Shown here piece by piece: positions 1 through 64,000 of a stretch of DNA of 64,000 nucleotides (positions within the stretch are counted from its first letter, which is position 1; the number at the start of each line of letters is the position of its first letter). This DNA is from Escherichia coli (GTDB lineage Bacteria; Pseudomonadota; Gammaproteobacteria; Enterobacterales; Enterobacteriaceae): NCBI RefSeq assembly GCF_003334815.1, contig NZ_QOWO01000005.1; one strand, 5' to 3'. The position numbers were made by a program, and so were the translations under genes. The notes below the pieces were generated by a model that had not been told where the DNA came from, did not search any database, and saw nothing but the letters and a program-made list of their open reading frames with translations.

Positions 1-979
1 GCTGAATATCCGTCGGCGGTATGGTGCGCGCCAGTTCACGCATCCGCAGCTCGATGGCGGCCATGTCGTTGCCAAGTGCAGCAGGCGAAAGTTGTACCAT
101 CGCAATACGATGCAACAGGCCGAGCATTTCCACCAGCAACGCTTCCCACTCGATACCACGGGCAGCGGCTTCATTAATCAGCGCCATTACGCGCTCGCCG
201 TTGGCCTCGACCATCGCTTCAACCAGCGACAGCGCCTGATCGTCGTCAAGCGTACCCAGCATCGCACTGACCGCCTGGGTTGAAACCTGGCCGTCACCGC
301 TGGCAATCGCCTGGTCGGTCAGACTTAAGGCATCTCGCAGGCTGCCTTCAGCGGCGCGTGCCAGCAATTGCAGCGCCCGCGGCTCGTGAGCGATATGTTC
401 TTCGTTGAGGATGTGCTCAAGCTGATGGCGAATTTGCTCGACATCCAGCGCCTTGAGATGAAATTGCAGACAGCGTGACAAAATCGTCACCGGCAATTTC
501 TGTGGATCGGTCGTCGCCAGCAGAAACTTAACGTGCTCCGGCGGCTCTTCAAGGGTTTTTAACAGTGCGTTAAAGCTGTGGCGCGACAGCATATGCACTT
601 CGTCGATCAGATAAACTTTGAAACGACCACGCGCCGGAGCGTACTGGACGTTATCCAGCAGGTCGCGGGTATCTTCAACTTTGGTGCGCGAGGCGGCGTC
701 GATTTCAATCAGATCGACAAAGCGCCCCTGCTCGATTTCACGACAGTTATCGCACACGCCGCACGGCGTCGCGGTAATGCCGGTTTCGCAGTTTAGCCCC
801 TTCGCCAGCAGTCGGGCGATAGAGGTTTTTCCGACGCCACGGGTGCCGGAAAAAAGATAAGCATGATGAATACGCCCTAACGACAAGCCGTTCGCCAGTG
901 CGGTCAGCACATGTTCCTGGCCGACGACGTCAGCAAAGGTTTGTGGGCGCCATTTTCGGGCTAAGACCTGATAACTCAT
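1..979 (-). CDS. dnaX: DNA polymerase III tau/gamma subunit, N-terminal ~326 codons (3' end lies beyond window start)
   Basis: Minus-strand reading frame visible in sequence starting ATG at 977-979 (rc), encoding MSYQVLARKWRPQ...; not a single ORF-track entry. Matches recalled DnaX N-terminus with Walker A GTRGVGKT. Confidence 0.9.
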   Translation of the reverse strand, partial: MSYQVLARKWRPQTFADVVGQEHVLTALANGLSLGRIHHAYLFSGTRGVGKTSIARLLAKGLNCETGITATPCGVCDNCREIEQGRFVDLIEIDAASRTKVEDTRDLLDNVQYAPARGRFKVYLIDEVHMLSRHSFNALLKTLEEPPEHVKFLLATTDPQKLPVTILSRCLQFHLKALDVEQIRHQLEHILNEEHIAHEPRALQLLARAAEGSLRDALSLTDQAIASGDGQVSTQAVSAMLGTLDDDQALSLVEAMVEANGERVMALINEAAARGIEWEALLVEMLGLLHRIAMVQLSPAALGNDMAAIELRMRELARTIPPTDIQ

Positions 980-1107
980 TGGCAGGCTCTGAAACGCTGG
1001 AAGGTGGATTCACGAAGGGGTAATGCTAACACAGCCCCGTCAGAACGGCGAGGCTGAATGCACATCTTGTGCTGTCCGTAGCGTGGGCAGCACAAGACTG
1101 GCGATAA

Positions 1108-1659
1108 TTAATGGCCCGGGAACGGGACAAGGCTGTAGCTGGTAATGCCCTGTTTTTCGAGACGCTGTTCGCCGCCGAGATCGAACAGGTTGATAATGAA
1201 CGCAGCGTCAGCCACTTCACCACCCAGACGACGGATCAGTTTAACGGTCGCTTCGATAGTGCCGCCGGTTGCCAGCAGGTCGTCCACCACCAGAACTTTG
1301 TCGCCCGGTTTGATGGCATCAACGTGGATCTCCAGCTGATCGGTGCCGTATTCCAGGTCGTAAGTTTCACTGATGGTTTCACGCGGCAGTTTGCCCGGTT
1401 TACGGACCGGTACAAAGCCAACGCCCAGACCCAGAGCTACCGGAGCGCCAAACAAGAAGCCACGCGCTTCGGTGCCGACAACTTTGGTAATGCCCGCATT
1501 TTTGTAACGCTCAACCAGCAAGTCGATGCTGAGAGCGTAAGCTTTCGGGTCTTCCAGTAAGCTGGTGACATCGCGGAAAAGAATGCCGGGTTTTGGGTAG
1601 TCCTGAATGCTTTTGATGCTATTTTTGAGATACTCAAGCTGCTGTGCAGTCGCGGTCAT
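1108..1659 (-). CDS. apt: adenine phosphoribosyltransferase
   Basis: ORF 1108..1713 (-); trimmed to internal Met [17 protein letters not shown]..., giving 183 aa as recalled for Apt. Confidence 0.93.
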
Positions 1660-1811
1660 AAGTGTATGCCTGCTTGTTACGGTGGTACTCACGGCGCGTT
1701 TTAAACGTATCAAAAGTAACAGTTGTTTAACCTTTGACCGCCTGCGCCTGTGCTCGAAAACGCCAGAATGTACTGGCTGTACGCAATAATTGCAACTGCG
1801 ATTGTTGTGCT

Positions 1812-2189
1812 TCAGTGCTTTTCTTGCTTTTCATCAATCACCGGAATTCGCCACATATAGAAAAGCAAACAGGCGAGAATTACCAGCAACATGATGCGCA
1901 CCCATGGCATCTGGACGAACCACAGAGAAATGGCAAACGTGAGCAAAATAAGCAAAATCGCCCGCGGTTTGACGCCGCGCGGCATCGCATGATGTTTCTG
2001 CCAGAAACGTAGATAGCTGCCAAACCATGAGCGGTACAGCAACCAGGCGTGAAAGCGCGGGGAAGAACGGGCAAAGCACCAGGCCGCCAGCAGGATAAAC
2101 GGCGTCGTCGGTAATACCGGTAATACCACGCCCAGCGTACCCAGCACTACCGCCAGCCAGCCAATGATGATTAAAATGATTCGTTGCAT
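1812..2189 (-). CDS. ybaN: small inner-membrane protein, DUF454 family
   Basis: ORF 1812..2189 (-), 125 aa, hydrophobic; position between apt and priC as in E. coli. Confidence 0.85.
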
Positions 2190-2258
2190 ATTGAGTGTTG
2201 TCAGCTTACAGAGTGGCTACTTTAGCATAACAATTATCATTTTCATTGAGGTCTTATC

Positions 2259-2786
2259 GTGAAAACCGCCCTGCTGCTGGAAAAACTGGAAGGACAGCTC
2301 GCTACGCTGCGTCAGCGTTGTGCCCCGGTGTCACAGTTCGCCACGCTAAGTGCTCGTTTCGACAGGCATCTTTTTCAGACTCGTGCGACAACACTACAGG
2401 CTTGTCTCGACGAGGCGGGCGATAATCTGGCTCCGCTTCGTCATGCAGTTGAGCAGCAACAGCTGCCGCAAGTGGCCTGGCTGGCGGAACATCTGGCGGC
2501 ACAACTGGAAGCCATCGCGCGTGAAGCCTCCGCCTGGTCATTGCGCGAGTGGGACAGTGCACCACCGAAAATTGCCCGCTGGCAGCGTAAACGTATTCAG
2601 CATCAGGATTTTGAGCGGCGGCTACGTGAGATGGTTGCCGAACGCAGAGCCCGTCTGGCGCGGGTGACCGATCTCGTGGAACAGCAAACGCTGCATCGTG
2701 AAGTGGAAGCCTATGAAGCGCGCCTGGCACGCTGCCGCCATGCGCTGGAAAAAATCGAAAACAGGTTAGCGCGTTTAACCCGCTAG
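2259..2786 (+). CDS. priC: primosomal replication protein N''
   Basis: ORF 2259..2786 (+), 175 aa; start codon reads GTG in the sequence; translation matches recalled PriC. Confidence 0.9.
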
Positions 2787-2799
2787 CAATGGAGAGAAT

Positions 2800-2961
2800 A
2801 TGTCACTGGAAAATGCCCCTGACGATGTCAAACTGGCTGTCGATTTGATTGTGCTGCTGGAGGAAAATCAGATCCCTGCCAGTACCGTGCTGCGCGCGCT
2901 GGATATTGTAAAGCGTGATTATGAAAAGAAATTAACGCGCGATGATGAGGCGGAAAAGTGA
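2800..2961 (+). CDS. ybaM: small protein of unknown function (DUF2496), 53 aa
   Basis: ATG at 2800 to TGA at 2959-2961 read manually (below ORF-track length cutoff); 14 nt downstream of priC. Confidence 0.75.
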
Positions 2962-3014
2962 GAAATAAATGGGGTCGCTAAATGTCCCCTAAGGTTGCGG
3001 GCAAACGCAAAACT

Positions 3015-3113
3015 GCCTGATGCGCTACGCTTATCAGGCCTACACCGCTCCTGCAATATATTGAATTCTTGCGGTTTCGTAGGCCGGATAAGGCGGTCAC
3101 GCCGCATCCGGCA
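3015..3113. repeat. REP/BIME cluster (two REP units)
   Basis: gcctgatgcgctacgcttatcaggcctaca and gtaggccggataaggcggtcacgccgcatccggca; typical REP palindromes. Confidence 0.8.
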
Positions 3114-3142
3114 TGAACAACGCGCACTTTGTTAGCAATCTC

Positions 3143-3174
3143 GGGGCAACTAAATGTTGCCCCCTTTCGTTTTT
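3143..3174 (+). terminator. rho-independent terminator-like hairpin after priC-ybaM
   Basis: Perfect 8-bp stem ggggcaac / gttgcccc with loop taaat, followed by a T-rich tract. Confidence 0.55.
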
Positions 3175-6100
3175 ACCCTACCGCTGGCGTCGGGTCATCG
3201 CCTTTGTAGTCGCGTTTTACTTCCGTCACCTCATCGCCCTTCTCGTTGTGCAGATGCACTTCAAGCTGGTTAAAGGCAATGTTGATGTCGTTTTCACGGC
3301 ACAGCTGATCGATAGTACGGTTCAGCTCATCGACAGTACGACTACGGTCACGCAGTTCACGCACATACAGACGCAGCTCATGATCCAACGTGCTGGCACC
3401 AAATGCCGTAAAGAAGACTTCCGGCATTGGTTCGTGCATCACCCTTGGGTGCTCAGTCGCCGCCTTCAGTAACACTTTACGCACTTTTTCCAGATCGGAG
3501 CCATAGGCCACGCCGAGACGGATCACCAGACGCGTAGTAGTGTCAGTCAACGACCAGTTGATCAGACGCTCGGTAACAAACGCTTTGTTCGGGATGATCA
3601 CTTCTTTGCGATCGAAATCGGTAATCGTTGTCGCACGAATACGGATCTTACTTACCGTCCCCGAGAAGCTACCAATGGTTACCGTATCGCCAATACGCAC
3701 CGGACGTTCGAATAGAATGATCAAACCGGAGACGAAGTTACCGAAAATTTCTTGTAAACCAAAACCAAGACCTACGGATAATGCTGCGGCCAGCCACTGG
3801 AGTTTATCCCAAGAGACGCCCAGCGATCCGAACACCGTCATCGCACCAACAGCAATAATGATGTAGTTAAGGATGGTAGTAATGGCATACGACGCGCCCT
3901 GGCGCATATTCAGTCGCGAGAGCACCAGCACTTCCAGTAAACCAGGCAGGTTGCGAATCAACGCCCAGGCCACCATTGAGGCGATAATCGCAAACAACAG
4001 ACTGCCCATGGTGACGTTTTTCACCACCGCAGCGCCAGCTTCAGTGCCGTTGTAATGCCAGAGCGTGATGCTGTCGAGATAGCTGAACACGGTGATCAAA
4101 TCGGACCAAATTGCCCAGAACATGACACCGAACAGCGCAAACATCAGCAACATGGTAATACGCAGCGTCTGCTGGTTAACTTGCTCCAGTGCAATGGTGG
4201 GTTCTTCCGGCGGTTCAGCACCTTCTGCGCCCTCTTTCACCAGATTCTGCCGACGCGCCAGCGCACGACGCCAGGCGATACGCCGCGCCGCTACGCTTAA
4301 GCCACGCAGTACCGTCTGGTACAGCAGGTTCCAGATGATCACCAGATAAACGGTTTCAATCCAGCGTCCTGCCAGACGCAGCGTAGTGTAGAAGTAGCCT
4401 GTAGCAGTCAGCACCATCAGCGCAATCGGGATTATCGACAGCACGGTAATGGTGACCAGTCGCATGGTGTGCGACTCTTTATCACGCCAGCTTTCGCGGC
4501 ACATCGGCCATACCAGGAAGGCAATCAGCAGCAGGTTGAAGAAAATCATCGCTTGCCCCAGCACATCATCCATCAGATGCAGCGGGGAAAGTTCTGCCAC
4601 CACAGACCAGAAATGGATAGGCAGCAATGCGAGACTGATGCGGACAATTTGCCGACGCCAGTGGCTGGTCTGCTGTTCCGGCATGCCGAAGTGACGTACG
4701 GCAACGCCGTTTTTCTCCAGTACCTTCCAGCACAGGCCAAACACCAGCCAGAATATCGCCAGTTTTTTGCTGAACGACCATAGCAGTTCGCTGATGTTGA
4801 GCTGCATGGTCAACAGAATCAGGCCAACCGCGAGAATAATCAGGCACACCGGCAGCGCACGGATCAGGTCGATAAGGATCGCTTTTGGTGTGTTGAGCTG
4901 GCTGTCGTTACGCAGGGAACCCACAGCGGAAGCCAGTTTTTGTTGATACGCTTTCAGCCAGCCCAGACGCCAGTGGATCAGCCCGGCAATCAACAGCAGC
5001 GGCAAACCAGCGAGGAAAGCGATAAAAACGGCGGGCCAGGCTTTTTGCCAGTTCACCGTGATTTTCATCGACTTAAATTCATCTTTCAGGCTTTGCGGGA
5101 ACGCTTTGATCCAGTCCCAGTCCATTGGACGGTTACTGTTCACCCAAAAGATTTGCTGAGTCAGGATGGATTTCAGGTTTTTCGACACACTCATTAACTG
5201 CTGCTGGTTGATTTGCAGGTTAATGGCCATCATCAGCTGGTTACCCAACTGTTTGTTGAGTTGATCCAGCAATTCGCGACGCATATCAACCACTTGCAAT
5301 AACGCATCGTGAACTTCGCTGTTGACTTCGTTGGTGTGACCTTCTTCCAGTTTGTTGACGAACGCATCGCTCTGGAAGAGTGCATCACGCTGCTGGTTAA
5401 CTTCAAACTGTTCGAGACGCAAATCCGCGATGCGGTTGGTCATGTTTTCCAGTTCATCCGCCGAGGGCAGCGTTTGTTGTTGCTGGTAAAGGATACGAGA
5501 CAACAGCAGGCTGCCCTTCAGGACGGCAATCTGCTCTTTAATATTGCGTTCCGATTGCAGCGCCCGCTCCAGCCAGTTTTTGACTTTAATGTTTTGCTGC
5601 ATCAACTGATTACCGTTTTCAGTCGCGGTAATCAGACGCTGACTTAACTGCTGGTTAATTTCCAGTTCCTGCTTCACCAGCGGATTAGCCTGAATACGCG
5701 CGGCTTCATCCGGGGAGACGGCTTCCTGCGCCGTTTTTTCGGTTAAAGTCAGGCGCTTGCTGTTTACCGCTTCTTGCAACAGTTGTAACTGGTGCTCCAG
5801 ACGAGCGCTGTTCGCCGTCACGTAATCACGTTGCTTTTGCAAGGTATCCTGCAAGACGGTGTTCCCTTCCAGGCTTTTACGCTGCTGGTCAATCTCCGCA
5901 TTCAGCAACGCCTGCTGGGCCTGCATTAACACTTTCTGGCTGGGACGTAAGGCTGTCTCGCCGACATCAGTCCCATCCAGACGACTGCGAATTTGTTGCA
6001 GCTGCTGCGAAGCGTTATACATCGCATTTTGCACGCGTTCGGGCTGCGTCTGTAACGAAACCAGCTGGCTGTTATAAGACGCCAGATCGTTTTGTGCGTT

Positions 6101-6535
6101 TTGCAAATCGTCCAGCGCCTGGGCAACGCGAGTTTCCAGCTGGCGCAACGACAGCGTGCTCAGAATTTTGCGCGTTTCTTCGTCGTTATCGACATCGCTA
6201 AGTGCTGTTAACGCCGCGGTCGCCTGGCGCATTTTTTCCGGCGCTTCAGCGACTTTTTGCCGTAGCTGAACTGTCTCTTCTTTTATGCGATCGATTTTAT
6301 CGAGGGTGGCTAATGTATCTGTCAGATCCTGCTGCACCAGTTTGTCCTGAGCAGAAAGATCTTTTTGTTTATTTAGTGAGTCAAGTTGCGCCTGCAGGTC
6401 CGCTTTTGTCGGCAGATCACCATTCGATGACGCTCGCGCAAACGCCGTGTTCTGGCATAACAAGACAAAAACAAAAGCAATAAATGCTGAAAAAACAAAA
6501 TGCCGTGATCGTTTGTAATACTGGAACATAGTCAT
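3173..6535 (-). CDS. mscK: potassium-dependent mechanosensitive channel MscK (KefA/AefA)
   Basis: ORF 3173..6535 (-), 1120 aa; long coiled-coil periplasmic region, multiple TM helices, MscS-like C-terminal domain. Confidence 0.95.
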   Translation of the reverse strand: MTMFQYYKRSRHFVFSAFIAFVFVLLCQNTAFARASSNGDLPTKADLQAQLDSLNKQKDLSAQDKLVQQDLTDTLATLDKIDRIKEETVQLRQKVAEAPEKMRQATAALTALSDVDNDEETRKILSTLSLRQLETRVAQALDDLQNAQNDLASYNSQLVSLQTQPERVQNAMYNASQQLQQIRSRLDGTDVGETALRPSQKVLMQAQQALLNAEIDQQRKSLEGNTVLQDTLQKQRDYVTANSARLEHQLQLLQEAVNSKRLTLTEKTAQEAVSPDEAARIQANPLVKQELEINQQLSQRLITATENGNQLMQQNIKVKNWLERALQSERNIKEQIAVLKGSLLLSRILYQQQQTLPSADELENMTNRIADLRLEQFEVNQQRDALFQSDAFVNKLEEGHTNEVNSEVHDALLQVVDMRRELLDQLNKQLGNQLMMAINLQINQQQLMSVSKNLKSILTQQIFWVNSNRPMDWDWIKAFPQSLKDEFKSMKITVNWQKAWPAVFIAFLAGLPLLLIAGLIHWRLGWLKAYQQKLASAVGSLRNDSQLNTPKAILIDLIRALPVCLIILAVGLILLTMQLNISELLWSFSKKLAIFWLVFGLCWKVLEKNGVAVRHFGMPEQQTSHWRRQIVRISLALLPIHFWSVVAELSPLHLMDDVLGQAMIFFNLLLIAFLVWPMCRESWRDKESHTMRLVTITVLSIIPIALMVLTATGYFYTTLRLAGRWIETVYLVIIWNLLYQTVLRGLSVAARRIAWRRALARRQNLVKEGAEGAEPPEEPTIALEQVNQQTLRITMLLMFALFGVMFWAIWSDLITVFSYLDSITLWHYNGTEAGAAVVKNVTMGSLLFAIIASMVAWALIRNLPGLLEVLVLSRLNMRQGASYAITTILNYIIIAVGAMTVFGSLGVSWDKLQWLAAALSVGLGFGLQEIFGNFVSGLIILFERPVRIGDTVTIGSFSGTVSKIRIRATTITDFDRKEVIIPNKAFVTERLINWSLTDTTTRLVIRLGVAYGSDLEKVRKVLLKAATEHPRVMHEPMPEVFFTAFGASTLDHELRLYVRELRDRSRTVDELNRTIDQLCRENDINIAFNQLEVHLHNEKGDEVTEVKRDYKGDDPTPAVG

Positions 6536-6662
6536 GATGAATGAAGGTTTCTGAACCTGAAGAACGACCTGAAAAAGTCAAACCGCAAGAATATCACGAC
6601 GCAGTGAACCAGAATAGCAACGACGAAAATGTCCAGGAAAAATCCTGGAGTCAGATTCAGGG

Positions 6663-7310
6663 TTATTCGTTAGTGGCAGGATTACGAAGCGTGGGGCACA
6701 GGAGATACATCTCCAGTAAGATGGCAACGTAATCGCGGGCTTCTTTTTTAAGATCAAAAGATTGCGGGGCAAAGAGCCAGTTTTCCATCAGGCCGGAAAT
6801 ATAGCCGCGCATAATAATTGCTGCGCGACGCGTCATTAAATCCGCAGGCAACATTTTCGCTTCAATACAATGTTTTAACGTTTGTTCTATACGGTCATAA
6901 CTTTCCAGACAGAGATTACGTTGTGCCTGTTGCACAACAGCCATTTCTCCGACAAATTCGCATTTGTGGAATATAATCTCCATCAATAATCGACGCCGTT
7001 CTTCTGTCACCGTGGATTCAAGAACATGAATTAATATCTCTCTTAATACTGAGAGTGGATCGCCAGGGAATTTTGCCTGATACTCAAGCTCTAGTTCACC
7101 AATATTGGATTCTGACAGTTCCCAGATCTCACTGAACAAATCCGACTTGTCTTTAAAATGCCAGTAGATTGCACCGCGCGTAACGCCAGCTGCTTTTGCA
7201 ATCTCGCCCAGCGAGGTGGATGATACCCCCTGCTGTGAGAAAAGACGTAGAGCCACATCGAGGATGTGTTGGCGCGTTTCTTGCGCTTCTTGTTTGGTTT
7301 TTCGTGCCAT
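6663..7310 (-). CDS. acrR: TetR-family repressor of acrAB
   Basis: ORF 6663..7310 (-), 215 aa; divergent from acrA; TetR-type HTH near N-terminus. Confidence 0.95.
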
Positions 7311-7338
7311 ATGTTCGTGAATTTACAGGCGTTAGATT

Positions 7339-7362
7339 TACATACATTTGTGAATGTATGTA
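7339..7362. promoter_or_regulatory. AcrR operator palindrome in the acrR-acrA divergent promoter region
   Basis: tacatacatt-tgtg-aatgtatgta: perfect 10-bp inverted repeat arms with 4-bp spacer, read directly. Confidence 0.85.
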
Positions 7363-7451
7363 CCATAGCACGACGATAATATAAACGCAGCAATGGGTTT
7401 ATTAACTTTTGACCATTGACCAATTTGAAATCGGACACTCGAGGTTTACAT

Positions 7452-8645
7452 ATGAACAAAAACAGAGGGTTTACGCCTCTGGCGGTCGTTCTGATGCTCT
7501 CAGGCAGCTTAGCCCTAACAGGATGTGACGACAAACAGGCCCAACAAGGTGGCCAGCAGATGCCCGCCGTTGGCGTAGTAACAGTCAAAACTGAACCTCT
7601 GCAGATCACAACCGAGCTTCCGGGTCGCACCAGTGCCTACCGGATCGCAGAAGTTCGTCCTCAAGTTAGCGGGATTATCCTGAAGCGTAATTTCAAAGAA
7701 GGTAGCGACATCGAAGCAGGTGTCTCTCTCTATCAGATTGATCCTGCGACCTATCAGGCGACATACGACAGTGCGAAAGGTGATCTGGCGAAAGCCCAGG
7801 CTGCAGCCAATATCGCGCAATTGACGGTGAATCGTTATCAGAAACTGCTCGGTACTCAGTACATCAGTAAGCAAGAGTACGATCAGGCTCTGGCTGATGC
7901 GCAACAGGCGAATGCTGCGGTAACTGCGGCGAAAGCTGCCGTTGAAACTGCGCGGATCAATCTGGCTTACACCAAAGTCACCTCTCCGATTAGCGGTCGC
8001 ATTGGTAAGTCGAACGTGACGGAAGGCGCATTGGTACAGAACGGTCAGGCGACTGCGCTGGCAACCGTGCAGCAACTTGATCCGATCTACGTTGATGTGA
8101 CCCAGTCCAGCAACGACTTCCTGCGCCTGAAACAGGAACTGGCGAATGGCACGCTGAAACAAGAGAACGGCAAAGCCAAAGTGTCACTGATCACCAGTGA
8201 CGGCATTAAGTTCCCGCAGGACGGTACGCTGGAATTCTCTGACGTTACCGTTGATCAGACCACTGGGTCTATCACCCTACGCGCTATCTTCCCGAACCCG
8301 GATCACACTCTGCTGCCGGGTATGTTCGTGCGCGCACGTCTGGAAGAAGGGCTTAATCCAAACGCTATTTTAGTCCCGCAACAGGGCGTAACCCGTACGC
8401 CGCGTGGCGATGCCACCGTACTGGTAGTTGGCGCGGATGACAAAGTGGAAACCCGTCCGATCGTTGCAAGCCAGGCTATTGGCGATAAGTGGCTGGTGAC
8501 AGAAGGTCTGAAAGCAGGCGATCGCGTAGTAATAAGTGGGCTGCAGAAAGTGCGTCCTGGTGTCCAGGTAAAAGCACAAGAAGTTACCGCTGATAATAAC
8601 CAGCAAGCCGCAAGCGGTGCTCAGCCTGAACAGTCCAAGTCTTAA
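7452..8645 (+). CDS. acrA: multidrug efflux periplasmic adaptor (membrane fusion protein)
   Basis: ORF 7416..8645 (+); trimmed to MNKNRGFTPLAVVLMLSGSLALTGC (lipoprotein signal), giving 397 aa. Confidence 0.95.
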   Translation: MNKNRGFTPLAVVLMLSGSLALTGCDDKQAQQGGQQMPAVGVVTVKTEPLQITTELPGRTSAYRIAEVRPQVSGIILKRNFKEGSDIEAGVSLYQIDPATYQATYDSAKGDLAKAQAAANIAQLTVNRYQKLLGTQYISKQEYDQALADAQQANAAVTAAKAAVETARINLAYTKVTSPISGRIGKSNVTEGALVQNGQATALATVQQLDPIYVDVTQSSNDFLRLKQELANGTLKQENGKAKVSLITSDGIKFPQDGTLEFSDVTVDQTTGSITLRAIFPNPDHTLLPGMFVRARLEEGLNPNAILVPQQGVTRTPRGDATVLVVGADDKVETRPIVASQAIGDKWLVTEGLKAGDRVVISGLQKVRPGVQVKAQEVTADNNQQAASGAQPEQSKS

Positions 8646-8664
8646 CTTAAACAGGAGCCGTTAA

Positions 8665-11817
<3,153 letters not shown>

Positions 11818-11834
11818 TACAACGTGTAATCACT

Positions 11835-11860
11835 AAGGCCGCGTAAGCGGCCTTTTTTAT
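11835..11860 (+). terminator. rho-independent terminator after acrB
   Basis: Stem aaggccgc / gcggcctt with loop gtaa, followed by a T6 run. Confidence 0.75.
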
Positions 11861-12362
11861 GCATAACCTACGAACATTAAGGAGTAATTGAACCACCAAC
11901 TCAGGATCTCATACGAAAACCAGTATTAACCACGGATAAAATTCATAAAAAATACTGATTGTTAGTTAATTTATATTAAGTAGCGCTAATAGATTTAATA
12001 ATCCATAATCATTTAGAGGCTATTCTTAATTATTTGCGGTAATTCTTTATTCATTCCTCGGTTATTACGTCATATTCAGAGCAATCCTGGTATTAGTGTC
12101 ACCAATTTCATCTGGCGATAATCCTGAAATGTTATGAATAGTTCGAGCAAACTGCTTTTACCTGCTGCGGGTTAGTGCTAGTATGAAAAAGTGAGTCCTG
12201 TCCCGCTTCCTTCCTAATTGTAATTTTTCGTAATAATGCGATGAAAACCTGCAAAGAGTGGCTTATAGTTAAGCTAACAAACGAGAGGGCAAGTCCAGGT
12301 CAGTAAGTTTTTTCCATCCCGAAAGGTGTCCGTTAGTTCAACCGCTAAGAAGGGGACGCGTT

Positions 12363-12737
12363 ATGGATGAATACTCACCCAAAAGACATGATATCGCACA
12401 GCTTAAGTTTCTCTGTGAAACCCTGTATCATGACTGCCTTGCAAACCTTGAAGAAAGCAATCATGGCTGGGTAAACGACCCAACCTCGGCGATCAACCTC
12501 CAGTTGAATGAACTGATTGAGCATATTGCGACCTTCGCACTTAATTACAAAATTAAGTATAATGAAGACAATAAGCTCATTGAGCAGATCGACGAATATC
12601 TGGATGACACCTTTATGTTGTTCAGTAGTTATGGTATTAATATGCAGGATCTTCAGAAATGGCGGAAGTCAGGTAATCGACTATTCCGTTGTTTTGTCAA
12701 TGCGACGAAAGAGAATCCTGCGAGTTTATCTTGTTAG
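12363..12737 (+). CDS. tomB: Hha toxicity modulator TomB (YbaJ)
   Basis: ORF 12363..12737 (+), 124 aa; immediately upstream of hha. Confidence 0.9.
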
Positions 12738-12762
12738 AATTATTACAACCATAGGTAGAAGT

Positions 12763-12981
12763 ATGTCCGAAAAACCTTTAACGAAAACCGATTATTTAAT
12801 GCGTTTACGTCGTTGCCAGACAATTGACACGCTGGAGCGTGTTATCGAGAAAAATAAATACGAATTATCAGATAATGAACTGGCGGTATTTTACTCAGCC
12901 GCAGATCACCGCCTCGCCGAATTGACCATGAATAAACTGTACGACAAGATCCCTTCCTCAGTATGGAAATTTATTCGCTAA
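12763..12981 (+). CDS. hha: haemolysin expression modulator Hha (H-NS partner)
   Basis: Within ORF 12517..12981; trimmed to [72 protein letters not shown], 72 aa. Confidence 0.93.
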
Positions 12982-13152
12982 TAAATAATTCGCTTTCGGA
13001 GCTATAACCGGCTGTTTATTAAGAATTTTATACTTTTTCGCCATGAAGACATACCCTATGTGATCTTTATCACACAGATGTAATGGGAACGTTCTCTTCA
13101 CTGACTTTTCGTCTTACTGTGTTGCCGCATTTTCAGCAACCGGAGGTCAGTA

Positions 13153-13704
13153 ATGAGCACAGAAAAAGAAAAGATGATTGCTGGTGAGTTGTATCGCTCG
13201 GCAGATGAGACGTTATCTCGCGATCGCCTGCGCGCTCGTCAGCTTATTCACCGATACAATCATTCCCTGGCGGAAGAGCACACATTACGCCAGCAAATTC
13301 TCGCTGATCTATTCGGTCAGGTGACAGAGGCTTATATTGAGCCAACGTTTCGCTGTGACTATGGCTATAACATTTTTCTCGGTAATAATTTTTTCGCCAA
13401 CTTCGATTGCGTGATGCTTGATGTCTGCCCTATTCGCATCGGTGATAACTGTATGTTGGCACCAGGCGTTCATATCTACACGGCAACACATCCCATCGAC
13501 CCTGTAGCACGTAATAGCGGTGCTGAACTGGGGAAACCCGTCACCATCGGTAATAACGTCTGGATTGGCGGACGCGCGGTCATTAACCCTGGTGTGACCA
13601 TTGGTGATAACGTCGTGGTAGCCTCAGGTGCAGTTGTCACAAAAGATGTCCCGGACAACGTTGTCGTGGGCGGTAATCCAGCCAGAATAATTAAAAAATT
13701 GTAA
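13153..13704 (+). CDS. maa: maltose O-acetyltransferase (hexapeptide-repeat acyltransferase)
   Basis: ORF 13153..13704 (+), 183 aa; hexapeptide-repeat region [13 protein letters not shown]. Confidence 0.93.
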
Positions 13705-13819
13705 TCGGTTTTTCGCAACTGTTATGCAAAATTGTGGTAGATCTGTTACTTCCCCTCTACTATTCCCACGTTAAAATAGGGTGTTCCCTGGAAAGTTGCA
13801 GATACCACGAAGGCAAACG

Positions 13820-14290
13820 ATGACCGAAATACAACGCCTGCTGACCGAAACGATTGAGTCTCTGAATACCCGCGAAAAACGCGACAACAAACCCCGCTTT
13901 AGTATCAGTTTTATCCGTAAACATCCGGGGCTGTTTATCGGTATGTACGTTGCTTTTTTTGCCACCCTGGCGGTGATGTTGCAGTCCGAAACGCTGTCAG
14001 GCTCTGTCTGGCTACTGGTTGTATTATTTATCCTGCTTAATGGTTTCTTCTTTTTCGATGTCTACCCACGCTACCGCTATGAAGATATCGACGTGCTGGA
14101 TTTCCGCGTTTGCTATAACGGCGAATGGTACAACACGCGCTTTGTACCTGCCGCGCTGGTTGAAGCCATCTTGAACTCTCCGCGTGTCGCGGATGTTCAT
14201 AAGGAACAACTGCAAAAAATGATCGTCCGTAAAGGTGAACTGTCTTTTTACGATATTTTTACCCTCGCTCGCGCCGAATCAACATCTTAA
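13820..14290 (+). CDS. ylaC: inner-membrane protein of unknown function
   Basis: ORF 13781..14290 (GTG-initiated in track); trimmed to ATG at 13820 ([10 protein letters not shown]...), 156 aa, two predicted TM segments. Confidence 0.85.
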
Positions 14291-14447
14291 GTTAGGGTTA
14301 CATACCAGGCGTAAAGCTCTGCGCCTGGTCAAATGACAATGATCGTTTCCACCCATCACTTCATGAAATACCAGCTCTACCTCCTTATCTCCAGCCAGCC
14401 TTTTTCCACAATCAGATATACTTTCCCTACACTGTGTTAATAAGGAT

Positions 14448-16004
14448 ATGCTGGTGAGAACACGACATCTGGTCGGCCTTATTTCGGGAGTACTGATTCT
14501 TTCAGTATTGCTGCCTGTCGGCTTAAGCATCTGGCTGGCCCATCAGCAGGTAGAAACATCGTTTATTGAAGAGCTGGATACCTATTCCTCCCGCGTCGCT
14601 ATTCGAGCCAATAAGGTGGCGACACAAGGGAAAGATGCGCTGCAGGAGCTGGAAAGATGGCAAGGCGCTGCCTGTAGCGAAGCCCATCTCATGGAAATGC
14701 GTCGGGTATCTTACAGTTATCGCTATATTCAGGAAGTGGCTTATATCGATAACAACGTTCCCCAGTGTTCGTCTCTGGAGCATGAAAGTCCGCCCGATAC
14801 CTTCCCCGAGCCAGGTAAAATTTCGAAAGATGGTTATCGTGTCTGGTTAACATCGCATAACGATTTAGGCATTATCCGTTACATGGTCGCCATGGGAACG
14901 GCACATTATGTCGTCATGATCGACCCCGCTTCCTTTATTGATGTCATTCCCTATAGCTCATGGCAAATTGATGCCGCCATTATTGGCAATGCCCATAACG
15001 TTGTCATAACCAGCAGCGATGAAATTGCTCAGGGAATTATTACCAGGCTACAAAAAACACCCGGTGAGCATATCGAAAATAATGGAATCATTTACGATAT
15101 CCTGCCCTTACCGGAGATGAATATTTCGATCATCACATGGGCTTCAACGAAAATGTTGCAGAAAGGCTGGCATCGGCAAGTCTTTATTTGGTTACCGCTC
15201 GGGTTGGTGATTGGCCTGCTGGCAGCGATGTTTGTGCTGCGTATTTTGCGCCGTATTCAGTCACCGCATCATCGGCTGCAGGATGCTATCGAAAATCGTG
15301 ATATTTGCGTGCACTATCAGCCGATTGTCTCCTTAGCCAATGGCAAAATTGTCGGTGCTGAGGCACTGGCGCGCTGGCCGCAGACAGACGGTAGTTGGTT
15401 GTCACCAGATAGTTTTATTCCGCTGGCACAGCAAACGGGCCTTTCTGAGCCATTGACGCTACTGATTATAAGAAGCGTCTTTGAAGATATGGGCGACTGG
15501 CTGCGTCAGCATCCACAGCAGCATATTTCGATCAATCTTGAATCCCCCGTGCTCACCTCGGAAAAAATCCCGCAATTGCTGCGTGACATGATCAATCACT
15601 ATCAGGTTAATCCCAGACAGATCGCGCTTGAACTCACTGAACGCGAGTTTGCCGATCCGAAAACCAGCGCCCCGATAATTTCTCGCTACCGGGAGGCGGG
15701 CCATGAAATTTATCTTGATGATTTTGGTACGGGGTATTCAAGTTTAAGTTATTTACAGGATCTGGATGTCGACATTCTGAAGATCGATAAATCTTTCGTT
15801 GATGCGCTGGAATATAAAAATGTCACGCCGCATATCATCGAAATGGCAAAAACACTGAAACTGAAAATGGTAGCGGAGGGAATCGAAACCAGTAAACAAG
15901 AAGAGTGGTTACGCCAGCATGGCGTGCACTACGGTCAGGGCTGGCTCTACAGCAAGGCATTACCGAAAGAAGATTTCTTACGCTGGGCCGAGCAACATTT
16001 GTGA
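14448..16004 (+). CDS. pdeB: c-di-GMP phosphodiesterase (EAL domain) PdeB/YlaB
   Basis: ORF 14448..16004 (+), 518 aa; N-terminal TM/periplasmic sensor region plus C-terminal EAL domain (ELTE motif). The true start may be the GTG two codons downstream (14454), which would give 516 aa. Confidence 0.9.
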   Translation: MLVRTRHLVGLISGVLILSVLLPVGLSIWLAHQQVETSFIEELDTYSSRVAIRANKVATQGKDALQELERWQGAACSEAHLMEMRRVSYSYRYIQEVAYIDNNVPQCSSLEHESPPDTFPEPGKISKDGYRVWLTSHNDLGIIRYMVAMGTAHYVVMIDPASFIDVIPYSSWQIDAAIIGNAHNVVITSSDEIAQGIITRLQKTPGEHIENNGIIYDILPLPEMNISIITWASTKMLQKGWHRQVFIWLPLGLVIGLLAAMFVLRILRRIQSPHHRLQDAIENRDICVHYQPIVSLANGKIVGAEALARWPQTDGSWLSPDSFIPLAQQTGLSEPLTLLIIRSVFEDMGDWLRQHPQQHISINLESPVLTSEKIPQLLRDMINHYQVNPRQIALELTEREFADPKTSAPIISRYREAGHEIYLDDFGTGYSSLSYLQDLDVDILKIDKSFVDALEYKNVTPHIIEMAKTLKLKMVAEGIETSKQEEWLRQHGVHYGQGWLYSKALPKEDFLRWAEQHL

Positions 16005-16045
16005 ATTTTTGGGCTGACGGCACGCCGCACAGCCCGTCACGCTAC

Positions 16046-16399
16046 CTATTCGTCGATGATTGACTCGAATCCGCCATAGATCATTCGCTTGCCGTCAAAC
16101 GGCATGGACTCGCCGAACTCTTTCATCCGTGGGTCCGACATCATCTTTTGATTAGCAGCGTCGCGGACCTCTTTTGAAGGGTATTCAATCCAGCTAAAGA
16201 CAACCTCTTCATTCTCTTCCGCTTTCACCGCCATACGAAAATCGGTCACTTTGCCATCCGGTACATCGCTGGCCCAGCATTCGACAATACGAAGCGCGCC
16301 AAACTCTTTAAACAATGGCGCAGCCTTAGCGGCCATTTCCCGATAGGCATCCTTTTTATCGGCAGGAACGGCAACCACAAAACCATCAACATACTTCAT
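16046..16399 (-). CDS. ybaA: DUF1428-family protein
   Basis: ORF 16046..16399 (-), 117 aa. Confidence 0.88.
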   Translation of the reverse strand: MKYVDGFVVAVPADKKDAYREMAAKAAPLFKEFGALRIVECWASDVPDGKVTDFRMAVKAEENEEVVFSWIEYPSKEVRDAANQKMMSDPRMKEFGESMPFDGKRMIYGGFESIIDE

Positions 16400-16509
16400 C
16401 AGACATACCTCCGAAGCGTACTGCGCAGCCAGACAATTCTTGCGACGTCAGTTGTGGTTAAAGTTTAGCCATGTTGGGATTTTTTGACGAAACGGTGGGA
16501 GGCAGAAAT

Positions 16510-16623
16510 GGGTGGGGGCCCTGCCAGCTACATCCCGGCACACGCGTCATCTGCCTTGGCTGCTTCCTTCCGGACCTGACCTGGTAAACAGAGTAGCGTT
16601 GCGGGAGAACCAACAGAGCCCCC
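16510..16623 (-). ncRNA. ffs: 4.5S RNA (signal recognition particle RNA)
   Basis: Reverse complement reads GGGGGCTCTGTTGGTTCTCCCGCAACGCTACTCTGTTTACCAGGTCAGGTCCGGAAGGAAGCAGCCAAGGCAGATGACGCGTGTGCCGGGATGTAGCTGGCAGGGCCCCCACCC, 114 nt, matching recalled ffs including the conserved domain IV region. Confidence 0.95.
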
Positions 16624-16699
16624 ATTGAGAGCGTTGAGAACCAACGCGCAGGCGCATTATCACTGCTGCCCCGGCTAATTGCAACCCATCGCGTGCCAG

Positions 16700-17089
16700 A
16701 TGCTGGTTTCTTGCGCAATGCGACTTCACTCGGGCGTTTTTCCAGATTATGCTGAAAAATTACCTCAGGAAGAAAAGATGGAAAAAGAAGATTCATTTCC
16801 CCAACGCGTCTGGCAAATCGTCGCCGCTATTCCCGAAGGCTATGTCACCACTTACGGTGATGTGGCGAAACTGGCGGGATCGCCCCGCGCCGCGCGCCAG
16901 GTGGGCGGTGTGTTAAAGCGTCTCCCTGAAGGCAGCACCTTACCCTGGCACCGGGTGGTTAATCGCCACGGCACAATTTCGCTAACCGGACCGGATTTAC
17001 AGCGTCAGCGACAGGCATTACTGGCAGAAGGTGTGATGGTATCGGGAAGCGGGCAAATCGACTTGCAGCGTTATCGCTGGAACTACTAA
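16700..17089 (+). CDS. atl: DNA base-flipping protein, alkyltransferase-like (Atl/YbaZ)
   Basis: ORF 16679..17089 (+); trimmed to MLVSCAMRL..., 129 aa; start is ambiguous, with an alternative Met at 16778 (MEKEDSF...). Confidence 0.85.
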   Translation: MLVSCAMRLHSGVFPDYAEKLPQEEKMEKEDSFPQRVWQIVAAIPEGYVTTYGDVAKLAGSPRAARQVGGVLKRLPEGSTLPWHRVVNRHGTISLTGPDLQRQRQALLAEGVMVSGSGQIDLQRYRWNY

Positions 17090-17119
17090 CCCTCTCCGGG
17101 CGGAGAGGGTTAACGTCGC

Positions 17120-17692
17120 TTAATATTGCGTAGGAGCTGGAACTGCCGAAGACGGATTCACCTGAGTTGGTGAAGTCGAAGGTACGGTAGTCGTTGCGCC
17201 ACCGCTGGCCTGAACCGGCACGGCGGTTTGCTGTACCGGCACCAATGTCAGGTCGGCTTTAGTTCCGCCCTGGTTGATCACCGGCTGAACGGTATCGGTG
17301 ATAAATACCAGTTTGTCATTCACGGTAATCGCCGCACTCAACAGAATACGCGCGTTCGGCTGAACATCTGCCGGGTTAAATGGCAGAACAAAGCTGAATG
17401 GTGACTGTTTACCTTCAGTACGCACCGCTTTCTGCGCCAGCACTTTTGACGGTGCATCGGCTAACGACGCGTCAGAAAGTGTCACGGTCAGCACAGCATC
17501 AGGCGGCAGTGCGACTTTCTGACGGATCCAGACGGTACCGGAGACATTCGGTTGCTGGATAGCTGGTTGTTGTGTTGCTGAAATAGACGTATTTGCAGCC
17601 GGTGCTGGCGTCTGAATATCCGCGCTTTTATCTGCGCAAGCCGCCAACGCAATCGCAACCGCTAAACCACTGGCCATGTGCACGAGTTTCAT
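17120..17692 (-). CDS. ybaY: outer-membrane lipoprotein of unknown function
   Basis: ORF 17120..17692 (-), 190 aa; signal peptide with lipobox LAAC, Pro/Ala/Thr-rich linker. Confidence 0.88.
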   Translation of the reverse strand: MKLVHMASGLAVAIALAACADKSADIQTPAPAANTSISATQQPAIQQPNVSGTVWIRQKVALPPDAVLTVTLSDASLADAPSKVLAQKAVRTEGKQSPFSFVLPFNPADVQPNARILLSAAITVNDKLVFITDTVQPVINQGGTKADLTLVPVQQTAVPVQASGGATTTVPSTSPTQVNPSSAVPAPTQY

Positions 17693-17909
17693 TCATTTCT
17701 CCTTATTATCAATGCACCAGCGGGCTAACTTTCCTCGCCGGAAGAGTGGTTAACAAAATAGTAACGTCAACAAGTGTGGCACACATCACGCATTTCTGCC
17801 TGTAATTAGCCCGTAATTCAGACCATTGCACCCATCGGACCAGTAGCAAATTTGCGTTATACTCAACTCACTTTGGCTTGCTGCGGCAGCTTTGTTACTG
17901 GAGAGTTAT

Positions 17910-18770
17910 ATGAGTCAGGCGCTAAAAAATTTACTGACATTGTTAAATCTGGAAAAAATTGAGGAAGGACTCTTTCGCGGCCAGAGTGAAGATTTAGGTT
18001 TACGCCAGGTGTTTGGCGGCCAGGTCGTGGGTCAGGCCTTGTATGCTGCAAAAGAGACCGTCCCTGAAGAGCGGCTGGTACATTCGTTTCACAGCTACTT
18101 TCTTCGCCCTGGCGATAGTAAGAAGCCGATTATTTATGATGTCGAAACGCTGCGTGACGGTAACAGCTTCAGCGCCCGCCGGGTTGCTGCTATTCAAAAC
18201 GGCAAACCGATTTTTTATATGACTGCCTCTTTCCAGGCACCAGAAGCGGGTTTCGAACATCAAAAAACAATGCCGTCCGCGCCAGCGCCTGATGGCCTAC
18301 CTTCGGAAACGCAAATCGCCCAATCGCTGGCGCACCTGCTGCCGCCAGTGCTGAAAGATAAATTCATCTGCGATCGTCCGCTGGAAGTCCGTCCGGTGGA
18401 GTTTCATAACCCACTGAAAGGTCACGTCGCAGAACCACATCGTCAGGTGTGGATCCGCGCAAATGGTAGCGTGCCGGATGACCTGCGCGTTCATCAGTAT
18501 CTGCTCGGTTACGCTTCTGATCTTAACTTCCTGCCGGTAGCTCTACAGCCGCACGGCATCGGTTTTCTCGAACCGGGGATTCAGATTGCCACCATTGACC
18601 ATTCCATGTGGTTCCATCGCCCGTTTAATTTGAATGAATGGCTGCTGTATAGCGTGGAGAGCACCTCGGCGTCCAGCGCACGTGGCTTTGTGCGCGGTGA
18701 GTTTTATACCCAAGACGGCGTACTGGTTGCCTCGACCGTTCAGGAAGGGGTGATGCGTAATCACAATTAA
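17910..18770 (+). CDS. tesB: acyl-CoA thioesterase II
   Basis: ORF 17892..18770 (+); trimmed to [24 protein letters not shown], 286 aa. Confidence 0.95.
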
Positions 18771-18776
18771 AAAAAT

Positions 18777-18809
18777 AGCCGGAGGTGAAAACCGTCCGGC
18801 TGTTTTTTG
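18777..18809. terminator. bidirectional rho-independent terminator between convergent tesB and amtB
   Basis: Stem agccgga / tccggct flanked by an A-run upstream and T-run downstream, so the hairpin is followed by a U-run on both strands. Confidence 0.7.
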
Positions 18810-18818
18810 CAGTGCTTG

Positions 18819-20105
18819 TTACGCGTTATAGGCATTCTCGCCGTGGCTGTTGACATCCAGCCCTTCTCGCTCCTGCTCTTCCGGTACACGCAGACCAACC
18901 GTCAGATCCGCCAATTTGTAGCCGATAAATGCCACAACACCGGACCAGACGATCGTAATGGCGATGCTTTCCAGCTGTACCAGCAACTGATGGCCCATCG
19001 TCACACCTTCAGCGAAGCCCACGCCGCCCAGCGAGCTGGCGGCAAAAATCCCGGTCATGATACAGCCGACAATGCCACAAACGCCGTGCACACCGAAGAC
19101 ATCGCAGGGATCATCCACCCGCAGCAAGCGTTTGAGCATGGTAACGCCCCACAAGCCCGCCAGACCAGCTACCACGCCGATAATCAACGCGCCGCCAACC
19201 CCAATGTAGCCGCAGGCTGGCGTCACGCCGACCAGACCGGCAATCGCGCCAGAACACGCCCCCAGCAGTGAAGGCTTACCACGCAGCGCCCATTCACCGA
19301 AGATCCAGCCAAGAATTGCCGCCGCCGTTGCGACCACAGTATTCACAAATGCCAGTGCCGCGATTTCATTCGCCGTGCCCGCTGACCCGGCGTTAAAGCC
19401 AAACCAACCGATATAGAGAATGGCAGTCCCGGTGAAGACCATCGGCAGGTTGTGCGGTTTAAACGCCTCTTTACCGAAGCCCACGCGTTTTCCTATCAGA
19501 TACGCGCCCACCAGACCGGCGATTGCGGCGTTAATGTGCACCACGGTGCCACCCGCGAAATCCAGCGCACCGTGAGAAGCCAGCAAACCACCGCCCCACA
19601 CCATATGCGCAATCGGAATGTAAGAGAGCGTCAGCCATACCACCACGAAAATCAACACAGCTGAGAAGCGGATTCGTTCCGCCAGCGCCCCAACTATCAA
19701 GCCGACGGTAATGCAGGCAAACGATCCCTGAAACGCCACGTGGATATACTGATAAATGCTGCCCATCACCGCCGTCAGTTCGATGTTTTTCAGCATCAAC
19801 CAGTTAATGTTGCCGAAGAAGTTGTTGCCCTCACCAAACGCCAGCGAGTAACCGTAAACCACCCAGAGAATACAGACCAGTGCAAATGTCACCGTCACCT
19901 GCGTCAGCATCGACAGCACGTTTTTGCCGCGAATCAACCCACCGTAAAACAGGGCAATCCCCGGAATAGTCATAAACAGCACCAGCGCAGTACAAATCAT
20001 CATAAACGCATTGTCGGCTTTATCGGCCACCGCAGGTGCAGCCATTACCAGTCCCGGAAGCATCGCCAGTGAAGCAAGCCCAGTTTTTATCGTCGCTATC
20101 TTCAT
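18819..20105 (-). CDS. amtB: ammonium transporter
   Basis: ORF 18819..20105 (-), 428 aa; signal peptide plus 11 TM helices typical of Amt. Confidence 0.96.
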   Translation of the reverse strand: MKIATIKTGLASLAMLPGLVMAAPAVADKADNAFMMICTALVLFMTIPGIALFYGGLIRGKNVLSMLTQVTVTFALVCILWVVYGYSLAFGEGNNFFGNINWLMLKNIELTAVMGSIYQYIHVAFQGSFACITVGLIVGALAERIRFSAVLIFVVVWLTLSYIPIAHMVWGGGLLASHGALDFAGGTVVHINAAIAGLVGAYLIGKRVGFGKEAFKPHNLPMVFTGTAILYIGWFGFNAGSAGTANEIAALAFVNTVVATAAAILGWIFGEWALRGKPSLLGACSGAIAGLVGVTPACGYIGVGGALIIGVVAGLAGLWGVTMLKRLLRVDDPCDVFGVHGVCGIVGCIMTGIFAASSLGGVGFAEGVTMGHQLLVQLESIAITIVWSGVVAFIGYKLADLTVGLRVPEEQEREGLDVNSHGENAYNA

Positions 20106-20134
20106 TTTTCGTTCCTGTTGCTGTGTGCCAGAGA

Positions 20135-20473
20135 TTACAGCGCCGCTTCGTCGGCTTCGCCGGTACGAATACGAATGACGCGTTGCAATTCAGCGACGAA
20201 GATTTTGCCGTCGCCAATTTTTCCGGTGTAAGCCGCCTTACTGACGATATCGATCACTTCATCGAGTTGGTCATCAGCAATCGCCACATCAATTTTTACT
20301 TTTGGCAGGAAATTGACGCTGTATTCCGCCCCCCGGTACAGCTCGGCATGCCCTTTCTGACGCCCGAAACCTTTCACTTCGGTGACGGTCAGGCCCTGAA
20401 TACCAATGGAAGATAACGCTTCACGAACGTCTTCCAGCTTGAATGGTTTGATTATCACGGTCACCAGCTTCAT
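20135..20473 (-). CDS. glnK: PII nitrogen regulatory protein GlnK
   Basis: ORF 20135..20611 (-); trimmed to MKLVTVIIKPFKLEDVREAL..., 112 aa; T-loop RGAEY present. Confidence 0.95.
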   Translation of the reverse strand: MKLVTVIIKPFKLEDVREALSSIGIQGLTVTEVKGFGRQKGHAELYRGAEYSVNFLPKVKIDVAIADDQLDEVIDIVSKAAYTGKIGDGKIFVAELQRVIRIRTGEADEAAL

Positions 20474-20525
20474 AGATCCCCTCCGGTCAGAATTCGGTAA
20501 TGGTTCTGCTACACGAAGAAGGTAT

Positions 20526-20541
20526 TGCAAGCGGTGTGCCA
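20526..20541 (-). promoter_or_regulatory. sigma54 (-24/-12) promoter for glnK-amtB
   Basis: Minus strand reads TGGCAC-accgc-TTGCA, matching the sigma54 consensus; lies about 50 bp upstream of the glnK start. Confidence 0.8.
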
Positions 20542-20593
20542 GAAATGAAAAACGAGAAAGAGAGCAGGAAGTTAAGAAGTTTGAAAATGAAAA

Positions 20594-20610
20594 CGCACTA
20601 TGACAGTGCA
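20594..20610. promoter_or_regulatory. candidate NtrC enhancer dyad upstream of the glnK promoter
   Basis: cGCACtatgacaGTGCa (GCAC-N7-GTGC) resembles the NtrC consensus TGCACCA-N3-TGGTGCA; about 60 bp upstream of the -24 element. Confidence 0.5.
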
Positions 20611-20653
20611 CAGTGCGTTACATTTTTGCACCAACGATGAAATATTGCGCTAT

Positions 20654-24200
<3,547 letters not shown>

Positions 24201-24229
24201 GCGTTGTGTCCTGACCTGATTCTGGATAT

Positions 24230-24688
24230 TTATTCGATGGGTAAAGAAGTGGTGTATTTAATCTGTTCCATCGCGAAGCTGGAAGTGACGTCCGACAGCC
24301 CCGGCACGCTGTTTACCAGACGCTTATAAAACTCGTCGTAGCGTTTCATGTCGGCAACCTGGACGCGCATCAGATAATCGTATTCACCAGCCATGCGCCA
24401 GAACCCCAGCACTTCTGGCATTTCGGTAACCACCGTGACAAAGCGGCAATACCATTCGCTGCTGTGATGTTGCGTTTTTATCAGCACAAAAGCGGTCAGG
24501 CCGAGGCCTATTTTTTCCGGATCCAGCAGGGCGACTTTGCCGATAAGGATACCGTCGTCCTCCAGCCGTTTCAGGCGCTTCCAGCAAGGGGTGGTTGTCA
24601 GATTAACGGCTTCAGCCAGTGCCTGCAAAGAGAGGGTGCAATCCTGCTGCAGTAAGGCCAGCAGCTTACGGTCAATTTTATCTAACAT
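24230..24688 (-). CDS. decR: Lrp/AsnC-family transcriptional regulator DecR (YbaO)
   Basis: ORF 24230..24916 (-); trimmed to [16 protein letters not shown]..., 152 aa. Confidence 0.88.
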
Positions 24689-24840
24689 AGCCCTTCCACA
24701 GAGAATTTTTTTCTCTTTTAATTTTATTTTAAAGGTGAAATCACGACAATTTATTCTGTGCGGTTTAAACACCACGGCACAAAATGACAAATTCAACGCA
24801 AAAAAAACCGGGCAATTGCCCGGTGCTGGAAGGGATCTCG

Positions 24841-25659
24841 TTATTCGGGGGAATAAGGTAGATGTGGATAGTCCAGCCAGTGCGTCAAATAGTGAGAGAC
24901 AGCCTGATTTCGGCAATGTCCAATCACCGGTAAATGCGGGAGCTCCGCGCGCAGTTGCGGCATCGCATTGCCCATAATAAATCCGCTACCGACGCTGACT
25001 AACATTTCGCGATCGTTCATCGCATCACCAAAGGCCATGCAATCGCGCAACGATAAACCTAAATGTTGGGTCAGCACCGTCAATGCAGCGCCTTTATTGC
25101 AGCCCACCGGCAGCACTTCGAGGCAATCCGTGGCGGAAAAACACAAATGTGCACGCTCGCCTAATGCTTCGTATAGCTGGATCTGCAAGCGTGTAAGATC
25201 GTCGTGATCGCCACAGAAGCAGATCTTGGTGACGCTGCCGAGTGGCATTTTTTTGACATCGATTATCTGATAACGAAAACCGCTATAGACAAATGCCTGC
25301 AACAACGCAGGGATCTCTTTCCCGGTAAACCAACCGTCGTCATTGAAGATATGCATGCTGGCTCGGGTATCCCATTGCTGATACAGCACCAGCTCCGCGA
25401 CATCCGCAGGTAAATCATCACGATGTAAAAGTTCACCTTCCAGAGAATGCACGCGCGTTCCGTTGCCGGTAATCAAATACGCATCCAGCGATAGCGCCCC
25501 GAGAATATGCTGCATCTCCAGCGCATGACACCCCGTGGCAAAAGTGAGGGTAATGTCGCGTTCACGCAGTCGCGCCAAAGTAGAGAGGGTTTTCTCACCT
25601 AAATGATGGTCAGGCATCAATAAAGTGCCATCCATATCAAATGCTGCCAGACGAGCCAT
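24841..25659 (-). CDS. cof: HAD-superfamily phosphatase Cof (HMP-PP phosphatase)
   Basis: ORF 24841..25671 (-); trimmed to [14 protein letters not shown] (HAD motif I DxDGT), 272 aa. Confidence 0.9.
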
Positions 25660-25758
25660 TTCTTTCTCCACTCTGTGACACGGTTAATGGTGATTGAGTA
25701 TCACCTGATATATACGGAAGTAATAGTGAATAGTTAAATAATATTGTTCCGGGTTTAT

Positions 25759-27459
25759 ATGCGATTGCTCAACCGTCTTAACCAGTATCAACGTCTGTGG
25801 CAACCTTCCGCCGGAAAGCCGCAAACCGTCACCGTCAGCGAACTGGCCGAACGCTGTTTTTGCAGCGAACGCCATGTTCGTACGCTGTTGCGTCAGGCAC
25901 AGGAGGCGGGATGGCTGGAGTGGCAGGCGCAGTCAGGACGCGGAAAGCGCGGACAATTACGCTTTCTGGTCACGCCGGAATCGCTACGCAATGCGATGAT
26001 GGAACAGGCACTGGAAACCGGAAAGCAGCAAGATGTGCTGGAGCTGGCGCAACTGGCCCCAGGTGAGCTGCGCACTCTGTTACAGCCGTTTATGGGCGGA
26101 CAATGGCAAAACGATACACCCACGTTGCGTATTCCCTACTATCGCCCGCTCGAACCGCTACAACCAGGCTTTTTGCCCGGCCGTGCCGAGCAGCATCTCG
26201 CCGGGCAGATATTTTCCGGCCTGACCCGCTTCGATAATAATACTCAGCGCCCGATTGGCGATTTAGCGCATCACTGGGAAACCTCTACTGACGGGTTACG
26301 CTGGGACTTTTATCTTCGTTCAACCCTACACTGGCATAACGGCGATGCAGTAAAAGCCTCACACTTACACCAGCGATTATTGATGCTGTTACAACTGCCA
26401 GCACTGGATCAATTATTTATTAGCGTGAAGCGTATTGAAGTCACCCATCCGCAGTGTCTGACCTTCTTTTTACATCGCCCTGATTACTGGCTTGCGCACC
26501 GGCTGGCGAGCTATTGCAGCCATCTGGCGCATCCGCAATTCCCACTGATCGGCACGGGTCCTTTTCGCTTAACACAATTCACAGCAGAGCTGGTGCGCCT
26601 GGAAAGCCATGATTATTACCATTTACGTCATCCGCTGCTTAAAGCGGTTGAGTACTGGATAACTCCGCCGCTTTTCGAAAAAGATTTGGGAACCAGTTGT
26701 CGGCATCCCGTGCAAATCACCATCGGCAAACCGGAGGAGCTGCAACGGGTCAGCCAGGTCAGTAGCGGCATCAGTTTAGGTTTTTGCTATTTGACGTTGC
26801 GCAAAAGTCCCCGACTCTCCCTCTGGCAGGCGCGAAAAGTGATCTCCATTATTCATCAATCCGGTTTATTACAAACGTTAGAAGTCGGAGAAAACCTGAT
26901 CACCGCCAGTCATGCATTACTGCCAGGCTGGACTATTCCGCATTGGCAGGTACCGGATGAAGTCAAACTACCGAAAACCTTGACGCTGGTTTATCACCTA
27001 CCGATAGAACTTCATACCATGGCAGAACGCCTACAGGCGACACTGGCAGCGGAAGGCTGTGAACTCACAATTATTTTTCATAACGCAAAAAACTGGGACG
27101 ACACGACCCTACAGGCACACGCAGACCTCATGATGGGCGACAGATTAATTGGCGAAGCACCGGAATATACTCTGGAGCAATGGCTGCGCTGCGATCCGCT
27201 GTGGCCACATGTTTTCGACGCTCCAGCATACGCACATCTACAATCGACACTGGATGCCGTGCAAATAATGCCTGATGAAGAAAACCGATTTAATGCCCTG
27301 AAAGCGGTTTTTAGCCAGTTAATGACAGATGCGACGCTGACGCCGCTGTTCAACTATCACTATCGCATTAGTGCCCCTCCCGGCGTGAACGGTGTGCGAC
27401 TGACACCGCGCGGCTGGTTTGAATTTACCGAAGCCTGGCTTCCCGCGCCATCGCAATGA
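25759..27459 (+). CDS. ybaE: putative regulator/solute-binding protein, SgrR-like N-terminal domain fused to SBP family 5 domain
   Basis: ORF 25744..27459 (+); trimmed to MRLLNRLNQYQRLWQ..., 566 aa. Confidence 0.85.
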   Translation: MRLLNRLNQYQRLWQPSAGKPQTVTVSELAERCFCSERHVRTLLRQAQEAGWLEWQAQSGRGKRGQLRFLVTPESLRNAMMEQALETGKQQDVLELAQLAPGELRTLLQPFMGGQWQNDTPTLRIPYYRPLEPLQPGFLPGRAEQHLAGQIFSGLTRFDNNTQRPIGDLAHHWETSTDGLRWDFYLRSTLHWHNGDAVKASHLHQRLLMLLQLPALDQLFISVKRIEVTHPQCLTFFLHRPDYWLAHRLASYCSHLAHPQFPLIGTGPFRLTQFTAELVRLESHDYYHLRHPLLKAVEYWITPPLFEKDLGTSCRHPVQITIGKPEELQRVSQVSSGISLGFCYLTLRKSPRLSLWQARKVISIIHQSGLLQTLEVGENLITASHALLPGWTIPHWQVPDEVKLPKTLTLVYHLPIELHTMAERLQATLAAEGCELTIIFHNAKNWDDTTLQAHADLMMGDRLIGEAPEYTLEQWLRCDPLWPHVFDAPAYAHLQSTLDAVQIMPDEENRFNALKAVFSQLMTDATLTPLFNYHYRISAPPGVNGVRLTPRGWFEFTEAWLPAPSQ

Positions 27460-27523
27460 ATAGCTGGTCCGGGTTAATCGCAGGCGTTACCATAACGCTT
27501 TTATTGTTCAAGCAGGATTATCT

Positions 27524-28219
27524 ATGAAACGTGCTGTCGTTGTGTTCAGTGGAGGTCAGGATTCCACCACCTGTCTGGTGCAGGCATTACAACAATATGA
27601 TGAAGTCCATTGCGTGACGTTCGATTACGGTCAGCGGCATCGCGCAGAAATCGACGTGGCACGCGAACTGGCGCTGAAACTGGGGGCACGCGCGCATAAG
27701 GTGCTGGATGTCACCCTGCTCAACGAGCTGGCGGTCAGTAGCCTGACGCGTGACAGCATTCCGGTGCCTGATTATGAACCTGAAGCCGATGGTATCCCGA
27801 ATACGTTTGTCCCAGGGCGTAATATTTTGTTCCTGACGCTGGCGGCAATATATGCGTATCAGGTAAAAGCAGAAGCCGTAATTACTGGCGTCTGCGAAAC
27901 GGATTTCTCCGGCTACCCGGATTGCCGCGATGAGTTTGTGAAAGCACTAAACCATGCCGTCAGTTTGGGCATGGCGAAAGATATTCGTTTTGAAACGCCG
28001 CTGATGTGGATTGATAAAGCGGAAACCTGGGCGCTGGCAGATTATTACGGCAAACTGGATTTAGTCCGTAACGAAACGTTGACCTGCTATAACGGCTTTA
28101 AAGGCGACGGTTGCGGTCATTGTGCGGCATGTAATTTACGCGCCAACGGTTTGAATCATTATCTGGCCGATAAACCGACGGTGATGGCAGCGATGAAGCA
28201 GAAAACCGGGTTGAGGTAA
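27524..28219 (+). CDS. queC: 7-cyano-7-deazaguanine synthase
   Basis: ORF 27524..28219 (+), 231 aa; PP-loop SGGQDS and C-terminal Zn-binding cysteines. Confidence 0.95.
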
Positions 28220-28233
28220 TTATTCCGGGTGTC

Positions 28234-28259
28234 GCCGGATGCGGCTTGAGCATCCGGCA
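28234..28259. repeat. REP-like palindrome between convergent queC and fadM
   Basis: gccggatgc-ggcttga-gcatccggc, perfect 9-bp inverted repeat. Confidence 0.65.
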
Positions 28260-28270
28260 CCACAAAACGT

Positions 28271-28669
28271 TTACTTAACCATCTGCTCCAGCTTTTCGCG
28301 CAATTCCCCTTCCAGAGCTAATGCTTTCTGCGTTTTAAGATCAATACAAACAAACGTAATAAGCGCATCCGCTACCACCTGCCCTTCCGGCTCCAGTGTA
28401 ATGACCTGGCTTAAGATGCCGCTTTTACCGTTTAATTGCTGCAACTGACTGGTAATAGTTAACAGGTCACTTAATACCGCTGGGCGACGATAGTTAATAT
28501 TGATATTGACCACGACGAAGGCGATGTTATGGGCCGTCATCCACTGAAAACTGTCGCTATTTTCCAACCCATCCCAGCGGGCTTCTTCGAGAAATTCAAG
28601 GTAGCGGGCGTTGTTGACGTGCTGGTAAACGTCGAGATGATATCCACGAACTTTGATTTGTGTTTGCAT
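28271..28669 (-). CDS. fadM: long-chain acyl-CoA thioesterase III (hotdog fold)
   Basis: ORF 28271..28669 (-), 132 aa. Confidence 0.9.
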   Translation of the reverse strand: MQTQIKVRGYHLDVYQHVNNARYLEFLEEARWDGLENSDSFQWMTAHNIAFVVVNININYRRPAVLSDLLTITSQLQQLNGKSGILSQVITLEPEGQVVADALITFVCIDLKTQKALALEGELREKLEQMVK

Positions 28670-28710
28670 AGCGCAATAACCTTACGTTGTTGTTATAAGT
28701 ACAGAGGTCA

Positions 28711-31156
<2,446 letters not shown>

Positions 31157-31347
31157 GGTGTAACAACACTCCGCTGTAGATGACTGTGTACCTCACGCAA
31201 CGTATCGATGCGCGCAAAGGCCTATTGTGACAAGAAACGGGGGCAATTGTCAGCCCACAAGACGCAGAAAGTCACCGAATACAAATAAAAAAGGCACATC
31301 AGTAGATGCGCCCTTGAACTTCGTCACATCCCCACTGGGGACAACGC

Positions 31348-31620
31348 TTAGTTTACCGCGTCTTTCAGTGCTTTACCTGCACGGAAGCTCGGTACTTTAG
31401 CAGCAGCGATGGTGATCTCTTTACCGGTCTGCGGGTTGCGGCCAGTACGGGCAGCACGCTCTTTAACGGCAAAAGTACCAAAACCTACCAGTGCTACATC
31501 ATCCCCTTCTTTCAGAGATTCAGTTACGGAAGCAATAATAGCATCTAACGCACGGCCAGCCGCAGCTTTAGAGATATCAGCCCCTGCAGCAATCTTGTCG
31601 ATCAATTGAGATTTATTCAC
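31348..31620 (-). CDS. hupB: nucleoid protein HU beta subunit
   Basis: ORF 31348..31620 (-), 90 aa; [29 protein letters not shown]... Confidence 0.96.
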
Positions 31621-31828
31621 TCTTCTCTTCCTCTTTATAATTTATATCGCACTTGAATCCTTCAAGGTACGAACGCGCAGCAGTTATATCAGGCCAGCCA
31701 TCCCCTTACAACACCCCTTAATAAGGGCAAGCCCGATCCGCCATCTAACTTAGCGAGACAAAAAAAGGCTGGCAAGCCCGAATTAGCCTGCCAGCCCTGT
31801 TTTTATTAGTGCATTTTGCGCGAGGTCA

Positions 31829-34183
31829 CTATTTTGCAGTCACAACCTGCATACCAGACGGTTCATTTTGCAGCGCCAGAGTCAGAACTTCCTCAATGCG
31901 CTTCACAGGATGAATGTCCAGATCGGCAATTACGTTGTCAGGAATCTCTTCCAGATCGCGTTTATTTTCGAACGGAATTAGCACTGTTTTAATCCCGCCG
32001 CGATGCGCTGCCAGGAGTTTTTCTTTCAAACCACCGATCGGCAGTACCTGACCACGCAGAGTGATCTCACCGGTCATTGCCACATCGGCACGAACCGGGT
32101 TACCGGTCAGGCAAGAAACCAGCGCGGTGCACATAGCAATACCGGCACTCGGACCATCTTTCGGCGTCGCACCTTCCGGTACGTGGACGTGGATGTCACG
32201 TTTTTCGTAAAAATCAGGGTTGATCCCCAGTTTTTCCGCACGCGCACGAACCACCGTTAACGCCGCCTGAATGGACTCCTGCATCACTTCGCCGAGCGAA
32301 CCGGTATAGGTCAGTTTGCCTTTACCCGGAACACATGCGGTTTCAATGGTCAGCAAGTCACCGCCCACTTCCGTCCACGCCAGACCGGTTACCTGACCGA
32401 CACGGTTTTCGTTATCCGCGCGACCATAGTCGAAACGCTGAACACCGAGATAGTCATGCAGGTTATCGCCGTTAATTTCGATATGTTTTAATGACTTATC
32501 GAGCAGTAACTGCTTAACCGCTTTGCGACACAGTTTGGAGATTTCACGCTCCAGACCACGCACGCCCGCCTCACGGGTGTAGTAACGAATAATGCCGATA
32601 ATGGCGCTATCGTCGACGGTCAGCTCACCTTTTTTCAGTGCATTACGTTCAATCTGCTTCGGCAGCAGGTGACGTTTGGCGATGTTCAGTTTTTCATCTT
32701 CGGTATAACCGGAGAGGCGAATCACTTCCATACGATCCAGCAGCGGTGCCGGAATGTTCATGGAGTTCGACGTCGCGACAAACATCACGTCGCTGAGATC
32801 GTAATCCACTTCCAGGTAGTGGTCGCTGAACGCTACGTTCTGCTCTGGATCCAGCACTTCAAGCAGTGCAGAGGCCGGATCGCCACGCATGTCAGAAGAC
32901 ATTTTGTCGATCTCATCGAGCAGGAACAGCGGGTTTTTCACGCCCACTTTCGCCATTTTCTGGATCAGTTTACCCGGCATAGAACCGATGTAAGTACGGC
33001 GGTGACCACGGATTTCCGCTTCATCACGCACGCCGCCCAGCGCCATACGGACATATTTACGCCCGGTGGCTTTGGCAATGGACTGACCAAGAGAGGTTTT
33101 ACCTACCCCCGGCGGCCCTACCAGGCAGAGGATCGGTCCCTTGATTTTGTTGACACGGCTTTGAACCGCAAGATACTCAAGGATTCGATCTTTCACGCGC
33201 TCCAGACCATAATGGTCGGTATCAAGGATTTCCTGCGCCTGACGCAGGTCTTTTTTGACCTTGCTACGCGCATTCCACGGCACCTGTACCATCCAGTCGA
33301 TATAACCACGCACTACGGTCGCTTCTGCCGACATCGGAGACATCATTTTCAGCTTCTGCAACTCTGCTTCCGCTTTCTCTTTTGCCTCTTTCGGCATCTT
33401 CGCCGCGTCGATTTTGCGCTTCAGGGCTTCGTTTTCGTCCGGCGCGTCGTCCATTTCACCGAGTTCTTTCTGAATAGCTTTCATTTGCTCGTTCAGATAG
33501 TACTCACGCTGGGATTTCTCCATCTGCTTTTTAACGCGGTTGCGAATGCGTTTCTCAACCTGCAGCAGATCGATTTCCGATTCCATCATTGCCATCAGAT
33601 ATTCCAGACGTTCGTTAACGTCGGACATCTCCAGAACAGACTGTTTGTCAGCCAGTTTCAGCGGCATATGTGCAGCAATGGTATCCGCCAGACGCGCCGG
33701 ATCGTCGATGCTATTCAGCGACGTCAGCACTTCTGGTGGGATTTTTTTGTTCAGCTTGATGTAGCCTTCGAACTGGCTGATTGCAGTACGCACCAGCACT
33801 TCCTGTTCCCGCTCATCAATGGTCGGCGACTCCAGATACTCCGCCTTCGCAGAAAAGTGTTCGCCATTGTCAGAGAGCGCAGAAATACGCGCGCGCTGTA
33901 ACCCCTCGACCAGCACTTTGACGGTGCCGTCAGGCAGTTTCAGCATCTGCAATATAGAGGCCACGGTCCCGACGGTGAAAAGATCGTTTACACCCGGCTC
34001 ATCCGTTGAAGCTTCTTTCTGCGCGACCAGCATAATTTTTTTATCATGGTCCATCGCCGCTTCCAGACAACGGATAGATTTTTCCCGCCCGACAAATAAG
34101 GGGATGACCATGTGCGGATAAACCACCACATCGCGCAGCGGCAATACGGGGATTTCAATGCGTTCAGAACGCTCAGGATTCAT
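31829..34183 (-). CDS. lon: ATP-dependent Lon protease
   Basis: ORF 31829..34228 (-); trimmed to [33 protein letters not shown]..., 784 aa; Walker [10 protein letters not shown], catalytic Ser region PKDGPSAG. Confidence 0.96.
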
Positions 34184-34266
34184 AGAGCTCTCTCTTAGTT
34201 TAATTTCCGCCAGGTAATCAGATGACACGACTGTGCTTCACGCCATCTATTAACATGTACGTCAGT

Positions 34267-34293
34267 ATATGGGGATGTTTCCCCCACATTCAA
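34267..34293 (-). promoter_or_regulatory. lon heat-shock (sigma32-type) promoter containing the GGGG-N7-CCCC motif
   Basis: Minus strand reads TTGAAT-gtgggggaaacat-CCCCATAT, resembling sigma32 -35 and -10 elements; about 85-110 bp upstream of the lon ATG. Confidence 0.7.
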
Positions 34294-34370
34294 CGCCGAG
34301 AATAGAGGAAAAATTAAAGGGGAGATAAAATCCCCCCTTTTTGGTTAACTAATTGTATGGGAATGGTTAA

Positions 34371-35645
34371 TTATTCACCAGATGCCTGTTGCGCTTCCGG
34401 CTTGCCATAAATCAGCAACGGTTTGCTTTGACCATCAATTACCGACTCGTCGATAACCACTTTTTCGACGTCTTCCATGGACGGCAGATCGTACATGGTA
34501 TCGAGCAGTGCGGCTTCTACGATGGAACGCAGGCCACGGGCACCGGTTTTACGCGCCATCGCTTTCTTAGCGATAGCATCCAGCGCCTCGTCACGGAATT
34601 CCAGATCCACGCCTTCCAGATTAAACAGCGCCTGATACTGCTTGGTCAGGGCGTTTTTCGGCTCTTTGAGGATCTGAATCAGAGCTTCTTCGCTCAGTTC
34701 ATTCAACGTTGCGACAACCGGCAGACGACCAATAAACTCAGGGATAAGACCAAACTTGATCAGATCTTCCGGTTCAACCTGCGCCAGCAGCTCGCCTTCG
34801 CTTGCTTTGTCGGACTTCGCTTTTACCGTCGCGCCAAAACCAATGCCGGAGCCGGTTTCTACACGGTGGGAAATCACTTTATCCAGACCGGCAAACGCAC
34901 CGCCACAAATAAACAGGATCTTAGAGGTATCAACCTGCAAGAATTCCTGCTGCGGATGTTTACGCCCACCTTGCGGTGGAACAGCAGCTACCGTACCTTC
35001 GATCAGTTTCAACAGTGCCTGCTGTACGCCTTCACCGGAAACGTCTCGGGTAATGGACGGGTTGTCTGACTTACGAGAAATCTTGTCGATTTCATCGATG
35101 TAGACAATACCACGCTGTGCTTTCTGGACATCGTAGTCGCATTTCTGCAACAGCTTCTGAATGATGTTTTCAACGTCTTCACCCACATAACCGGCTTCGG
35201 TCAGTGTAGTCGCGTCGGCCATGGTGAACGGAACATCCAGCAGGCGCGCCAGCGTTTCAGCCAGCAGCGTTTTACCGGAACCGGTCGGACCGATCAGCAG
35301 AATGTTACTTTTGCCCAACTCGACGCCATTGCTGGTATCGCCGTTGCGCAGACGTTTGTAATGGTTGTATACCGCGACCGCCAGCACTTTTTTCGCCTGT
35401 TCCTGGCCGATAACGTAATCGTCCAGGTGGTTGCGAATTTCATGCGGCGTCGGTAGCGCACTGCGTTCACGATGCGGTGCAACTTCTTTAATCTCTTCGC
35501 GAATGATGTCGTTACATAAATCAACACATTCGTCGCAGATATACACGGATGGACCGGCAATCAGCTTGCGCACTTCATGCTGGCTTTTGCCGCAAAAAGA
35601 GCAATACAGCAATTTGCCTGAGCCATCTTTGCGTTTATCTGTCAT
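34371..35645 (-). CDS. clpX: ATP-dependent Clp protease ATPase/unfoldase
   Basis: ORF 34371..35645 (-), 424 aa; N-terminal zinc-binding cysteines, Walker A GPTGSGKT. Confidence 0.97.
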
Positions 35646-35770
35646 GGGTCAAAACCTCTTCTTTGTTCTTTGTGCCGCACACGACGACGCAAATGCCATT
35701 CTCAGGCGCAAGCCGCTTACAGCGTTGTGCCGCCCTGGATAAGTATAGCGGCACAGTTGCGCCTCTGGCA

Positions 35771-36394
35771 TCAATTACGATGGGTCAGAATCGAATCGAC
35801 CAGACCGTATTCCACCGCTTCAGGGGCGGAAAGGAAGCGATCGCGCTCGGTATCACGTTCAATCTGTTCTAATGATTGACCCGTATGAAGCGCCATAAGT
35901 TCATTCATGCGCCCTTTAACTTTCAGAATTTCACGGGCATGAATTTCGATATCGGTCGCCTGGCCCTGGTAGCCGCCCAACGGTTGGTGAATCATCACGC
36001 GCGAATTCGGCAGGCAAAAACGTTTACCTTTTGCCCCTGCGGTCAGCAAGAAAGCGCCCATCGAGGCCGCCTGGCCCATACAGATGGTGCTGACATCAGG
36101 CTTGATAAACTGCATGGTGTCATAGATAGACATCCCGGCAGTGATCACCCCGCCTGGGGAGTTAATGTACAGATAGATATCTTTTTCTGGGTTTTCCGCT
36201 TCCAGGAACAGCATCTGCGCCACAATCAGGTTAGCCATGTGGTCTTCAACCTGGCCAGTCAGAAAAATGACGCGTTCCTTAAGTAGACGAGAATAGATAT
36301 CAAAAGAGCGCTCACCGCGTGAGGTCTGTTCAATGACCATCGGCACCAGCGCCATATGGGGTGCAAAGTTATCTCGTTCGCCGCTGTATGACAT
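35771..36394 (-). CDS. clpP: ATP-dependent Clp protease proteolytic subunit
   Basis: ORF 35771..36394 (-), 207 aa; active-site region GQAASMGA. Confidence 0.97.
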
Positions 36395-36639
36395 TTCCGT
36401 CTCCTGGATAAAATTGAAAAAACCTGCTGTACCGATTGTAACCTTATGGACGGATTATCAGCTAGTCCCTGTGTTATGGGTACGGCATCACCATATTTCA
36501 AGCATAACAATCTTTTGTTGTTACGCTAACACCGAAAGAGGCTTTTCGCACGGTTCCATGCAAAATTCATGACAAAAAAAAGCCCACCACCTGGCGGTGA
36601 CGGGCCTTTGTGCGAATTTAGCGCGTTATGCTGCGTAAA

Positions 36640-37947
<1,308 letters not shown>

Positions 37948-38281
37948 TCAAAAAATCACAGTGCTCGGTCAACTCTTACCCCGCAAGCACAGGTTGTTGG
38001 CTTCGCGGAACCGGGATGTTCTTATAATCAATCACATTCCCTGTTACCAGAATCATCCCGAAAGCATTCAAATAGGACGCGGCATTATAGCGGCATCACT
38101 TTTATGAGTCGAGAACGGTTATTGCGCGCTGTCGCGTATTTTTTCACAATTCCCGGGCAATTTTCGTCTGAATGCTGGGCAAAAAGCGCAAAATCCAGAC
38201 AAAACAAAACGGCCCGCAGGCCGTTTTTCATAAAATCTTTAGCAACATACTGGAAAAGCGCCGACAGTTGCAAATGCGTTT

Positions 38282-38599
38282 TTACGCGATGCTTCCTGCT
38301 CCACGACAGGGAGGAGAGGCAAAGACGGTGTCCTGCAACCCTTCCCACTCCTTAATAGTGTAAGTATGCAGAGCCAGCGCATGAACGGTAGTAGAGAGTT
38401 CCTCCGCTAAAGTACTGTAAATCATTCGATGACGATTCAGAAAACGTTCACCCGTAAAACGATCGCTGACCAGCACAACTTTAAAATGGCTTTCAGAGCC
38501 GGCTGGGACATTGTGACGATAGCTTTCATCCACTACTTCGAGGAATACGGGTTGGAACGCCGCCCTTAATTTTTCTTCTATCCGCTCACGTATCATCAT
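38282..38599 (-). CDS. bolA: BolA transcriptional regulator/morphogene
   Basis: ORF 38282..38632 (-); trimmed to [15 protein letters not shown]..., 105 aa. Confidence 0.9.
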
Positions 38600-38903
38600 G
38601 AAATATCTCCTCCGACAACGCTGAGATGTCATCCATCCCTTTAAATACTAGCCGCTTTTACCGTTTCCATTGCAGCTTAACAACAAATATTTAGGTTTCG
38701 TCCTGGTTTTTCCGTCAAGCGTATGAAGTTTACTGATTTAAAGATTGAAACACAGGCCTCGCATCAGTGTTTCTTTTACCAGGGGCGATTATTTCGTCAA
38801 CATGATGAATTTACATGCCTTACCCACTTCCCCTCGCCGTTGGCAATGTTATGATGGCGGGAATTTTTACCAAACACGCTTAAGAGTCTCTGAGAGCCCG
38901 AAC

Positions 38904-39482
38904 ATGTTCAAAAAAATCCTCTTCCCGTTAGTTGCTCTGTTTATGCTTGCAGGATGCGCAAAACCGCCAACAACTATTGAAGTTTCCCCGACGATTACAC
39001 TGCCACAGCAGGATCCAAGCCTGATGGGCGTCACCGTAAGCATTAATGGTGCCGATCAGCGTACCGATCAGGCGCTGGCAAAAGTCACCCGCGATAATCA
39101 AATCGTTACCCTGACCGCCTCCCGCGATCTGCGTTTCCTGCTGCAAGAAGTGCTGGAAAAACAGATGACCGCGCGTGGTTACATGGTTGGTCCGAATGGC
39201 CCGGTTAATCTGCAAATCATCGTTAGCCAACTGTATGCTGACGTGTCCCAGGGCAACGTGCGCTACAACATCGCGACCAAAGCGGATATCGCCATCATCG
39301 CTACCGCGCAGAATGGCAACAAAATGACCAAAAACTATCGTGCCAGCTACAACGTTGAAGGTGCGTTCCAGGCCTCCAACAAAAATATCGCCGATGCGGT
39401 TAACAGTGTGCTGACCGATACCATCGCTGATATGTCTCAGGACACCAGCATCCACGAATTCATCAAGCAGAACGCGCGTTAA
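38904..39482 (+). CDS. yajG: lipoprotein of unknown function
   Basis: ORF 38745..39482 (+); trimmed to MFKKILFPLVALFMLAGC (lipobox), 192 aa. Confidence 0.88.
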   Translation: MFKKILFPLVALFMLAGCAKPPTTIEVSPTITLPQQDPSLMGVTVSINGADQRTDQALAKVTRDNQIVTLTASRDLRFLLQEVLEKQMTARGYMVGPNGPVNLQIIVSQLYADVSQGNVRYNIATKADIAIIATAQNGNKMTKNYRASYNVEGAFQASNKNIADAVNSVLTDTIADMSQDTSIHEFIKQNAR

Positions 39483-39525
39483 TTTCTGCCCTCTGGCCCG
39501 GTGCAAGCCGGGCCTGTAGACGCCC

Positions 39526-41001
39526 ATGTCCAGTCAATATTTACGTATTTTTCAACAGCCGCGTTCAGCCATATTGCTGATCCTGGGTTTTGCTTCCGGG
39601 CTACCGCTCGCCCTGACATCCGGTACCTTACAGGCCTGGATGACGGTCGAGAATATTGATCTCAAAACCATTGGTTTCTTCTCTCTGGTAGGCCAGGCTT
39701 ACGTTTTTAAATTCCTCTGGTCACCGCTGATGGACCGCTACACGCCTCCATTTTTTGGGCGGCGACGCGGTTGGCTGCTCGCCACGCAAATCCTGTTATT
39801 AGTCGCCATTGCGGCGATGGGTTTTCTCGAACCAGGCACCCAACTCCGCTGGATGGCGGCGCTGGCGGTGGTGATCGCTTTTTGCTCTGCCTCCCAGGAT
39901 ATTGTCTTCGATGCGTGGAAAACCGATGTGCTCCCGGCAGAAGAACGTGGTGCGGGCGCGGCAATCAGCGTTCTGGGTTACCGTTTAGGGATGCTGGTTT
40001 CCGGCGGCCTAGCCCTGTGGCTGGCAGATAAATGGCTGGGCTGGCAGGGCATGTACTGGTTGATGGCGGCGCTGTTGATCCCCTGTATTATCGCGACGTT
40101 GCTTGCACCAGAACCGACCGACACCATTCCTGTGCCAAAAACGCTGGAACAAGCGGTTGTTGCACCTCTGCGAGATTTCTTTGGTCGCAATAATGCCTGG
40201 CTTATTTTGCTTCTTATCGTGCTGTATAAGCTGGGCGACGCATTCGCCATGAGCCTGACAACCACGTTTTTGATTCGCGGCGTCGGGTTTGATGCGGGTG
40301 AAGTAGGCGTGGTTAACAAAACGCTTGGCTTACTAGCGACCATTGTTGGCGCATTGTACGGTGGGATTTTGATGCAGCGCCTGTCACTGTTCCGGGCACT
40401 GCTGATTTTCGGCATTTTACAAGGTGCGTCTAACGCCGGTTACTGGCTGCTGTCGATTACTGATAAGCATCTCTACAGCATGGGCGCAGCCGTCTTTTTC
40501 GAAAACCTCTGTGGCGGGATGGGCACATCAGCCTTTGTCGCGCTGTTAATGACGCTATGTAATAAGTCATTTTCCGCTACTCAATTTGCCCTGCTCTCAG
40601 CGCTTTCTGCTGTAGGGCGAGTTTATGTCGGCCCCGTGGCGGGTTGGTTTGTTGAAGCACACGGCTGGTCGACATTCTATCTATTCTCCGTCGCCGCTGC
40701 CGTACCAGGGCTTATTTTGCTGCTGGTTTGCCGCCAGACGCTTGAATATACACGAGTAAATGACAACTTTATCTCCCGTACCGCATATCCGGCAGGTTAT
40801 GCCTTTGCCATGTGGACACTGGCGGCGGGCGTCAGCCTGTTGGCCGTGTGGTTACTGCTATTGACGATGGACGCGCTGGATTTGACGCACTTCTCTTTCC
40901 TGCCTGCTCTGCTGGAAGTCGGGGTTTTAGTCGCCCTTTCTGGCGTCGTGCTTGGTGGTTTGCTGGATTATCTGGCGCTACGAAAAACGCATCTGACGTA
41001 A
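39526..41001 (+). CDS. ampG: muropeptide (anhydromuropeptide) permease, MFS
   Basis: ORF 39526..41001 (+), 491 aa; polytopic membrane protein. Confidence 0.95.
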   Translation: MSSQYLRIFQQPRSAILLILGFASGLPLALTSGTLQAWMTVENIDLKTIGFFSLVGQAYVFKFLWSPLMDRYTPPFFGRRRGWLLATQILLLVAIAAMGFLEPGTQLRWMAALAVVIAFCSASQDIVFDAWKTDVLPAEERGAGAAISVLGYRLGMLVSGGLALWLADKWLGWQGMYWLMAALLIPCIIATLLAPEPTDTIPVPKTLEQAVVAPLRDFFGRNNAWLILLLIVLYKLGDAFAMSLTTTFLIRGVGFDAGEVGVVNKTLGLLATIVGALYGGILMQRLSLFRALLIFGILQGASNAGYWLLSITDKHLYSMGAAVFFENLCGGMGTSAFVALLMTLCNKSFSATQFALLSALSAVGRVYVGPVAGWFVEAHGWSTFYLFSVAAAVPGLILLLVCRQTLEYTRVNDNFISRTAYPAGYAFAMWTLAAGVSLLAVWLLLLTMDALDLTHFSFLPALLEVGVLVALSGVVLGGLLDYLALRKTHLT

Positions 41002-41457
41002 TCTGTAAATATTATTTAGCTGTAGTAATCACTCGCCGTAATTATTACGGCTAAATAAACATCAGTATCGCTTATTAATATTTGTTCTTTTGTGCGGCTT
41101 AGCGTTTGGAAATTATTGGCGCCATTTATAAATTCTATTTTTCTTACACGATTCAGCTAATGAGTCTTTATTTTCTCATCACCCAGTTGTCACTCTAATG
41201 ATAATTATTTGTTAAATAATTGTTTTATTTCACATTGGTTATACCAATTGCCCGCCCAGACTCCTTCAGCACTCCCCTTTTGTTATAACGCCCTTTTGCA
41301 ACAGCTTCTTAAAATCAACCTGATATGTTTTGCAACATATGTGACCTGGCAGCCAAATCCAAGTAACAGGAATTTAATCATGTTTACAGTAATGTAACCT
41401 TCCCGTAAAATGCCCACACACTTTAAACGCCACCAGATCCCGTGGAATTGAGGTCGT

Positions 41458-42408
<951 letters not shown>

Positions 42409-42417
42409 AGGGGTTGA

Positions 42418-45354
<2,937 letters not shown>

Positions 45355-45365
45355 GAGCGGCGGTT

Positions 45366-46256
45366 ATGATGTTTAAGCAATACCTGCAAGTAACGAAACC
45401 AGGCATCATCTTTGGCAACCTGATCTCGGTGATTGGGGGATTCCTGCTGGCCTCAAAGGGCAGCATTGATTATCCCCTGTTTATCTACACGCTGGTTGGG
45501 GTGTCACTGGTTGTGGCGTCGGGTTGTGTGTTTAACAACTACATCGACAGGGATATCGACAGAAAGATGGAAAGGACGAAGAATCGGGTGCTGGTGAAAG
45601 GCCTGATCTCTCCTGCTGTCTCGCTGGTGTACGCCACGTTGCTGGGTATTGCTGGCTTTATGCTGCTGTGGTTTGGCGCGAATCCGCTGGCCTGCTGGCT
45701 GGGGGTGATGGGCTTTGTGGTTTATGTCGGCGTTTATAGCCTGTACATGAAACGCCACTCTGTCTACGGCACGTTGATTGGTTCGCTCTCCGGCGCTGCG
45801 CCGCCGGTGATCGGCTACTGTGCGGTAACCGGTGAGTTCGATAGCGGCGCAGCGATCCTGCTGGCTATCTTCAGCCTGTGGCAGATGCCTCACTCCTATG
45901 CCATCGCCATTTTCCGCTTTAAGGATTACCAGGCGGCAAACATTCCGGTATTGCCAGTGGTAAAAGGCATTTCGGTGGCGAAGAATCACATCACGCTGTA
46001 TATCATCGCCTTTGCCGTTGCCACGCTGATGCTCTCTCTTGGCGGTTACGCTGGGTATAAATATCTGGTGGTCGCCGCGGCGGTTAGCGTCTGGTGGTTA
46101 GGTATGGCTCTGCGCGGTTATAAAGTTGCTGATGACAGAATCTGGGCGCGCAAGCTGTTCGGCTTCTCTATCATCGCCATCACTGCCCTCTCGGTGATGA
46201 TGTCCGTTGATTTTATGGTACCGGACTCGCATACGCTGCTGGCTGCTGTGTGGTAA
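45366..46256 (+). CDS. cyoE: haem O synthase (protohaem IX farnesyltransferase)
   Basis: ORF 45321..46256 (+); trimmed to [20 protein letters not shown]..., 296 aa. Confidence 0.93.
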
Positions 46257-46404
46257 CAAAACCTCTCTATTAAAAAGGTGCTACGGCACCTTTTTTCTTA
46301 GCATTAGAAACATATCCCTCTCGAAATATTTACTAAAAAATCCGCATGTTTACCCCATTCGTTTGCCGCTTTACACTAGTCGCGAATTTAAAACAGAGGT
46401 GGTA

Positions 46405-60219: not shown

Positions 60220-60759
60220 ATGAATACTAACGTTTTTCGACTGCTCCTGCTGGGAAGCCTGTTCAGCCTTAGCGCCTGTGTGCAGCAAAGTGAAGTGCGA
60301 CAGATGAAACACAGCGTCAGCACGCTGAACCAGGAGATGACGCAACTCAATCAAGAAACAGTCAAAATCACTCAGCAAAACAGGCTGAATGCAAAATCCA
60401 GCAGTGGGGTTTACCTTCTGCCTGGAGCGAAAACACCGGCAAGACTGGAAAGCCAGATCGGTACTTTACGTATGTCGCTGGTGAATATTACGCCTGATGC
60501 AGATGGCACCACCCTTACACTACGTATTCAGGGTGAGTCGAATGATCCCTTGCCCGCATTCAGCGGAACTGTTGAATATGGGCAAATTCAGGGAACAATA
60601 GACAACTTTCAGGAAATCAATGTGCAGAATCAATTGATTAATGCCCCTGCCAGCGTCCTCGCCCCCAGCGATGTTGATATTCCGTTACAGTTAAAGGGGA
60701 TTTCTGTGGATCAGTTAGGCTTTGTACGTATCCACGACATTCAACCTGTTATGCAGTAA
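60220..60759 (+). CDS. yajI: lipoprotein of unknown function
   Basis: ORF 60160..60759 (+); trimmed to ATG at 60220 (MNTNVFRLLLLGSLFSLSAC, lipobox), 179 aa. Confidence 0.85.
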   Translation: MNTNVFRLLLLGSLFSLSACVQQSEVRQMKHSVSTLNQEMTQLNQETVKITQQNRLNAKSSSGVYLLPGAKTPARLESQIGTLRMSLVNITPDADGTTLTLRIQGESNDPLPAFSGTVEYGQIQGTIDNFQEINVQNQLINAPASVLAPSDVDIPLQLKGISVDQLGFVRIHDIQPVMQ

Positions 60760-61057
60760 ACGTATTTCGGGACGATTTTGTGCGTCCCGCAACATCTTTC
60801 CCCGTCATTTTGTTACTCTGCTTACATCACCTGGATTGATAGTAAAAGTTTGCAACAAGGGCGAAAGTCAGTACAATCCCCGCCCGAATGTGTGTAAACG
60901 TGAACGCAATCGATTACGTAAATGATAGAACTGTGAAACGAAACATATTTTTGTGAGCAATGATTTTTATAATAGGCTCCTCTGTATACGAAATATTTAG
61001 AAACGCAATTTGCGCCTTTTTCACTCCCGCAAGGGATTTTCAAACAGTGGCATACAT

Positions 61058-61942
61058 ATGAAAAAAACATTACTGGCAGCCGGTGCGGTACTGGCGCTCT
61101 CTTCGTCTTTTACTGTCAACGCAGCTGAAAACGACAAACCGCAGTATCTTTCCGACTGGTGGCACCAGAGCGTTAACGTTGTCGGAAGCTATCACACCCG
61201 TTTCGGACCGCAGATCCGCAACGATACCTACCTTGAGTACGAAGCATTCGCTAAAAAAGACTGGTTCGACTTCTATGGTTATGCGGATGCGCCGGTATTC
61301 TTCGGCGGTAACTCCGATGCTAAAGGTATCTGGAACCACGGTTCTCCGCTGTTTATGGAAATCGAACCACGTTTCTCCATCGACAAGCTGACCAATACTG
61401 ACCTTAGCTTCGGTCCGTTCAAAGAGTGGTACTTCGCGAACAACTACATTTACGACATGGGTCGTAATAAAGATGGTCGCCAGAGCACCTGGTACATGGG
61501 TCTGGGTACCGATATCGACACTGGCCTGCCGATGAGCCTGTCCATGAACGTCTATGCGAAATACCAGTGGCAGAACTATGGCGCAGCGAACGAAAACGAG
61601 TGGGACGGTTACCGTTTCAAAATTAAATACTTTGTGCCGATTACCGATCTGTGGGGCGGTCAGCTGAGCTACATCGGCTTCACCAACTTCGACTGGGGTT
61701 CCGATTTAGGGGATGACAGCGGTAACGCAATCAACGGTATTAAGACCCGTACTAATAACTCTATCGCTTCCAGCCATATTCTGGCTCTGAACTACGATCA
61801 CTGGCACTACTCTGTCGTAGCTCGTTACTGGCACGACGGTGGTCAGTGGAACGACGATGCAGAACTGAACTTCGGCAACGGCAACTTCAACGTTCGCTCT
61901 ACCGGCTGGGGTGGTTACCTGGTAGTAGGTTACAACTTCTGA
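61058..61942 (+). CDS. tsx: nucleoside-specific outer-membrane channel Tsx (phage T6/colicin K receptor)
   Basis: ORF 61010..61942 (+); trimmed to [22 protein letters not shown] (signal peptide), 294 aa; ends in aromatic C-terminal residue F. Confidence 0.95.
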
Positions 61943-61951
61943 TTATGAAAA

Positions 61952-61980
61952 TGCCGGGATTTATTCCCGGCATTTCTGAT
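61952..61980 (+). terminator. rho-independent terminator-like hairpin after tsx
   Basis: Stem tgccggga / tcccggca with loop tttat, followed by a T-rich tract. Confidence 0.6.
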
Positions 61981-62005
61981 TGTTAACAACGTGTGCTTTG
62001 TTCAT

Positions 62006-62104
62006 GCCGGATGCGGCGTAAACGCTTTGTCCGGCCAACAAAAGCACGTAAATTCAATATATTGCTGAAATAACGTAGGCCTGATAAGCGTAGCGCATCA
62101 GGCA
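62006..62104. repeat. REP/BIME cluster (two REP units)
   Basis: gccggatgcggcgtaaacgctttgtccggcc and gtaggcctgataagcgtagcgcatcaggca. Confidence 0.75.
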
Positions 62105-62118
62105 ATTTTACGTTTTAA

Positions 62119-62466
62119 TCACTTCTTCTTGTTCATCATCGCTTTCAGGTCAGCGAATGGGTTGTACTTCGCTTCACCGACATCTTTCTGCGCATCTTCC
62201 CCTGCGATAACGGTCGTACCATACTGATCCGCTTCGGTATATTTCGAATGCTCATGATCGTGGCAATAGAGACACAACAATTCCCAGTTACTGCCATCTT
62301 CCGGGTTATTGGTATGGTCGTGATCAATGTGGTGAACGGTAAGTTCACGCAGGTTGGAATAAACAAACTCGCGGGAACAGCGACCGCAGACCCACGGATA
62401 GATTTTTAATGCTTTTTCGCGATAGCCGCTTTCTAACCGCGCATAGTTTTTTGGGATGATAGCCAT
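62119..62466 (-). CDS. yajD: HNH-nuclease-family protein of unknown function
   Basis: ORF 62119..62466 (-), 115 aa; Cys/His-rich motif (CGRCSREF...HHIDHDH...CLYCHDHEH). Confidence 0.88.
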   Translation of the reverse strand: MAIIPKNYARLESGYREKALKIYPWVCGRCSREFVYSNLRELTVHHIDHDHTNNPEDGSNWELLCLYCHDHEHSKYTEADQYGTTVIAGEDAQKDVGEAKYNPFADLKAMMNKKK

Positions 62467-62542
62467 GAAAAGTTACCTGGATGAAATGTAGGGTTACGCG
62501 CAGTTTCCCAAGATGCGGGGATTTTCGCAATCTCCATACATC

Positions 62543-62579
62543 AAAAAAAATCCCGATCTTCTGACCGGGATTTTCAACA
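62543..62579 (-). terminator. rho-independent terminator after secF
   Basis: Minus-strand transcript has stem AUCCCGGUC / GAUCGGGAU (one G-U wobble) with loop AGAA, followed by U8. Confidence 0.75.
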
Positions 62580-62594
62580 TCAACGGGAACTTGA

Positions 62595-63566
62595 TTACGG
62601 CAGAATTGACGGCTGATCCGCCCCTTCTTTTTCCACTTTCTGCTGCAACATGTGTTCGCGCTTCATACCCAGTTTCAGAGCCAACGCAGATGCCACATAG
62701 ATGGAAGATGCAGTACCGATGGAAACACCGATAAGCATGGTCAGCGAGAAGCCTTCCAGTACCGGACCACCGAAGAGGTACAGCATCAGGATAACCATCA
62801 AGGTAGTACCGGATGTGATCAAGGTACGGTGCAGCGTCTGGGTCAAGGACACGTTAAAGATTTCGTAAGGCGTACCGCGACGGATCTTGCGGAAGTTTTC
62901 ACGAATACGGTCCGATACCACGATACTGTCGTTAAGCGAGTAACCGATAACCGACATCAACGATGCCACAATGGTCAGGTCAATCTCGATATGGAATAAC
63001 GACAAAATACCCAGCGTAATGATAACGTCGTGCGCCAGCGCAATAACCACCCCTGCCGCCAGTCGCCACTCAAAGCGGAAACCTACGTACACGAGGATAG
63101 ACAGCAGCGCTGCCATCAACGCCATCGCACCGGTTTGCGCAAGGTCTGCCCCCACGCTCGGACCGACGAACTCAATACGCTTCACTGCTGCATTCTGATT
63201 GGTGGATTCGTTAATCACCTTCAGAACCTGGCTGCCCAACACCTGACCGCCGGTTTCGCCTTCAGCAGGCGGCATACGGACCATGATGTCATGGCTGCTA
63301 CCAAAGTTTTGCAGCATCGGCTCTTCAAAACCGGCTTTTTGCAATGCATCACGCATTACGTCAATTTCAGCCGGTTTTTCGAGCGTAATTTCAATAACCG
63401 TACCACCGGTGAAATCCAGCCCCCAGTTAAAGCCGCGCACGCCCATAATAACGATAGCAGCGATTAACAGCAGACCAGAGATGCCGAAAGCCCAGTAGTC
63501 CCAGCGCATAAAGTCATAGACTTTACGGCCGTGGTTTAGTTGTTCAACAGTATATTCCTGTGCCAC
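62595..63566 (-). CDS. secF: protein translocase subunit SecF
   Basis: ORF 62595..63611 (-); trimmed to a GTG start (rc of cac at 63564-63566), giving [19 protein letters not shown]..., 323 aa. Confidence 0.93.
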
Positions 63567-63576
63567 ATCGCACTCC

Positions 63577-64000
63577 TCAGATTGACAGCTTCTTGACGCG
63601 CTTGCCGCCATATAGCAGGTTTACGATGGCACGCGTACCGACAATCGCGGTAAACATCGACGTCGCCACACCGATACCGGTAGTAATCGCGAACCCTTTA
63701 ATTGCCCCGGTACCCACTGCGTACAGGATGATGACTTTAATCAGCGTGGTGATGTTCGCATCGAAGATAGAACTGAATGCGCCACGATAACCTTCATCAA
63801 TTGCCTGTTGAACAGTACGTCCGTTGCTCAACTCTTCTTTAATACGTTCGTTGATCAGTACGTTCGCATCGACCGCCACCGCAAGGGTTAAGACGATACC
63901 CGCGATACCTGGCATACTCAGCGTTGCGCCTGGCAACAGCGACATAATGCCGACGATTAAGATCAAGTTGGCAATCAGAGCACTGGTCGCAATCAGACCA
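63577..64000 (-). CDS. secD: protein translocase subunit SecD, C-terminal part (5' end lies beyond window end)
   Basis: Open frame 63577..63966+ (-) translating ...[105 protein letters not shown]. Confidence 0.92.

Follow-up and report, generated by a model that had tools for sequence, protein, structure and literature searches.

The window analysed here, a stretch of 64,000 nucleotides of an Escherichia coli genome (contig NZ_QOWO01000005.1), follows, in reverse orientation, the gene order of strain MG1655 between about 490 kb and 430 kb, and the 801 bases around its first repeat cluster are 100% identical to DH1 and other K-12 derivatives. Three clusters of REP sequences lie between rsmS (ybaM) and mscK (copy 1), yajR and yajQ (copy 2), and tsx and yajD (copy 3), all of them extragenic and located between the stop codons of convergent genes (Table 1). 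An initial annotation had placed the clusters between convergent or co-directional gene ends; the convergent arrangement was found at all three sites, and no site lies between co-directional genes. REP units were typed by ungapped (Hamming) comparison of the window with three published E. coli REP sequences at an identity of at least 72%, and the unit names were taken from three papers: Nunvar et al., who identified the Y and Z2 sequences; Durrant et al., who list three REP query sequences; and Ton-Hoang et al., who distinguish three E. coli REP types, y, z1, and z2. Exactly six matches were obtained in the window and none in 50 shuffles, each cluster comprising one Z1 and one Y unit on opposite strands, and the REP tail motif CTTATCMGGCCTAC gave five matches in the window against 0.38 expected. 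The six matches place the pairs within 1-2 bases of the positions reported earlier (3015-3113, 47785-47872, and 62006-62104). The motif search that had been proposed as a check classed all three sites as REP pairs, and a failure to do so, named in advance as the outcome that would speak against the annotation, did not occur.

Table 1. Coordinates of the three repeat copies, their component parts, and the neighbouring genes and hairpins in the window.
Feature	Position	Strand	Remarks
rsmS/ybaM	2800-2961	+	Convergent with mscK
Degenerate second palindrome copy GGGGTCGCTAAATGTCCCC	2971-2989		6 nt before left end of copy 1
Copy 1, full unit	2991-3141	+	nhmmer E 5.3e-44
Copy 1, Z1-side terminal motif TGCGGGCAAACGCAAAACT	2996-3014	+	Family consensus TGATGACAAACGCAAAATT; inverted repeat of other end
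Copy 1, Z1 unit	3015-3043	+	29/29 to published sequence; + strand reads ...CTAC, GTAG head on - strand
Copy 1, L linker, 35 nt	3044-3078		IHF-type core ATTCAATATATTG at 3054-3066, - strand
Copy 1, Y unit	3079-3112	+	32/34; GTAG head on + strand; AA/GC stem mismatch present
Copy 1, Y-side terminal motif ATGAACAACGCGCACTTTGTTAGCA	3113-3137	+	Shared ending seen in the initial annotation
Terminator palindrome GGGGCAACTAAATGTTGCCCC, then T-rich tail	3143-3163		5 nt past right end of copy 1
mscK	3173-6535	-	Convergent with rsmS/ybaM
yajR	ends 47769	+	Convergent with yajQ
Copy 2, full unit	47772-47895	+	nhmmer E 1.2e-27
Copy 2, Z1 unit	47785-47813	+	28/29; A to C at 47790
Copy 2, linker, shortened, 24 nt	47814-47837		11-base deletion removes IHF-type core CAATATATTGA (alignment)
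Copy 2, Y unit	47838-47871	+	28/34; decayed; GTAG kept
yajQ	47897-48556	-	Convergent with yajR
tsx	ends 61942	+	Convergent with yajD
tsx terminator hairpin	61949-61975	+	Abuts Y-side end of copy 3
Copy 3, full unit	61976-62116	-	nhmmer E 2.5e-40
Copy 3, Y unit	62006-62039	-	31/34; head GTTG, not GTAG; two more stem changes
Copy 3, L linker, 35 nt	62040-62074		Core ATTCAATATATTG at 62052-62064, + strand
Copy 3, Z1 unit	62075-62103	-	29/29
yajD	62119-62466	-	Convergent with tsx

Related elements were searched for in one genome per species with a strict pattern consisting of the Z1 tail, 20-50 nt, and the Y head. At least 120 loci were obtained, those among the matches listed belonging mostly to Escherichia, Pseudocitrobacter, Citrobacter, and Kosakonia; the modal match length among the matches listed, 62, is the value of copy 1. 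A profile was built from 84 copies of other genomes (Escherichia, Pseudocitrobacter, and other genera), each with flanks of 40 and 55 nt, and an nhmmer search with it gave strong matches at three places only in the window, which are the three clusters. The extents of these matches indicate true units of about 125-150 bp, larger than the coordinates given in the initial annotation, as the profile alignment continues past the REPs in all three copies by 13-24 nt beside Z1 and by 24-30 nt beside Y.

When the three regions were aligned, the third reverse-complemented, they revealed a common plan of terminal motif, Z1, linker, Y, and terminal motif, with a mean column identity of 82%, flanks included, which bears out the near-identical architecture described earlier. 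The unit order had been called common to the first two clusters, which is correct for those, with the limit that the third, being inverted relative to copies 1 and 2, has the same order on the other strand. Likewise, the shared ending catgaaca(a)(a/c)gc(g/a)cac reported for two clusters is real there and is also found in the third read on the other strand, so that an ending CATGAACAA.GC.CAC is present in all three copies. The family consensus places TGATGACAAACGCAAAATT directly before Z1 and TGAACAAAGCGCACTTTGTCAGCA directly after Y, and the two ends of the family are inverted repeats of each other (consensus TGATGACAAACG... and ...CTTTGTCAGCA) of about 15-16 nt.

According to the definition of Ton-Hoang et al., BIME-1 consists of z1 and y with a long conserved L linker, often carrying an IHF site, and occurs in single copies; in the literature it is described as one Y and one Z1 over about 140 bp, its presence or absence typically varying from isolate to isolate. 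Each site in the window holds a single unit, with one profile match, one REP pair, and no tandem array, and copies 1 and 3 show every sequence feature of BIME-1. With a probability of about 95%, the three sites are copies of BIME-1 (RIP, for repetitive IHF-binding palindromic elements, or RIB), the single-copy class of E. coli bacterial interspersed mosaic elements (BIMEs), including the function and spread that are drawn below from what has been reported for the family. There is no essential difference between BIME-1/RIP/RIB and the three sites; copy 2 is decayed, with an 11-base linker deletion, and the Y unit of copy 3 carries GTTG. The type check suggested in the initial annotation accordingly returned BIME-1 in all three cases.

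An assignment to BIME-2 or atypical BIMEs, the gyrase-binding, tandem class with Y and Z2 units and short linkers, could draw on the Y units and inverted REP pairs at the sites and on the mention of gyrase in the initial annotation. It is nevertheless highly improbable, given that no Z2 match of at least 72% identity occurs anywhere in the window, that Y is paired with the short Z1 in every case, and that a long conserved L linker and a single pair without tandem array are found at each site. Strong gyrase binding is likewise a property described for BIME-2 and atypical BIMEs and not for BIME-1. Hardly credible at all is the proposal that the sites are terminator hairpins evolved locally, outside any dispersed repeat family: their location at 3' ends between convergent genes and their good RNA folds (z-scores from -2.8 to -6.1) would agree with it, but the REP hairpins lack a T run, megablast queries spanning copies 1 and 3 matched medians of at least 19 and at least 17 places per E. 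coli genome, and a profile from other genera matches about 150 nt, non-hairpin parts included. The reading as BIME-1 copies is therefore retained in what follows.

The remark of the initial annotation that there is nothing unusual about these repeats stands, as they are ordinary, catalogued BIME-1 elements. The observation is already known, the three sites being catalogued K-12 repeats; in the MG1655 REP annotation used in a 2026 preprint, REP43 (ybaM/mscK, 98 bp) occupies the place of copy 1 and REP37 (yajD/tsx, 98 bp) that of copy 3. The RefSeq records of MG1655 and W3110 carry no repeat features at these sites, so precise BIME-1 typing is useful for annotation. A search of the whole window against Rfam at the gathering score gave no match at the three sites; its sole matches, sraA and small SRP RNA at 34255-34350 (+) and 16519-16615 (-), are unrelated. 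The window also contains REP38, REP39, REP41, and REP42 of the MG1655 annotation (55915-55951, 50036-50061, 28234-28258, and 18777-18801), single or partial REP-like hairpins between convergent genes that were outside the initial finding; REP38, REP39, and REP42 appear under REP labels in a table of bidirectional terminators, and REP41 coincides with the listed terminator 464806-464841.

Among the family matches, some showed other arrangements or unexpected origins. In E. albertii, four tandem pattern matches of Z1, L-like linker, and Y about 147 bp apart were observed at one locus (L011:6971-7474), and two tandem pattern matches with further BLAST-detected copies at another (L029:1245-1924). 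Because BIME-1 is described as single copy, these tandem units are probably atypical BIMEs. Units of Z1, linker, and Y were also found in a 262-bp contig filed under Desulfosporosinus sp. OT (L031), where the spacing is that of standard BIME-1, and in a contig of a Bacteroidales MAG (L032); contaminating enterobacterial DNA is the most likely explanation for both.

The comparison with other E. coli strains proposed in the initial annotation distinguished two copies that are present or absent, 1 and 3, from copy 2, which is nearly fixed. The copy 1 allele occurs in 3881 of 5426 complete E. coli genomes. Genomes without it, such as O157:H7, have a shorter allele in which the terminator hairpin is single and of another sequence and the 3' end of rsmS also differs; the two alleles are thus old, and more than a clean insertion separates them. 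In two such genomes (O157:H7 and 2012C-4221; L004 and L006), compared with window positions 2919-2961, rsmS measures 165 nt instead of 162 nt, and its last codons and terminator hairpin differ. Copy 1 is orthologous in E. albertii (L027:1826-2075 against 2991-3141 of the window), being 96.7% identical overall and identical at 97 of 98 positions in the REPs and linker, locus-specific linker bases included, while the comparison values are 73% identity for mscK third codon positions and 80% for priC. This conservation points to constraint or concerted evolution. The hairpin at 3143-3163 is a listed MG1655 bidirectional terminator (489902-489933), serving mscK and the priC-ybaM transcript; since it lies beyond copy 1, rsmS transcripts probably cross the element before ending, which would place copy 1 within a 3' UTR.

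Copy 2 was present, with the same length, in 5285 genomes of the E. coli set. Several changes in the stem of its Y unit are unpaired, which would weaken the hairpin on our reading of the sequence, and, judged by these characters, copy 2 is a decayed BIME-1 member. REP pairs of other types or with other linkers occur in orthologous spacers, namely yajR-yajQ of Pseudocitrobacter faecalis (L102:9000-9230) and the rsmS-mscK region of a Citrobacter MAG (L120:900-1120), indicating that different BIMEs have repeatedly occupied the same intergenic sites. The junction of copy 3 with tsx was found in 3548 genomes of the E. coli set of 5426, and in strain clone D i2, which is without copy 3, only the tsx hairpin stands beside the yajD stop codon. 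At tsx-yajD of Pseudocitrobacter (L101:1530-1790 and L075:12030-12360, compared with window 61949-62121), a BIME-1 lies in the opposite orientation with the tsx terminator hairpin on both sides of it. The opposite orientation indicates an independent insertion at the same terminator.

Candidate IHF sites had been proposed for the clusters. Copies 1 and 3 have the same core, ATTCAATATATTG, as the consensus of the 84 copies, a sequence that differs from the IHF consensus WATCAANNNNTTR at one position, and binding of IHF to the BIME-1 linker is reported in the literature (Ton-Hoang et al.; Nunvar et al.). The proposal is plausible at copies 1 and 3 on the strength of that literature and fails at copy 2, where the core is lost and a scan of the linker for the IHF pattern gave no match. 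When one mismatch is allowed, the IHF consensus occurs 57 times in the window where 50.7 matches are expected, which is no enrichment, and the case for binding is thus made by the literature and not by the motif; an IHF ChIP-seq paper does not discuss REPs. By analogy with the family, the L linkers of copies 1 and 3 would bind IHF as DNA; in copy 2 this site is gone.

At the RNA level, all six strands folded more stably than their shuffles, with the z-scores given above. The hairpins called by intrinsic-terminator scans (3143-3163, 61949-61975, and 47891-47906) adjoin the elements or lie at their edge, and none of them is a REP unit. Studies on the family suggest that the units may lie in 3' UTRs or read-through transcripts, where their hairpins would slow 3' exonucleases, and that the hairpins may promote pausing and Rho-dependent termination, thereby limiting antisense transcription into the convergent gene. 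In vitro, Rho sites start immediately beyond REP43 and REP37. The strand concerned is the one whose transcription crosses the terminator and element and continues into the convergent gene, a placement in keeping with the part that BIMEs are reported to play in Rho-dependent attenuation. According to the 2026 preprint, REP effects on termination and mRNA decay are context dependent, and the half-lives of REP-flanked genes are on average no longer.

As for their spread, work on the family suggests that BIME-1 copies move as non-autonomous elements, probably via the REP-associated Y1 transposase (TnpA-REP/YafM), and may be lost by excision. For binding and cleavage in vitro, TnpA-REP needs a GTAG 5' of the palindrome and a mismatch in the stem (Ton-Hoang et al.). 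The transposase gene lies outside the window; every Z1 unit has GTAG, as do the Y units of copies 1 and 2, whereas the Y unit of copy 3 reads GTTG. Because of this change and the decayed stem of the copy 2 Y unit, the intact Z1 units, and not the Y units of copies 2 and 3, are the likelier putative RAYT substrates. Each Z1 also contains the exact 11-nt sequence that the bridge recombinase of IS621 naturally targets, ATCAGGCCTAC, at 3033-3043 (+), 47803-47813 (+), and 62075-62085 (-).

The flanks of related BIME-1 copies were compared for direct repeats, using 66 copies with REP-free flanks among the matches listed, 80 nt of left against right flank, and, as the threshold for duplication, a direct-repeat score above the 99th percentile of mismatched-locus controls. 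A flanking direct repeat was detected in 24 of these 66 copies among the matches listed, at about 20 distinct loci (L075, L101, L110, L111, L116, L127-L134, and others), divided among E. albertii (6/15), E. coli (4/14), and Pseudocitrobacter (14/32). The repeat is locus specific, 12-39 bp long, and mostly forms a hairpin whose base carries a few A/T pairs. In most cases a spacer of about 5 nt (about GAGAC) separates its left copy from the left end of the element, and another of about 5 nt (about ATCTG) separates the right end from the second copy. Folding is more stable in the flanks adjacent to the element than in sequence 80 nt away, the means on the right side being -10.6 and -5.2 kcal/mol (p = 2e-6). 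Empty alleles provide a direct comparison: at aspC-gloC, uvrB-yvcK, and yddM-fdnI of E. coli they have exactly one palindrome followed by a T run, and the filled alleles have palindrome, element, palindrome, and T run. K-12 has lost the left palindrome copy at uvrB-yvcK. At yddM-fdnI, E. coli 6FA (L134) shows palindrome, element, palindrome, element, and palindrome, a tandem as expected from unequal exchange between the repeats; in strain 405 (hit H167), this locus contains an IS200C insertion.

In the window, copies 2 and 3 have no flanking duplication, and only copy 1 has a degenerate trace at 2971-2989. The local score of this trace against 3143-3163 is 8.0, below the control 99th percentile of 10.4 and not significant alone; the trace is conserved in other E. 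coli and E. albertii and fits the flanking duplication of the family. Taken together, these data allow a tentative proposal, to which we give somewhat less than even odds, that BIME-1 inserts at the foot of intrinsic-terminator palindromes, duplicating the palindrome in full and giving the order palindrome, GAGAC, element, ATCTG, palindrome, T run. The length of the duplication tracks the target palindrome, which suggests cuts on both strands at the base of an extruded hairpin or cruciform, or template switching there, as its origin. Three other accounts were set aside. A target defined by C|T cleavage at the hairpin foot, after the in vitro specificity of TnpA-REP, was dropped because the repeats usually include 2-3 A/T pairs past the G+C stem, so that the junctions fall within A and T tracts. 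That the flanking hairpins are inverted copies was ruled out, as the loops and asymmetric flanks match in direct orientation, and an import of the hairpins with the element was ruled out by their agreement, locus by locus, with the one hairpin that the empty allele carries. No description of the flanking duplication was found in the searchable open literature; older subscription papers (Bachellier 1997; Boccard and Prentki 1993) were outside this scope, and it may already be known there. The 2026 preprint describes REP insertion as "semi-random", with a mechanism not established.

Both the function and the spread drawn from the family literature have an alternative that deserves more weight than those concerning class. 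The elements might be inert relics, with no IHF binding or RNA effect, kept merely through slow removal. Copy 2 has no IHF core and a decayed Y unit yet is almost fixed, copies 1 and 3 are missing, with nothing visible in their stead, from roughly a third of genomes, and reported REP effects are variable, all of which would suit this explanation. However, only 1 of 98 positions of copy 1 differs from E. albertii, compared with 27% of mscK third codon positions, and this conservation, which includes the locus-specific linker, argues for constraint on copy 1 at least; moreover, copies 1 and 3 have Rho sites and a mapped terminator beside them. Inertness is accordingly considered unlikely. Slightly less unlikely, though still doubtful, is a spread via a DDE-type transposase, as in a conventional miniature inverted-repeat element, or via template switching at stalled forks, in place of the Y1 transposase. 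This would be in keeping with the terminal inverted repeats of about 15-16 nt and with the flanking direct duplications (24/66 among the matches listed), since Y1 enzymes of the IS200/IS605 type make no such duplications according to the literature. Against a DDE enzyme, the duplications vary from 12 to 39 bp and track the local palindrome, whereas the DDE stagger is fixed, and no candidate DDE transposase was identified in this analysis; against both routes, TnpA-REP is reported to bind and cleave BIMEs in vitro and can act on both strands. Mobilisation by the Y1 transposase thus remains the preferred reading.

Several known systems resemble the elements described here. BIME-2 and atypical BIMEs (e.g., REP325) share with the three sites alternating REP units, the same Y unit, and the same suspected transposase, and differ from them in having Z2, short variable linkers, tandem arrays, and a strong gyrase target, which are BIME-2 features. 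Pseudomonas REPINs, described by Nunvar et al. as analogous to BIME-1, likewise consist of two inverted REPs and a spacer and are non-autonomous elements with a single-copy Y1 transposase (RAYT); however, their sequence is unrelated, with no IHF linker and no reported conserved terminal motifs beyond the REPs. Insertion directed by structure or by REPs is also known from IS621 and IS1397, which insert into REPs, and IS1272, which inserts into inverted repeats. Unlike BIME-1, these are autonomous and insert into REPs or replace the target inverted repeat without target duplication, while in the present case the REP-containing element is itself the insert. The neisserial Correia element is similar to BIME-1 in its short length, terminal inverted repeats, internal IHF site, 3' UTR location, and target duplications, but Correia elements make a fixed short target duplication, whereas in the related BIME-1 copies a whole palindrome of variable length is duplicated.

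The finding as first given, three ordinary repeats in K-12, changes nothing, and only the palindrome duplication across the wider family is potentially new. The choice of sites and the spread of REP and BIME elements have been open for about 40 years, and a duplication spanning the palindrome would give a testable model of structure-directed integration at terminators. If true, it would account for the location of BIME-1 at 3' ends and in 3' UTRs upstream of a still-working terminator, as well as for the later excision of whole elements or their tandem duplication through the flanking repeats.

Follow-up and report, generated by a model that had tools for sequence, protein, structure and literature searches.

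Reference Wild-Type State of the acrR-acrAB Control Region in a 64-kb Stretch of Escherichia coli DNA

In Escherichia coli, the gene for the repressor AcrR and the acrAB operon, which encodes the main multidrug efflux pump of the species, are divergently oriented, and a locus of this kind can be found either in a repressible, wild-type form or as a derepressed variant with a disrupted acrR or operator. This raises the question of which form is present in the 64,000-nucleotide stretch of E. coli DNA analysed here, referred to as the window. The original prediction, made from the letters of the DNA, held that both acrR and a 24-bp AcrR operator are intact and that the locus is wild type. It is shown below that a wild-type E. 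coli acrR-acrAB regulatory region is the best explanation of the observations, with a probability of about 0.96. The present analysis established how the region is built, its sequence identity and its conservation, while for the binding of AcrR and its release by ligands, for repression and for the binding of MarA we rely on the literature on the identical sequence.

The window was aligned to E. coli K-12 MG1655 (NC_000913.3, 493070..429071, reverse complement), resulting in one ungapped alignment of 64,000 bases with 20 substitutions. No substitution is located between positions 6435 and 17382, and the nucleotide identity extends from codon 34 of mscK to ybaY; within 2071-13071, the only two differences are found at 2433 in priC and at 6434 in mscK. 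The genes acrR (nucleotide-identical to b0464), acrA, acrB, tomB, hha and several further downstream are identical to the reference, and the same holds for the intergenic region, so that the base-by-base comparison of acrR-acrAB (b0464-b0462), including operator and promoter region, gave zero differences. On the minus strand, the ATG of acrR begins with position 7310, and acrA starts on the plus strand with its ATG at 7452, so the interval that had been proposed as the control region is exactly the gap between the two genes. The acrA and acrB genes are adjacent and co-oriented, with a gap of 22 bp. The features of the locus are collected in Table 1.

Table 1. Features of the acrR-acrAB locus, in positions of the window.
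Feature	Position	Strand	Description
acrR	6663..7310	-	TetR-family local repressor AcrR, 215 aa; from ORF and translation
marbox	7291..7310	-	MarA/SoxS/Rob site; coincides with nt 1-20 of the acrR coding sequence
acrR-acrA intergenic region	7311..7451		Divergent, 141 bp; MG1655 485620-485760
Predicted sigma-70 acrAB promoter	7337..7366	+	-35 TTTACA 7337-7342, 18-nt spacer, -10 TACCAT 7361-7366; from consensus scan
AcrR (and EnvR/AcrS) operator	7339..7362		24 bp; arms 7339-7348 and 7353-7362, spacer TGTG 7349-7352
Invariant block	7384..7400	+	AACGCAGCAATGGGTTT, 17 nt; acrA leader / acrR upstream region
'Secondary' CsrA-binding motif	7431..7436	+	TCGGAC in the acrA mRNA leader; read from the sequence
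acrA	7452..8645	+	Periplasmic adaptor lipoprotein, 397 aa; MG1655 b0463
acrB	8668..11817	+	RND permease, 1049 aa; MG1655 b0462

The 20 SNPs across 64 kb, 11 of which are located in ampG, indicate that the source of the window is near to K-12 but distinct from it. The closest 25-kb matches in the E. coli collection were wild phylogroup-A-like isolates and not K-12 derivatives, so that the source is closely related to K-12 without being K-12. The 11 substitutions in ampG, more than half of the total, are all synonymous and are confined to 481 bp (39657-40137); this cluster looks like a short recombination tract. The sole non-synonymous differences from MG1655 in the window are the three exchanges R44C in cof (25530), S104P in ybaY (17383) and A59P in priC (2433). 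In addition, a pair of intergenic repeats of about 140 bp with 83% identity, which resemble REP/BIME-type elements, was observed downstream of mscK (3003-3140) and between yajD and tsx (61978-62115).

The acrR gene is an unbroken open reading frame of 215 codons. Its product was identified as AcrR by the NCBIfam AcrR equivalog NF007949 (419.3 bits, cut-off 271, residues 1-214 of 215) and by a full-length match to the crystallised E. coli AcrR (PDB 2QOP/3BCG, E = 1.6e-141), and it scores under the cut-offs of the MtrR and EnvR models. AcrA and AcrB were assigned by their respective NCBIfam equivalogs with 885 bits (cut-off 765) and 2422 bits (cut-off 2150). TtgR from P. putida, MtrR from Neisseria, NalD and SmeT share the fold and the N-terminal helix-turn-helix of AcrR, and like AcrR they are divergent local repressors of an operon for an adaptor and an RND permease. 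The similarity to AcrR of the window is E = 2e-44 for TtgR and E = 2e-32 for MtrR. However, these repressors are distinct proteins with other ligand pockets and their own operators.

The known lesions of acrR were also checked. A frameshift, a stop codon, an insertion or IS element and a substitution of R45 were sought in acrR, and none was seen; Arg45 is present. Substitutions of residue 45 in acrR have been described in the literature for resistant isolates, and strain HUE1 carries an acrR allele disrupted by an IS3-IS629 insertion (PMC3662882). Such alleles occur at the same locus, but the window carries none of their lesions. Among complete E. coli genomes, a 60-bp core of the region (7321-7380) was present in 5424 of 5426 and exact in 5277 of these 5424 (about 97%), where exact refers to an aligned stretch with at least 99% identity, which for a match over the full 60 bp leaves room for no difference. 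A 901-bp query comprising acrR and the intergenic region was contiguous in 5383 of the 5424 genomes. Three exceptions show how a derepressed variant would be expected to look: IS1 is located within acrR in NZ_AP022105.1, acrR is truncated to 153 nt in NZ_CP173466.1 from a urine isolate, and in NZ_CP148461.1 from a chicken E. coli isolate a gene annotated as an IS481-family transposase lies between acrR and the operator. In NZ_CP148461.1, the insertion has come to lie between the marbox and the acrAB promoter, and its annotated open reading frame extends into the operator region. The view of the locus as wild type and repressible, rather than a derepressed variant, is thus supported, with the locus itself as its scope.

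Between the two divergent transcription units, the inverted repeat TACATACATT-TGTG-AATGTATGTA was identified, corresponding to the full 24-mer TACATACATTTGTGAATGTATGTA. It is located 29 bp from the ATG of acrR and 90 bp from the ATG of acrA. The palindrome had been predicted at this position, which was confirmed by direct reading and by a repeat search, with two arms of 10 nt each that are 100% complementary and 4 nt apart. With a tolerance of up to three mismatches, the window contains the 24-mer just once, and 100 dinucleotide-preserving shuffles did not produce it at all, which argues against a palindrome formed by chance. While no further AcrR site with three mismatches or fewer was found in the 64 kb, the published secondary AcrR sites differ by 9-11 mismatches and are by sequence alone indistinguishable from chance.

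This 24-mer has been published as the binding site of AcrR (PMC9769551; PMC10597343). Purified AcrR was shown to shift a 179-bp acrAB promoter fragment, the primers of which match 7280-7458 of the window, and the shift was abolished by ethidium, putrescine and cadaverine; further, the deletion of acrR in E. coli led to a strong derepression of an acrAB-lacZ fusion (PMC9769551). The site has been described as two 10-bp repeats 4 bp apart, to which AcrR binds as a dimer of dimers; the two dimers sit on opposite faces of the DNA, and each makes contact with both repeats (PMC10597343).

The same palindrome might serve in vivo mainly as the operator of the paralogous EnvR/AcrS. EnvR binds the acrAB promoter, reportedly tighter than AcrR, and for Salmonella it was shown that EnvR/AcrS recognises the corresponding palindrome as well and that the binding of EnvR is lost once this palindrome is mutated (PMC9780535). 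However, the expression of envR is negligible in laboratory conditions (PMC9780535), and both the strong derepression of the acrAB promoter in the E. coli delta-acrR strain and the shift obtained with purified AcrR (PMC9769551) point to AcrR. A predominant role of EnvR is therefore considered very unlikely, and the EnvR and AcrR readings of the palindrome are mutually compatible.

The spread of the AcrR operator was investigated in 100,044 species with one genome each, using fixed arms and a free spacer, and at least 120 loci were obtained. Since exact arms were required, the scan shows the specificity and spread of the motif, and not how often orthologous loci lack the arms. About 114 among the 120 loci listed have an AcrR homologue with 35-99% identity next to the palindrome and an AcrA homologue in divergent orientation. 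The distances hardly vary within Enterobacterales, with the operator 28-30 bp from the ATG of acrR and 82-98 bp (mostly 88-93) from the ATG of acrA. The same 10-4-10 palindrome was also observed without a detectable AcrR or AcrA homologue in the flank, namely in Thomasclavelia, Pseudidiomarina, Parendozoicomonas and Clostridium neonatale. These palindromes may have arisen by chance in AT-rich DNA, or unrelated regulators may bind there.

A repeat of this kind could fold if transcribed within the acrR leader, so that an RNA hairpin or a terminator has to be considered in place of a protein site. The repeat is AT-rich and is not followed by a T-run, and a terminator scan made no call there. Across the genera, the arms are invariant and the spacer is free, with TGTG, CATA, CACA, CGCG and others being present, and no compensatory changes of the arms were seen in the scan, which required exact arms. 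Invariant arms with a free spacer are the pattern of a site recognised by a protein, and, with the result of the shuffles, a chance palindrome, hairpin or terminator is regarded as extremely improbable.

Identical arms were found beside AcrR homologues over a considerable range of sequence divergence, including Aeromonas and several Betaproteobacteria, where the AcrR homologue is only 35-43% identical overall. In five loci from Aeromonas and five from Comamonadaceae and relatives, 20 of 20 arm positions agree with E. coli, with 35-40% overall identity of the AcrR homologue. For the 19 most distant AcrR homologues among the loci listed, identity amounts to 66% in residues 1-60, which form the DNA-binding domain, but only 26% in the ligand domain, and the recognition helix is nearly invariant. 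A conserved DNA-binding domain combined with a divergent ligand domain matches the invariant arms of the operator.

For the rightward acrAB promoter, a consensus scan revealed three sites compared to 0.4 expected. The hexamers given in Table 1 are consensus predictions with 9 of 12 matches, and from them we infer a transcription start near 7373. The operator spans the spacer of this predicted promoter and touches both hexamers, reaching from inside the -35 to the first bases of the -10. For acrR, promoter candidates were obtained by the scan on the minus strand at 7405-7376, with a -35 that falls in a poorly conserved stretch, and an alternative extended -10 TGCTATGGT was noted by eye on the minus strand at 7370-7362; both are tentative candidates.

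When the 64 kb were searched with the marbox consensus AYNGCACNNWNNRYYAAAYN (AYnGCACnnWnnRYYAAAYn), a single exact match was obtained, ATGGCACGAAAAACCAAAC at 7292-7310 on the minus strand, with 0.03 matches expected by chance. The oligonucleotide 'acrAB_short_prom' listed for MarA EMSAs (PMC11633057 Table S1) has the identical sequence as its core. Given a start near 7373, the centre of the marbox would be at about -72.5, in agreement with a class I site for RamA at about -71.5 upstream of K. pneumoniae acrA (PMC8811837). The marbox is located outside the interval originally named as the control region, in the coding sequence of acrR, so that this delimitation holds for the palindrome and leaves out the activator site.

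The region has been described in similar form for Salmonella enterica, where acrR-acrAB also has an intergenic region of 141 bp, AcrR and EnvR bind to a 24-bp palindrome, and CsrA binds to the acrA leader. The 'primary' CsrA motif TAAGGAC, which was mutated in that work, and the 'secondary' motif TCGGAC were defined in Salmonella (PMC5727465). While the Salmonella leader contains both, the leader in the window contains TCGGAC only, and TAAGGAC was not found in 7373-7451. A tandem repeat of the 7-bp unit, TTGACCA TTGACCA, is present at 7409-7422, whereas other genera have a single CATTGATCAA.

A structured acrA leader was not supported, since the fold of 7373-7470 was no better than that of shuffles (z = -0.49), and a small hairpin with a GCAA loop at 7381-7402 was rejected as an RNA element, as it lacked covariation. 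With Rfam at gathering thresholds, only sraA and 4.5S RNA were identified in the whole window and none near acrR or acrA. The sraA sRNA is located at 34255-34350 on the plus strand in the clpX/lon intergenic region, and the 4.5S SRP RNA (ffs) at 16519-16615 on the minus strand.

Based on these features and the published data, the following mode of action is proposed. AcrR produced from the leftward gene would bind to the inverted repeat, probably as the two dimers proposed in the literature, and would keep RNA polymerase off the rightward acrAB promoter, because the repeat starts within the predicted -35 and ends on the first bases of the predicted -10; the mechanism would accordingly be one of steric exclusion, which we infer from this overlap. 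AcrR would also limit its own synthesis, because the repeat lies between acrR and whichever promoter drives it. Ligands bound in the C-terminal pocket are expected to release AcrR from the DNA, as was shown for ethidium, putrescine and cadaverine. Independently, MarA, SoxS or Rob at the marbox, around -72 and within the first codons of acrR, would activate acrAB as class I activators, and CsrA would act post-transcriptionally on the acrA leader. For Salmonella it was reported that the deletion of acrR barely alters MICs (PMC9780535), which indicates that AcrR is a modulator and not a master switch.

A conservation profile was derived from an alignment of 90 Enterobacterales loci with the window. 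At least 95% conservation was observed for the marbox, for the -10 region CCATAGCA and, between 7414 and the ATG, for the greater part of the acrA leader, and the TCGGAC columns form a block with at least 90% conservation. Poorly conserved are the acrR leader (7311-7338) and the stretch 7400-7412.

One further element emerged from this comparison. The block AACGCAGCAATGGGTTT, which begins 21 nt past the operator in the window, is conserved as a sequence to the degree of the operator and the marbox. Among the 120 loci listed, 88 carry the block with up to three mismatches at a fixed distance of 20-21 nt past the operator; these 88 are all from Enterobacterales, and the block was not found outside this order among the loci listed. 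Covariation was sought in the alignment of the block and none was seen, and the block had no match in the searchable literature and belongs to no Rfam family. It is the only item of the region which is not linked to a described site. A role as an undescribed cis element, for example as a site through which an additional protein regulates acrAB or acrR, or as a sequence-specific mRNA determinant, is conceivable on the basis of its conservation, though doubtful.

The wild-type state of the locus says nothing about the level of efflux in the strain. According to reviews, the level of AcrAB is set mainly by MarA, SoxS and Rob and by the repressors encoded by marR and soxR, which are located outside the window, and high-level AcrAB usually results from mutations in marR, soxR or related genes, or from a loss of the Lon-mediated degradation of MarA. 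A strain with this wild-type locus might therefore over-express AcrAB by mutations in marR, soxR, rob or envR, all outside the 64 kb, or by a duplication of the acrAB region elsewhere, and a chief role of MarA, SoxS and Rob in the induction of acrAB, with AcrR only as a modulator, would be in accordance with such a route. However, the marbox as well as lon (31829-34183, minus strand) with the region upstream of lon show no difference from MG1655, and the window contains no IS element or duplication, because the alignment is a single ungapped match over all 64,000 bases. Over-expression by this route is considered improbable, and it concerns the strain and not the feature, for which the wild-type assignment is retained.

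The acrR-acrAB control region in the window is thus the textbook region, already known, in the reference wild-type state. For the family of AcrR repressors, the comparison provides a tidy illustration, the point of which is not new, of a DNA-reading head that remains constant together with its operator, while the ligand domain diverges. For the strain, the local AcrAB circuit is in the reference state in all its parts, from the repressor, the operator and the marbox to the promoter, the pump genes and lon nearby. This matters little beyond annotation; if the strain had an efflux-based resistance, its cause would have to be sought outside this circuit.

Follow-up and report, generated by a model that had tools for sequence, protein, structure and literature searches.

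The acrB-tomB gap of Escherichia coli: a terminator-to-promoter spacer with a conserved tomB-hha promoter core and candidate upstream regulatory islands

The DNA analyzed here (the window) is a stretch of 64,000 nucleotides from Escherichia coli that corresponds to positions 429071-493070 of the E. coli K-12 MG1655 chromosome (NC_000913.3) in reverse complement, with 0 mismatches over the 8001 nt around the region of interest; a window position x converts to genome position 493071 - x. In the window, the TGA stop codon of acrB lies at 11815-11817 and the ATG of tomB at 12363, leaving between them a gap of 545 bp at 11818-12362 (NC_000913.3 480709-481253) ahead of the tomB-hha operon. An initial annotation, made from the sequence, had drawn exactly these limits and had described the gap as unusually long and AT-rich, without an ORF of at least 60 aa. 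These descriptions hold. The RefSeq gene table gives 56 intergenic gaps in the window (median 126 bp), of which this one is the longest; its GC content is 37.8% as compared to 51.6% for the window, and its core is poorer still (31% at 11861-12100 and 28% at 11900-12060), while the largest ORF within it spans 40 aa on the minus strand. The AT-richness does require a qualification, as it extends through both downstream genes. The gap lies approximately 1.2 standard deviations under the mean of the 56 window gaps (45.6 ± 6.5% GC), and the AT-rich island to which it belongs is larger than the gap, covering 1.3 kb (11858-13152, 38.8% GC) and taking in tomB (40.5%) and hha (40.6%) between neighbors of 54% (acrB) and 48% (maa) GC. 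RefSeq annotates no feature inside 11818-12362. The RefSeq record of MG1655 does include recently added ncRNAs such as AsflhD.

To compare the locus among relatives, one genome per species was scanned. TomB is encoded at 80 loci, and the 76 that also carry acrB form the comparison set. Across these 76 species of Enterobacteriaceae, from about 20 genera, the gap measures 435-559 bp (median 509, standard deviation 24) and has a GC content of 35-40%. The fourfold-degenerate sites of tomB, which are 47-48% identical to E. coli in the comparison set, provide a neutral yardstick. Approximately 60% of the gap positions are at or below this neutral level, with most of 11977-12214 scoring 0.2-0.4, and conservation is confined to islands, namely the terminator, the CpxR-type repeat, the promoter hexamers, the CCATCCC element, the ribosome-binding site, an upstream palindrome, a -10-like hexamer, and a further motif (Table 1). 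What is conserved across these species is length, GC content, and several islands. The segment at 11860-11935 is confined to Escherichia, with no counterpart in Salmonella, Citrobacter, or any other genus compared; of 5426 E. coli genomes, 5233 have it as a single copy, and no annotated feature lies beneath it. Matches are broken in roughly 34 genomes. An insertion sequence hotspot within the gap was considered and rejected, the IS1 of strain SC516 being located inside tomB and not in the gap.

Table 1. Features of the acrB-tomB gap, in window coordinates
Feature	Position	Strand	Details
acrAB intrinsic terminator	11835..11858	+	Stem AAGGCCGC / GCGGCCTT, loop GTAA, T run
Escherichia-only segment	11860..11935	.	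~75 bp, single-copy
Moderately conserved block	11938..11976	+	AAAATTCATAAAAAATACTGATTGTTAGTTAATTTATATT; family consensus TCATAAA..CTTATTGT..GTTTATTTT
Conserved -10-like hexamer	11997..12002	+	AATAAT in K-12, TATAAT in many genera
RcsB-box-type palindrome	12076..12089	.	TCAGAGCAATCCTG; 9/10 specified positions of TN(G/A)GAN4TC(T/C)NA
PdhR-box-like site	12092..12106	.	ATTAGTGTCACCAAT; extended site (12091-12107) 12/14 to AATTGGTnnnACCAATT
Conserved ATGA/TAAGG motif	12117..12139	+	Degenerate E. coli version of gcTAAc-N3-ATGAa-N3-tAAGG
CpxR-type direct repeat	12220..12234	+	GTAAT-TTTTC-GTAAT, -56 to -42 from TSS
tomB-hha sigma-70 promoter	12241..12269	+	-35 ATGAAA 12241-12246, 17-bp spacer, -10 TATAGT 12264-12269
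tomB-hha mRNA 5' leader	12276..12362	+	87 nt; invariant CCATCCC 12314-12320; SD AAGGGGA 12350-12356

The terminator that the initial annotation had placed behind acrB is present. A terminator scan finds a G+C-rich stem of 8 bp at 11835-11854 with the T run after it, and no other site in the gap. The GGCCGC...GCGGCC stem is found in all 76 related gaps, its conservation is 0.89 against a neutral 0.47, and changes in the stem are compensatory (AAGG..CCTT to GGG..CCC; GGTCGC..GCGACC). Toward the other end of the gap, the tomB-hha promoter agrees with the sigma-70 consensus at 9 of 12 positions in a promoter scan, and its -35 and -10 hexamers are conserved at 0.93 and 1.0, respectively, in the 76 species. 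Genomic SELEX identified the identical hexamers as a constitutive RpoD promoter of tomB-hha, in a table row that flags the tomB-acrB spacer with 'HNS' (Shimada et al., 2014). Published mapping lists a single tomB TSS at 480019 of NC_000913.2, on the minus strand, with 53 reads and an 87-nt 5' UTR (Table S1 of Kim et al., 2012). The 50 nt of upstream sequence given in that table place this TSS at window position A12276, 7 nt past the -10 hexamer; the offset between versions 2 and 3 of NC_000913 is 776 here. Between tomB and acrA the E. coli table, which reflects a limited set of growth conditions and includes UTRs of >400 nt, contains no further TSS. At the orthologous promoter of Klebsiella pneumoniae, 151 reads support a TSS that leaves a 97-nt UTR (Kim et al., 2012). 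A published EσS ChIP-seq peak (479920-480115) converts to window positions 12180-12375 and is centered on the TSS, and in Salmonella the proximal fragment, 'p922', was the only one of three BPROM-predicted promoters to drive GFP.

With a single mapped TSS at 12276, the known leader takes up just the final 87 nt of the gap, and the name of "untranslated region" that had been given to all 545 bp is thus a misnomer. The accompanying view of the gap as a regulatory region for tomB-hha is borne out. The leader is conserved at 0.70 overall, with CCATCCC at 0.95 and the Shine-Dalgarno (SD) sequence at 0.99. No covarying structure was found in it, and the sole predicted anti-SD pairing, UCCC:GGGG, is without covariation. 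An RNA thermometer or SD-sequestering leader was rejected, as the predicted pairing probability of the SD (0.76) is close to that of shuffled sequences (0.68 ± 0.21) and is the same at 25 to 42°C. A longer leader starting at 12191 (fold z = -2.05) was rejected as well, there being no TSS at this position and its extended -10, 'TGCTAGTAT', not being conserved even within Escherichia.

The best-conserved element of the gap is a direct repeat that the initial annotation had overlooked. It scores 0.99 against a neutral 0.47, and its distance to the -10 hexamer is exactly 44 nt in 74 sequences. Of the 10 positions of the CpxR consensus GTAAA-N5-GTAAA, the repeat matches 8, its pentamers being GTAAT and not GTAAA. 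On the opposite strand, this consensus corresponds to the published form TTTAC-N4-8-TTTAC. A motif match is unspecific by itself, with 60 in the window compared to 45 expected. Both Erwiniaceae and Apirhabdus retain the repeat. The Erwiniaceae operon follows a different gene across a gap of 143-152 bp, and it preserves GTAAT-N5-GTAA(T/G), a promoter with a 17-bp spacer, and the leader. The repeat, promoter, and leader therefore appear to constitute an ancestral core that persists next to a different upstream gene and in a gap of ~150 bp. The primary source for CpxR at tomB in E. coli is reportedly a 2006 study by Yamamoto and Ishihama. In Yersinia pseudotuberculosis, CpxR~P binds a promoter fragment of the orthologous ymoBA operon (ymoB = tomB, ymoA = hha) in which a CpxR motif precedes TSS2 by 56 bp, and the promoter becomes more active on Cpx activation; ymoBA has two TSSs, at -188 and -106. 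Moreover, a published list of EcoCyc response-regulator targets has ybaJ, the old name of tomB, among the Cpx regulon genes. As the motif match alone is unspecific, it is the invariance of the repeat and its retention in Erwiniaceae, together with the binding at Yersinia ymoBA and the ybaJ listing, that point to CpxR. GTAAT-N5-GTAAT, centered near -49, is thus a candidate CpxR~P site.

Further islands lie upstream of this core. A palindrome fits the published box for the RcsB homodimer, TN(G/A)GAN4TC(T/C)NA, of which exact copies occur in 41 of the 76 gaps, the Salmonella and Enterobacter versions among them, while 3.1 are expected from shuffles (maximum 9). A relaxed box is present in 72 of the 76, its distance to the tomB ATG being 305-335 nt in almost all cases, and symmetric variants among relatives include TAGGAATATTCCTA, TAAGAATATTCTTA, and CAGGAATATTCCTG. 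When the pattern was checked on the flhDC and rprA regions of MG1655, their known boxes were the sole matches. No link between RcsB and tomB was found in the literature, and the palindrome could also serve a different dimeric regulator. A hexamer that matches TATAAT at 5-6 of 6 positions is located 68-78 nt upstream of the palindrome, where two 5-nt bins contain 61 matches in a set of 77 unique sequences. Its counterpart in Salmonella is the BPROM prediction 'p622', which gave no GFP in the published assay, and the hexamer may mark a distal promoter that is silent or used conditionally. In 66 sequences, the gcTAAc-N3-ATGAa-N3-tAAGG motif precedes the CpxR box by 102 ± 4.7 nt, and the block at 11938-11976, visible in a 17-genus alignment, is conserved at 0.64 against a neutral 0.47. 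In a comparison with possible regulators, the ATGA/TAAGG motif and the block gave no convincing fit to the consensus sequences of IHF, ArcA, PhoP, OmpR, sigma-28, or sigma-E. Because the conserved islands occur at kept spacing, the upstream extension does not appear to be free spacer, and the regulators named for these islands are putative binders. No earlier description of the islands was found, and the RcsB-like module is the only new lead among them, one of modest interest.

Other regulatory inputs to the operon have been proposed. A published statement places tomB-hha under direct PdhR control. The PdhR-like box in the gap is one of just two matches with at most one mismatch in the 64 kb, the other being an exact match in the cyoA-ampG spacer upstream of cyoA; outside E. 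coli the box is not conserved (0.13). The PdhR box published from gSELEX was considered as the relevant site and set aside, as it maps to 11347-11363 inside acrB, approximately 570 bp away, and is a weak match (8/14). Both the RcsB-like and PdhR-like sites are approximately 170-200 bp upstream of the TSS, which is far for direct activation or repression. With regard to H-NS, the initial annotation had suggested that the AT-rich tract is H-NS-bound and that the operon may be autoregulated, given that Hha is an H-NS partner. The first suggestion agrees with the base composition and the 'HNS' table flag but not with the distribution of the high-affinity nucleation motif TCGATAAATT, which has one 2-mismatch match in the gap and no local enrichment. 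The argument for H-NS binding accordingly comes from composition and the published flag, and the idea is plausible and partly backed. As for autoregulation, a form of it has been reported in Salmonella, where TomB shifts the proximal promoter fragment (p922) in EMSA and promoter activity is altered in hha and tomB mutants, whereas autoregulation by Hha/H-NS as such was not found in the literature.

Taken together, these observations make it probable that the gap is a terminator-to-promoter spacer combined with a multi-input control region of the tomB-hha operon, and that it harbors no separate RNA or protein gene. Transcription of acrAB stops at the hairpin at 11835-11858, and transcription of tomB-hha begins at A12276 from the sigma-70 promoter ATGAAA-17-TATAGT, as sequence together with published mapping shows. 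The 87-nt leader has a strong GGGG(A) ribosome-binding site. CpxR~P bound at GTAAT-N5-GTAAT may make operon expression responsive to envelope stress, a step suggested by the invariance and position of the repeat and by the orthologous Yersinia promoter. The remaining ~360 bp present in Enterobacteriaceae would serve as an AT-rich scaffold for nucleoid proteins, with H-NS flagged, and for further regulators, for which the PdhR-type box in E. coli and the family-wide RcsB-type palindrome ~190 bp upstream of the TSS are candidates. Such a scaffold would keep its composition and its length, with a few islands at set distances, while most of its bases drift.

An alternative possibility, rather unlikely but of real weight, is that the AT-richness is a compositional legacy of an old, horizontally acquired tomB-hha cassette and that the upstream DNA is functionless and coated non-specifically by H-NS. 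This would account for the low GC content of the entire 11858-13152 island, both genes included, for an Erwiniaceae operon that works with a short gap in another neighborhood, for the drift of most positions in 11977-12214 to or below the neutral level, and for the lack of H-NS motif enrichment. A functionless spacer, however, would be expected to shrink or to differ in length, whereas the length of this one (standard deviation 24 bp) and its GC content are constant over about 20 genera. The conservation at fixed spacing of the palindrome (exact in 41/76 compared to 3 expected), the ATGA motif, and the -10-like hexamer likewise argues against it.

The preferred reading, that of a spacer with a multi-input control region, can be taken one step further, although this extension is speculative and probably incorrect as a whole. 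The ~300 bp upstream of the CpxR box could be an Enterobacteriaceae-specific, spacing-constrained module that puts Hha/TomB under Rcs control, possibly via a silenced distal promoter, and the RcsB-type palindrome, the gcTAAc-N3-ATGAa-N3-tAAGG motif, and the -10-like hexamer may be its parts. If true, the module would be a second envelope-stress input to Hha/H-NS silencing, beside Cpx. A related but improbable scenario is that the distal promoter at 11997-12002 itself yields a tomB mRNA with a leader of ~350 nt under unsampled conditions, with the palindrome and the ATGA/TAAGG motif acting in the RNA or downstream of its start. AT-rich, H-NS-bound DNA often conceals silenced promoters, the -10-like hexamer keeps a fixed place in most genera, BPROM predicts a promoter at the equivalent position in Salmonella, and Yersinia ymoBA has two TSSs. 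However, p622 failed to produce GFP in Salmonella, the -35 is poor, neither Yersinia TSS lies near -350, and no TSS is found there in the E. coli or Klebsiella table even though UTRs of >400 nt are included.

The initial annotation had also raised the prospect of a hidden small RNA or micro-ORF, and neither was found. It is very unlikely that the gap hides an unannotated gene of either kind. Small ORFs do exist, with 13 aa at 11888, 13 aa at 12134, and 21 aa at 12241, besides minus-strand ORFs of 24 and 40 aa, and the first of these follows an AGGAG. This TTG ORF (11888-11929) begins a mere 3 nt after the AGGAG, however, and lies in Escherichia-only DNA without being conserved even in Escherichia, while the 12241 ORF opens inside the -35 hexamer, upstream of the TSS. 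An ATG is positionally conserved within the ATGA motif, and a peptide starting there was considered and rejected: its ORFs range from 5 to 34 aa, have unrelated sequences, and lack an SD, and the third triplet is NNT with its first two positions free, the reverse of a coding pattern. No ORF among the small ORFs scanned is conserved in frame and length with an SD. For an RNA gene, Rfam gave no significant match (the best, 18.5 bits compared to a threshold of 41, overlaps the terminator), and there is no second TSS, internal terminator, or annotation. Finally, a decayed gene or mobile-element remnant is hardly credible, since, despite a 117-aa ORF directly upstream of the CpxR box in Erwiniaceae and IS1 inserts in the neighborhood in some strains, tblastn of the three 117-aa proteins against all gaps gave a best E of 0.14, the gap contains no significant repeats but just short two-copy matches, and the Escherichia-only segment is single-copy.

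Together with H-NS, Hha, which is one of its partners, silences virulence genes and genes gained by horizontal transfer, and TomB is a modulator of Hha. The amount of Hha therefore helps to set the strength of silencing, and the gap is the place where this amount is decided. Much of this is already known: the K-12 promoter and TSS are published, as are the entries for PdhR, H-NS, and EσS and the listing among response-regulator targets, so that the observation of a long AT-rich gap as such adds little, and the gap is a real but ordinary feature. In practical terms, the analysis defines a small core unit that is conserved into Erwiniaceae, indicates that there is no hidden gene to annotate, and identifies an upstream palindrome that fits an RcsB box by its sequence. 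This palindrome may hint at a link between envelope stress and Hha/H-NS silencing. The conserved CpxR-type core and the candidate RcsB-type palindrome, a lead of modest interest, are the useful additions.

The tomB-hha control region resembles several known systems in part. The AT-rich upstream regions of csgD, flhDC, and proU are bound by H-NS and belong to complex enterobacterial promoters. The tomB region shares with such promoters a long stretch of AT-rich upstream DNA in which composition is kept more than sequence, as well as several reported regulators (the H-NS flag, PdhR, a response regulator that would be CpxR by its list neighbors, and EσS). Unlike them, it has no nucleation motif, and its promoter was classed as constitutive in vitro and not as silenced. 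The Salmonella EMSA shift by TomB and the mutant effects are reminiscent of type II toxin-antitoxin promoters, which are autoregulated by the antitoxin. However, the EMSA used 10-100 μM protein, no conserved operator palindrome was identified between the -10 and the start codon, and E. coli TomB is described as acting on Hha by promoting its oxidation and not via a stable complex.

With the RcsB and RcsAB boxes of flhDC, rprA, and cps, the upstream palindrome has in common the form of a 14-bp pseudopalindrome, and many genera carry TAAGAATATTCCTA-like sequences. The K-12 version differs in having G in place of the final A of the RcsB box, and its position ~190 bp upstream of the TSS contrasts with that of the rprA box, which adjoins the -35, and of the flhDC box, which is just downstream of the TSS. 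The closest parallel to the core is Yersinia ymoBA, the orthologous operon, which is bound and activated by CpxR~P, whereas the tomB site is a candidate by sequence; in Yersinia, the level of YmoA protein was unchanged although the promoter was activated. Like the CpxR-activated promoters of cpxP, degP, and ppiD, the candidate tomB site has tandem GTAAA-type pentamers with 5-nt spacing upstream of the -35, and ppiD, which is also located within the window, carries similar pentamers upstream.

Together with both flanking gaps, the tomB-hha unit forms a 1.3-kb island of 38.8% GC, and the genes on either side of it have a GC content of 48-54%. The hha-maa gap holds a terminator-like hairpin on the minus strand. 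A simple scan detected no plus-strand terminator for hha. In public assemblies, the TomB (PF10757) and Hha (PF05321) domains are combined in single protein calls of 185-205 aa (P0005, P0008, P0010, P0026 and others). Because 25 nt separate tomB from hha in K-12 and the two genes lie in different reading frames, these two-domain calls are probably products of frameshifted assemblies. In E. coli strain SC516, codons 11-14 of tomB are interrupted by an IS1 element with a 9-bp target duplication, and the RefSeq annotation of this strain gives a shortened tomB that starts immediately past IS1.

In Erwiniaceae, the tomB-hha pair is found in a different gene neighbourhood, with ybaZ-like and ybaY-like genes located 3' of hha. 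A conserved 117-aa ORF without a Pfam match lies directly upstream of tomB; the CpxR-type repeat overlaps with the stop codon of this ORF.

Coordinates of the features described (L002, tomB locus of strain SC516; L085-L087, Erwiniaceae loci encoding TomB)
Feature	Position	Strand	Location
RcsB-box-pattern match TCAGACGCGTCTGA, exact and palindromic	window 9375-9388		inside acrB
AT-rich island	window 11858-13152		tomB-hha unit and flanking gaps
IS1 interruption, SC516	window 12395-12403; L002 2204-2973		tomB
Terminator-like hairpin	window 13055-13078	minus	hha-maa gap
Three CpxR-type pentamers GTAAAGCACTGAAAGACGCGGTAAA	window 31352-31376	minus	upstream of ppiD, at hupB end
Exact PdhR box ATTGGTTATACCAAT	window 41234-41248		cyoA-ampG spacer, upstream of cyoA
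Conserved 117-aa ORF	L085 2004-2357; L086 and L087 995-1348		directly upstream of tomB

The match in acrB, probably a chance occurrence, is the sole exact RcsB-box-pattern match across the 64 kb. CpxR-type pentamers were found upstream of ppiD, and ppiD and ybaJ (the former name of tomB) both appear in one published list of response-regulator targets. The PdhR box lies in the second-longest gap of the window (459 bp, 35.9% GC), and since this spacer is upstream of cyoA, whose operon is a stated PdhR target, the box serves as an internal positive control.

Follow-up and report, generated by a model that had tools for sequence, protein, structure and literature searches.

Six neighbouring genes around ffs in Escherichia coli probably form an ordinary core-chromosome segment and not a functional module

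Between maa and tesB on the Escherichia coli chromosome lie a c-di-GMP phosphodiesterase, a DNA base-flipping protein, the 4.5S RNA and three proteins of largely open function, and this raises the question whether these neighbours belong together in more than position. We examined them in a window of 64,000 nucleotides (the whole stretch of DNA that was analysed; assembly GCF_003334815.1, contig NZ_QOWO01000005.1). Positions 13820–17692 of this window are the E. coli K-12 segment ylaC-pdeB-ybaA-ffs-atl(ybaZ)-ybaY, whose counterparts in MG1655 are b0453–b0458. A megablast search with window positions 12000–20000 as query matched 5425 of the 5426 complete E. coli genomes, with identities of 97.4–100%, and all proteins were identical to those of K-12 except YbaY (99%). 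A 100% identical genome is annotated in RefSeq as maa, ylaC, pdeB, ybaA, ffs, MGMT-family protein (atl), ybaY and tesB, and the MG1655 record agrees with it over b0453–b0459. The gene identities, order and orientation given in a preliminary description of this DNA agree with the RefSeq and K-12 annotation and with the domain matches (CSS-motif plus EAL, DUF1428, DNA_binding_1, YscW and PF10777). In comparisons with E. albertii and Citrobacter, dN/dS was 0.01–0.08 across all five coding sequences, so these are real, constrained genes under purifying selection. The GC content of the segment (0.47–0.57) is near that of the window (0.516) and thus gives no sign of an island, and a PADLOC scan returned zero matches and no defence signature. 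The content of the segment is already known; as a piece of textbook K-12 core genome, it matters little for discovery.

We consider it very likely (probability about 0.9) that six genes of unrelated function, each transcribed separately, lie side by side in this part of the core chromosome and make up no system, and nothing in this analysis was found to contradict such an ordinary reading. Independent transcription units had been proposed before and are supported by hairpins between the units, promoter-like elements before pdeB and atl, and separate transcription start sites (TSSs) for ffs and ybaA. The alternating orientations on which the proposal was based are only roughly correct: the real order is + + - - + -, with ylaC/pdeB and ffs/ybaA as co-oriented pairs. 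The term "block" does not hold in a functional sense, as the genes differ in phyletic range and synteny decays within the Enterobacteriaceae. 

A synteny check showed that the order hha-maa-ylaC-pdeB-ybaA is common to Escherichia and Citrobacter. Together with the sigma-S dependence reported for both pdeB and ybaY and the envelope location of PdeB, YlaC and YbaY, this could be taken to mean that the genes are co-regulated and work as one module, such as a stress island for the envelope or c-di-GMP with pdeB at its centre. We regard such a module as highly improbable. Phyletic distributions differ gene by gene. In Citrobacter, insertions split the segment; other Enterobacteriaceae loci lack the ffs-side genes; and outside this family ybaA was found without any other gene of the segment. 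Moreover, a promoter-like element or TSS as well as a hairpin belong to every unit, the composition is normal, and the roles of atl and ffs, both cytoplasmic, are unrelated to each other. The neighbouring units may still interfere in expression although they are functionally unrelated, because ExcludonFinder reported overlapping convergent transcription for ybaA-pdeB and for ybaY-ybaZ, both of them convergent excludons (PMC12288877).

The segment had also been called the least understood stretch of the window. This remains true of ybaA, ybaY and ylaC, to which the literature assigns no function, but mechanisms have been published for Atl and PdeB, and two of the five protein genes thus have clear roles.

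The first of these two, pdeB (ylaB; 14454–16004, plus strand), encodes 516 aa with the order TM1, periplasmic CSS domain, TM2 and EAL c-di-GMP phosphodiesterase. Its start had been left ambiguous, with 14448 as the left coordinate. At 14448 there is an in-frame ATG, which precedes a GTG at 14454 by two codons; the GTG is conserved among relatives and the ATG is specific to Escherichia. On these comparative grounds the start is GTG 14454 and not ATG 14448, which makes the former coordinate incorrect and is a practical point for anyone working with the gene. Upstream, at 14417–14446 on the plus strand, we noticed a promoter-like -10 element, TATACT (14417–14422), and a Shine-Dalgarno sequence, AAGGA (14442–14446). 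GATATACTTT and the Shine-Dalgarno sequence are kept from Escherichia to Citrobacter, which suggests a promoter at this site. Sigma-S control of pdeB has been described (PMC5897775).

The Pfam matches of PdeB are strong (CSS-motif at residues 40–244, E = 1.9e-53; EAL, E = 8.8e-66), and hydropathy places the TM segments at residues 3–31 and 241–269, on either side of a periplasmic domain of ~200 aa. Only two cysteines, Cys74 and Cys105, are found in this domain, the latter within Cys105-Ser-Ser. The set of EAL active-site motifs is intact (EAL303, INLE360, ELTE393, DDFGTG422, KIDK443, EGIE475 and GQGW494). The preliminary description regarded the periplasmic signal as largely open. This is not supported, since redox input through a DsbA-dependent disulfide has been demonstrated experimentally (PMC5897775): the disulfide in the CSS domain lowers activity, a variant unable to form it is more active, and DTT or a dsbA mutation leads to proteolytic processing that depends on DegP/DegQ. 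The published work established the redox mechanism with PdeC and then confirmed it with PdeB, and the sequence features of the protein in the window agree with it. In this model, a DsbA-dependent Cys74-Cys105 disulfide would hold PdeB in a low-activity state, and reduction would allow dimerisation mediated by TM2, which would activate the EAL domain and at the same time expose the protein to DegP/DegQ. PdeB is one of five named CSS-domain EAL phosphodiesterases, along with PdeC, PdeD, PdeG and PdeN (Herbst et al. 2018, PMC5897775). It has the same TM1-CSS-TM2-EAL architecture and both cysteines, and no structural difference from the other members was apparent. A hairpin at 16000–16041 (-17.8 kcal/mol, z = -2.1) lies between pdeB and the convergent ybaA.

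The only RNA gene of the segment, ffs (4.5S or SRP RNA; 16510–16623, minus strand), matched the full Rfam model RF00169 (1–97) at 16519–16615 on the minus strand with 68.1 bits (gathering score 40), and the K-12 annotation at 476448–476561 maps onto 16510–16623. A promoter scan found TTGCAA-17-GATAAT (16684..16656, minus strand), which together with a TSS at 16649 spans 16649–16684. The TSS was taken from Cappable-seq data (position 475646, score 217.7; supplement of PMC4782308), whose U00096.2 coordinates were converted to the window and checked against the -10 elements. The same data set places a TSS for ybaA at 16453 on the minus strand, 54 nt 5' of the ybaA ATG (U00096.2 position 475842, score 19.8).

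A functional tie of ybaA to ffs, and through it to the signal recognition particle, could be imagined: the two genes share a strand, with ybaA 110 nt behind ffs, no strong T-run terminator follows ffs, and there are source names like "RNA signal recognition particle 4.5S RNA" as well as a Pfam remark. We attach almost no credence to such a tie. The names seem to have been carried over during annotation from the adjoining ffs, and ybaA has the TSS of its own described above. The adjacency is found in Escherichia only: in Citrobacter, the two are 2.2–2.9 kb apart, with genes for a MocR-like regulator and for a membrane protein in between, and at 60+ other loci blastn found no ffs near ybaA. In addition, the protein adopts a barrel of the small-molecule-binding, ABM-like kind and not an RNA-binding fold.

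YbaA (16046–16399, minus strand) has 117 aa and matches DUF1428 (PF07237, E = 2.6e-48). Its fold proved to be a ferredoxin-like beta-alpha-beta barrel of the dimeric, ABM-like type. We obtained at least 8000 matches, and identity to alpha- and betaproteobacterial homologues was 60–78%. Invariant in the family are E40, VPDGKVTDF, FSW.E.P and DPRM. Alphaproteobacteria also carry tandem DUF1428-DUF1428 fusions, which would fit a dimeric barrel as the functional unit. When YbaA was compared with the dimeric alpha/beta-barrel proteins of the ABM/Dabb/NIPSNAP group (SnoaB, ActVA-Orf6, YgiN, LsrG and IsdG/MhuD), identity was only 9–16%; DUF1428 is a Pfam family separate from the ABM-type ones, with invariant residues of its own. 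Ligand binding is a point in common, as YgiN binds menadione and YbaA binds ciprofloxacin. The ABM enzymes are cofactor-independent oxygenases or isomerases, whereas for YbaA ciprofloxacin binding alone has been reported, and neither an activity nor a natural ligand. In live-cell chemoproteomics, ciprofloxacin was captured by both YbaA and YjdN, but a ybaA knockout had no phenotype in ciprofloxacin MIC or SOS response. The literature assigns no function to ybaA, in line with the preliminary description.

Outside Escherichia, ybaA stands in tight gene strings with genes for VOC/glyoxalase, PF06983 (the YjdN family), SRPBCC, GST, DUF899 and RibD_C proteins, and the regulators of these strings belong to the MarR, HxlR or ArsR type. 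The neighbourhood counts are not phylogenetically independent, but at least four different architectures recur. These strings fit both the ABM-like fold and the reported binding of ciprofloxacin by YbaA and YjdN. Judged by its fold and pocket, the ligand it binds and the genes around it in other bacteria, YbaA most likely binds, and possibly converts, a planar aromatic small molecule and would belong to the xenobiotic or small-molecule stress repertoire. A more specific idea, which we put forward tentatively and consider rather doubtful, is that YbaA and the PF06983 family including YjdN are partners in a widespread gene string for small-molecule detoxification or binding, of which E. coli has kept both as unlinked singletons. 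The natural ligand would then be a planar quinone- or quinolone-like compound, bound or converted in the ABM-like pocket around the invariant Glu40. If true, such a partnership could explain why exactly YbaA and YjdN capture ciprofloxacin. The recurrent association with VOC and PF06983 genes is a modest new lead toward a role in small-molecule stress, and ybaA offers the best point of attack among the three genes that lack an assigned function, since it is extremely conserved, the structure of its product has been solved by crystallography and one drug is known to bind it.

On the other side of ffs, atl (ybaZ) encodes an alkyltransferase-like protein. Its DNA_binding_1 domain (PF01035) covers residues 33–112 of a 129-aa form, equivalent to 7–86 of a 103-aa form. 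In the motif PWHRV at residues 56–60, Trp replaces the catalytic Cys of PCHRV, as it does in most ATLs, and of the AGT domains only the C-terminal, DNA-binding one is present. Contrary to its listing among under-characterised genes, atl has a clear published role in O6-alkylguanine sensing and hand-off to nucleotide excision repair: E. coli ATL binds the alkylated base and flips it, lacks transferase activity, and brings in UvrA/UvrC (PMC10779285). Atl of the window would likewise flip the alkylated base into a pocket with Trp instead of the catalytic Cys and pass the lesion to UvrA/UvrC. Other ATL proteins (S. pombe Atl1, 3gva; Vibrio parahaemolyticus ATL, 2kif; Thermus TTHA1564) share the single DNA_binding_1 domain, PWHRV and the lack of an N-terminal AGT domain. 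The one difference is in annotated length, for which the K-12 record has 129 aa, and we favour 103 aa.

The start of atl had been considered ambiguous as well, and the comparison resolves it to ATG 16778, probably the true start; the gene then occupies 16778–17089 on the plus strand, and the K-12 annotation is probably 26 codons too long. K-12 RefSeq annotates 390 nt, which corresponds to 129 aa from ATG 16700 (ATG 16718 would give 123 aa), and the frame is indeed open from TTG 16679 in E. coli and in several Citrobacter species too. We nevertheless think it very unlikely that one of these longer forms is correct. In-frame stops 5' of the conserved ATG in Citrobacter (L011, L013) and Pseudocitrobacter (L007) exclude them in those species. 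A Shine-Dalgarno sequence is missing before 16700 and 16718, whereas AGGAAG is found 5 nt before 16778. The extension has 58–65% amino-acid identity versus ~90% in the core, and its dN/dS of 0.5–0.67 at a low dS of 0.33–0.53 (core: dN/dS 0.03, dS 2.2) suggests non-coding, regulatory DNA. The Pfam domain and all solved homologues begin at the 103-aa start; the closest structures, 2kif and 3gva, align over the whole 103 aa from its N-terminus. PGAP also gives this form in every genome inspected.

Finally, no more than 51 nt separate ATG 16700 from the ffs TSS, and this ATG lies upstream of a conserved -35/-10-like pair. This pair belongs to a phylogenetic footprint of Escherichia, Citrobacter and Pseudocitrobacter at 16711–16772 on the plus strand, which comprises a palindrome, TTGCGCAA (16711–16718), the -35-like TTCACT (16725–16730), the -10-like TATGCT (16748–16753) and the Shine-Dalgarno sequence AGGAAG (16767–16772). 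The conserved elements point to a promoter, and the extra part of the K-12 annotation appears to be the ffs-atl regulatory region. Over-annotation of this kind affects constructs and promoter studies. Downstream, a hairpin at 17087–17112 (-19.7 kcal/mol, z = -3.7, equalled by 0 of 200 shuffles) lies between atl and the convergent ybaY.

YbaY (17120–17692, minus strand) is a lipoprotein of 190 aa with a YscW-like domain, a low-complexity linker and a tail. Its lipobox LAAC, with Cys19 and Ala at +2, is consistent with sorting to the outer membrane, and PF09619 (YscW) matches residues 46–150 over the full model length (E = 9.7e-40). The PDB entry 5wec ("Lipoprotein") aligns over 93 residues (E = 7e-17). 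The label "Pro-rich" corresponds to a Pro content of 10–11% (11% in mature YbaY, where Ala, Val, Thr and Gln are similarly frequent), with most of the Pro in the linker and the C-terminal tail.

The lipoprotein nature and the full-length YscW match are shared with the type III secretion pilotins of the YscW/ExsB type, which bring a secretin to the outer membrane, and YbaY might be read as such a pilotin. We consider this unlikely. No secretin was present within the 8 kb examined near ybaY, and no type III secretion gene adjoins it; its neighbours are atl and tesB at all Escherichia and Citrobacter loci. The gene is all but universal in the E. coli genomes examined, among them K-12, which is not known to have a working type III system. 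Unlike the pilotins, YbaY is the product of a stress-induced core gene and carries in addition a low-complexity linker and a tail of 40 aa rich in V/P/T/Q/S. Induction by osmotic stress and RpoS (sigma-S) has been reported, ybaY is a target of OxyS, and a Providencia ybaY mutant was attenuated and sensitive to antimicrobial peptides. The literature calls YbaY poorly characterised, which speaks against an established pilotin role and agrees with the earlier view that its function is largely open. YbaY is thus a lipoprotein of the outer membrane, induced by sigma-S and osmotic stress, that probably protects the envelope or binds a partner.

At the other end of the segment, ylaC (13820–14290, plus strand) encodes 156 aa and is assigned to the YlaC family by annotation and Pfam (PF10777, E = 1.5e-70). 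Two TM segments lie at residues ~35–56 and ~60–84. Its start, ATG 13820, is conserved, relatives have in-frame stops upstream of it, and dN/dS is 0.06. The gene is followed by a stable hairpin at 14304–14329 on the plus strand (-21.9 kcal/mol, z = -3.9, equalled by 0 of 200 shuffles) that is terminator-like and has no T run. Its function was called largely open, and the literature indeed assigns none. YlaC is an inner-membrane protein restricted to the Enterobacteriaceae and a substrate of FtsH, and its cytoplasmic C-terminal domain has no recognisable fold relatives; it might be a small regulatory or adaptor membrane protein, which seems the likeliest reading. The E. coli protein is the founding member of a family in which the two TM helices and an R-x-C-Y-N-G-E-W motif are conserved. 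In a set of 1.84 billion proteins, clustering at 50% left 88 representatives of the family, and a set of 5.8 billion proteins gave 591 matches. The gene itself falls outside the range 14448–17692 stated in the preliminary description.

The segment between maa and tesB is a well-known locus that had been read correctly, and nothing in it is categorically new; the useful by-products of the analysis are two start-site calls and a lead from the ybaA neighbourhood. Of 5426 complete E. coli genomes, 5425 contain a match to window positions 12000-20000, in many cases at 100%, and the identity of sub-segments among complete genomes ranges from 97.4 to 100%. The proteins have exactly the K-12 sequence, with the exception of YbaY (99%). 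Pfam, Rfam and the RefSeq annotation (of an identical genome and of K-12 MG1655) agree with the gene labels of the preliminary description: maa (13153-13704, +), ylaC (13820-14290, +; Pfam YlaC), pdeB (14454-16004, +; Pfam CSS-motif and EAL), ybaA (16046-16399, -; Pfam DUF1428), ffs (16510-16623, -; Rfam RF00169), atl or ybaZ (ending at 17089, +; Pfam DNA_binding_1), ybaY (17120-17692, -; Pfam YscW) and, after ybaY, tesB (+).

The base composition of the segment is ordinary, and all five coding sequences show dN/dS values of 0.01-0.08 against E. albertii and Citrobacter youngae. A defence island was ruled out, as PADLOC gave no matches. A permissive Rfam scan of 13600-18000 for further RNA families returned only ffs and a chance-level rnk_leader match (E = 0.81) that falls on the hairpin between atl and ybaY, and a repeat search gave only short matches at chance level. 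NCBIfam assigned neither YbaA nor YbaY to a family, and Atl matched just a generic ogt superfamily model; every match for PdeB lay under the curated cut-offs, and the sole match for YlaC, NuoH, was sub-threshold and spurious. Elsewhere in the window, Rfam places the sRNA sraA (RF02029, 106.7 bits) at 34255-34350 (+). In some E. coli strains (genome matches H1-H5, H11 and H41) the region 12000-20000 carries IS4 or IS1 insertions. IS1A apparently splits ybaA in H41 and IS1B splits maa in H11, so loss of these genes appears to be tolerated.

The genes had been presented as a block, but they are not a functional one, since synteny breaks up and the phyletic ranges differ. We scored the neighbours at 80 loci from a genome-collection scan with YbaA. 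The order hha-maa-ylaC-pdeB, convergent with ybaA, is retained in Escherichia and Citrobacter, while ffs and ybaA are adjacent in Escherichia only. In Citrobacter, the two are 2.2-2.9 kb apart, with genes for a MocR-type regulator and for a membrane protein in between. Two of these inserts (L006, 2794-4935; L010, 2268-4918) encode a 475-aa MocR/GntR-type PLP-dependent regulator and a divergent membrane protein of about 200 aa, with an extra 83-aa ORF in L010. Other Enterobacteriaceae keep the pdeB-ybaA pair alone, and in the loci from Serratia, Myxococcus and the alpha- and beta-proteobacteria, ybaA is accompanied by none of the segment's other genes. YlaC is nearly restricted to Enterobacteriaceae (591 matches in 5.8 billion proteins; 88 representatives at 50% clustering in 1.84 billion proteins), whereas YbaA has at least 8000 relatives, with 60-78% identity in alphaproteobacteria. 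One locus labelled E. coli (L003, 5395-8630 of NZ_JAATUR010000032.1) is a mosaic: its maa, ylaC and pdeB proteins are 90-92% identical to those of the window, an E. albertii-like divergence, while ybaA to amtB show 99-100% and hha 97%. It raised the question of a divergent pdeB allele; none of the 5425 complete genomes fell below 98% over the maa/ylaC/pdeB segment.

The functions of ybaA, ybaY and ylaC had been described as largely open, and this holds. The sequence of crystal structure 2okq is identical to YbaA. According to a 2025 preprint, YbaA binds ciprofloxacin directly (Kd 1 uM, pocket Glu40), and its knockout shows no ciprofloxacin MIC or SOS phenotype; in our alignment of relatives, Glu40 is invariant. 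Of the 63 loci that lie outside the Escherichia/Citrobacter group, 49 have ybaA in tight same-strand strings with gaps of 0-130 nt (loci L014 and L020-L077, with ybaA at about 5001-5351 in each). Its partners are VOC/glyoxalase, PF06983, AHSA1/SRPBCC, DUF899, GST and RibD_C genes, in at least four architectures, and the strings adjoin a MarR, HxlR or ArsR regulator. This neighbourhood association is a new lead. In Serratia, a PF06983 gene begins 18-53 nt past ybaA; E. coli YjdN, the preprint's other ciprofloxacin binder, also belongs to this family. A BLAST comparison of YjdN with the ORFs neighbouring ybaA gave matches in just two loci (28% identity), and the neighbouring PF06983 genes thus represent a subfamily other than that of YjdN. 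The best inference is that YbaA binds or converts small molecules as part of a xenobiotic-stress repertoire. We also found tandem DUF1428-DUF1428 fusions of 185-204 aa in alphaproteobacteria (relatives P0001-P0008, P0057 and P0064), many of which are cut off at contig ends; when compared to YbaA, they outscore its self-match. The name "4.5S RNA SRP" on DUF1428 proteins looks like an annotation carry-over from ffs.

For atl, and largely for pdeB, published work refutes the description as under-characterised. PdeB has transmembrane segments at 3-31 and 241-269 as well as Cys74 and Cys105 (C-S-S), and its EAL motifs are all intact. Disulfide gating was demonstrated for PdeC and confirmed with chromosomally tagged PdeB (Herbst et al. 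2018, PMC5897775): DsbA-dependent disulfide formation holds the activity of PdeB low, a dsbA mutation or DTT leads to processing dependent on DegP/DegQ, and PdeB-ASS, which cannot form the disulfide, is more active in macrocolony assays. From these data the sensed signal, the periplasmic thiol/disulfide state, is largely known. Atl is a single AGT C-terminal domain with PWHRV at residues 56-60. The E. coli protein lacks transferase, glycosylase and endonuclease activity, binds O6-alkylguanine at nanomolar affinity and promotes NER through contacts with UvrA and UvrC (PMC10779285); with this role published, atl can no longer be called under-characterised.

YlaC combines two transmembrane helices with a C-terminal domain in the cytoplasm, in which R96, C98, Y99, G101 and W103 are invariant. 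Its predicted model is confident (pLDDT 85), and no fold relatives were found with it. YlaC is a substrate of FtsH, and its level goes up in the absence of HflK/C; the mutant is mildly sensitive to boric acid, and expression responds to ofloxacin and HOSCN. Distant homologues lie on short contigs or have mgtC or cspA as unrelated neighbours.

YbaY carries a lipobox (LAAC, Cys19, Ala at +2), a low-complexity linker, a YscW-like domain (46-150) and a V/P/T/Q/S-rich tail of 40 aa; the related solved structure 5wec is named "Lipoprotein". The YbaY locus has no secretin nearby, so by its genomic context the protein does not look like a pilotin. YbaY is induced by osmotic shock via RpoS and an activator site common to yjbJ (Reg-Seq preprint), and is a target of OxyS; in Providencia, a mutant shows attenuation and resembles LPS mutants in its behaviour. 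The intergenic region between ybaY and tesB (17693-17909) holds the osmotic-stress activator footprint of the ybaY promoter reported in the Reg-Seq preprint, and only a weak exponential-phase transcription start site (TSS) at 17710 (score 1.7).

The starts of pdeB and atl had been considered ambiguous. Alignment of the sequences that precede the genes at loci of Escherichia, Citrobacter, Pseudocitrobacter, Leclercia and Enterobacter favours GTG 14454 for pdeB and ATG 16778 for atl. The pdeB initiator codon at 14454 is conserved (GTG in Escherichia/Citrobacter, ATG in Leclercia/Enterobacter) and preceded by AAGGA 7 nt upstream; ATG 14448, the start read earlier, occurs in Escherichia only and lies 1 nt past the Shine-Dalgarno sequence. 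ATG 13820 of ylaC is conserved, with stops upstream in relatives. ATG 16778 of atl is universally conserved, follows AGGAAG at 5 nt and gives 103 aa beginning MEKEDSFPQR. PGAP calls this form, whereas the K-12 RefSeq CDS has 129 aa, with 26 extra codons (16700-16777) and the peptide MLVSCAMRLHSG. The longer form is unlikely: a TAA stands two codons before the conserved ATG in Citrobacter loci L011 and L013, Pseudocitrobacter locus L007 has two in-frame stops, and the Pfam domain and all solved homologues start at the short N-terminus. The extension has a dN/dS of 0.5-0.67 with a dS of only 0.33-0.53 (core: 0.03 and 2.2), and so evolves in the manner of non-coding regulatory DNA. It contains a conserved block with the palindrome TTGCGCAA (16711-16718) and a conserved promoter-like pair, TTCACT-17-TATGCT (16725-16753). 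From this putative promoter, transcription of atl would begin near 16760, past the start codon annotated in K-12.

Independent transcription units, as the preliminary description proposed from the alternating orientations, are borne out by hairpins, promoter-like elements and separate TSSs, although within each of the pairs ylaC/pdeB and ffs/ybaA the genes share an orientation. Stable hairpins lie downstream of ylaC (-21.9 kcal/mol, z = -3.9), between pdeB and ybaA (16000-16041, -17.8 kcal/mol) and between atl and ybaY (17087-17112, -19.7 kcal/mol, z = -3.7). A conserved GATATACTTT element is found about 30 nt upstream of the pdeB start, and sigma-S control of pdeB has been reported (PMC5897775). 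TSSs were taken from the Cappable-seq table (PMC4782308 supplement, K-12 + strand), converted to window coordinates and checked against -10 elements. The ffs TSS at 16649 (score 218) agrees with the TTGCAA-17-GATAAT promoter from our promoter scan, and ybaA has its own TSS at 16453 (score 19.8), 54 nt before the ATG. In the SMRT-Cappable-seq supplements, no matching entries were found for the atl/pdeB/ylaC strand. The ExcludonFinder list (PMC12288877) includes ybaA-pdeB and ybaY-ybaZ among the convergent gene pairs whose transcripts overlap.

A Salmonella ChIP-seq peak of MarA/SoxS/RamA assigned to "ybaZ" has the motif GCCCTGCCAGCTACA, which lies within ffs, the 4.5S RNA gene (16519-16540); we suspect that the very high transcription of this gene may have given rise to an artefactual peak. 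We could also observe two antisense Cappable-seq TSSs. One, at 14435 (-), is weak (score 3.8) and lies in the 5' untranslated region of pdeB. The other, at 13691 (-) in the 3' end of maa, is fairly strong (score 16.3) and lies exactly 7 nt downstream of a promoter-like ATAACA-16-TACAAT (13725..13698), which suggests an antisense transcript over maa.

Follow-up and report, generated by a model that had tools for sequence, protein, structure and literature searches.

The 4.5S RNA gene ffs of an Escherichia coli contig and a possible landing site for integrase-borne islands at its 3' end

Identity, structure and conservation of ffs

The minus-strand gene lying between ybaA and atl in the window, a stretch of 64,000 nt of Escherichia coli DNA analysed here as a whole, is ffs, the single-copy gene of the E. 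coli 4.5S RNA, a small bacterial signal recognition particle (SRP) RNA (probability about 0.99). This identification is correct and concerns a textbook gene that is already known. A preceding sequence-only reading had named a 4.5S RNA of 114 nt at this place and had proposed a covariance-model search as its check. Strand, both ends and length turned out as claimed, with the gene reading GGGGGCTCTG...CCCCCACCC, and the minus strand when read directly gave GGGGGCTCTGTTGGTTCTCCCGCAACGCTACTCTGTTTACCAGGTCAGGTCCGGAAGGAAGCAGCCAAGGCAGATGACGCGTGTGCCGGGATGTAGCTGGCAGGGCCCCCACCC, which is exactly 114 nt long (Table 1).

The covariance-model search returned a minus-strand match to the Rfam family RF00169 (Bacteria_small_SRP) with 68.1 bits against a gathering score of 40, extending over the full length of the model (positions 1-97 of 97). 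The E-value was 2.6e-14 in a 3-kb search and 5.5e-13 when the whole 64-kb window was searched at the gathering threshold; score and E-values thus place the match far beyond chance. Overlapping matches to families of clan CL00003 were suppressed in the Rfam search. In the same search no other Rfam family reached threshold in the ffs region, and neither tRNA nor tmRNA genes were found around ffs. Elsewhere in the window, the sRNA sraA (RF02029; 34255-34350, plus strand; 106.7 bits against a gathering score of 56) was the sole Rfam family besides ffs above threshold. The RF00169 model comprises 97 nt, as does the RefSeq annotation that builds on it, and the mature 114-nt RNA is longer by 8 nt at its 5' end and by 9 nt at its 3' end.

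Positions 16400-16700 of the window (301 nt) match K-12 MG1655 with 100% identity, as they do many other E. coli genomes, and the K-12 annotation at this site reads 'ffs: signal recognition particle sRNA small type'. The gene order in K-12 is tesB, ybaY, a gene annotated as 'MGMT family protein', ffs, ybaA, pdeB. The MGMT-family gene corresponds to atl/ybaZ, and its orthologue in Klebsiella aerogenes carries the label ybaZ. Since ybaA and the MGMT-family gene both map to the window on either side of the RNA gene, the earlier placement of ffs between ybaA and atl is right. Among 5,426 complete E. coli genomes the 114-nt sequence was present as a single copy in 5,425, with at least 99% identity in 5,421. 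For expression, processing and Ffh binding we relied on literature for the identical K-12 sequence.

Table 1. Features of the ffs region and of related loci. Positions refer to the window unless a locus is named.
Feature	Position	Strand	Basis
Mature 4.5S RNA (ffs), 114 nt, GGGGGCUCUG...CCCCCACCC	16510..16623	-	direct sequence read, K-12 identity, fold
Rfam RF00169 Bacteria_small_SRP stretch, 97-nt core annotated as ffs in RefSeq	16519..16615	-	covariance model; equivalent K-12 positions
Domain IV core GGUCAGGUCCGGAAGGAAGCAGCC (RNA nt 43-66), with tetraloop and internal-loop residues	16558..16581	-	Rfam consensus match
GGAA tetraloop (RNA nt 53-56), hairpin tip, closed by C52-G57	16568..16571	-	invariant in six genera
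Sigma-70 promoter: -35 TTGCAA (16684-16679), 17-nt spacer, -10 GATAAT (16661-16656)	16656..16684	-	promoter scan
5' leader of pre-4.5S RNA, removed by RNase P	16624..16649	-	fold; literature (PMC5499578, PMC7049720)
3' trailer AUUUCUG, abutting the mature 3' end	16503..16509	-	cross-genus conservation
Candidate unoccupied attB core TGGCAGGGCCCCCACCCATTTCTG (RNA nt 98-114 plus 7 nt)	16503..16526	-	direct repeats in occupied genomes
Spurious 112-aa ORF through ffs, the ffs promoter and the atl start	16458..16796	-	ORF list
Spurious 60-aa ORF over the 5' two-thirds of ffs	16547..16729	-	ORF list
ybaA (DUF1428 protein), downstream neighbour	16046..16399	-	ORF list, K-12 annotation
atl/ybaZ (MGMT-family alkyltransferase-like protein), divergent upstream neighbour	16778..17089	+	mapped K-12 annotation, ORF list
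Occupied site, S1-SRB-02-B	locus L012, 20169-30420		
Occupied site, MB19	locus L013, 15977-30020		
Occupied site, XJ34	locus L014, 15977-25856		
Occupied site, 2017-02-1CC	locus L015, 15977-22960		
int-flanking inverted repeats, S1-SRB-02-B	locus L012, 20169-20308 / 21395-21534		
int-flanking inverted repeats, MB19, XJ34 and 2017-02-1CC	loci L013, L014 and L015, ~15977-16116 / 17203-17346		
Aeromonas integrase homologue	locus L008, 1383-2489 (also locus L016)	+	

The minimum free energy fold of the ffs RNA is one long hairpin (-57 kcal/mol; z -3.15 relative to shuffled sequences). Because the ffs copies of E. coli are almost invariant, diverged orthologues were used for the analysis of covariation. 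Sequences of Klebsiella pneumoniae, K. aerogenes, Enterobacter hormaechei, Providencia alcalifaciens, Proteus mirabilis and Aeromonas caviae, taken from chromosomes or chromosome fragments that are filed as plasmids in a plasmid collection, were aligned. Over the 42 base pairs of the hairpin, 97.9% of the alignment cells were standard-paired (E. coli plus the six diverged species, representing six genera), and compensatory changes on both sides were found in 10 of the 42 pairs across the six genera. When the partner was slid by one to three columns only 0-3 such pairs resulted, and 0 of 500 shuffles reached the observed value.

The domain IV core GGUCAGGUCCGGAAGGAAGCAGCC agrees with all upper-case positions of the Rfam consensus GGUCAGGgCcGGAAgGcAGCAGCc. 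Its motif consists of the GGAA tetraloop, which is of the GNRA type and closed by a C-G pair, with the flanks GGUCAGG and AGCAGCC. The tetraloop is unchanged in all nine aligned sequences, and across genera the core has two variable positions only, which form one compensated pair (U50-A59 to A-U). The covariance score, the domain IV motif, the covarying hairpin, and a promoter of its own together with the ubiquitous single copy thus all mark the gene as a bacterial small SRP RNA gene. No evidence contradicting this identity was found in any of the analyses reported here.

Two rare variants of ffs were observed among the E. coli genomes. EC77 carries a 3-nt insertion, CTC, past RNA nt 30 in an internal loop (locus L002, 431-433), and p1-49 (locus L003) carries the exchange C80U, which converts G27-C80 into a G-U pair, a state also present in Klebsiella. 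Both could be real polymorphisms or assembly errors. In the plasmid collection, several of the 'plasmid' records containing ffs are 4-5 Mb in size (E. coli, Klebsiella pneumoniae, Proteus, Aeromonas) and were treated as chromosomes or chromosome fragments. A plasmid-borne ffs was rejected: many records have this size, and the two smaller ones inspected, a 119-kb Salmonella and a 361-kb Enterobacter record, show the usual chromosomal ffs neighbours. A phage-borne ffs was rejected as well, the sole 'phage' match (OR845144.1, UNVERIFIED_ORG) being a 9-kb low-coverage contig that is most likely host DNA.

An ORF-only view of the region offers a different account, in which one of two open reading frames of 112 and 60 aa is a real gene, the region is protein-coding and the RNA match is secondary. 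Both frames, which the sequence-only reading had noted as overlapping ffs and dismissed, do appear on the minus strand in the mechanically produced ORF list. The 112-aa frame is also open in Klebsiella and Enterobacter (101-126 aa), and in Providencia and Aeromonas no stop codon interrupts the part of the 60-aa frame inside ffs; that close relatives keep the frames open is due simply to the near-invariance of the RNA among them. However, neither ORF is annotated in K-12 RefSeq, and NCBIfam contained no family for the 112-aa ORF and gave only a chance-level match for the 60-aa ORF (E 0.14; 11 bits, with a cutoff of 70 bits). Stop codons interrupt the 112-aa frame within ffs in both Providencia and Aeromonas, and in Proteus a frameshift affects both ORF frames. 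The start of the 60-aa ORF is not conserved, the first start in Klebsiella pneumoniae lying far downstream and leaving an ORF of 30 aa. Furthermore, the variable sites are distributed over codon positions 1, 2 and 3 as 17, 11 and 11 in the 112-aa frame and as 7, 8 and 10 in the 60-aa frame, that is, with no third-position excess, and 32 of the 39 interspecies variable sites fall into paired columns, with compensatory changes. Between genera the sequence outside ffs and its promoter is unrelated. The protein-coding account, to which we assign a very small probability, is effectively refuted, and the earlier judgement of both ORFs as spurious holds.

Still less probable is that the match reflects a hairpin formed by chance, a pseudogene or otherwise degenerate copy, or some other structured RNA merely resembling SRP RNA. 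All that speaks for it is that covariance models can in general give weak scores to GC-rich hairpins. The match at this site is 28 bits above the gathering score with an E-value of 5.5e-13 over the window, the sequence is present once per genome in 5,425 of 5,426 genomes, and the area contains no tRNA or tmRNA and no other Rfam family at threshold. Each base is identical to the characterised K-12 ffs, and this identity refutes the alternative.

Expression, processing and surroundings of ffs

The predicted sigma-70 promoter of ffs is followed by a GC-rich discriminator, GCGCC, after the -10 hexamer. Klebsiella, Enterobacter, Providencia and Proteus all retain both promoter hexamers, and the spacer and the sequence further upstream diverge. 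In RNA-seq data, 5' ends of pre-4.5S RNA map mainly to -26, where a sigma-70 start had been predicted (PMC5499578). This position corresponds to window position 16649, 7 nt past the -10 hexamer, and the published start fits the promoter exactly. The resulting leader length is 26 nt by RNA-seq, compared with 22-24 nt in older work (PMC5499578). In the fold of 16647..16495 the leader holds a hairpin of 6 bp (GCGUUG/CAACGC, 16647-16631) beside the main hairpin. It is cleaved off by E. coli RNase P (PMC5499578, PMC7049720), a cut that generates the GGGGG 5' end according to literature on the identical K-12 sequence.

At the other end of the RNA, the ATTTCTG trailer is kept in Klebsiella and Proteus and reads GTTTCTG in Aeromonas; the sequence beyond it is unrelated between genera. 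A consensus scan detected no separate, canonical intrinsic terminator downstream of ffs, and for this reason our view of 3'-end formation stays an inference. A terminator-like site at 16632..16618 on the minus strand was rejected as a chance match: it straddles the RNase P site and consists of leader and the first bases of the RNA. AUUUCUG is probably the U-rich end of transcription before 3' trimming. In such a scheme the 4.5S hairpin together with the U-rich AUUUCUG would end transcription, and exonucleases would then trim the 3' end.

According to literature on the identical sequence, the SRP forms when 4.5S RNA associates, at picomolar affinity, with Ffh at its M domain, and the contact to the M domain is made by the internal loops adjoining the GGAA tetraloop (PMC4737761). 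On ribosomes exposing a signal or signal-anchor sequence, the FtsY NG domain docks first at the tetraloop in an 'early' complex; GTP hydrolysis is triggered at the RNA's distal end, and the nascent chain is passed to SecYEG (PMC4737761; cryo-EM of the E. coli RNC-SRP-FtsY complex, addressing the tetraloop and the distal site). 4.5S RNA is essential (PMC5499578), and 5'-extended forms are still functional (PMC5499578, PMC7049720).

Several observations concern the neighbouring genes. The start of atl/ybaZ is ambiguous: PGAP assigns the ATG at 16778 (103 aa, preceded by AGGAAG), and longer in-frame versions begin at the ATG at 16700 (129 aa) or the TTG at 16679 (136 aa), the latter reaching the -35 hexamer of ffs on the opposite strand. 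Between the convergent genes atl and ybaY, a perfect hairpin, AACCCTCTCCGCCCGGAGAGGGTT, is located at 17087-17129 (minus strand) and is probably a bidirectional terminator. A match to rnk_leader at the same positions was sub-threshold (23.8 bits against 50) and was discarded as merely this atl/ybaY hairpin. The genes immediately 3' of ffs vary by genus, with ybaA in E. coli, two small hypothetical genes in Klebsiella and Enterobacter, no gene between ffs and the EAL-domain pdeB orthologue in Salmonella, and hha/tomB in Providencia. When these genera were compared with 16046-16509 of the window, similarity ended about 7-9 nt past the RNA 3' end, which is the boundary of the att core described below. 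This break is consistent with repeated insertion and loss at the site.

Integrase islands at the 3' end of ffs in other genomes

Comparative analysis of sequences tentatively suggests, at odds that we put somewhat below even, that the 3' end of ffs in the window is an empty site for ffs-specific tyrosine-integrase islands, which are undescribed for E. coli in the literature searched; they would occur in about 1% of genomes as insertions of 7-14 kb, with an unusual inverted attP layout, cargo in both orientations and a relative in Aeromonas. The candidate attB core occurs once in the window, and the site there is empty. When the 301-nt region was used as a query against the 5,426 E. coli genomes, 64 genomes yielded no single match covering at least 80% of it, and some had matches in two places. 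In S1-SRB-02-B the match breaks 7 nt past the 3' end of ffs, and an insertion of 10,228 bp separates ffs from ybaA. This insertion opens with a site-specific integrase gene and has a perfect direct repeat of 24 bp, TGGCAGGGCCCCCACCCATTTCTG, at its ends. As the repeat comprises RNA nt 98-114 plus 7 nt, the full 114-nt RNA is regenerated.

Three more occupied genomes had the same core and different cargo, with insertions of 14,020 bp in MB19, 9,856 bp in XJ34 and 6,960 bp in 2017-02-1CC. In the four E. coli genomes the islands between ffs and ybaA thus range from 6,960 to 14,020 bp and are bounded by direct repeats of 22-24 bp. The designation as attB is based on this arrangement, in which the core direct repeat bounds an integrase-led insertion and collinearity with the empty site is otherwise kept on both flanks. 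The island integrase was detected in 62 of the 5,426 E. coli genomes (about 1%) with 92-100% DNA identity, and was classified as a tyrosine recombinase by its match to phrog_1 (E 4.9e-38), accompanied by weak Xer-type NCBIfam matches.

The cargo of the islands is variable and looks defence-related. In S1-SRB-02-B it includes genes for an NsnB/AriA-like AAA ATPase (E 1e-55) and, by annotation, for a type III restriction endonuclease subunit R. An HNH endonuclease gene is found in MB19, and a dual-OB/DUF488/DUF4326 trio is common to MB19 and 2017-02-1CC. In each of the four islands the annotation shows a DUF2188 gene adjoining a serine-recombinase gene; for this pair, matches to PDC-S16 (E 2.5e-38) and to the PHROG 'DNA invertase' phrog_125 (E 1e-45) were obtained in S1-SRB-02-B.

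Moreover, each of the four occupied genomes contains a complete attP of about 260 bp in inverted orientation, about 40 nt past the stop codon of int. This copy is composed of an int-side arm of about 118 nt, a 22-nt core and an attR-side arm of 108-124 nt, and its parts are 100% identical to the attL and attR arms of the same genome. Due to the inverted attP behind int, perfect inverted repeats of 139-142 nt stand on both sides of the int body of 1,086-1,090 nt. The cargo was found in both orientations with respect to int: the DUF2188/invertase pair lies by int in S1-SRB-02-B and MB19, whereas in XJ34 and 2017-02-1CC it lies on the opposite strand by attR. The two orientations suggest that inversion has taken place between the attP copies, through the integrase or through homologous recombination.

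Directly 3' of ffs in Aeromonas caviae (NZ_AP026896.1, 2668000-2698400) lies a gene for a full-length integrase homologue of 37% identity, and about 18.9 kb away at least 43 nt of the 3' part of ffs are repeated in direct orientation. No inverted attP copy was found at this Aeromonas caviae ffs island. The position of the homologue suggests that the specificity of this integrase family for ffs spans two bacterial orders.

Comparison with known SRP RNAs and with other elements at ffs

The identification of ffs matters for annotation only. With ORFs alone in view, an essential RNA gene would be overlooked and two false ORFs might be called over it instead; the covariance-model check settles both problems. 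If the island reading is true, ffs joins the small RNA genes, such as those of tRNA and tmRNA, whose 3' ends receive integrase-borne defence islands in E. coli. Likewise, if the duplicated inverted attP is what it appears to be, it would represent a concrete case of an island with flippable modules, a point of modest importance.

Compared with ffs of E. coli K-12 (b0455), all 114 nt of the 4.5S RNA and at least 301 nt including both flanks are identical, and the neighbours are the same, with ybaA on one side and atl/ybaZ, ybaY and tesB on the other; no differences were detected. With respect to RF00169, the domain IV core, the GGAA tetraloop and the hairpin correspond to the consensus, and the mature E. 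coli RNA extends beyond the 97-nt model. The domain IV (helix 8) motif that binds Ffh or SRP54 is common to the Bacillus subtilis scRNA (Bacteria_large_SRP) and to the eukaryotic and archaeal 7S SRP RNAs of clan CL00003. Bacteria_large_SRP and 7S SRP RNAs are much longer and possess an extra Alu domain, whereas the sequence in the window has the minimal hairpin form only.

The use of ffs as a target for mobile elements has been reported for other systems. It is the attachment site of the E. faecalis phage phiEf11, called novel in 2025 (PMC12540744), a target of type I-F3b CRISPR-associated Tn7-like transposons (PMC11406308), and the location of defence islands in V. cholerae (bioRxiv 10.1101/2024.07.25.605194). 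In the searchable literature we found no description of E. coli integrase islands at ffs or of the inverted-attP layout, which is not proof of absence. The E. coli and Aeromonas islands resemble phiEf11, the I-F3b transposons and the V. cholerae islands in having a conserved small-RNA gene as landing site, often with defence cargo. The E. coli islands are distinguished by a tyrosine integrase, a core of 22-24 bp, regeneration of the full RNA and a second, inverted attP, whereas phiEf11 alters the 3' end of the RNA. Unlike the E. coli integrase islands, the CRISPR-associated transposons insert downstream of ffs by guide-RNA targeting.

Follow-up and report, generated by a model that had tools for sequence, protein, structure and literature searches.

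The natural point of comparison for the nitrogen-regulated promoter of glnK is glnAp2, the promoter of the glnALG operon. Both promoters combine sigma54 with NtrC and use the same type of 17-bp dyad, for which the consensus TGCACCAnnnTGGTGCA has been quoted (PMC8743547), corresponding to TGCACCA-N3-TGGTGCA. Two high-affinity sites of glnAp2 were footprinted at -140 and -108 (PMC1865078); they are accompanied by low-affinity sites, and glnAp2 has an overlapping sigma70 promoter, glnAp1. Read from an E. coli genome, the two footprinted sites score 13/14 and 12/14 against the consensus, and low-affinity sites 3 and 4 score 9/14 and 8/14, respectively.

The glnK promoter is itself an already known, textbook feature. 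Published work describes glnKp as a simple promoter that depends exclusively on activation by NtrC, whose activity at glnKp is 400-fold higher under starvation. Deletion of glnG leaves the glnK mRNA hardly detectable, and complementation restores it. A CT-rich anti-Shine-Dalgarno insulator was first described in glnKp. Levy et al. (bioRxiv 10.1101/086108) demonstrated that glnKp silences a downstream reporter expressed by read-through, via CT-rich anti-Shine-Dalgarno motifs, and that the critical CT-rich region comprises 7 nt centred at -4. Those tests were made in synthetic circuits with an mCherry reporter, whereas here the same element is considered in its native mdlB-glnK context.

The window, that is, the whole 64-kb stretch of DNA that was analyzed, contains the E. 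coli mdlB-glnK-amtB locus. The 601 bases around the promoter are 100% identical to those of K-12 MG1655. This segment is single-copy in 5424 of 5426 complete E. coli genomes, and in 5073 of these the identity is at least 99%. The RefSeq annotation lists mdlA, mdlB, glnK, and amtB, as well as the convergent gene tesB; mdlB, glnK, and amtB are all located on the minus strand. Positions 20474-20653 are exactly the mdlB-glnK intergenic region of 180 bp, and mdlB is the co-oriented upstream gene in every Enterobacterales locus examined. A promoter scan of positions 20100-20900 found no sigma70-like promoter, and an Rfam scan of the same interval at E <= 1 gave no match. In the direction of transcription, the features are as follows.

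20654..20656, minus strand: stop codon TGA of mdlB, the co-oriented gene directly upstream of glnK (ORF list and RefSeq).
20614..20633, minus strand: upstream block TGGTGCAAAAATGTAACGCA, candidate low-affinity NtrC site or sites.
20594..20610, minus strand: NtrC site 1, a candidate dyad (TGCACtgtcataGTGCg / TGCACTGTCATAGTGCG) with its centre at 20602, about -87 from the predicted start.
20582..20619, minus strand: terminator-like hairpin AACGCACUGUG-CACUGU-CAUAGUGCGUU (20619..20592) with the U-rich tail UUCAUUUUCA (20591..20582), overlapping NtrC site 1.
20543..20581, minus strand: enhancer-promoter spacer rich in pyrimidines and T-tracts, with a length that varies between genera in steps of about 10.7 bp.
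20526..20542, minus strand: sigma54 element CTGGCACACCGCTTGCA, an exact -24/-12 match and a published sigma54 ChIP-seq and gSELEX site.
20514..20522, minus strand: pyrimidine tract CCTTCTTCG, an anti-Shine-Dalgarno sequence at the predicted start, present in read-through RNA only.
20515 (U00096.2 471780), minus strand: predicted transcription start, 19 nt downstream of the motif centre by the convention of the ChIP-seq paper.
20474..20514, minus strand: glnK 5' leader with the Shine-Dalgarno sequence GGAGGGG (20484..20478); GAATTCTGAC-GGAGGGGATCTATG is conserved.
20135..20473, minus strand: glnK coding sequence, 112 aa, PII family, with the ATG at 20473..20471 (ORF list and RefSeq).
20105..18819, minus strand: amtB, downstream of glnK (ORF list and RefSeq).

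We assign a probability of about 95% to the reading that this spacer is glnKp, the single sigma54-dependent, NtrC-activated promoter of glnK-amtB. The sigma54 RNA polymerase would form a closed complex on the -24/-12 element (20542..20526). When nitrogen becomes limiting, phosphorylated NtrC would assemble on an upstream enhancer, made up of site 1 (centre 20602) with, probably, one or two neighbouring weaker sites in the block 20633..20614. NtrC would then loop over the short, helically phased spacer, contact the polymerase, and use ATP to open the promoter, with transcription starting near 20515. The parts of this mechanism that we infer are the bases contacted by NtrC, the function of the second block, and the precise position of the start. 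The NtrC/sigma54 control of glnK-amtB, which the sequence-only reading of this DNA had proposed, agrees with the published binding of both proteins and with the NtrC dependence of the glnK mRNA.

The promoter core reads TGGCAC-accgc-TTGCA at 20541..20526 on the minus strand. Its GG (20540-20539) and GC (20528-20527) doublets are exactly 10 bp apart within TGGCAC-N5-TTGCW, as required of a sigma54 promoter. The sequence-only reading had reported TGGCAC-N5-TTGCA at the same place (minus strand, 20526-20541), about 50 bp upstream of glnK. This is borne out, with 52 nt between the 3' edge of the element and the glnK ATG, and the exact pattern occurs only once in the 64-kb window, compared to 0.07 expected occurrences (7/100 shuffles). 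To score the element, a positional weight matrix was built in the leave-one-out manner from 134 other motif-bearing ChIP-seq sites of Bonocora et al. (PMC4591121). The glnK 17-mer scores 14.5 bits, which is close to the median of real sites (52nd percentile) and ranks fifth in the window. Since about 1.7 matches with this or a better score are expected in a random 64-kb sequence, the position of the element (intergenic, in the sense orientation, 52 nt before the ATG) counts as much as its score.

The same expectation could suggest that the motifs are chance matches, or that the sigma54 site is one of many non-productive binding sites, the majority of sigma54 ChIP-seq sites being located within genes and lacking a known function (PMC4591121). 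We consider this the least probable of all explanations, with a negligible chance of being correct. The glnK site is intergenic and sense-oriented, it has 42 nt between the predicted start and the gene start, and it is conserved across Gammaproteobacteria; moreover, glnK expression is NtrC-dependent, and the published expression and binding data refute the explanation by chance.

The assignment of the spacer to glnKp is consistent with several genome-wide binding studies. The sigma54 ChIP-seq peak OS03 (PMC4591121) has the motif CTGGCACACCGCTTGCA with the centre at 471761 (U00096.2) and glnK as the downstream gene, and the RpoN gSELEX peak contains the same 17-mer. Coordinates were converted as U00096.2 genome = 492295 - window, which places 471761 at window position 20534. 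This mapping was validated by three other published sigma54 sites in the window (clpP, yajG, and acrR), all of which fall exactly on matrix matches. The ChIP-seq table of 2015 (PMC4591121) gives the glnK start as predicted, 42 nt from the ATG, with the EcoCyc status 'predicted'. The predicted start at 20515 is also consistent with the -4 numbering of the CT-rich region in Levy et al. (bioRxiv 10.1101/086108).

For NtrC, ChIP-seq in nitrogen-starved cells yielded a 39.7-fold peak at 471741-471821 (window 20554..20474), and gSELEX yielded a peak in the mdlB-glnK spacer. The 80-bp ChIP-seq bin covers the sigma54 element and not the dyad. The NtrC peaks of glnH, rutA, and gltI likewise cover their sigma54 motifs, and hence the offset at glnK looks like an effect of limited resolution or of cross-linking through the loop, rather than a contradiction.

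Several other sigma54 motifs were observed in the window. The three published ChIP-seq sites that served for validation are exact 17-mers: OS02 upstream of clpP (36559-36575, minus strand), IA04 in yajG (39039-39055, minus strand), and IA05 in acrR (7269-7285, plus strand). The top matrix match in the window is CTGGCATTATTAATGCT at 28932-28948 on the plus strand (16.8 bits, U00096.2 centre 463355). It lies antisense within a 123-aa minus-strand ORF (28763..29134) and is not among the 135 high-stringency ChIP-seq sites, although it may belong to the low-stringency ones of the same study.

Compared to the promoter core, the enhancer is less conspicuous. The letters of the dyad are TGCAC-tgtcata-GTGCG at 20610..20594 on the minus strand. 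It had been described earlier as GCAC-N7-GTGC at 20594-20610, about 60 bp further upstream than the sigma54 element, and this is a fair description, the separation being 68 bp centre-to-centre with a 52-nt gap edge to edge. The accompanying interpretation as an NtrC site is supported. The half-sites are invariant among 14 Enterobacteriaceae and the helical phase is kept, but the score of 10/14 taken alone is no better than chance: 31 window positions score equally well or better, and the probability of one match of at least 10/14 in the 160-nt upstream zone is P ~0.07. The bare pattern GCAC-N7-GTGC occurs twice in the window, compared to 1.9 expected occurrences. The second occurrence (33913..33927) was rejected as a chance match, given that the count equals the expectation and there is no sign of a sigma54 promoter at that position. 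Thus, site 1 is not above chance on the E. coli sequence alone, and becomes significant only via its conservation and position.

Calibration on glnAp2 places site 1 between the strong sites (12-13/14) and the weak sites (8-9/14) of that promoter. Judged by these scores, the glnK enhancer looks weak, in line with a published proposal in which a rise in NtrC has to precede the activation of glnK and nac. In glnKp, unlike glnAp2, the sites are weaker (10/14 and 9/14), the spacing of 68 bp is the shortest seen in the family, there is no sigma70-like promoter, and a co-oriented gene lies directly upstream. Published work holds that glnK comes on later, at a higher level of NtrC~P, and this architecture agrees with it.

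The second of these sites belongs to the upstream block. It is the weak 17-mer TGCAAAAATGTAACGCA (20630..20614; 9/14), with the centre at 20622, 20 bp from site 1; the block also contains TGGTGCA (20633..20627), a perfect NtrC half-site. The 17-mer scores like the glnAp2 low-affinity sites 3 and 4 (9/14 and 8/14). Among 14 Enterobacteriaceae, the block is near-identical in E. coli, E. albertii, and three Citrobacter, is recognisable with substitutions in six further species, and is diverged in both Salmonella and in Klebsiella sp. BIGb0407. From its sequence, the block 20633..20614 probably represents one or two weaker NtrC sites beside site 1.

A candidate for a more distal site was considered as well. 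The 3' part of mdlB contains a palindrome that matches the NtrC consensus at 11/14 (GACACCATTCTGGTGCT, minus strand, 20796..20812), 270 bp upstream of the sigma54 motif. It was rejected, because in 14 Enterobacterales its synonymous positions drift freely (GAC/GAT, ACC/ACT/ACG, CTG/TTG); the palindrome is therefore explained by the conserved ADTILVL codons and not by selection for NtrC binding. Separately, the spacers of Enterobacter, Klebsiella, and Superficieibacter contain an extra NtrC-like 17-mer over the mdlB stop codon, for example TGCACCAAAATCAGGCG (10/14, d ~183), in loci L003-L006, L083, and L087 (alignment A3 columns 9-46, which correspond to the first 25 nt downstream of the stop). 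This 17-mer is not present in E. coli, Citrobacter, or Salmonella.

The comparative evidence comes from a GlnK scan of the genome collection, which produced 80 loci, with five more genera added through exact GlnK variants. At most gammaproteobacterial loci, the best sense-strand sigma54 match ahead of glnK reaches 14-19 bits, with an NtrC-like dyad (10-13/14) located 67-133 bp upstream of it; dyads of 11-13/14 precede glnK in many other Gammaproteobacteria. In the alignment of the mdlB-glnK spacers of 14 Enterobacteriaceae, the invariant columns are the dyad TGCAC/GTGC, the TTTT after the dyad, the promoter TGGCA/TTGC (14/14), the Shine-Dalgarno sequence, and the start codon. Between these blocks, the sequence diverges and the length changes. 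The glnK promoters of Salmonella, Klebsiella, Citrobacter, and Enterobacter share with that of E. coli the gene order mdlB-glnK-amtB, the sigma54 core, site 1, the T-run, and the leader with its Shine-Dalgarno sequence, and differ from it in the spacing, which is 78 to 122 bp instead of 68 bp and changes in steps of about 10.7 bp. The distances between site 1 and the sigma54 motif, measured centre-to-centre, are as follows.

68 bp: E. coli and E. albertii.
78 bp: three Citrobacter.
89 bp: E. kobei.
98-99 bp: two Salmonella and Superficieibacter.
110-111 bp: K. pneumoniae and Klebsiella sp.
121-122 bp: three Enterobacter spp.

E. coli has the shortest spacing of the Enterobacteriaceae set (68 bp). 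The six length classes (68, 78, 89, 99, 110, and 122 bp) fit a 10.73-bp step with residuals of at most 1 bp; the ladder fit has R = 0.955, a value equalled by 0.18% of random sets (P ~0.002). For the 31 distinct distances from all loci, the Rayleigh test at a period of 10.5-10.7 yields P ~1e-4. The same ladder accommodates the glnAp2 sites footprinted at -140 and -108, for which d = 121 and 89, respectively. Judging from these distances, the helical phase between site 1 and the promoter is preserved. Short-range activation by NtrC depends on the face of the helix, and a 10.7-bp ladder is what this dependence predicts. Among the arguments from sequence, the phasing speaks most strongly for joint action of the dyad and this promoter.

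Other changes of spacer architecture were observed in individual lineages. The spacers of C. koseri (L086) and C. werkmanii (L008) contain an insertion with the REP-like imperfect palindromes GCCTACGG...TAGGCCG and CGCCGCATCCGGCA. It is located after the mdlB stop codon and ahead of the enhancer (alignment A3 columns 15-85), and makes this part of the spacer longer, while the enhancer-promoter distance stays at 78 bp. In the glnK loci of Pseudomonas and Stutzerimonas (L016-L042), the sigma54 motif lies 160-210 nt upstream of the ATG, resulting in a long leader. The Pseudomonas-type loci have two NtrC-like dyads at d ~90 and ~123; they are separated by 33 bp, or three helical turns, as the sites of glnAp2 are. 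Dyad pairs with a separation of 13 bp occur at several other glnK loci.

Site 1 of E. coli also lies within a terminator-like structure. The terminator scan found a stem at 20619..20592 with 11 pairs (5 G-C) and a 6-nt loop, followed by the tail TTCATTTTCA and beginning 34 nt after the mdlB stop. One arm, AACGCACUGUG, lies upstream of site 1 and pairs with CAUAGUGCGUU, the right half of site 1. The fold of the 41-nt RNA has a minimum free energy of -17.2 kcal/mol (z = -5.0, with 0/200 shuffles as stable), and hairpin energies range from -14.4 to -17.2 kcal/mol. The hairpin is stable and contains G+C, and a U-tract follows it directly, downstream of the stop codon of co-oriented mdlB, as expected of an intrinsic terminator. 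Rho-independent terminators share with the spacer hairpin such a stem (here of 11 pairs, 5 of them G-C), the 6-nt loop, the U-rich tail, and the location after a stop codon. The spacer hairpin, which is predicted from sequence, differs from the usual ones in that its stem is derived from an activator binding site and its U-tract is interrupted (UUUUCAUUUUC).

The long hairpin is found in 11/14 Enterobacteriaceae, and the other 3/14 use the short palindrome only. In E. coli and most relatives, the spacer has no other terminator-like structure, and the hairpin overlaps site 1 in every case. The stem is paired in 87% of the cells of the 14-sequence alignment, compared to 25-62% in slid controls. 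One pair, formed between a base outside site 1 and a base within it, reads C-G in eight sequences and U-A in four. The covariation score exceeds those of all 500 shuffles (500/500), with two pairs changed on both sides, although for 14 related sequences this reflects few independent events, and relatedness alone can beat shuffles. The palindrome-only hairpin of site 1 showed no covariation.

The T-run follows the dyad in 14/14 Enterobacteriaceae. NtrC binding does not require it, because TTTT was not found beside the NtrC dyads of Yersinia, Rahnella, Acerihabitans, and Photorhabdus. The upstream arm is absent from S. enterica and K. pneumoniae, in which site 1 ends in the consensus A and scores 13/14 (the Salmonella form is TGCACCGTCATGGTGCA); thus, unlike E. 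coli, both have a near-consensus site 1, and Salmonella also lacks the upstream block. Another difference from E. coli is that K. pneumoniae (L083, ~620-650) has a separate canonical terminator, AAAGGGCCGC-TTT-GCGGCCTTTT (-14.4 kcal/mol), between the enhancer and the promoter (alignment A3 columns 229-250), ending 7 nt upstream of the -24 motif. Given this separate terminator, termination in the K. pneumoniae spacer appears to be maintained by other means.

The overlap raises the question whether the dyad is the mdlB terminator hairpin and nothing else, with NtrC acting elsewhere, for instance at the TGGTGCA block or at the mdlB palindrome (20796..20812). Such an explanation would account for a weak consensus match that sits in a good hairpin, and the 11/14 palindrome within mdlB would offer NtrC another target. 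We regard it as very improbable. Phased TGCAC-N7-GTGC dyads precede glnK in lineages without the T-run or the extended hairpin, the homologous site reaches 13/14 in Salmonella and K. pneumoniae, and the mdlB palindrome drifts at its synonymous positions, as expected for ADTILVL codons.

The preferred reading, NtrC acting from site 1 on glnKp, is compatible with an extension in which the E. coli-type enhancer is fused with the intrinsic terminator of mdlAB, and the anti-Shine-Dalgarno tract at -7..+2 additionally shields glnK-amtB from read-through. The same segment of about 28 bp would act as DNA (NtrC site 1 and the edge of the upstream block) and as RNA (the 11-bp hairpin and the U-tract), and mdlAB transcription would stop 34-70 nt after the mdlB stop. 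The extension is suggested by the scan match and the stability of the fold, by the location of the only terminator-like structure of most spacers over site 1, by a TTTT that is invariant in 14 species yet unneeded for NtrC binding elsewhere, and by stem covariation across the site 1 boundary. The species without the upstream arm fit the same pattern, with the consensus A at the end of site 1 and, in K. pneumoniae, the separate terminator. On the other hand, the U-tract is interrupted, the number of independent substitutions among the 14 related sequences is probably small, and the T-run might have a different purpose, namely DNA bending for looping. In Term-seq data from two papers, mdlB and glnK do not occur among the entries listed, which is absence of evidence only. 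On balance, we place the chance that this extension is correct somewhat below one half, and the same degree of caution applies to the site 1 segment as a putative intrinsic terminator of mdlAB.

A further step is more tentative still. The glnK enhancer of E. coli and most Enterobacteriaceae may be physically the same element as the mdlAB terminator, with a stem that consists of the right half of site 1 and a duplicated arm resembling its left half (AACGCAC). Selection for the RNA hairpin would then hold site 1 off the NtrC consensus (the terminal G and, in E. coli, the A at position 12), and this could be part of the reason why the enhancer of glnKp is weak and its activation late. With the anti-Shine-Dalgarno tract at +1 as the second, glnK-amtB would have two layers of insulation from upstream transcription.

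The second layer was considered at the level of RNA folding. CCTTCTT at 20522..20516 is the counterpart of the 7-nt CT-rich region at -4 (Levy et al., bioRxiv 10.1101/086108), in agreement with a start at 20515. The native leader from +1 is unusually unstructured (z = +1.8). In the predicted fold of the read-through RNA, CUUCUUCG (20521..20514) pairs with CGGAGGGG (20485..20478), and the unpaired probability of the Shine-Dalgarno sequence changes from 0.50 in the native leader to 0.00, with shuffled composition-matched upstream sequence already giving 0.11 +/- 0.12. Occlusion of the Shine-Dalgarno sequence in read-through RNA is predicted in most species, varies among them, and is not distinguishable from that in composition-matched shuffles; the read-through fold overall is no more stable than shuffles (z = -0.6). 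The support for anti-Shine-Dalgarno insulation in the native context is thus modest, and it looks like an effect of pyrimidine-richness. In the same fold, CACCGCUU from the sigma54 spacer and -12 region (20531-20538) pairs with AAGCUGGUG in glnK codons 2-4 (20462-20470), extending the anti-Shine-Dalgarno helix.

In summary, glnKp is in standard use as a reporter of NtrC activity and as a component of synthetic sigma54 circuits, and its confirmation at this locus adds nothing new. What is added is a fuller anatomy of the promoter, the helical ladder, and a plausible, predicted overlap of the enhancer with a terminator. The 10.7-bp ladder provides a clean natural illustration of the short-range dependence on the face of the helix. 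If the enhancer does double as the terminator hairpin, this would explain why the glnK NtrC site departs from the consensus. In that case, changes in the NtrC site would also alter the insulation of glnK-amtB from upstream transcription, which would be relevant whenever glnKp is transplanted, trimmed, or mutated.

Follow-up and report, generated by a model that had tools for sequence, protein, structure and literature searches.

The gap between clpX and lon in this window, by which we mean the whole 64,000-nucleotide stretch of Escherichia coli DNA analyzed here, raises the question of whether the lon promoter of this strain carries an intact target for IS186, the insertion known at this gene from E. 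coli B, and of what makes that target a repeated one. IS186 is an IS4-family element with the transposase WP_001300563.1, and the lon promoter is said to have been described as an IS186 hotspot of E. coli by saiSree, Reddy and Gowrishankar in 2001, reportedly in J Bacteriol 183:6943. We read the locus, with a probability of roughly 0.95, as a wild-type, unoccupied E. coli lon promoter that contains a preferred IS186 target, and nothing in the analysis contradicts this reading.

All of the features described below lie on the minus strand. The interval 34184-34370, which the original prediction had taken as the region upstream of lon, is exactly the 187-bp clpX-lon intergenic gap, bounded on the left, as read on this strand, by the clpX stop codon TAA (34373-34371) and on the other side by the lon start codon ATG (34183-34181). 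The clpX coding sequence (34371..35645, 424 aa) was assigned from its open reading frame and from the clpX annotation in matching genomes. The lon coding sequence (31829..34183, 784 aa) is intact in translation and is annotated as lon, endopeptidase La, in the matching genomes. The Lon protein of the window shows full identity with that of K-12 and B, WP_001295325.1, the comparison being made with the copy in E. coli FELIX_MS533; because of this identity, the real start of lon is ATG 34183. The mechanical list of open reading frames opens lon 15 codons too early, at GTG 34228, giving a product of 799 aa that takes in 34184-34228. Between clpX and the lon promoter, an intrinsic terminator hairpin of clpX, with an 11-pair stem and a T-run after it, is located at 34316..34340.

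Over its central 25 kb (22000-46999), the window shows 100% identity to several wild E. coli isolates, namely O157:H16 98-3133 and isolates from opossum, chicken, swine and human. No K-12 or B strain appears among the best 30 matches to 22000-46999, so the source is probably not an expression strain.

Within the intergenic gap, the minus strand reads TTGAAT (34293-34288), GT (34287-34286), GGGGG (34285-34281), AAACAT (34280-34275), CCCC (34274-34271), and ATAT (34270-34267). The promoter string quoted in the original prediction from TTGAAT onwards is therefore present letter for letter at 34293-34267. The hexamer TTGAAT (34288..34293) is assigned as the lon -35 box from the sequence itself, from a sigma70-type scan, and from the conservation of CGTTGAAT-N13-CCCCATATAC described below. 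The sigma32-type -10 box CCCCATAT occupies 34267..34274 and contributes, with its CCCC, the C-run of the IS186 target; overlapping it at 34264..34269 is a sigma70-like -10 hexamer, TATACT, with an 18-nt spacer from TTGAAT, which is a candidate by consensus match only (9/12). The heat-shock consensus of sigma32 (RpoH) is CTTGAAA / CCCCATNT. TTGAAT, a 13-nt spacer and CCCCATAT agree with this consensus (a TTGAA-type -35 box and a CCCCATNT -10 box about 13-14 nt apart), and the lon promoter thus appears to fit the sigma32 heat-shock type.

The two boxes are thus parted by the 13-nt spacer GTGGGGGAAACAT, and the G-run of the spacer and the C-run that belongs to the -10 box together compose the motif GGGGG-AAACAT-CCCC. 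This motif (34271..34285) is unoccupied, makes up only 15 nt of the 187-bp intergenic region, and can be read as G5-N6-C4 or as G4-N7-C4. The original prediction was at odds with itself here, as its heading gave G4-N7-C4 and its quoted core, GGGGAAACATCCCC, is G4-N6-C4; with five G in the sequence, both readings fit. PMC6925257 gives the preferred target of IS186 as 5'-GGGG(N6/N7)CCCC and attributes it to saiSree et al. 2001 and others. Both readings of the lon motif fall inside this published form, and the motif has the at least four G, 6-7 nt spacer and at least four C of a preferred IS186 target, in line with the predicted match to the IS186 target preference.

The bare pattern is no rarity. 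GGGG-N3..7-CCCC occurs once in the 64-kb window, with the lon motif as the sole match, vs 2.4 occurrences expected from dinucleotide-preserving shuffles; there is no enrichment of the motif in the window, where the pattern is no commoner than chance. Its meaning is best sought not in enrichment but in its position, since other genomes carry IS186 inserted at these same nucleotides.

We searched the whole 64-kb window for the ends of IS186 with the terminal repeat CATAAGCGCTAACTTAAGGGTTG, allowing up to three mismatches, and obtained 0 matches. Because no IS186 end is found anywhere in the window, the lon site is uninterrupted, as predicted, and with its empty site the window falls outside the lon::IS186 class of alleles that accounts for the Lon deficiency of the E. 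coli B type. From the intact promoter and reading frame, lon would be expressed normally in the source strain.

To place this empty site beside occupied ones, 13 filled alleles were fetched and their junctions read; 11 of them have both junctions intact. The clpX-side junction is the same in 13/13 alleles, ...TTGAATGTGGGGGAAACATCCC followed by the IS186 start ATAAGCGC. On the lon side, the 11 intact alleles show the IS186 end GCGCTTAT followed either by GGGGAAACATCCCCATATACT, a 13-bp duplication, or by GGGAAACATCCCC, a 12-bp duplication, the latter in the MG1655 derivative CP097884 and the clinical isolate XH2172. A filled allele, as in BL21(DE3) and MG1655 derivatives, reads GGGGGAAACATCCC, IS186 (1337 bp), GGG(G)AAACATCCCC. 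The duplicated target sequence is GGG(G)AAACATCCC, and in the window its bases lie at 34272..34284, as GGGGAAACATCCC (13 bp) or GGGAAACATCCC (12 bp, from 34283); these lengths hold to within 1 nt at each end, since the IS ends, C-ATAAG...CTTAT-G, may share a base with the target. Between the junctions, nine alleles hold 1337 bp of IS186, and the two others, in which the transposase is annotated as frameshifted, hold 1335-1336 bp. The insertion parts TTGAAT from CCCCATAT by 1.3 kb.

Both orientations of IS186 occur at the lon site, and all 11 two-junction alleles are inserted inside the same 12-13 nt. The filled alleles come, among others, from laboratory strains of the B lineage and of K-12, from a water isolate, and from Chinese, Taiwanese and US clinical isolates. 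The occurrence of both orientations, two duplication lengths and unrelated backgrounds indicates repeated, independent insertion events at one position. BL21(DE3), REL606, B and their derivatives are filled at the same nucleotides, so that the B-lineage insertion site does lie here, and the comparison of lon promoters that the original prediction had called for places the K-12-type empty form in the window and the IS186-filled form in B/BL21. Nor does the hotspot lie elsewhere in the lon region or in a differing motif, as the filled alleles have their junctions in the same motif. The empty allele of K-12 type has the same locus, nucleotides, promoter boxes and Lon protein as the window, with no difference of substance; it is in the wider 25 kb that the window is closer to wild isolates than to K-12. 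The lon::IS186 allele of E. coli B, BL21 and REL606 shares the flanks and target bases of the window but carries, between its -35 and -10 boxes, a 1337-bp IS186 with a 13-bp duplication, neither of which the window has.

Published insertions agree with these junctions. An IS186 insertion called with breseq at clpX/lon +88/-100 with a 12-bp duplication (PMC3861542) converts to window position 34283, within the G-run. The same study assigns the insertion to the promoter's -10 region and reports that precise excision can undo it (PMC3861542), and IS186 was found in the lon promoter at a single site in either orientation (PMC3045373). The Lon protein is strongly lowered in insertion strains (PMC4618355), and mucoidy accompanies the lon insertion (PMC11251521). 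Taken together, IS186 would transpose into the motif by staggered cuts within the G-run and the C-run, with duplication of 12-13 bp, and would thereby drive the -35 and -10 boxes 1.3 kb apart. A drop in Lon synthesis would follow, giving the Lon-deficient state of E. coli B and BL21. Other phenotypes of the Lon-deficient state in the literature are low-level multidrug resistance and raised IS activity. The junctions, the target fit and the intact reading frame behind this explanation come from the present analysis, and the lowered Lon level and the frequency of the hotspot from the literature.

How often the site is occupied was assessed with a 787-bp query across it against 5,426 complete E. 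coli genomes, the filled alleles being collected by junction queries. The query was matched in 5,425/5,426 genomes. The site is unbroken in about 5,370 of the 5,426 genomes and occupied in about 56 (~1%), mostly B-lineage laboratory strains. Insertions in the B orientation amount to 45 genomes with full junctions (carriers in this orientation include E. coli B, BL21(DE3), REL606, C41 and NEB Express) plus four truncated BL21-derivative assemblies, and insertions in the opposite orientation to seven genomes. The 61 bp around the motif are found at ≥99% identity in 5,355/5,426 matching records. IS186 itself is present in 2,214/5,426 complete genomes (41%) and absent from 59%; as the site is at risk only in IS186 carriers, the liability is restricted to 41% of the complete genomes. 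For the source strain, likewise, a fragile-site risk would exist only if IS186 is present elsewhere in its genome.

The four truncated assemblies, BL21(RP) (NZ_CP084683.1), Rosetta2-DE3, BL21-RIPL and CP081489, retain only the first 50 bp of IS186 beside clpX. In the fetched stretch 3149-3340 of BL21(RP), this IS186 fragment lies beside clpX and is followed by colanic-acid genes (mannose-1-phosphate guanylyltransferase, cpsG). Such remnants in BL21 derivatives reflect a rearrangement mediated by IS186 or else an artefact of assembly.

To compare the lon site with other insertions of the element, the empty targets were rebuilt for five other IS186 site sequences at four loci. These are GGGG-AGTGAT-CCCC at dnaJ/mokC, the two variants GGGG-ATTGCT-CCCC and GGGG-ATTACT-CCCC at entD/hokE, GGGGG-TAAAA-CCCC at cysH-hok/cas3, and GGGG-AAAAT-CCCC on an NDM plasmid. 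All five have the form G4-5/N5-6/C4, with 12-bp duplications that begin within the G-run and end within the C-run, and this bears out the assignment of the lon motif to the target preference of IS186. The lon site shares with them the G4-5/N5-6/C4 core and a duplication running from the G-run to the C-run, in the same layout, with 12-13 bp at lon vs 12 bp at the five other site sequences. The other sites are, however, longer palindromes (GCGGGG-N5/6-CCCCGC), whereas the lon site is without the outer GC pairs. Three of the four other loci adjoin hok-family toxin genes (mokC, hokE, and the hok gene near cas3), and at lon the C-run doubles as the -10 box of a promoter.

It could be argued that no mechanistic hotspot exists, that the repeats at the lon site come only from strong selection for the loss of Lon under antibiotics, unstable proteins or mucoidy, and that the motif match is incidental. 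The documented insertions are indeed mostly from selection experiments or laboratory lineages, B-derived strains dominate the B-orientation set, the GGGG...CCCC pattern is no commoner in the window than chance, as noted above, and lon point mutations are also recovered in the same selections. Selection alone, however, would permit insertions throughout the promoter or the 2.3-kb gene, and what is seen is a single clpX-side junction in 13/13 alleles and an insertion within the same 12-13 nt in 11/11 two-junction alleles in both orientations. Moreover, IS186 at loci unlinked to the loss of Lon (mokC, hokE, cas3 and the plasmid) likewise lies in a G4-5/N5-6/C4 context and has a duplication of the same geometry. 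The shared junctions and the same anatomy at unlinked loci therefore argue that target preference and selection act together; selection for the loss of Lon accounts for part of the frequency of the insertion, and as the entire explanation it is very unlikely.

The promoter can also be followed through the relatives of E. coli. We scanned for CGTTGAAT-N13-CCCCATATAC in one genome per species (298 Gb) and found at least 120 stretches, with E. coli, Shigella, E. fergusonii and S. enterica subsp. enterica not among the species listed. Among the at least 120 stretches listed, 113 have a Lon N-terminus within 400 bp downstream. The boxes stand upstream of lon in the listed Enterobacterales, Vibrionaceae (including Vibrio and Photobacterium) and Aeromonas, and the remaining seven listed stretches, in unrelated phyla, are about as many as a rough calculation by hand predicts to match 18 fixed bases by chance in 298 Gb. 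The sigma32-type boxes are thus conserved upstream of orthologous lon in 113 listed species genomes, and both lon promoter boxes appear to be old and constrained and the spacer to be unconstrained. The 13-nt spacer varies widely among the listed species, its least variable positions being 2 (T), 8 (A), 12 (A) and 13 (T).

A G-run that completes GGGG...CCCC occurs in only 2 of the 113 listed genomes, Escherichia albertii and Escherichia sp. MOD1-EC7003. The commonest listed spacer, GTGTGGGAAACAT, is carried by 22 genomes of Citrobacter, Enterobacter, Kosakonia, Phytobacter, Pluralibacter and Salmonella enterica subsp. arizonae, and is one base off the E. coli spacer (GTGTGGG vs GTGGGGG). Within the listed sample, the G-run thus appears to be specific to Escherichia, and the C-run to be the conserved -10 box. 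It is this combination of a constrained C-run and a lineage-specific G-run that would make the site a hotspot. The lon promoter shares TTGAAT, the 13-nt spacer and CCCCATAT with sigma32 promoters, but its G-rich spacer with the IS186 target is found only in Escherichia in the sample.

One may further suppose that the G-run is kept almost universally in E. coli not by accident but as a maintained, reversible contingency switch for Lon, with IS186 going in and precise excision taking it out. The one observation that points to such a switch is the phylogenetic pattern, and we regard the switch as very improbable. The conservation of the motif within E. coli is in itself unremarkable, because E. 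coli genomes share at least 99% identity over the entire intergenic region.

That the G-run/C-run inverted repeat is instead a functional hairpin or protein-binding regulator of lon, with its likeness to an IS186 target being secondary, is next to inconceivable: GGGG...CCCC can pair, with a predicted single-strand DNA hairpin of -4.9 kcal/mol, but this fold is no better than those of shuffled sequences (z = -1.45; 18/200 shuffles fold as well), and the G-run is missing from 111/113 listed orthologous lon promoters in which both boxes are kept and the spacer is variable. With a fold not above shuffles and a G-run not conserved outside Escherichia among the listed species, we rejected a hairpin or cruciform as the meaning of the motif, and a hairpin role for the lon repeat seems unlikely.

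The clpX terminator at 34316-34340 is an inverted repeat of G6...C4 form as well, with a gap of 9 nt that is outside the N6/N7 spacing of IS186. IS186 is absent from the terminator repeat in all 13 filled alleles examined.

The original prediction is right in both observation and interpretation, and it describes a known feature of textbook standing. What is added here is the census of occupancy (~1% of complete genomes) and the one-base, Escherichia-specific spacer change that appears to lie behind the hotspot; the value is practical, not conceptual. With a wild-type lon promoter and an intact Lon, the strain is not a protease-deficient host of the B type. If its genome carries IS186, spontaneous Lon-deficient (mucoid) variants are to be expected exactly at 34272-34284, and variants of this kind have been linked to low-level multidrug resistance. 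PCR across 34184-34370 would show an insertion as a size increase of ~1.35 kb.

A new IS186 at lon can also recombine with resident copies and give rise to large rearrangements, as in E. coli FELIX_MS533 (NZ_CP137696.1 / NZ_CP137697.1). Here the IS186 at the lon site has recombined with a resident IS186 beside hokE/entD, and the chromosome shows the order clpX-IS186-entD (fetched stretches 3400-4736 and 2718-6456). The segment from lon to hokE is deposited as a circular 128.8-kb "plasmid", pEcFELIX533.1, which may represent either a replicon that was genuinely excised or a tandem amplification that was resolved incorrectly.

Follow-up and report, generated by a model that had tools for sequence, protein, structure and literature searches.

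YajD of Escherichia coli, a putative minimal HNH nuclease with a conserved C-terminal peptide and a shifting gene neighbourhood

Introduction

The HNH domains of several described systems resemble that of YajD, a small protein of Escherichia coli. The DNases of colicins E9 and E7 have the same H-H...N...H-x3-H pattern as YajD at near-equal spacing (H102, H103, N118, H127 and H131 in E9), and the CCCC zinc-finger HNH of YajD matches the McrA type. Two small analogous proteins have published biochemistry (PMC3765158). Gmet_0936 (Gme HNH) of Geobacter nicks DNA weakly with Mn and has a preference for damaged substrates. HlpB (YisB) of Bacillus subtilis, a stand-alone HNH-like protein of 100 aa, shows cooperative DNA binding, no cleavage that could be detected, and a genetic interaction with AddAB.

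The gene yajD is a 'y-gene' of E. coli K-12, core in the species, with a predicted complete nuclease active site and an undefined role. A preliminary description made from the DNA sequence alone judged that role to be not well defined; in agreement, the searched literature mentioning yajD gives no function and reports no biochemical activity of YajD. Here we describe the gene, its product, its flanks and its relatives, and weigh the functions that they suggest.

Results and Discussion

Gene identity and flanking DNA

The window, the whole 64,000-nt stretch of DNA that was analysed, carries yajD on the minus strand.

62119..62466, minus strand: yajD coding sequence, 115 aa, ATG to TGA with the stop codon included (ORF list, MG1655 annotation, NF008448)

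The ORF agrees exactly with the 115-aa, Cys/His-rich HNH protein of the preliminary description. The 721 bases around it match E. coli K-12 MG1655 at 100% identity and run tsx / yajD / secF; the identical stretch of MG1655 is annotated 'yajD: HNH nuclease YajD', with tsx and secF on either side. The protein has a computed mass of 13.4 kDa and a pI of 6.1. It scores 210.3 bits against NCBIfam NF008448 ('YajD family HNH nuclease', an equivalog with a cut-off of 87) over profile positions 2-113, a whole-protein score that makes it a member of the family, and all proteins returned by an AFDB50 search with YajD carry the family name. Neither the gene nor its family is new, and both carry annotations; the name 'YajD family HNH nuclease' is an annotation by homology, for a predicted activity.

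Of 5426 complete E. coli genomes, 5425 carry the coding sequence as a single copy, at 90-100% nucleotide identity and in a constant place. Within 3 kb lie ribD, nrdR, yajI, tsx, secF, secD and yajC. The annotation of the MG1655 stretch shows no methyltransferase, immunity or mobile-element gene within that distance and no partner gene beside yajD, which bears out the earlier account of a stand-alone HNH protein free of such context.

The 5' side of the gene contains two features.

62546..62575, minus strand: intrinsic terminator of secF, 13-bp stem and T run (terminator scan)
62467..62545, minus strand: promoter and 5' UTR region of yajD, from the secF terminator to the ATG, holding the block CTTGGGAAACTGCGCGTAACCCTACATTT (62484-62512) and the Shine-Dalgarno AGG (62476-62478, by sequence inspection)

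Because a strong terminator ends secF upstream, we treat yajD as a separate transcription unit. A scan of the upstream region found no sigma-70 consensus promoter. A sigma-32 candidate, CTTGGG-N13-CCCTACAT, scores just 10/14 against CTTGAAA/CCCCATNT and is too weak to claim; window sites 34294 and 36502, which we take to be the lon and clpP sigma-32 promoters, score 12/14 in the same scan. The upstream block GAAACTG-N5-TAACCCTACATTT of E. coli yajD recurs 5' of yajD in Cedecea and in Enterobacter sp. Ag1, where the neighbourhood is unrelated, and a short RBS block, ACAGGTAA, travels along with yajD between contexts. A NusG-suppressed pause lies inside yajD (PMC10268239).

Three features lie on the 3' side, between the convergent genes yajD and tsx.

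62075..62103, minus strand: REP element 1, GCCTGATGCGCTACGCTTATCAGGCCTAC, in the yajD 3' UTR (repeat copies, hairpin in fold)
62006..62036, plus strand: REP element 2, GCCGGATGCGGCGTAAACGCTTTGTCCGGCC, in opposite orientation to REP 1 (core repeats, inverted-repeat pair)
61949..61975, no strand assigned: perfect hairpin of 11 bp, GC-rich, with A and T runs on its flanks (terminator scan with a plus-strand call, inverted repeat)

The 29-mer of REP 1 has an exact copy at position 3015 and a one-mismatch copy at 47785 of the window, with 0 expected by chance. The 13-mer core of REP 2 recurs at 3100 and 28234, and REP 2 gives a sub-threshold match to the REP-derived Rfam family naRNA4. Both are imperfect palindromes of about 30 nt, repeated in the genome and paired in inverted orientation, and together they form one BIME; the yajD-tsx intergenic DNA has a median of 17 matching places per E. 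coli genome. The preliminary description had yajD flanked by a REP cluster. The two REPs are real, but the cluster is small, a single BIME, and stands on the 3' side alone. Two inverted REPs in a 3' UTR between convergent genes are nothing unusual among the REP/BIME elements of E. coli, and those near yajD are an ordinary BIME without a specific link to the YajD protein. The hairpin at 61949-61975 is likely a bidirectional terminator shared by tsx and yajD, and in vitro validation is reported for an intrinsic terminator downstream of yajD (PMC12207403). Folding of the 182-nt 3' UTR gives -64.7 kcal/mol (z = -6.2), and each REP as well as the terminator forms a hairpin in it.

The HNH domain

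62242..62388, minus strand: HNH (beta-beta-alpha-metal) domain, aa 27-75 (Pfam PF01844), with C27, C30, C65 and C68 as proposed Zn ligands

The profile search proposed in the preliminary description recovered PF01844 as well as NF008448. Pfam PF01844 matches aa 27-75 with E=1.5e-12, covering model positions 1-47 of 47, and 17 PHROG 'HNH endonuclease' families match YajD at E<=0.1.

Conservation was assessed in an alignment of 98 diverse YajD homologues with identity down to 37%. Residues C27, C30, C65, C68, H45, H46, H69 and H73 are invariant in 98/98, and N60 (97/98), H51 (95/98), D48 (94/98) and N54, W61, E62 and E72 (each at least 96/98) are nearly so. A loss of catalytic residues, considered at the outset as a sign of a structural protein, is not seen in these homologues; because the canonical HNH residues are invariant or nearly so, a purely structural role is not indicated. 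The invariant pairs C27-x2-C30 and C65-x2-C68 flank the hairpin and place YajD in the CCCC HNH subgroup, where they make up a putative four-cysteine site of the type that holds structural zinc.

An AlphaFold2 model built on the 98-sequence alignment has a mean pLDDT of 78, and 85-91 over aa 21-70; it replaced a first model from 18 close homologues that was unusable (pLDDT 46). The model places strands at 42-46 and 61-65 and a helix at 66-82, a predicted beta-beta-alpha-metal finger. Strand 1 ends in H45-H46, with H46 as its final residue; N60 stands before strand 2, and a single helix turn separates H69 from H73, so that a histidine in general-base position at the end of strand 1, a structural asparagine and a helix histidine in metal-ligand position are all present. 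We infer a colicin/McrA-type set of roles, with H46 as putative general base, H45, H69 and H73 as probable metal ligands and N60 as hairpin brace. A phmmer alignment with T4 endonuclease VII (E=0.008) pairs D48-H49 with D40-H41. H49 is kept in just 81/98 homologues, with G, N or M instead in 17% of the family, and since the family tolerates loss of H49 but not of H46, H46 is the more probable base. YajD falls outside the T4 endonuclease VII family, which is marked by a significant match to PF02945 and by a C-terminal dimerisation domain.

Single-sequence and profile searches of the PDB with YajD gave no solved close relative. The top PDB matches, the C2H2 zinc fingers ZBTB17 and SALL4 (E 0.0015-0.003), have only C-x2-C...H-x3-H in common with YajD and were set aside as chance or convergent beta-beta-alpha resemblance. 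We conclude from the alignment and the model that YajD is most likely a catalytically competent, minimal HNH (His-Me finger) nuclease.

Regions outside the HNH core

Three segments surround the acidic core (aa 24-76; 9 D/E against 4 K/R, plus 7 His) and follow a variable start (aa 1-13, mean top-residue frequency 0.38).

62398..62427, minus strand: conserved basic N-terminal helix, aa 14-23 (GYREKALKIY); mean top-residue frequency 0.73, model helix at 15-22
62173..62238, minus strand: variable acidic linker, aa 77-98; entropy 2.56 bits, pLDDT 61-66, 6 acidic and 1 basic residues
62134..62172, minus strand: conserved C-terminal peptide, aa 99-111 (A-K-Y-N-P-F-A-D-L-K-A-M-M), followed by KKK; alignment of 98, model helix at 107-113

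A conserved C-terminal peptide after a variable linker, as the alignment suggests it, is new in this analysis. The family consensus of aa 99-111 is A-T-x-N-P-F-A-[DN]-L-K-x-[ML]-[ML], with lysines after it. Among the 98 sequences P103 is conserved in 89%, F104 in 90%, A105 in 82% and L107 in 93%. Docking motifs usually show up as short conserved stretches that close a linker which is itself unconserved, and we regard the peptide as a candidate for one; alternatively, as modelled, it could be a terminal amphipathic helix. To our knowledge it does not fit the beta-clamp consensus QL[SD]LF. A sister group of YajD proteins ends in ...HSRGLLGDYL without the conserved tail. Read-through or frameshift errors in single metagenome contigs seem to explain long YajD forms such as P0194 (560 aa), which were not taken as hints of fusion partners.

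Distribution and selection

The YajD family is compact, with 291 clusters at E<=1e-10 and 640 at E<=1e-3 among the 1.84 billion representatives of a library clustered at 50% identity. Named members occur in Enterobacterales, Vibrionales, Alteromonadales, Pseudomonas, Thiothrix, Chromatiaceae and Magnetococcus.

Comparison of yajD with 21 other species gave dN of 0.02-0.18 (0.02-0.10 within Enterobacterales, slower than most proteins evolve) and dS above 1.9 or saturated. dS is saturated for most species, and dN/dS is below 0.06 wherever dS is estimable. The protein remains 77-97% identical where DNA identity is just 69-83%. Tiny dN with saturated dS indicates very strong purifying selection on yajD. 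Recent horizontal transfer as the source of the 96% protein identity to Hafnia is ruled out by a nucleotide identity of 82% and saturated dS.

Gene neighbourhood

Surveys covered 176 yajD loci, the 80 nearest to E. coli (one genome per species) and 96 distant ones, whose YajD proteins are 55-77% identical to the distant member used as query, P0126, and about 45-60% identical to E. coli YajD. Grouping the 80 genomes by at least two flanking ORFs in common at >=50% identity gave 52 neighbourhood groups. This near-complete turnover is a new observation. The preliminary description spoke of a core position, and the gene is indeed core in E. coli (5425/5426), but its position is unconserved between species (52 neighbourhoods in 80 genomes).

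Among the genomes surveyed the order secF-yajD-tsx occurs only in Escherichia, Salmonella, Phytobacter and Kluyvera. Klebsiella has GH18-yajD-yeaC-msrB-gapA, Pantoea carries yajD on a 130-210 kb pPag1-type plasmid with unrelated metabolic genes either side, and in Vibrio nearly every species has different, ordinary housekeeping neighbours. No partner gene linked to yajD was found across the 80 genomes of E. coli and its close relatives, where the flanks are unrelated housekeeping genes. A link to secDF was rejected, since only a few enteric genera have yajD next to secF and a strong terminator separates the two genes. Apart from IncC plasmids, no transposase, integrase or repeat was found in the yajD flanks of the loci surveyed. 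In IncC plasmids a Vibrio-type copy sits between qnr and ISCR1. Because qnr adjoins yajD in only one of about 14 Vibrio loci, we read the plasmid copy as co-captured with qnr, hitch-hiking with ISCR1, and discarded a functional link to qnr.

Such movement raises the question of whether yajD is a selfish gene, a mobile free-standing homing endonuclease hopping among intergenic sites. A neighbourhood that differs in nearly every genus and within Vibrio too, the copies on pPag1 and IncC plasmids, an RBS block that moves with the gene, and closest phage relatives that are intron-less homing-type HNH ORFs within a polymerase gene would all fit. Genes of that kind are sporadically present and lie in mobile or gene-splitting contexts, however, and yajD holds one copy at one site in nearly all E. 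coli genomes, with flanks free of transposase, integrase or repeat. The protein has no target-recognition domain, in contrast to the phage relatives with their extra N-terminal domain of 90 aa, the IncC copy is accounted for by ISCR1 capture with qnr, and saturated dS with tiny dN points to long vertical residence and host-level selection without recent spread. We consider it very unlikely that yajD is such a selfish, mobile gene. The gene behaves as a self-contained cassette, relocated many times yet host-selected.

The same survey bears on a role in defence, in which YajD would be an anti-phage effector like the HNH effectors ZorE, PtuB and Cap5. PADLOC returned weak matches to ZorE HNH models (27.5 and 24.6 bits), and YajD is structurally similar to the HNH domains of Cap5, PtuB and Cas5-HNH. 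The PADLOC matches, however, span the generic HNH core alone. No system partner is adjacent to yajD in the window, and no Zorya, Septu, CBASS or CRISPR gene adjoins it among the 176 loci; a core, single-copy gene under strong purifying selection is also unlike the content of defence islands. Of the explanations weighed here this one appears to us extremely improbable.

Pairing with arfB

One gene family does recur, which is likewise a new observation. arfB is the most frequent neighbour family across the 176 loci and directly adjoins yajD on the same strand in 10 of the 96 distant loci, which reduce to six non-redundant contexts.

L088-L090 and L094-L095, same strand: yajD then arfB, 4-nt ATGA overlap
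L103, same strand: yajD then arfB, 22-34-nt gap
L104, same strand: yajD then arfB, 241-nt gap
L115/L130 and L126, same strand: arfB then yajD, reversed gene order

No other gene is common to the six contexts, in which the YajD proteins are 59-75% and the ArfB proteins 46-62% mutually identical. Both partners score well above their curated equivalog cut-offs (ArfB 161-184 bits against 100; YajD 164-184 bits against 87), and two of the contexts also hold an NYN (RNase-like) gene. A pair that outlasts the turnover of its surroundings and a change of order is usually functionally coupled. The adjacency occurs in 0/80 of the loci nearest E. coli, and arfB is absent from the 64,000-nt window. We treat the pairing as a lead; it is limited to a distant, uncultured group and may be an ancestral adjacency kept in part.

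The pairing brings in an RNA substrate. YajD might cut mRNA on stalled ribosomes or prepare non-stop complexes, which ArfB (or tmRNA/ArfA) would then release, with the basic helical C-terminal tail docking YajD on the ribosome. The ten paired loci, with six contexts, both gene orders and otherwise unshared genes, the divergence of proteins that stay above both cut-offs, and the NYN gene in two contexts are consistent with such a role. Some His-Me finger nucleases, those of the Serratia/EndoG type among them, cleave RNA in addition to DNA. We know of no PF01844-type HNH protein with a CCCC zinc site that is an RNase, which weighs against the proposal. The relatives of YajD with known activity are all DNA enzymes, the pairing is confined to distant uncultured relatives (0/80 near against 10/96 distant loci) and may descend from a single ancestral adjacency partly kept, and the searched literature contains no link between ArfB and HNH proteins. 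On the other side, A-site codon cleavage in paused E. coli ribosomes is ascribed to a nuclease described as 'not known' (PMC3834316). We judge an RNA target of this kind possible but doubtful.

Because the yajD-arfB pair is found in six contexts and both orders with no other gene in common, the proposal can be put more fully. YajD would act in translation quality control as a nuclease directed at the ribosome or at mRNA. Its C-terminal peptide would dock it on stalled ribosomes, where cutting of the message would give rise to non-stop complexes for ArfB, tmRNA or ArfA to resolve; this fuller version is slightly more doubtful still. Under it YajD would become a candidate for the enzyme behind A-site or stall-associated mRNA cleavage in E. 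coli.

Proposed function

We tentatively favour, at somewhat below even confidence, a DNA substrate. YajD would be an active HNH nuclease, stabilised by zinc, which its terminal peptide and basic helix bring to lesions or intermediates of DNA. The gene would be expressed from its own monocistronic unit, giving a minimal HNH nuclease whose acidic 50-residue core, without a specificity domain, probably cannot find a substrate alone. The basic N-terminal helix and the C-terminal peptide (NPFADLKAMM-KKK), on its flexible linker, may position the enzyme by docking to an unlinked host factor, and the positioned enzyme would then make single-metal-ion-dependent cuts in nucleic acid. In the favoured reaction YajD, under stress, would nick or trim DNA intermediates that are damaged or stalled. 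DNA is the most likely substrate because the sequence and structure relatives of known activity are all DNA nucleases, and a stress setting is suggested because the sole recorded phenotypes are peroxide sensitivities of Salmonella double mutants. Deletion of yajD in Salmonella gave no growth, stress or virulence phenotype, and the yajD/cbpA and yajD/ychN double mutants were more H2O2-sensitive (PMC3878590). As analogues, the damage-preferring nickase Gmet_0936 and HlpB with its genetic link to AddAB (PMC3765158) also speak for a DNA substrate.

Several points tell against a DNA substrate. The double-mutant phenotypes are weak and come from one study (PMC3878590), the mild acidity of YajD (pI 6.1) is uncommon among enzymes that act on DNA, and no repair gene was found beside yajD at any of the loci surveyed. 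The only recurrent neighbour in the family is arfB, a translation factor gene, which points to RNA or ribosomes over DNA.

YajD could also bind nucleic acid without cutting it, the HNH fold serving to bind DNA or to block another enzyme in the manner of HlpB. The cooperative, non-cleaving DNA binding of HlpB and the weak activity of Gmet_0936 (PMC3765158), as well as the lack of a phenotype in the yajD single mutant (PMC3878590), agree with this. Catalytic residues that are all invariant under very strong selection are hard to explain if the chemistry is dispensable, and YajD lies outside the HlpB family, scoring 13.4 bits on NF058586 against a cut-off of 130. We think a binding-only role unlikely. 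Non-catalytic binder, selfish homing gene and defence effector are all less likely than a nuclease acting on DNA or RNA.

A chromosomal nuclease that is kept so tightly should have a defined target. Three experimental handles are available, namely the C-terminal peptide, the absence of a linked partner in enterics and the arfB pairing in distant relatives. If the ArfB link is functional, YajD is an HNH nuclease tied to translation quality control, for which we know of no precedent. If it is not, the likeliest place for YajD is beside Gme HNH and HlpB among small repair-type HNH proteins, a useful and unsurprising outcome.

Comparison with known systems

E. coli YajD is the type member of its family (NF008448 / PRK11295; UniProt 'Putative HNH nuclease YajD') and shows no difference from it. 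RNA-guided IscB proteins, which are marked by RuvC and bridge-helix domains, are distinct, as YajD scores 20.3 bits against 175 on NF040563. Colicins differ from YajD as secreted toxins that depend on an immunity protein and have no CCCC zinc site; yajD is without an immunity gene. The type IV enzymes EcoKMcrA (HNH structure PDB 6ghc), TagI and ScoMcrA form another group for comparison; McrA has an N-terminal modified-DNA reader fused to its HNH and a prophage setting. YajD has neither, with just 26 residues preceding the HNH; what it does carry is its conserved C-terminal peptide.

Among small HNH proteins, Gmet_0936 (PDB 4h9d) is 18% identical to YajD and undetected by sequence search. Its last metal ligand is Asn (N77), which is His in YajD, and it is without the conserved C-terminal peptide. 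HlpB resembles YajD in being small, stand-alone, HNH-like and chromosomal, and a role in repair has been proposed for it; it differs in being conditionally essential and non-cleaving, and yajD is dispensable.

As a further new observation, the best sequence matches outside the YajD family are free-standing HNH proteins of rV5-like phages (Av-05 YP_009111209 and phiTE_009). Full-length YajD was not found in 50,697 phage records. The best phage matches cover aa 27-86 at 47-51% identity and belong to HNH ORFs of about 150 aa that lie between DNA polymerase gene fragments in the rV5-like phages Av-05 and phiTE; phage matches to YajD at about 50% identity are annotated as HNH or homing endonucleases. 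YajD and the rV5-like proteins have VHH-I/R-DHD-x-TNN, SN-[WF]-ELLC and CH-x2-EH in common. The phage proteins differ in their extra 90-aa N-terminal domain, in R for H51, in having neither the GYREKALK helix nor the NPFADL tail, and in a mobile, gene-splitting context unlike that of yajD. The domesticated-nuclease origin raised in the preliminary description is plausible in light of these free-standing relatives, and their similarity fits a scenario in which YajD arose from, or has a common origin with, free-standing phage HNH endonucleases and was then domesticated.

Conservation and genomic context of yajD

yajD is a strongly conserved gene whose synteny is almost unconserved. Across 80 species, each represented by one genome (loci L001-L080; also L082 and L084), YajD protein identity is 65-99%, and the gene occupies 52 different neighborhoods. 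In Klebsiella it adjoins yeaC-msrB-gapA, and Pantoea carries it on plasmid pPag1. In Salmonella Bredeney, a gene for an Ldr-family type I toxin (locus L081, 6786-6893) is inserted between yajD and tsx, whereas in E. coli K-12 this interval holds a BIME, a pair of inverted REP elements.

The Proteus mirabilis IncC plasmid pNDM_FZP3105 (locus L083, 4042-6433) carries a Vibrio-type yajD that is 74.5% identical to that of E. coli. This copy is flanked by a qnr gene on one side and an alcohol dehydrogenase gene on the other, with ISCR1 and armA beside them, and the same copy is found on Providencia and Vibrio furnissii plasmids. Apparently, a chromosomal fragment from Vibrio was captured along with qnr. 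Several yajD-bearing "plasmid" records in PLSDB are 1.2-4.9 Mb in length, or are linear contigs bearing core chromosomal genes (queA-tgt-yajC-secDF; gapA-msrB). Seven such records (CP061270.1, CP099174.1, NZ_OL790696.1, NZ_CP134663.1, NZ_CP141089.1, CP082688.1 and NZ_CP076548.1) look like chromosomal sequence deposited as plasmid.

Upstream block and flanking repeats

A sequence block 5' of yajD is common to E. coli and to Cedecea and Enterobacter sp. Ag1 (loci L004 and L014), despite the different genes around yajD in these bacteria. The block contains no sigma-70 consensus and matches the sigma-32 consensus at only 10 of 14 positions. Scanning the window for the latter returned two sites with 12/14 matches, which we take, from published sequences, to be the lon and clpP heat-shock promoters; they serve only as positive controls for the scan. 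Both REP types found beside yajD also occur together about 60 kb away, as an exact 29-mer and a 13-mer core, and because of this co-occurrence we regard that region as another BIME.

Upstream block, sigma-32 sites and REP copies in the window
62484-62512, minus strand, block 5' of yajD, GAAACTG-N5-TAACCCTACATTT
34294, minus strand, sigma-32 site, GTTGAAT-N13-CCCCATAT
36502, minus strand, sigma-32 site, CTTGAAA-N14-ACCCATAA
3015-3112, second BIME (29-mer at 3015, 13-mer core at 3100)
47785-47813, further REP copy

Pairing with arfB

In six non-redundant contexts, all from uncultured relatives, yajD is directly adjoined on the same strand by the ribosome rescue gene arfB. Either gene may come first, and a 4-nt ATGA overlap between them occurs once. 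The six contexts have no common neighbor other than arfB, and an NYN-domain gene is additionally present in two of them.

yajD-arfB pairs (loci of uncultured relatives)
L088, 5001-5842, same strand
L094, 3001-3839, same strand
L103, 3001-3850, same strand
L104, 1793-2840, same strand
L115 and L130, 3473-4348, same strand
L126, 840-1688, same strand

Relatives of the YajD protein

Among phages, the nearest relative of the YajD core is a free-standing HNH endonuclease ORF, one of those that split the gene for DNA polymerase in rV5-like phages; this polymerase gene is annotated as three pieces. Two HNH ORFs separate these pieces in phiTE; Av-05 likewise has two, and a third immediately past the last piece.

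Split DNA polymerase genes
L085, 63-4919, phage Av-05
L086, 101-4128, phage phiTE

YajD residues 23-55 also give weak matches (E 0.0015-0.003) to the eukaryotic C2H2 zinc fingers ZBTB17 and SALL4, owing to the arrangement PWVC-x2-C-x3-F...L-x2-H-x3-H in YajD; this likeness is probably due to chance or to a convergent beta-beta-alpha resemblance. Within the YajD family, a sister group (P0213, P0217, P0229, P0241, P0245, P0246 and P0262) retains the HNH core. Its members have HG[LW]IC where YajD has YPWVC, and end in ...HSRGLLGDYL, without the conserved C-terminal NPFADL tail of YajD.
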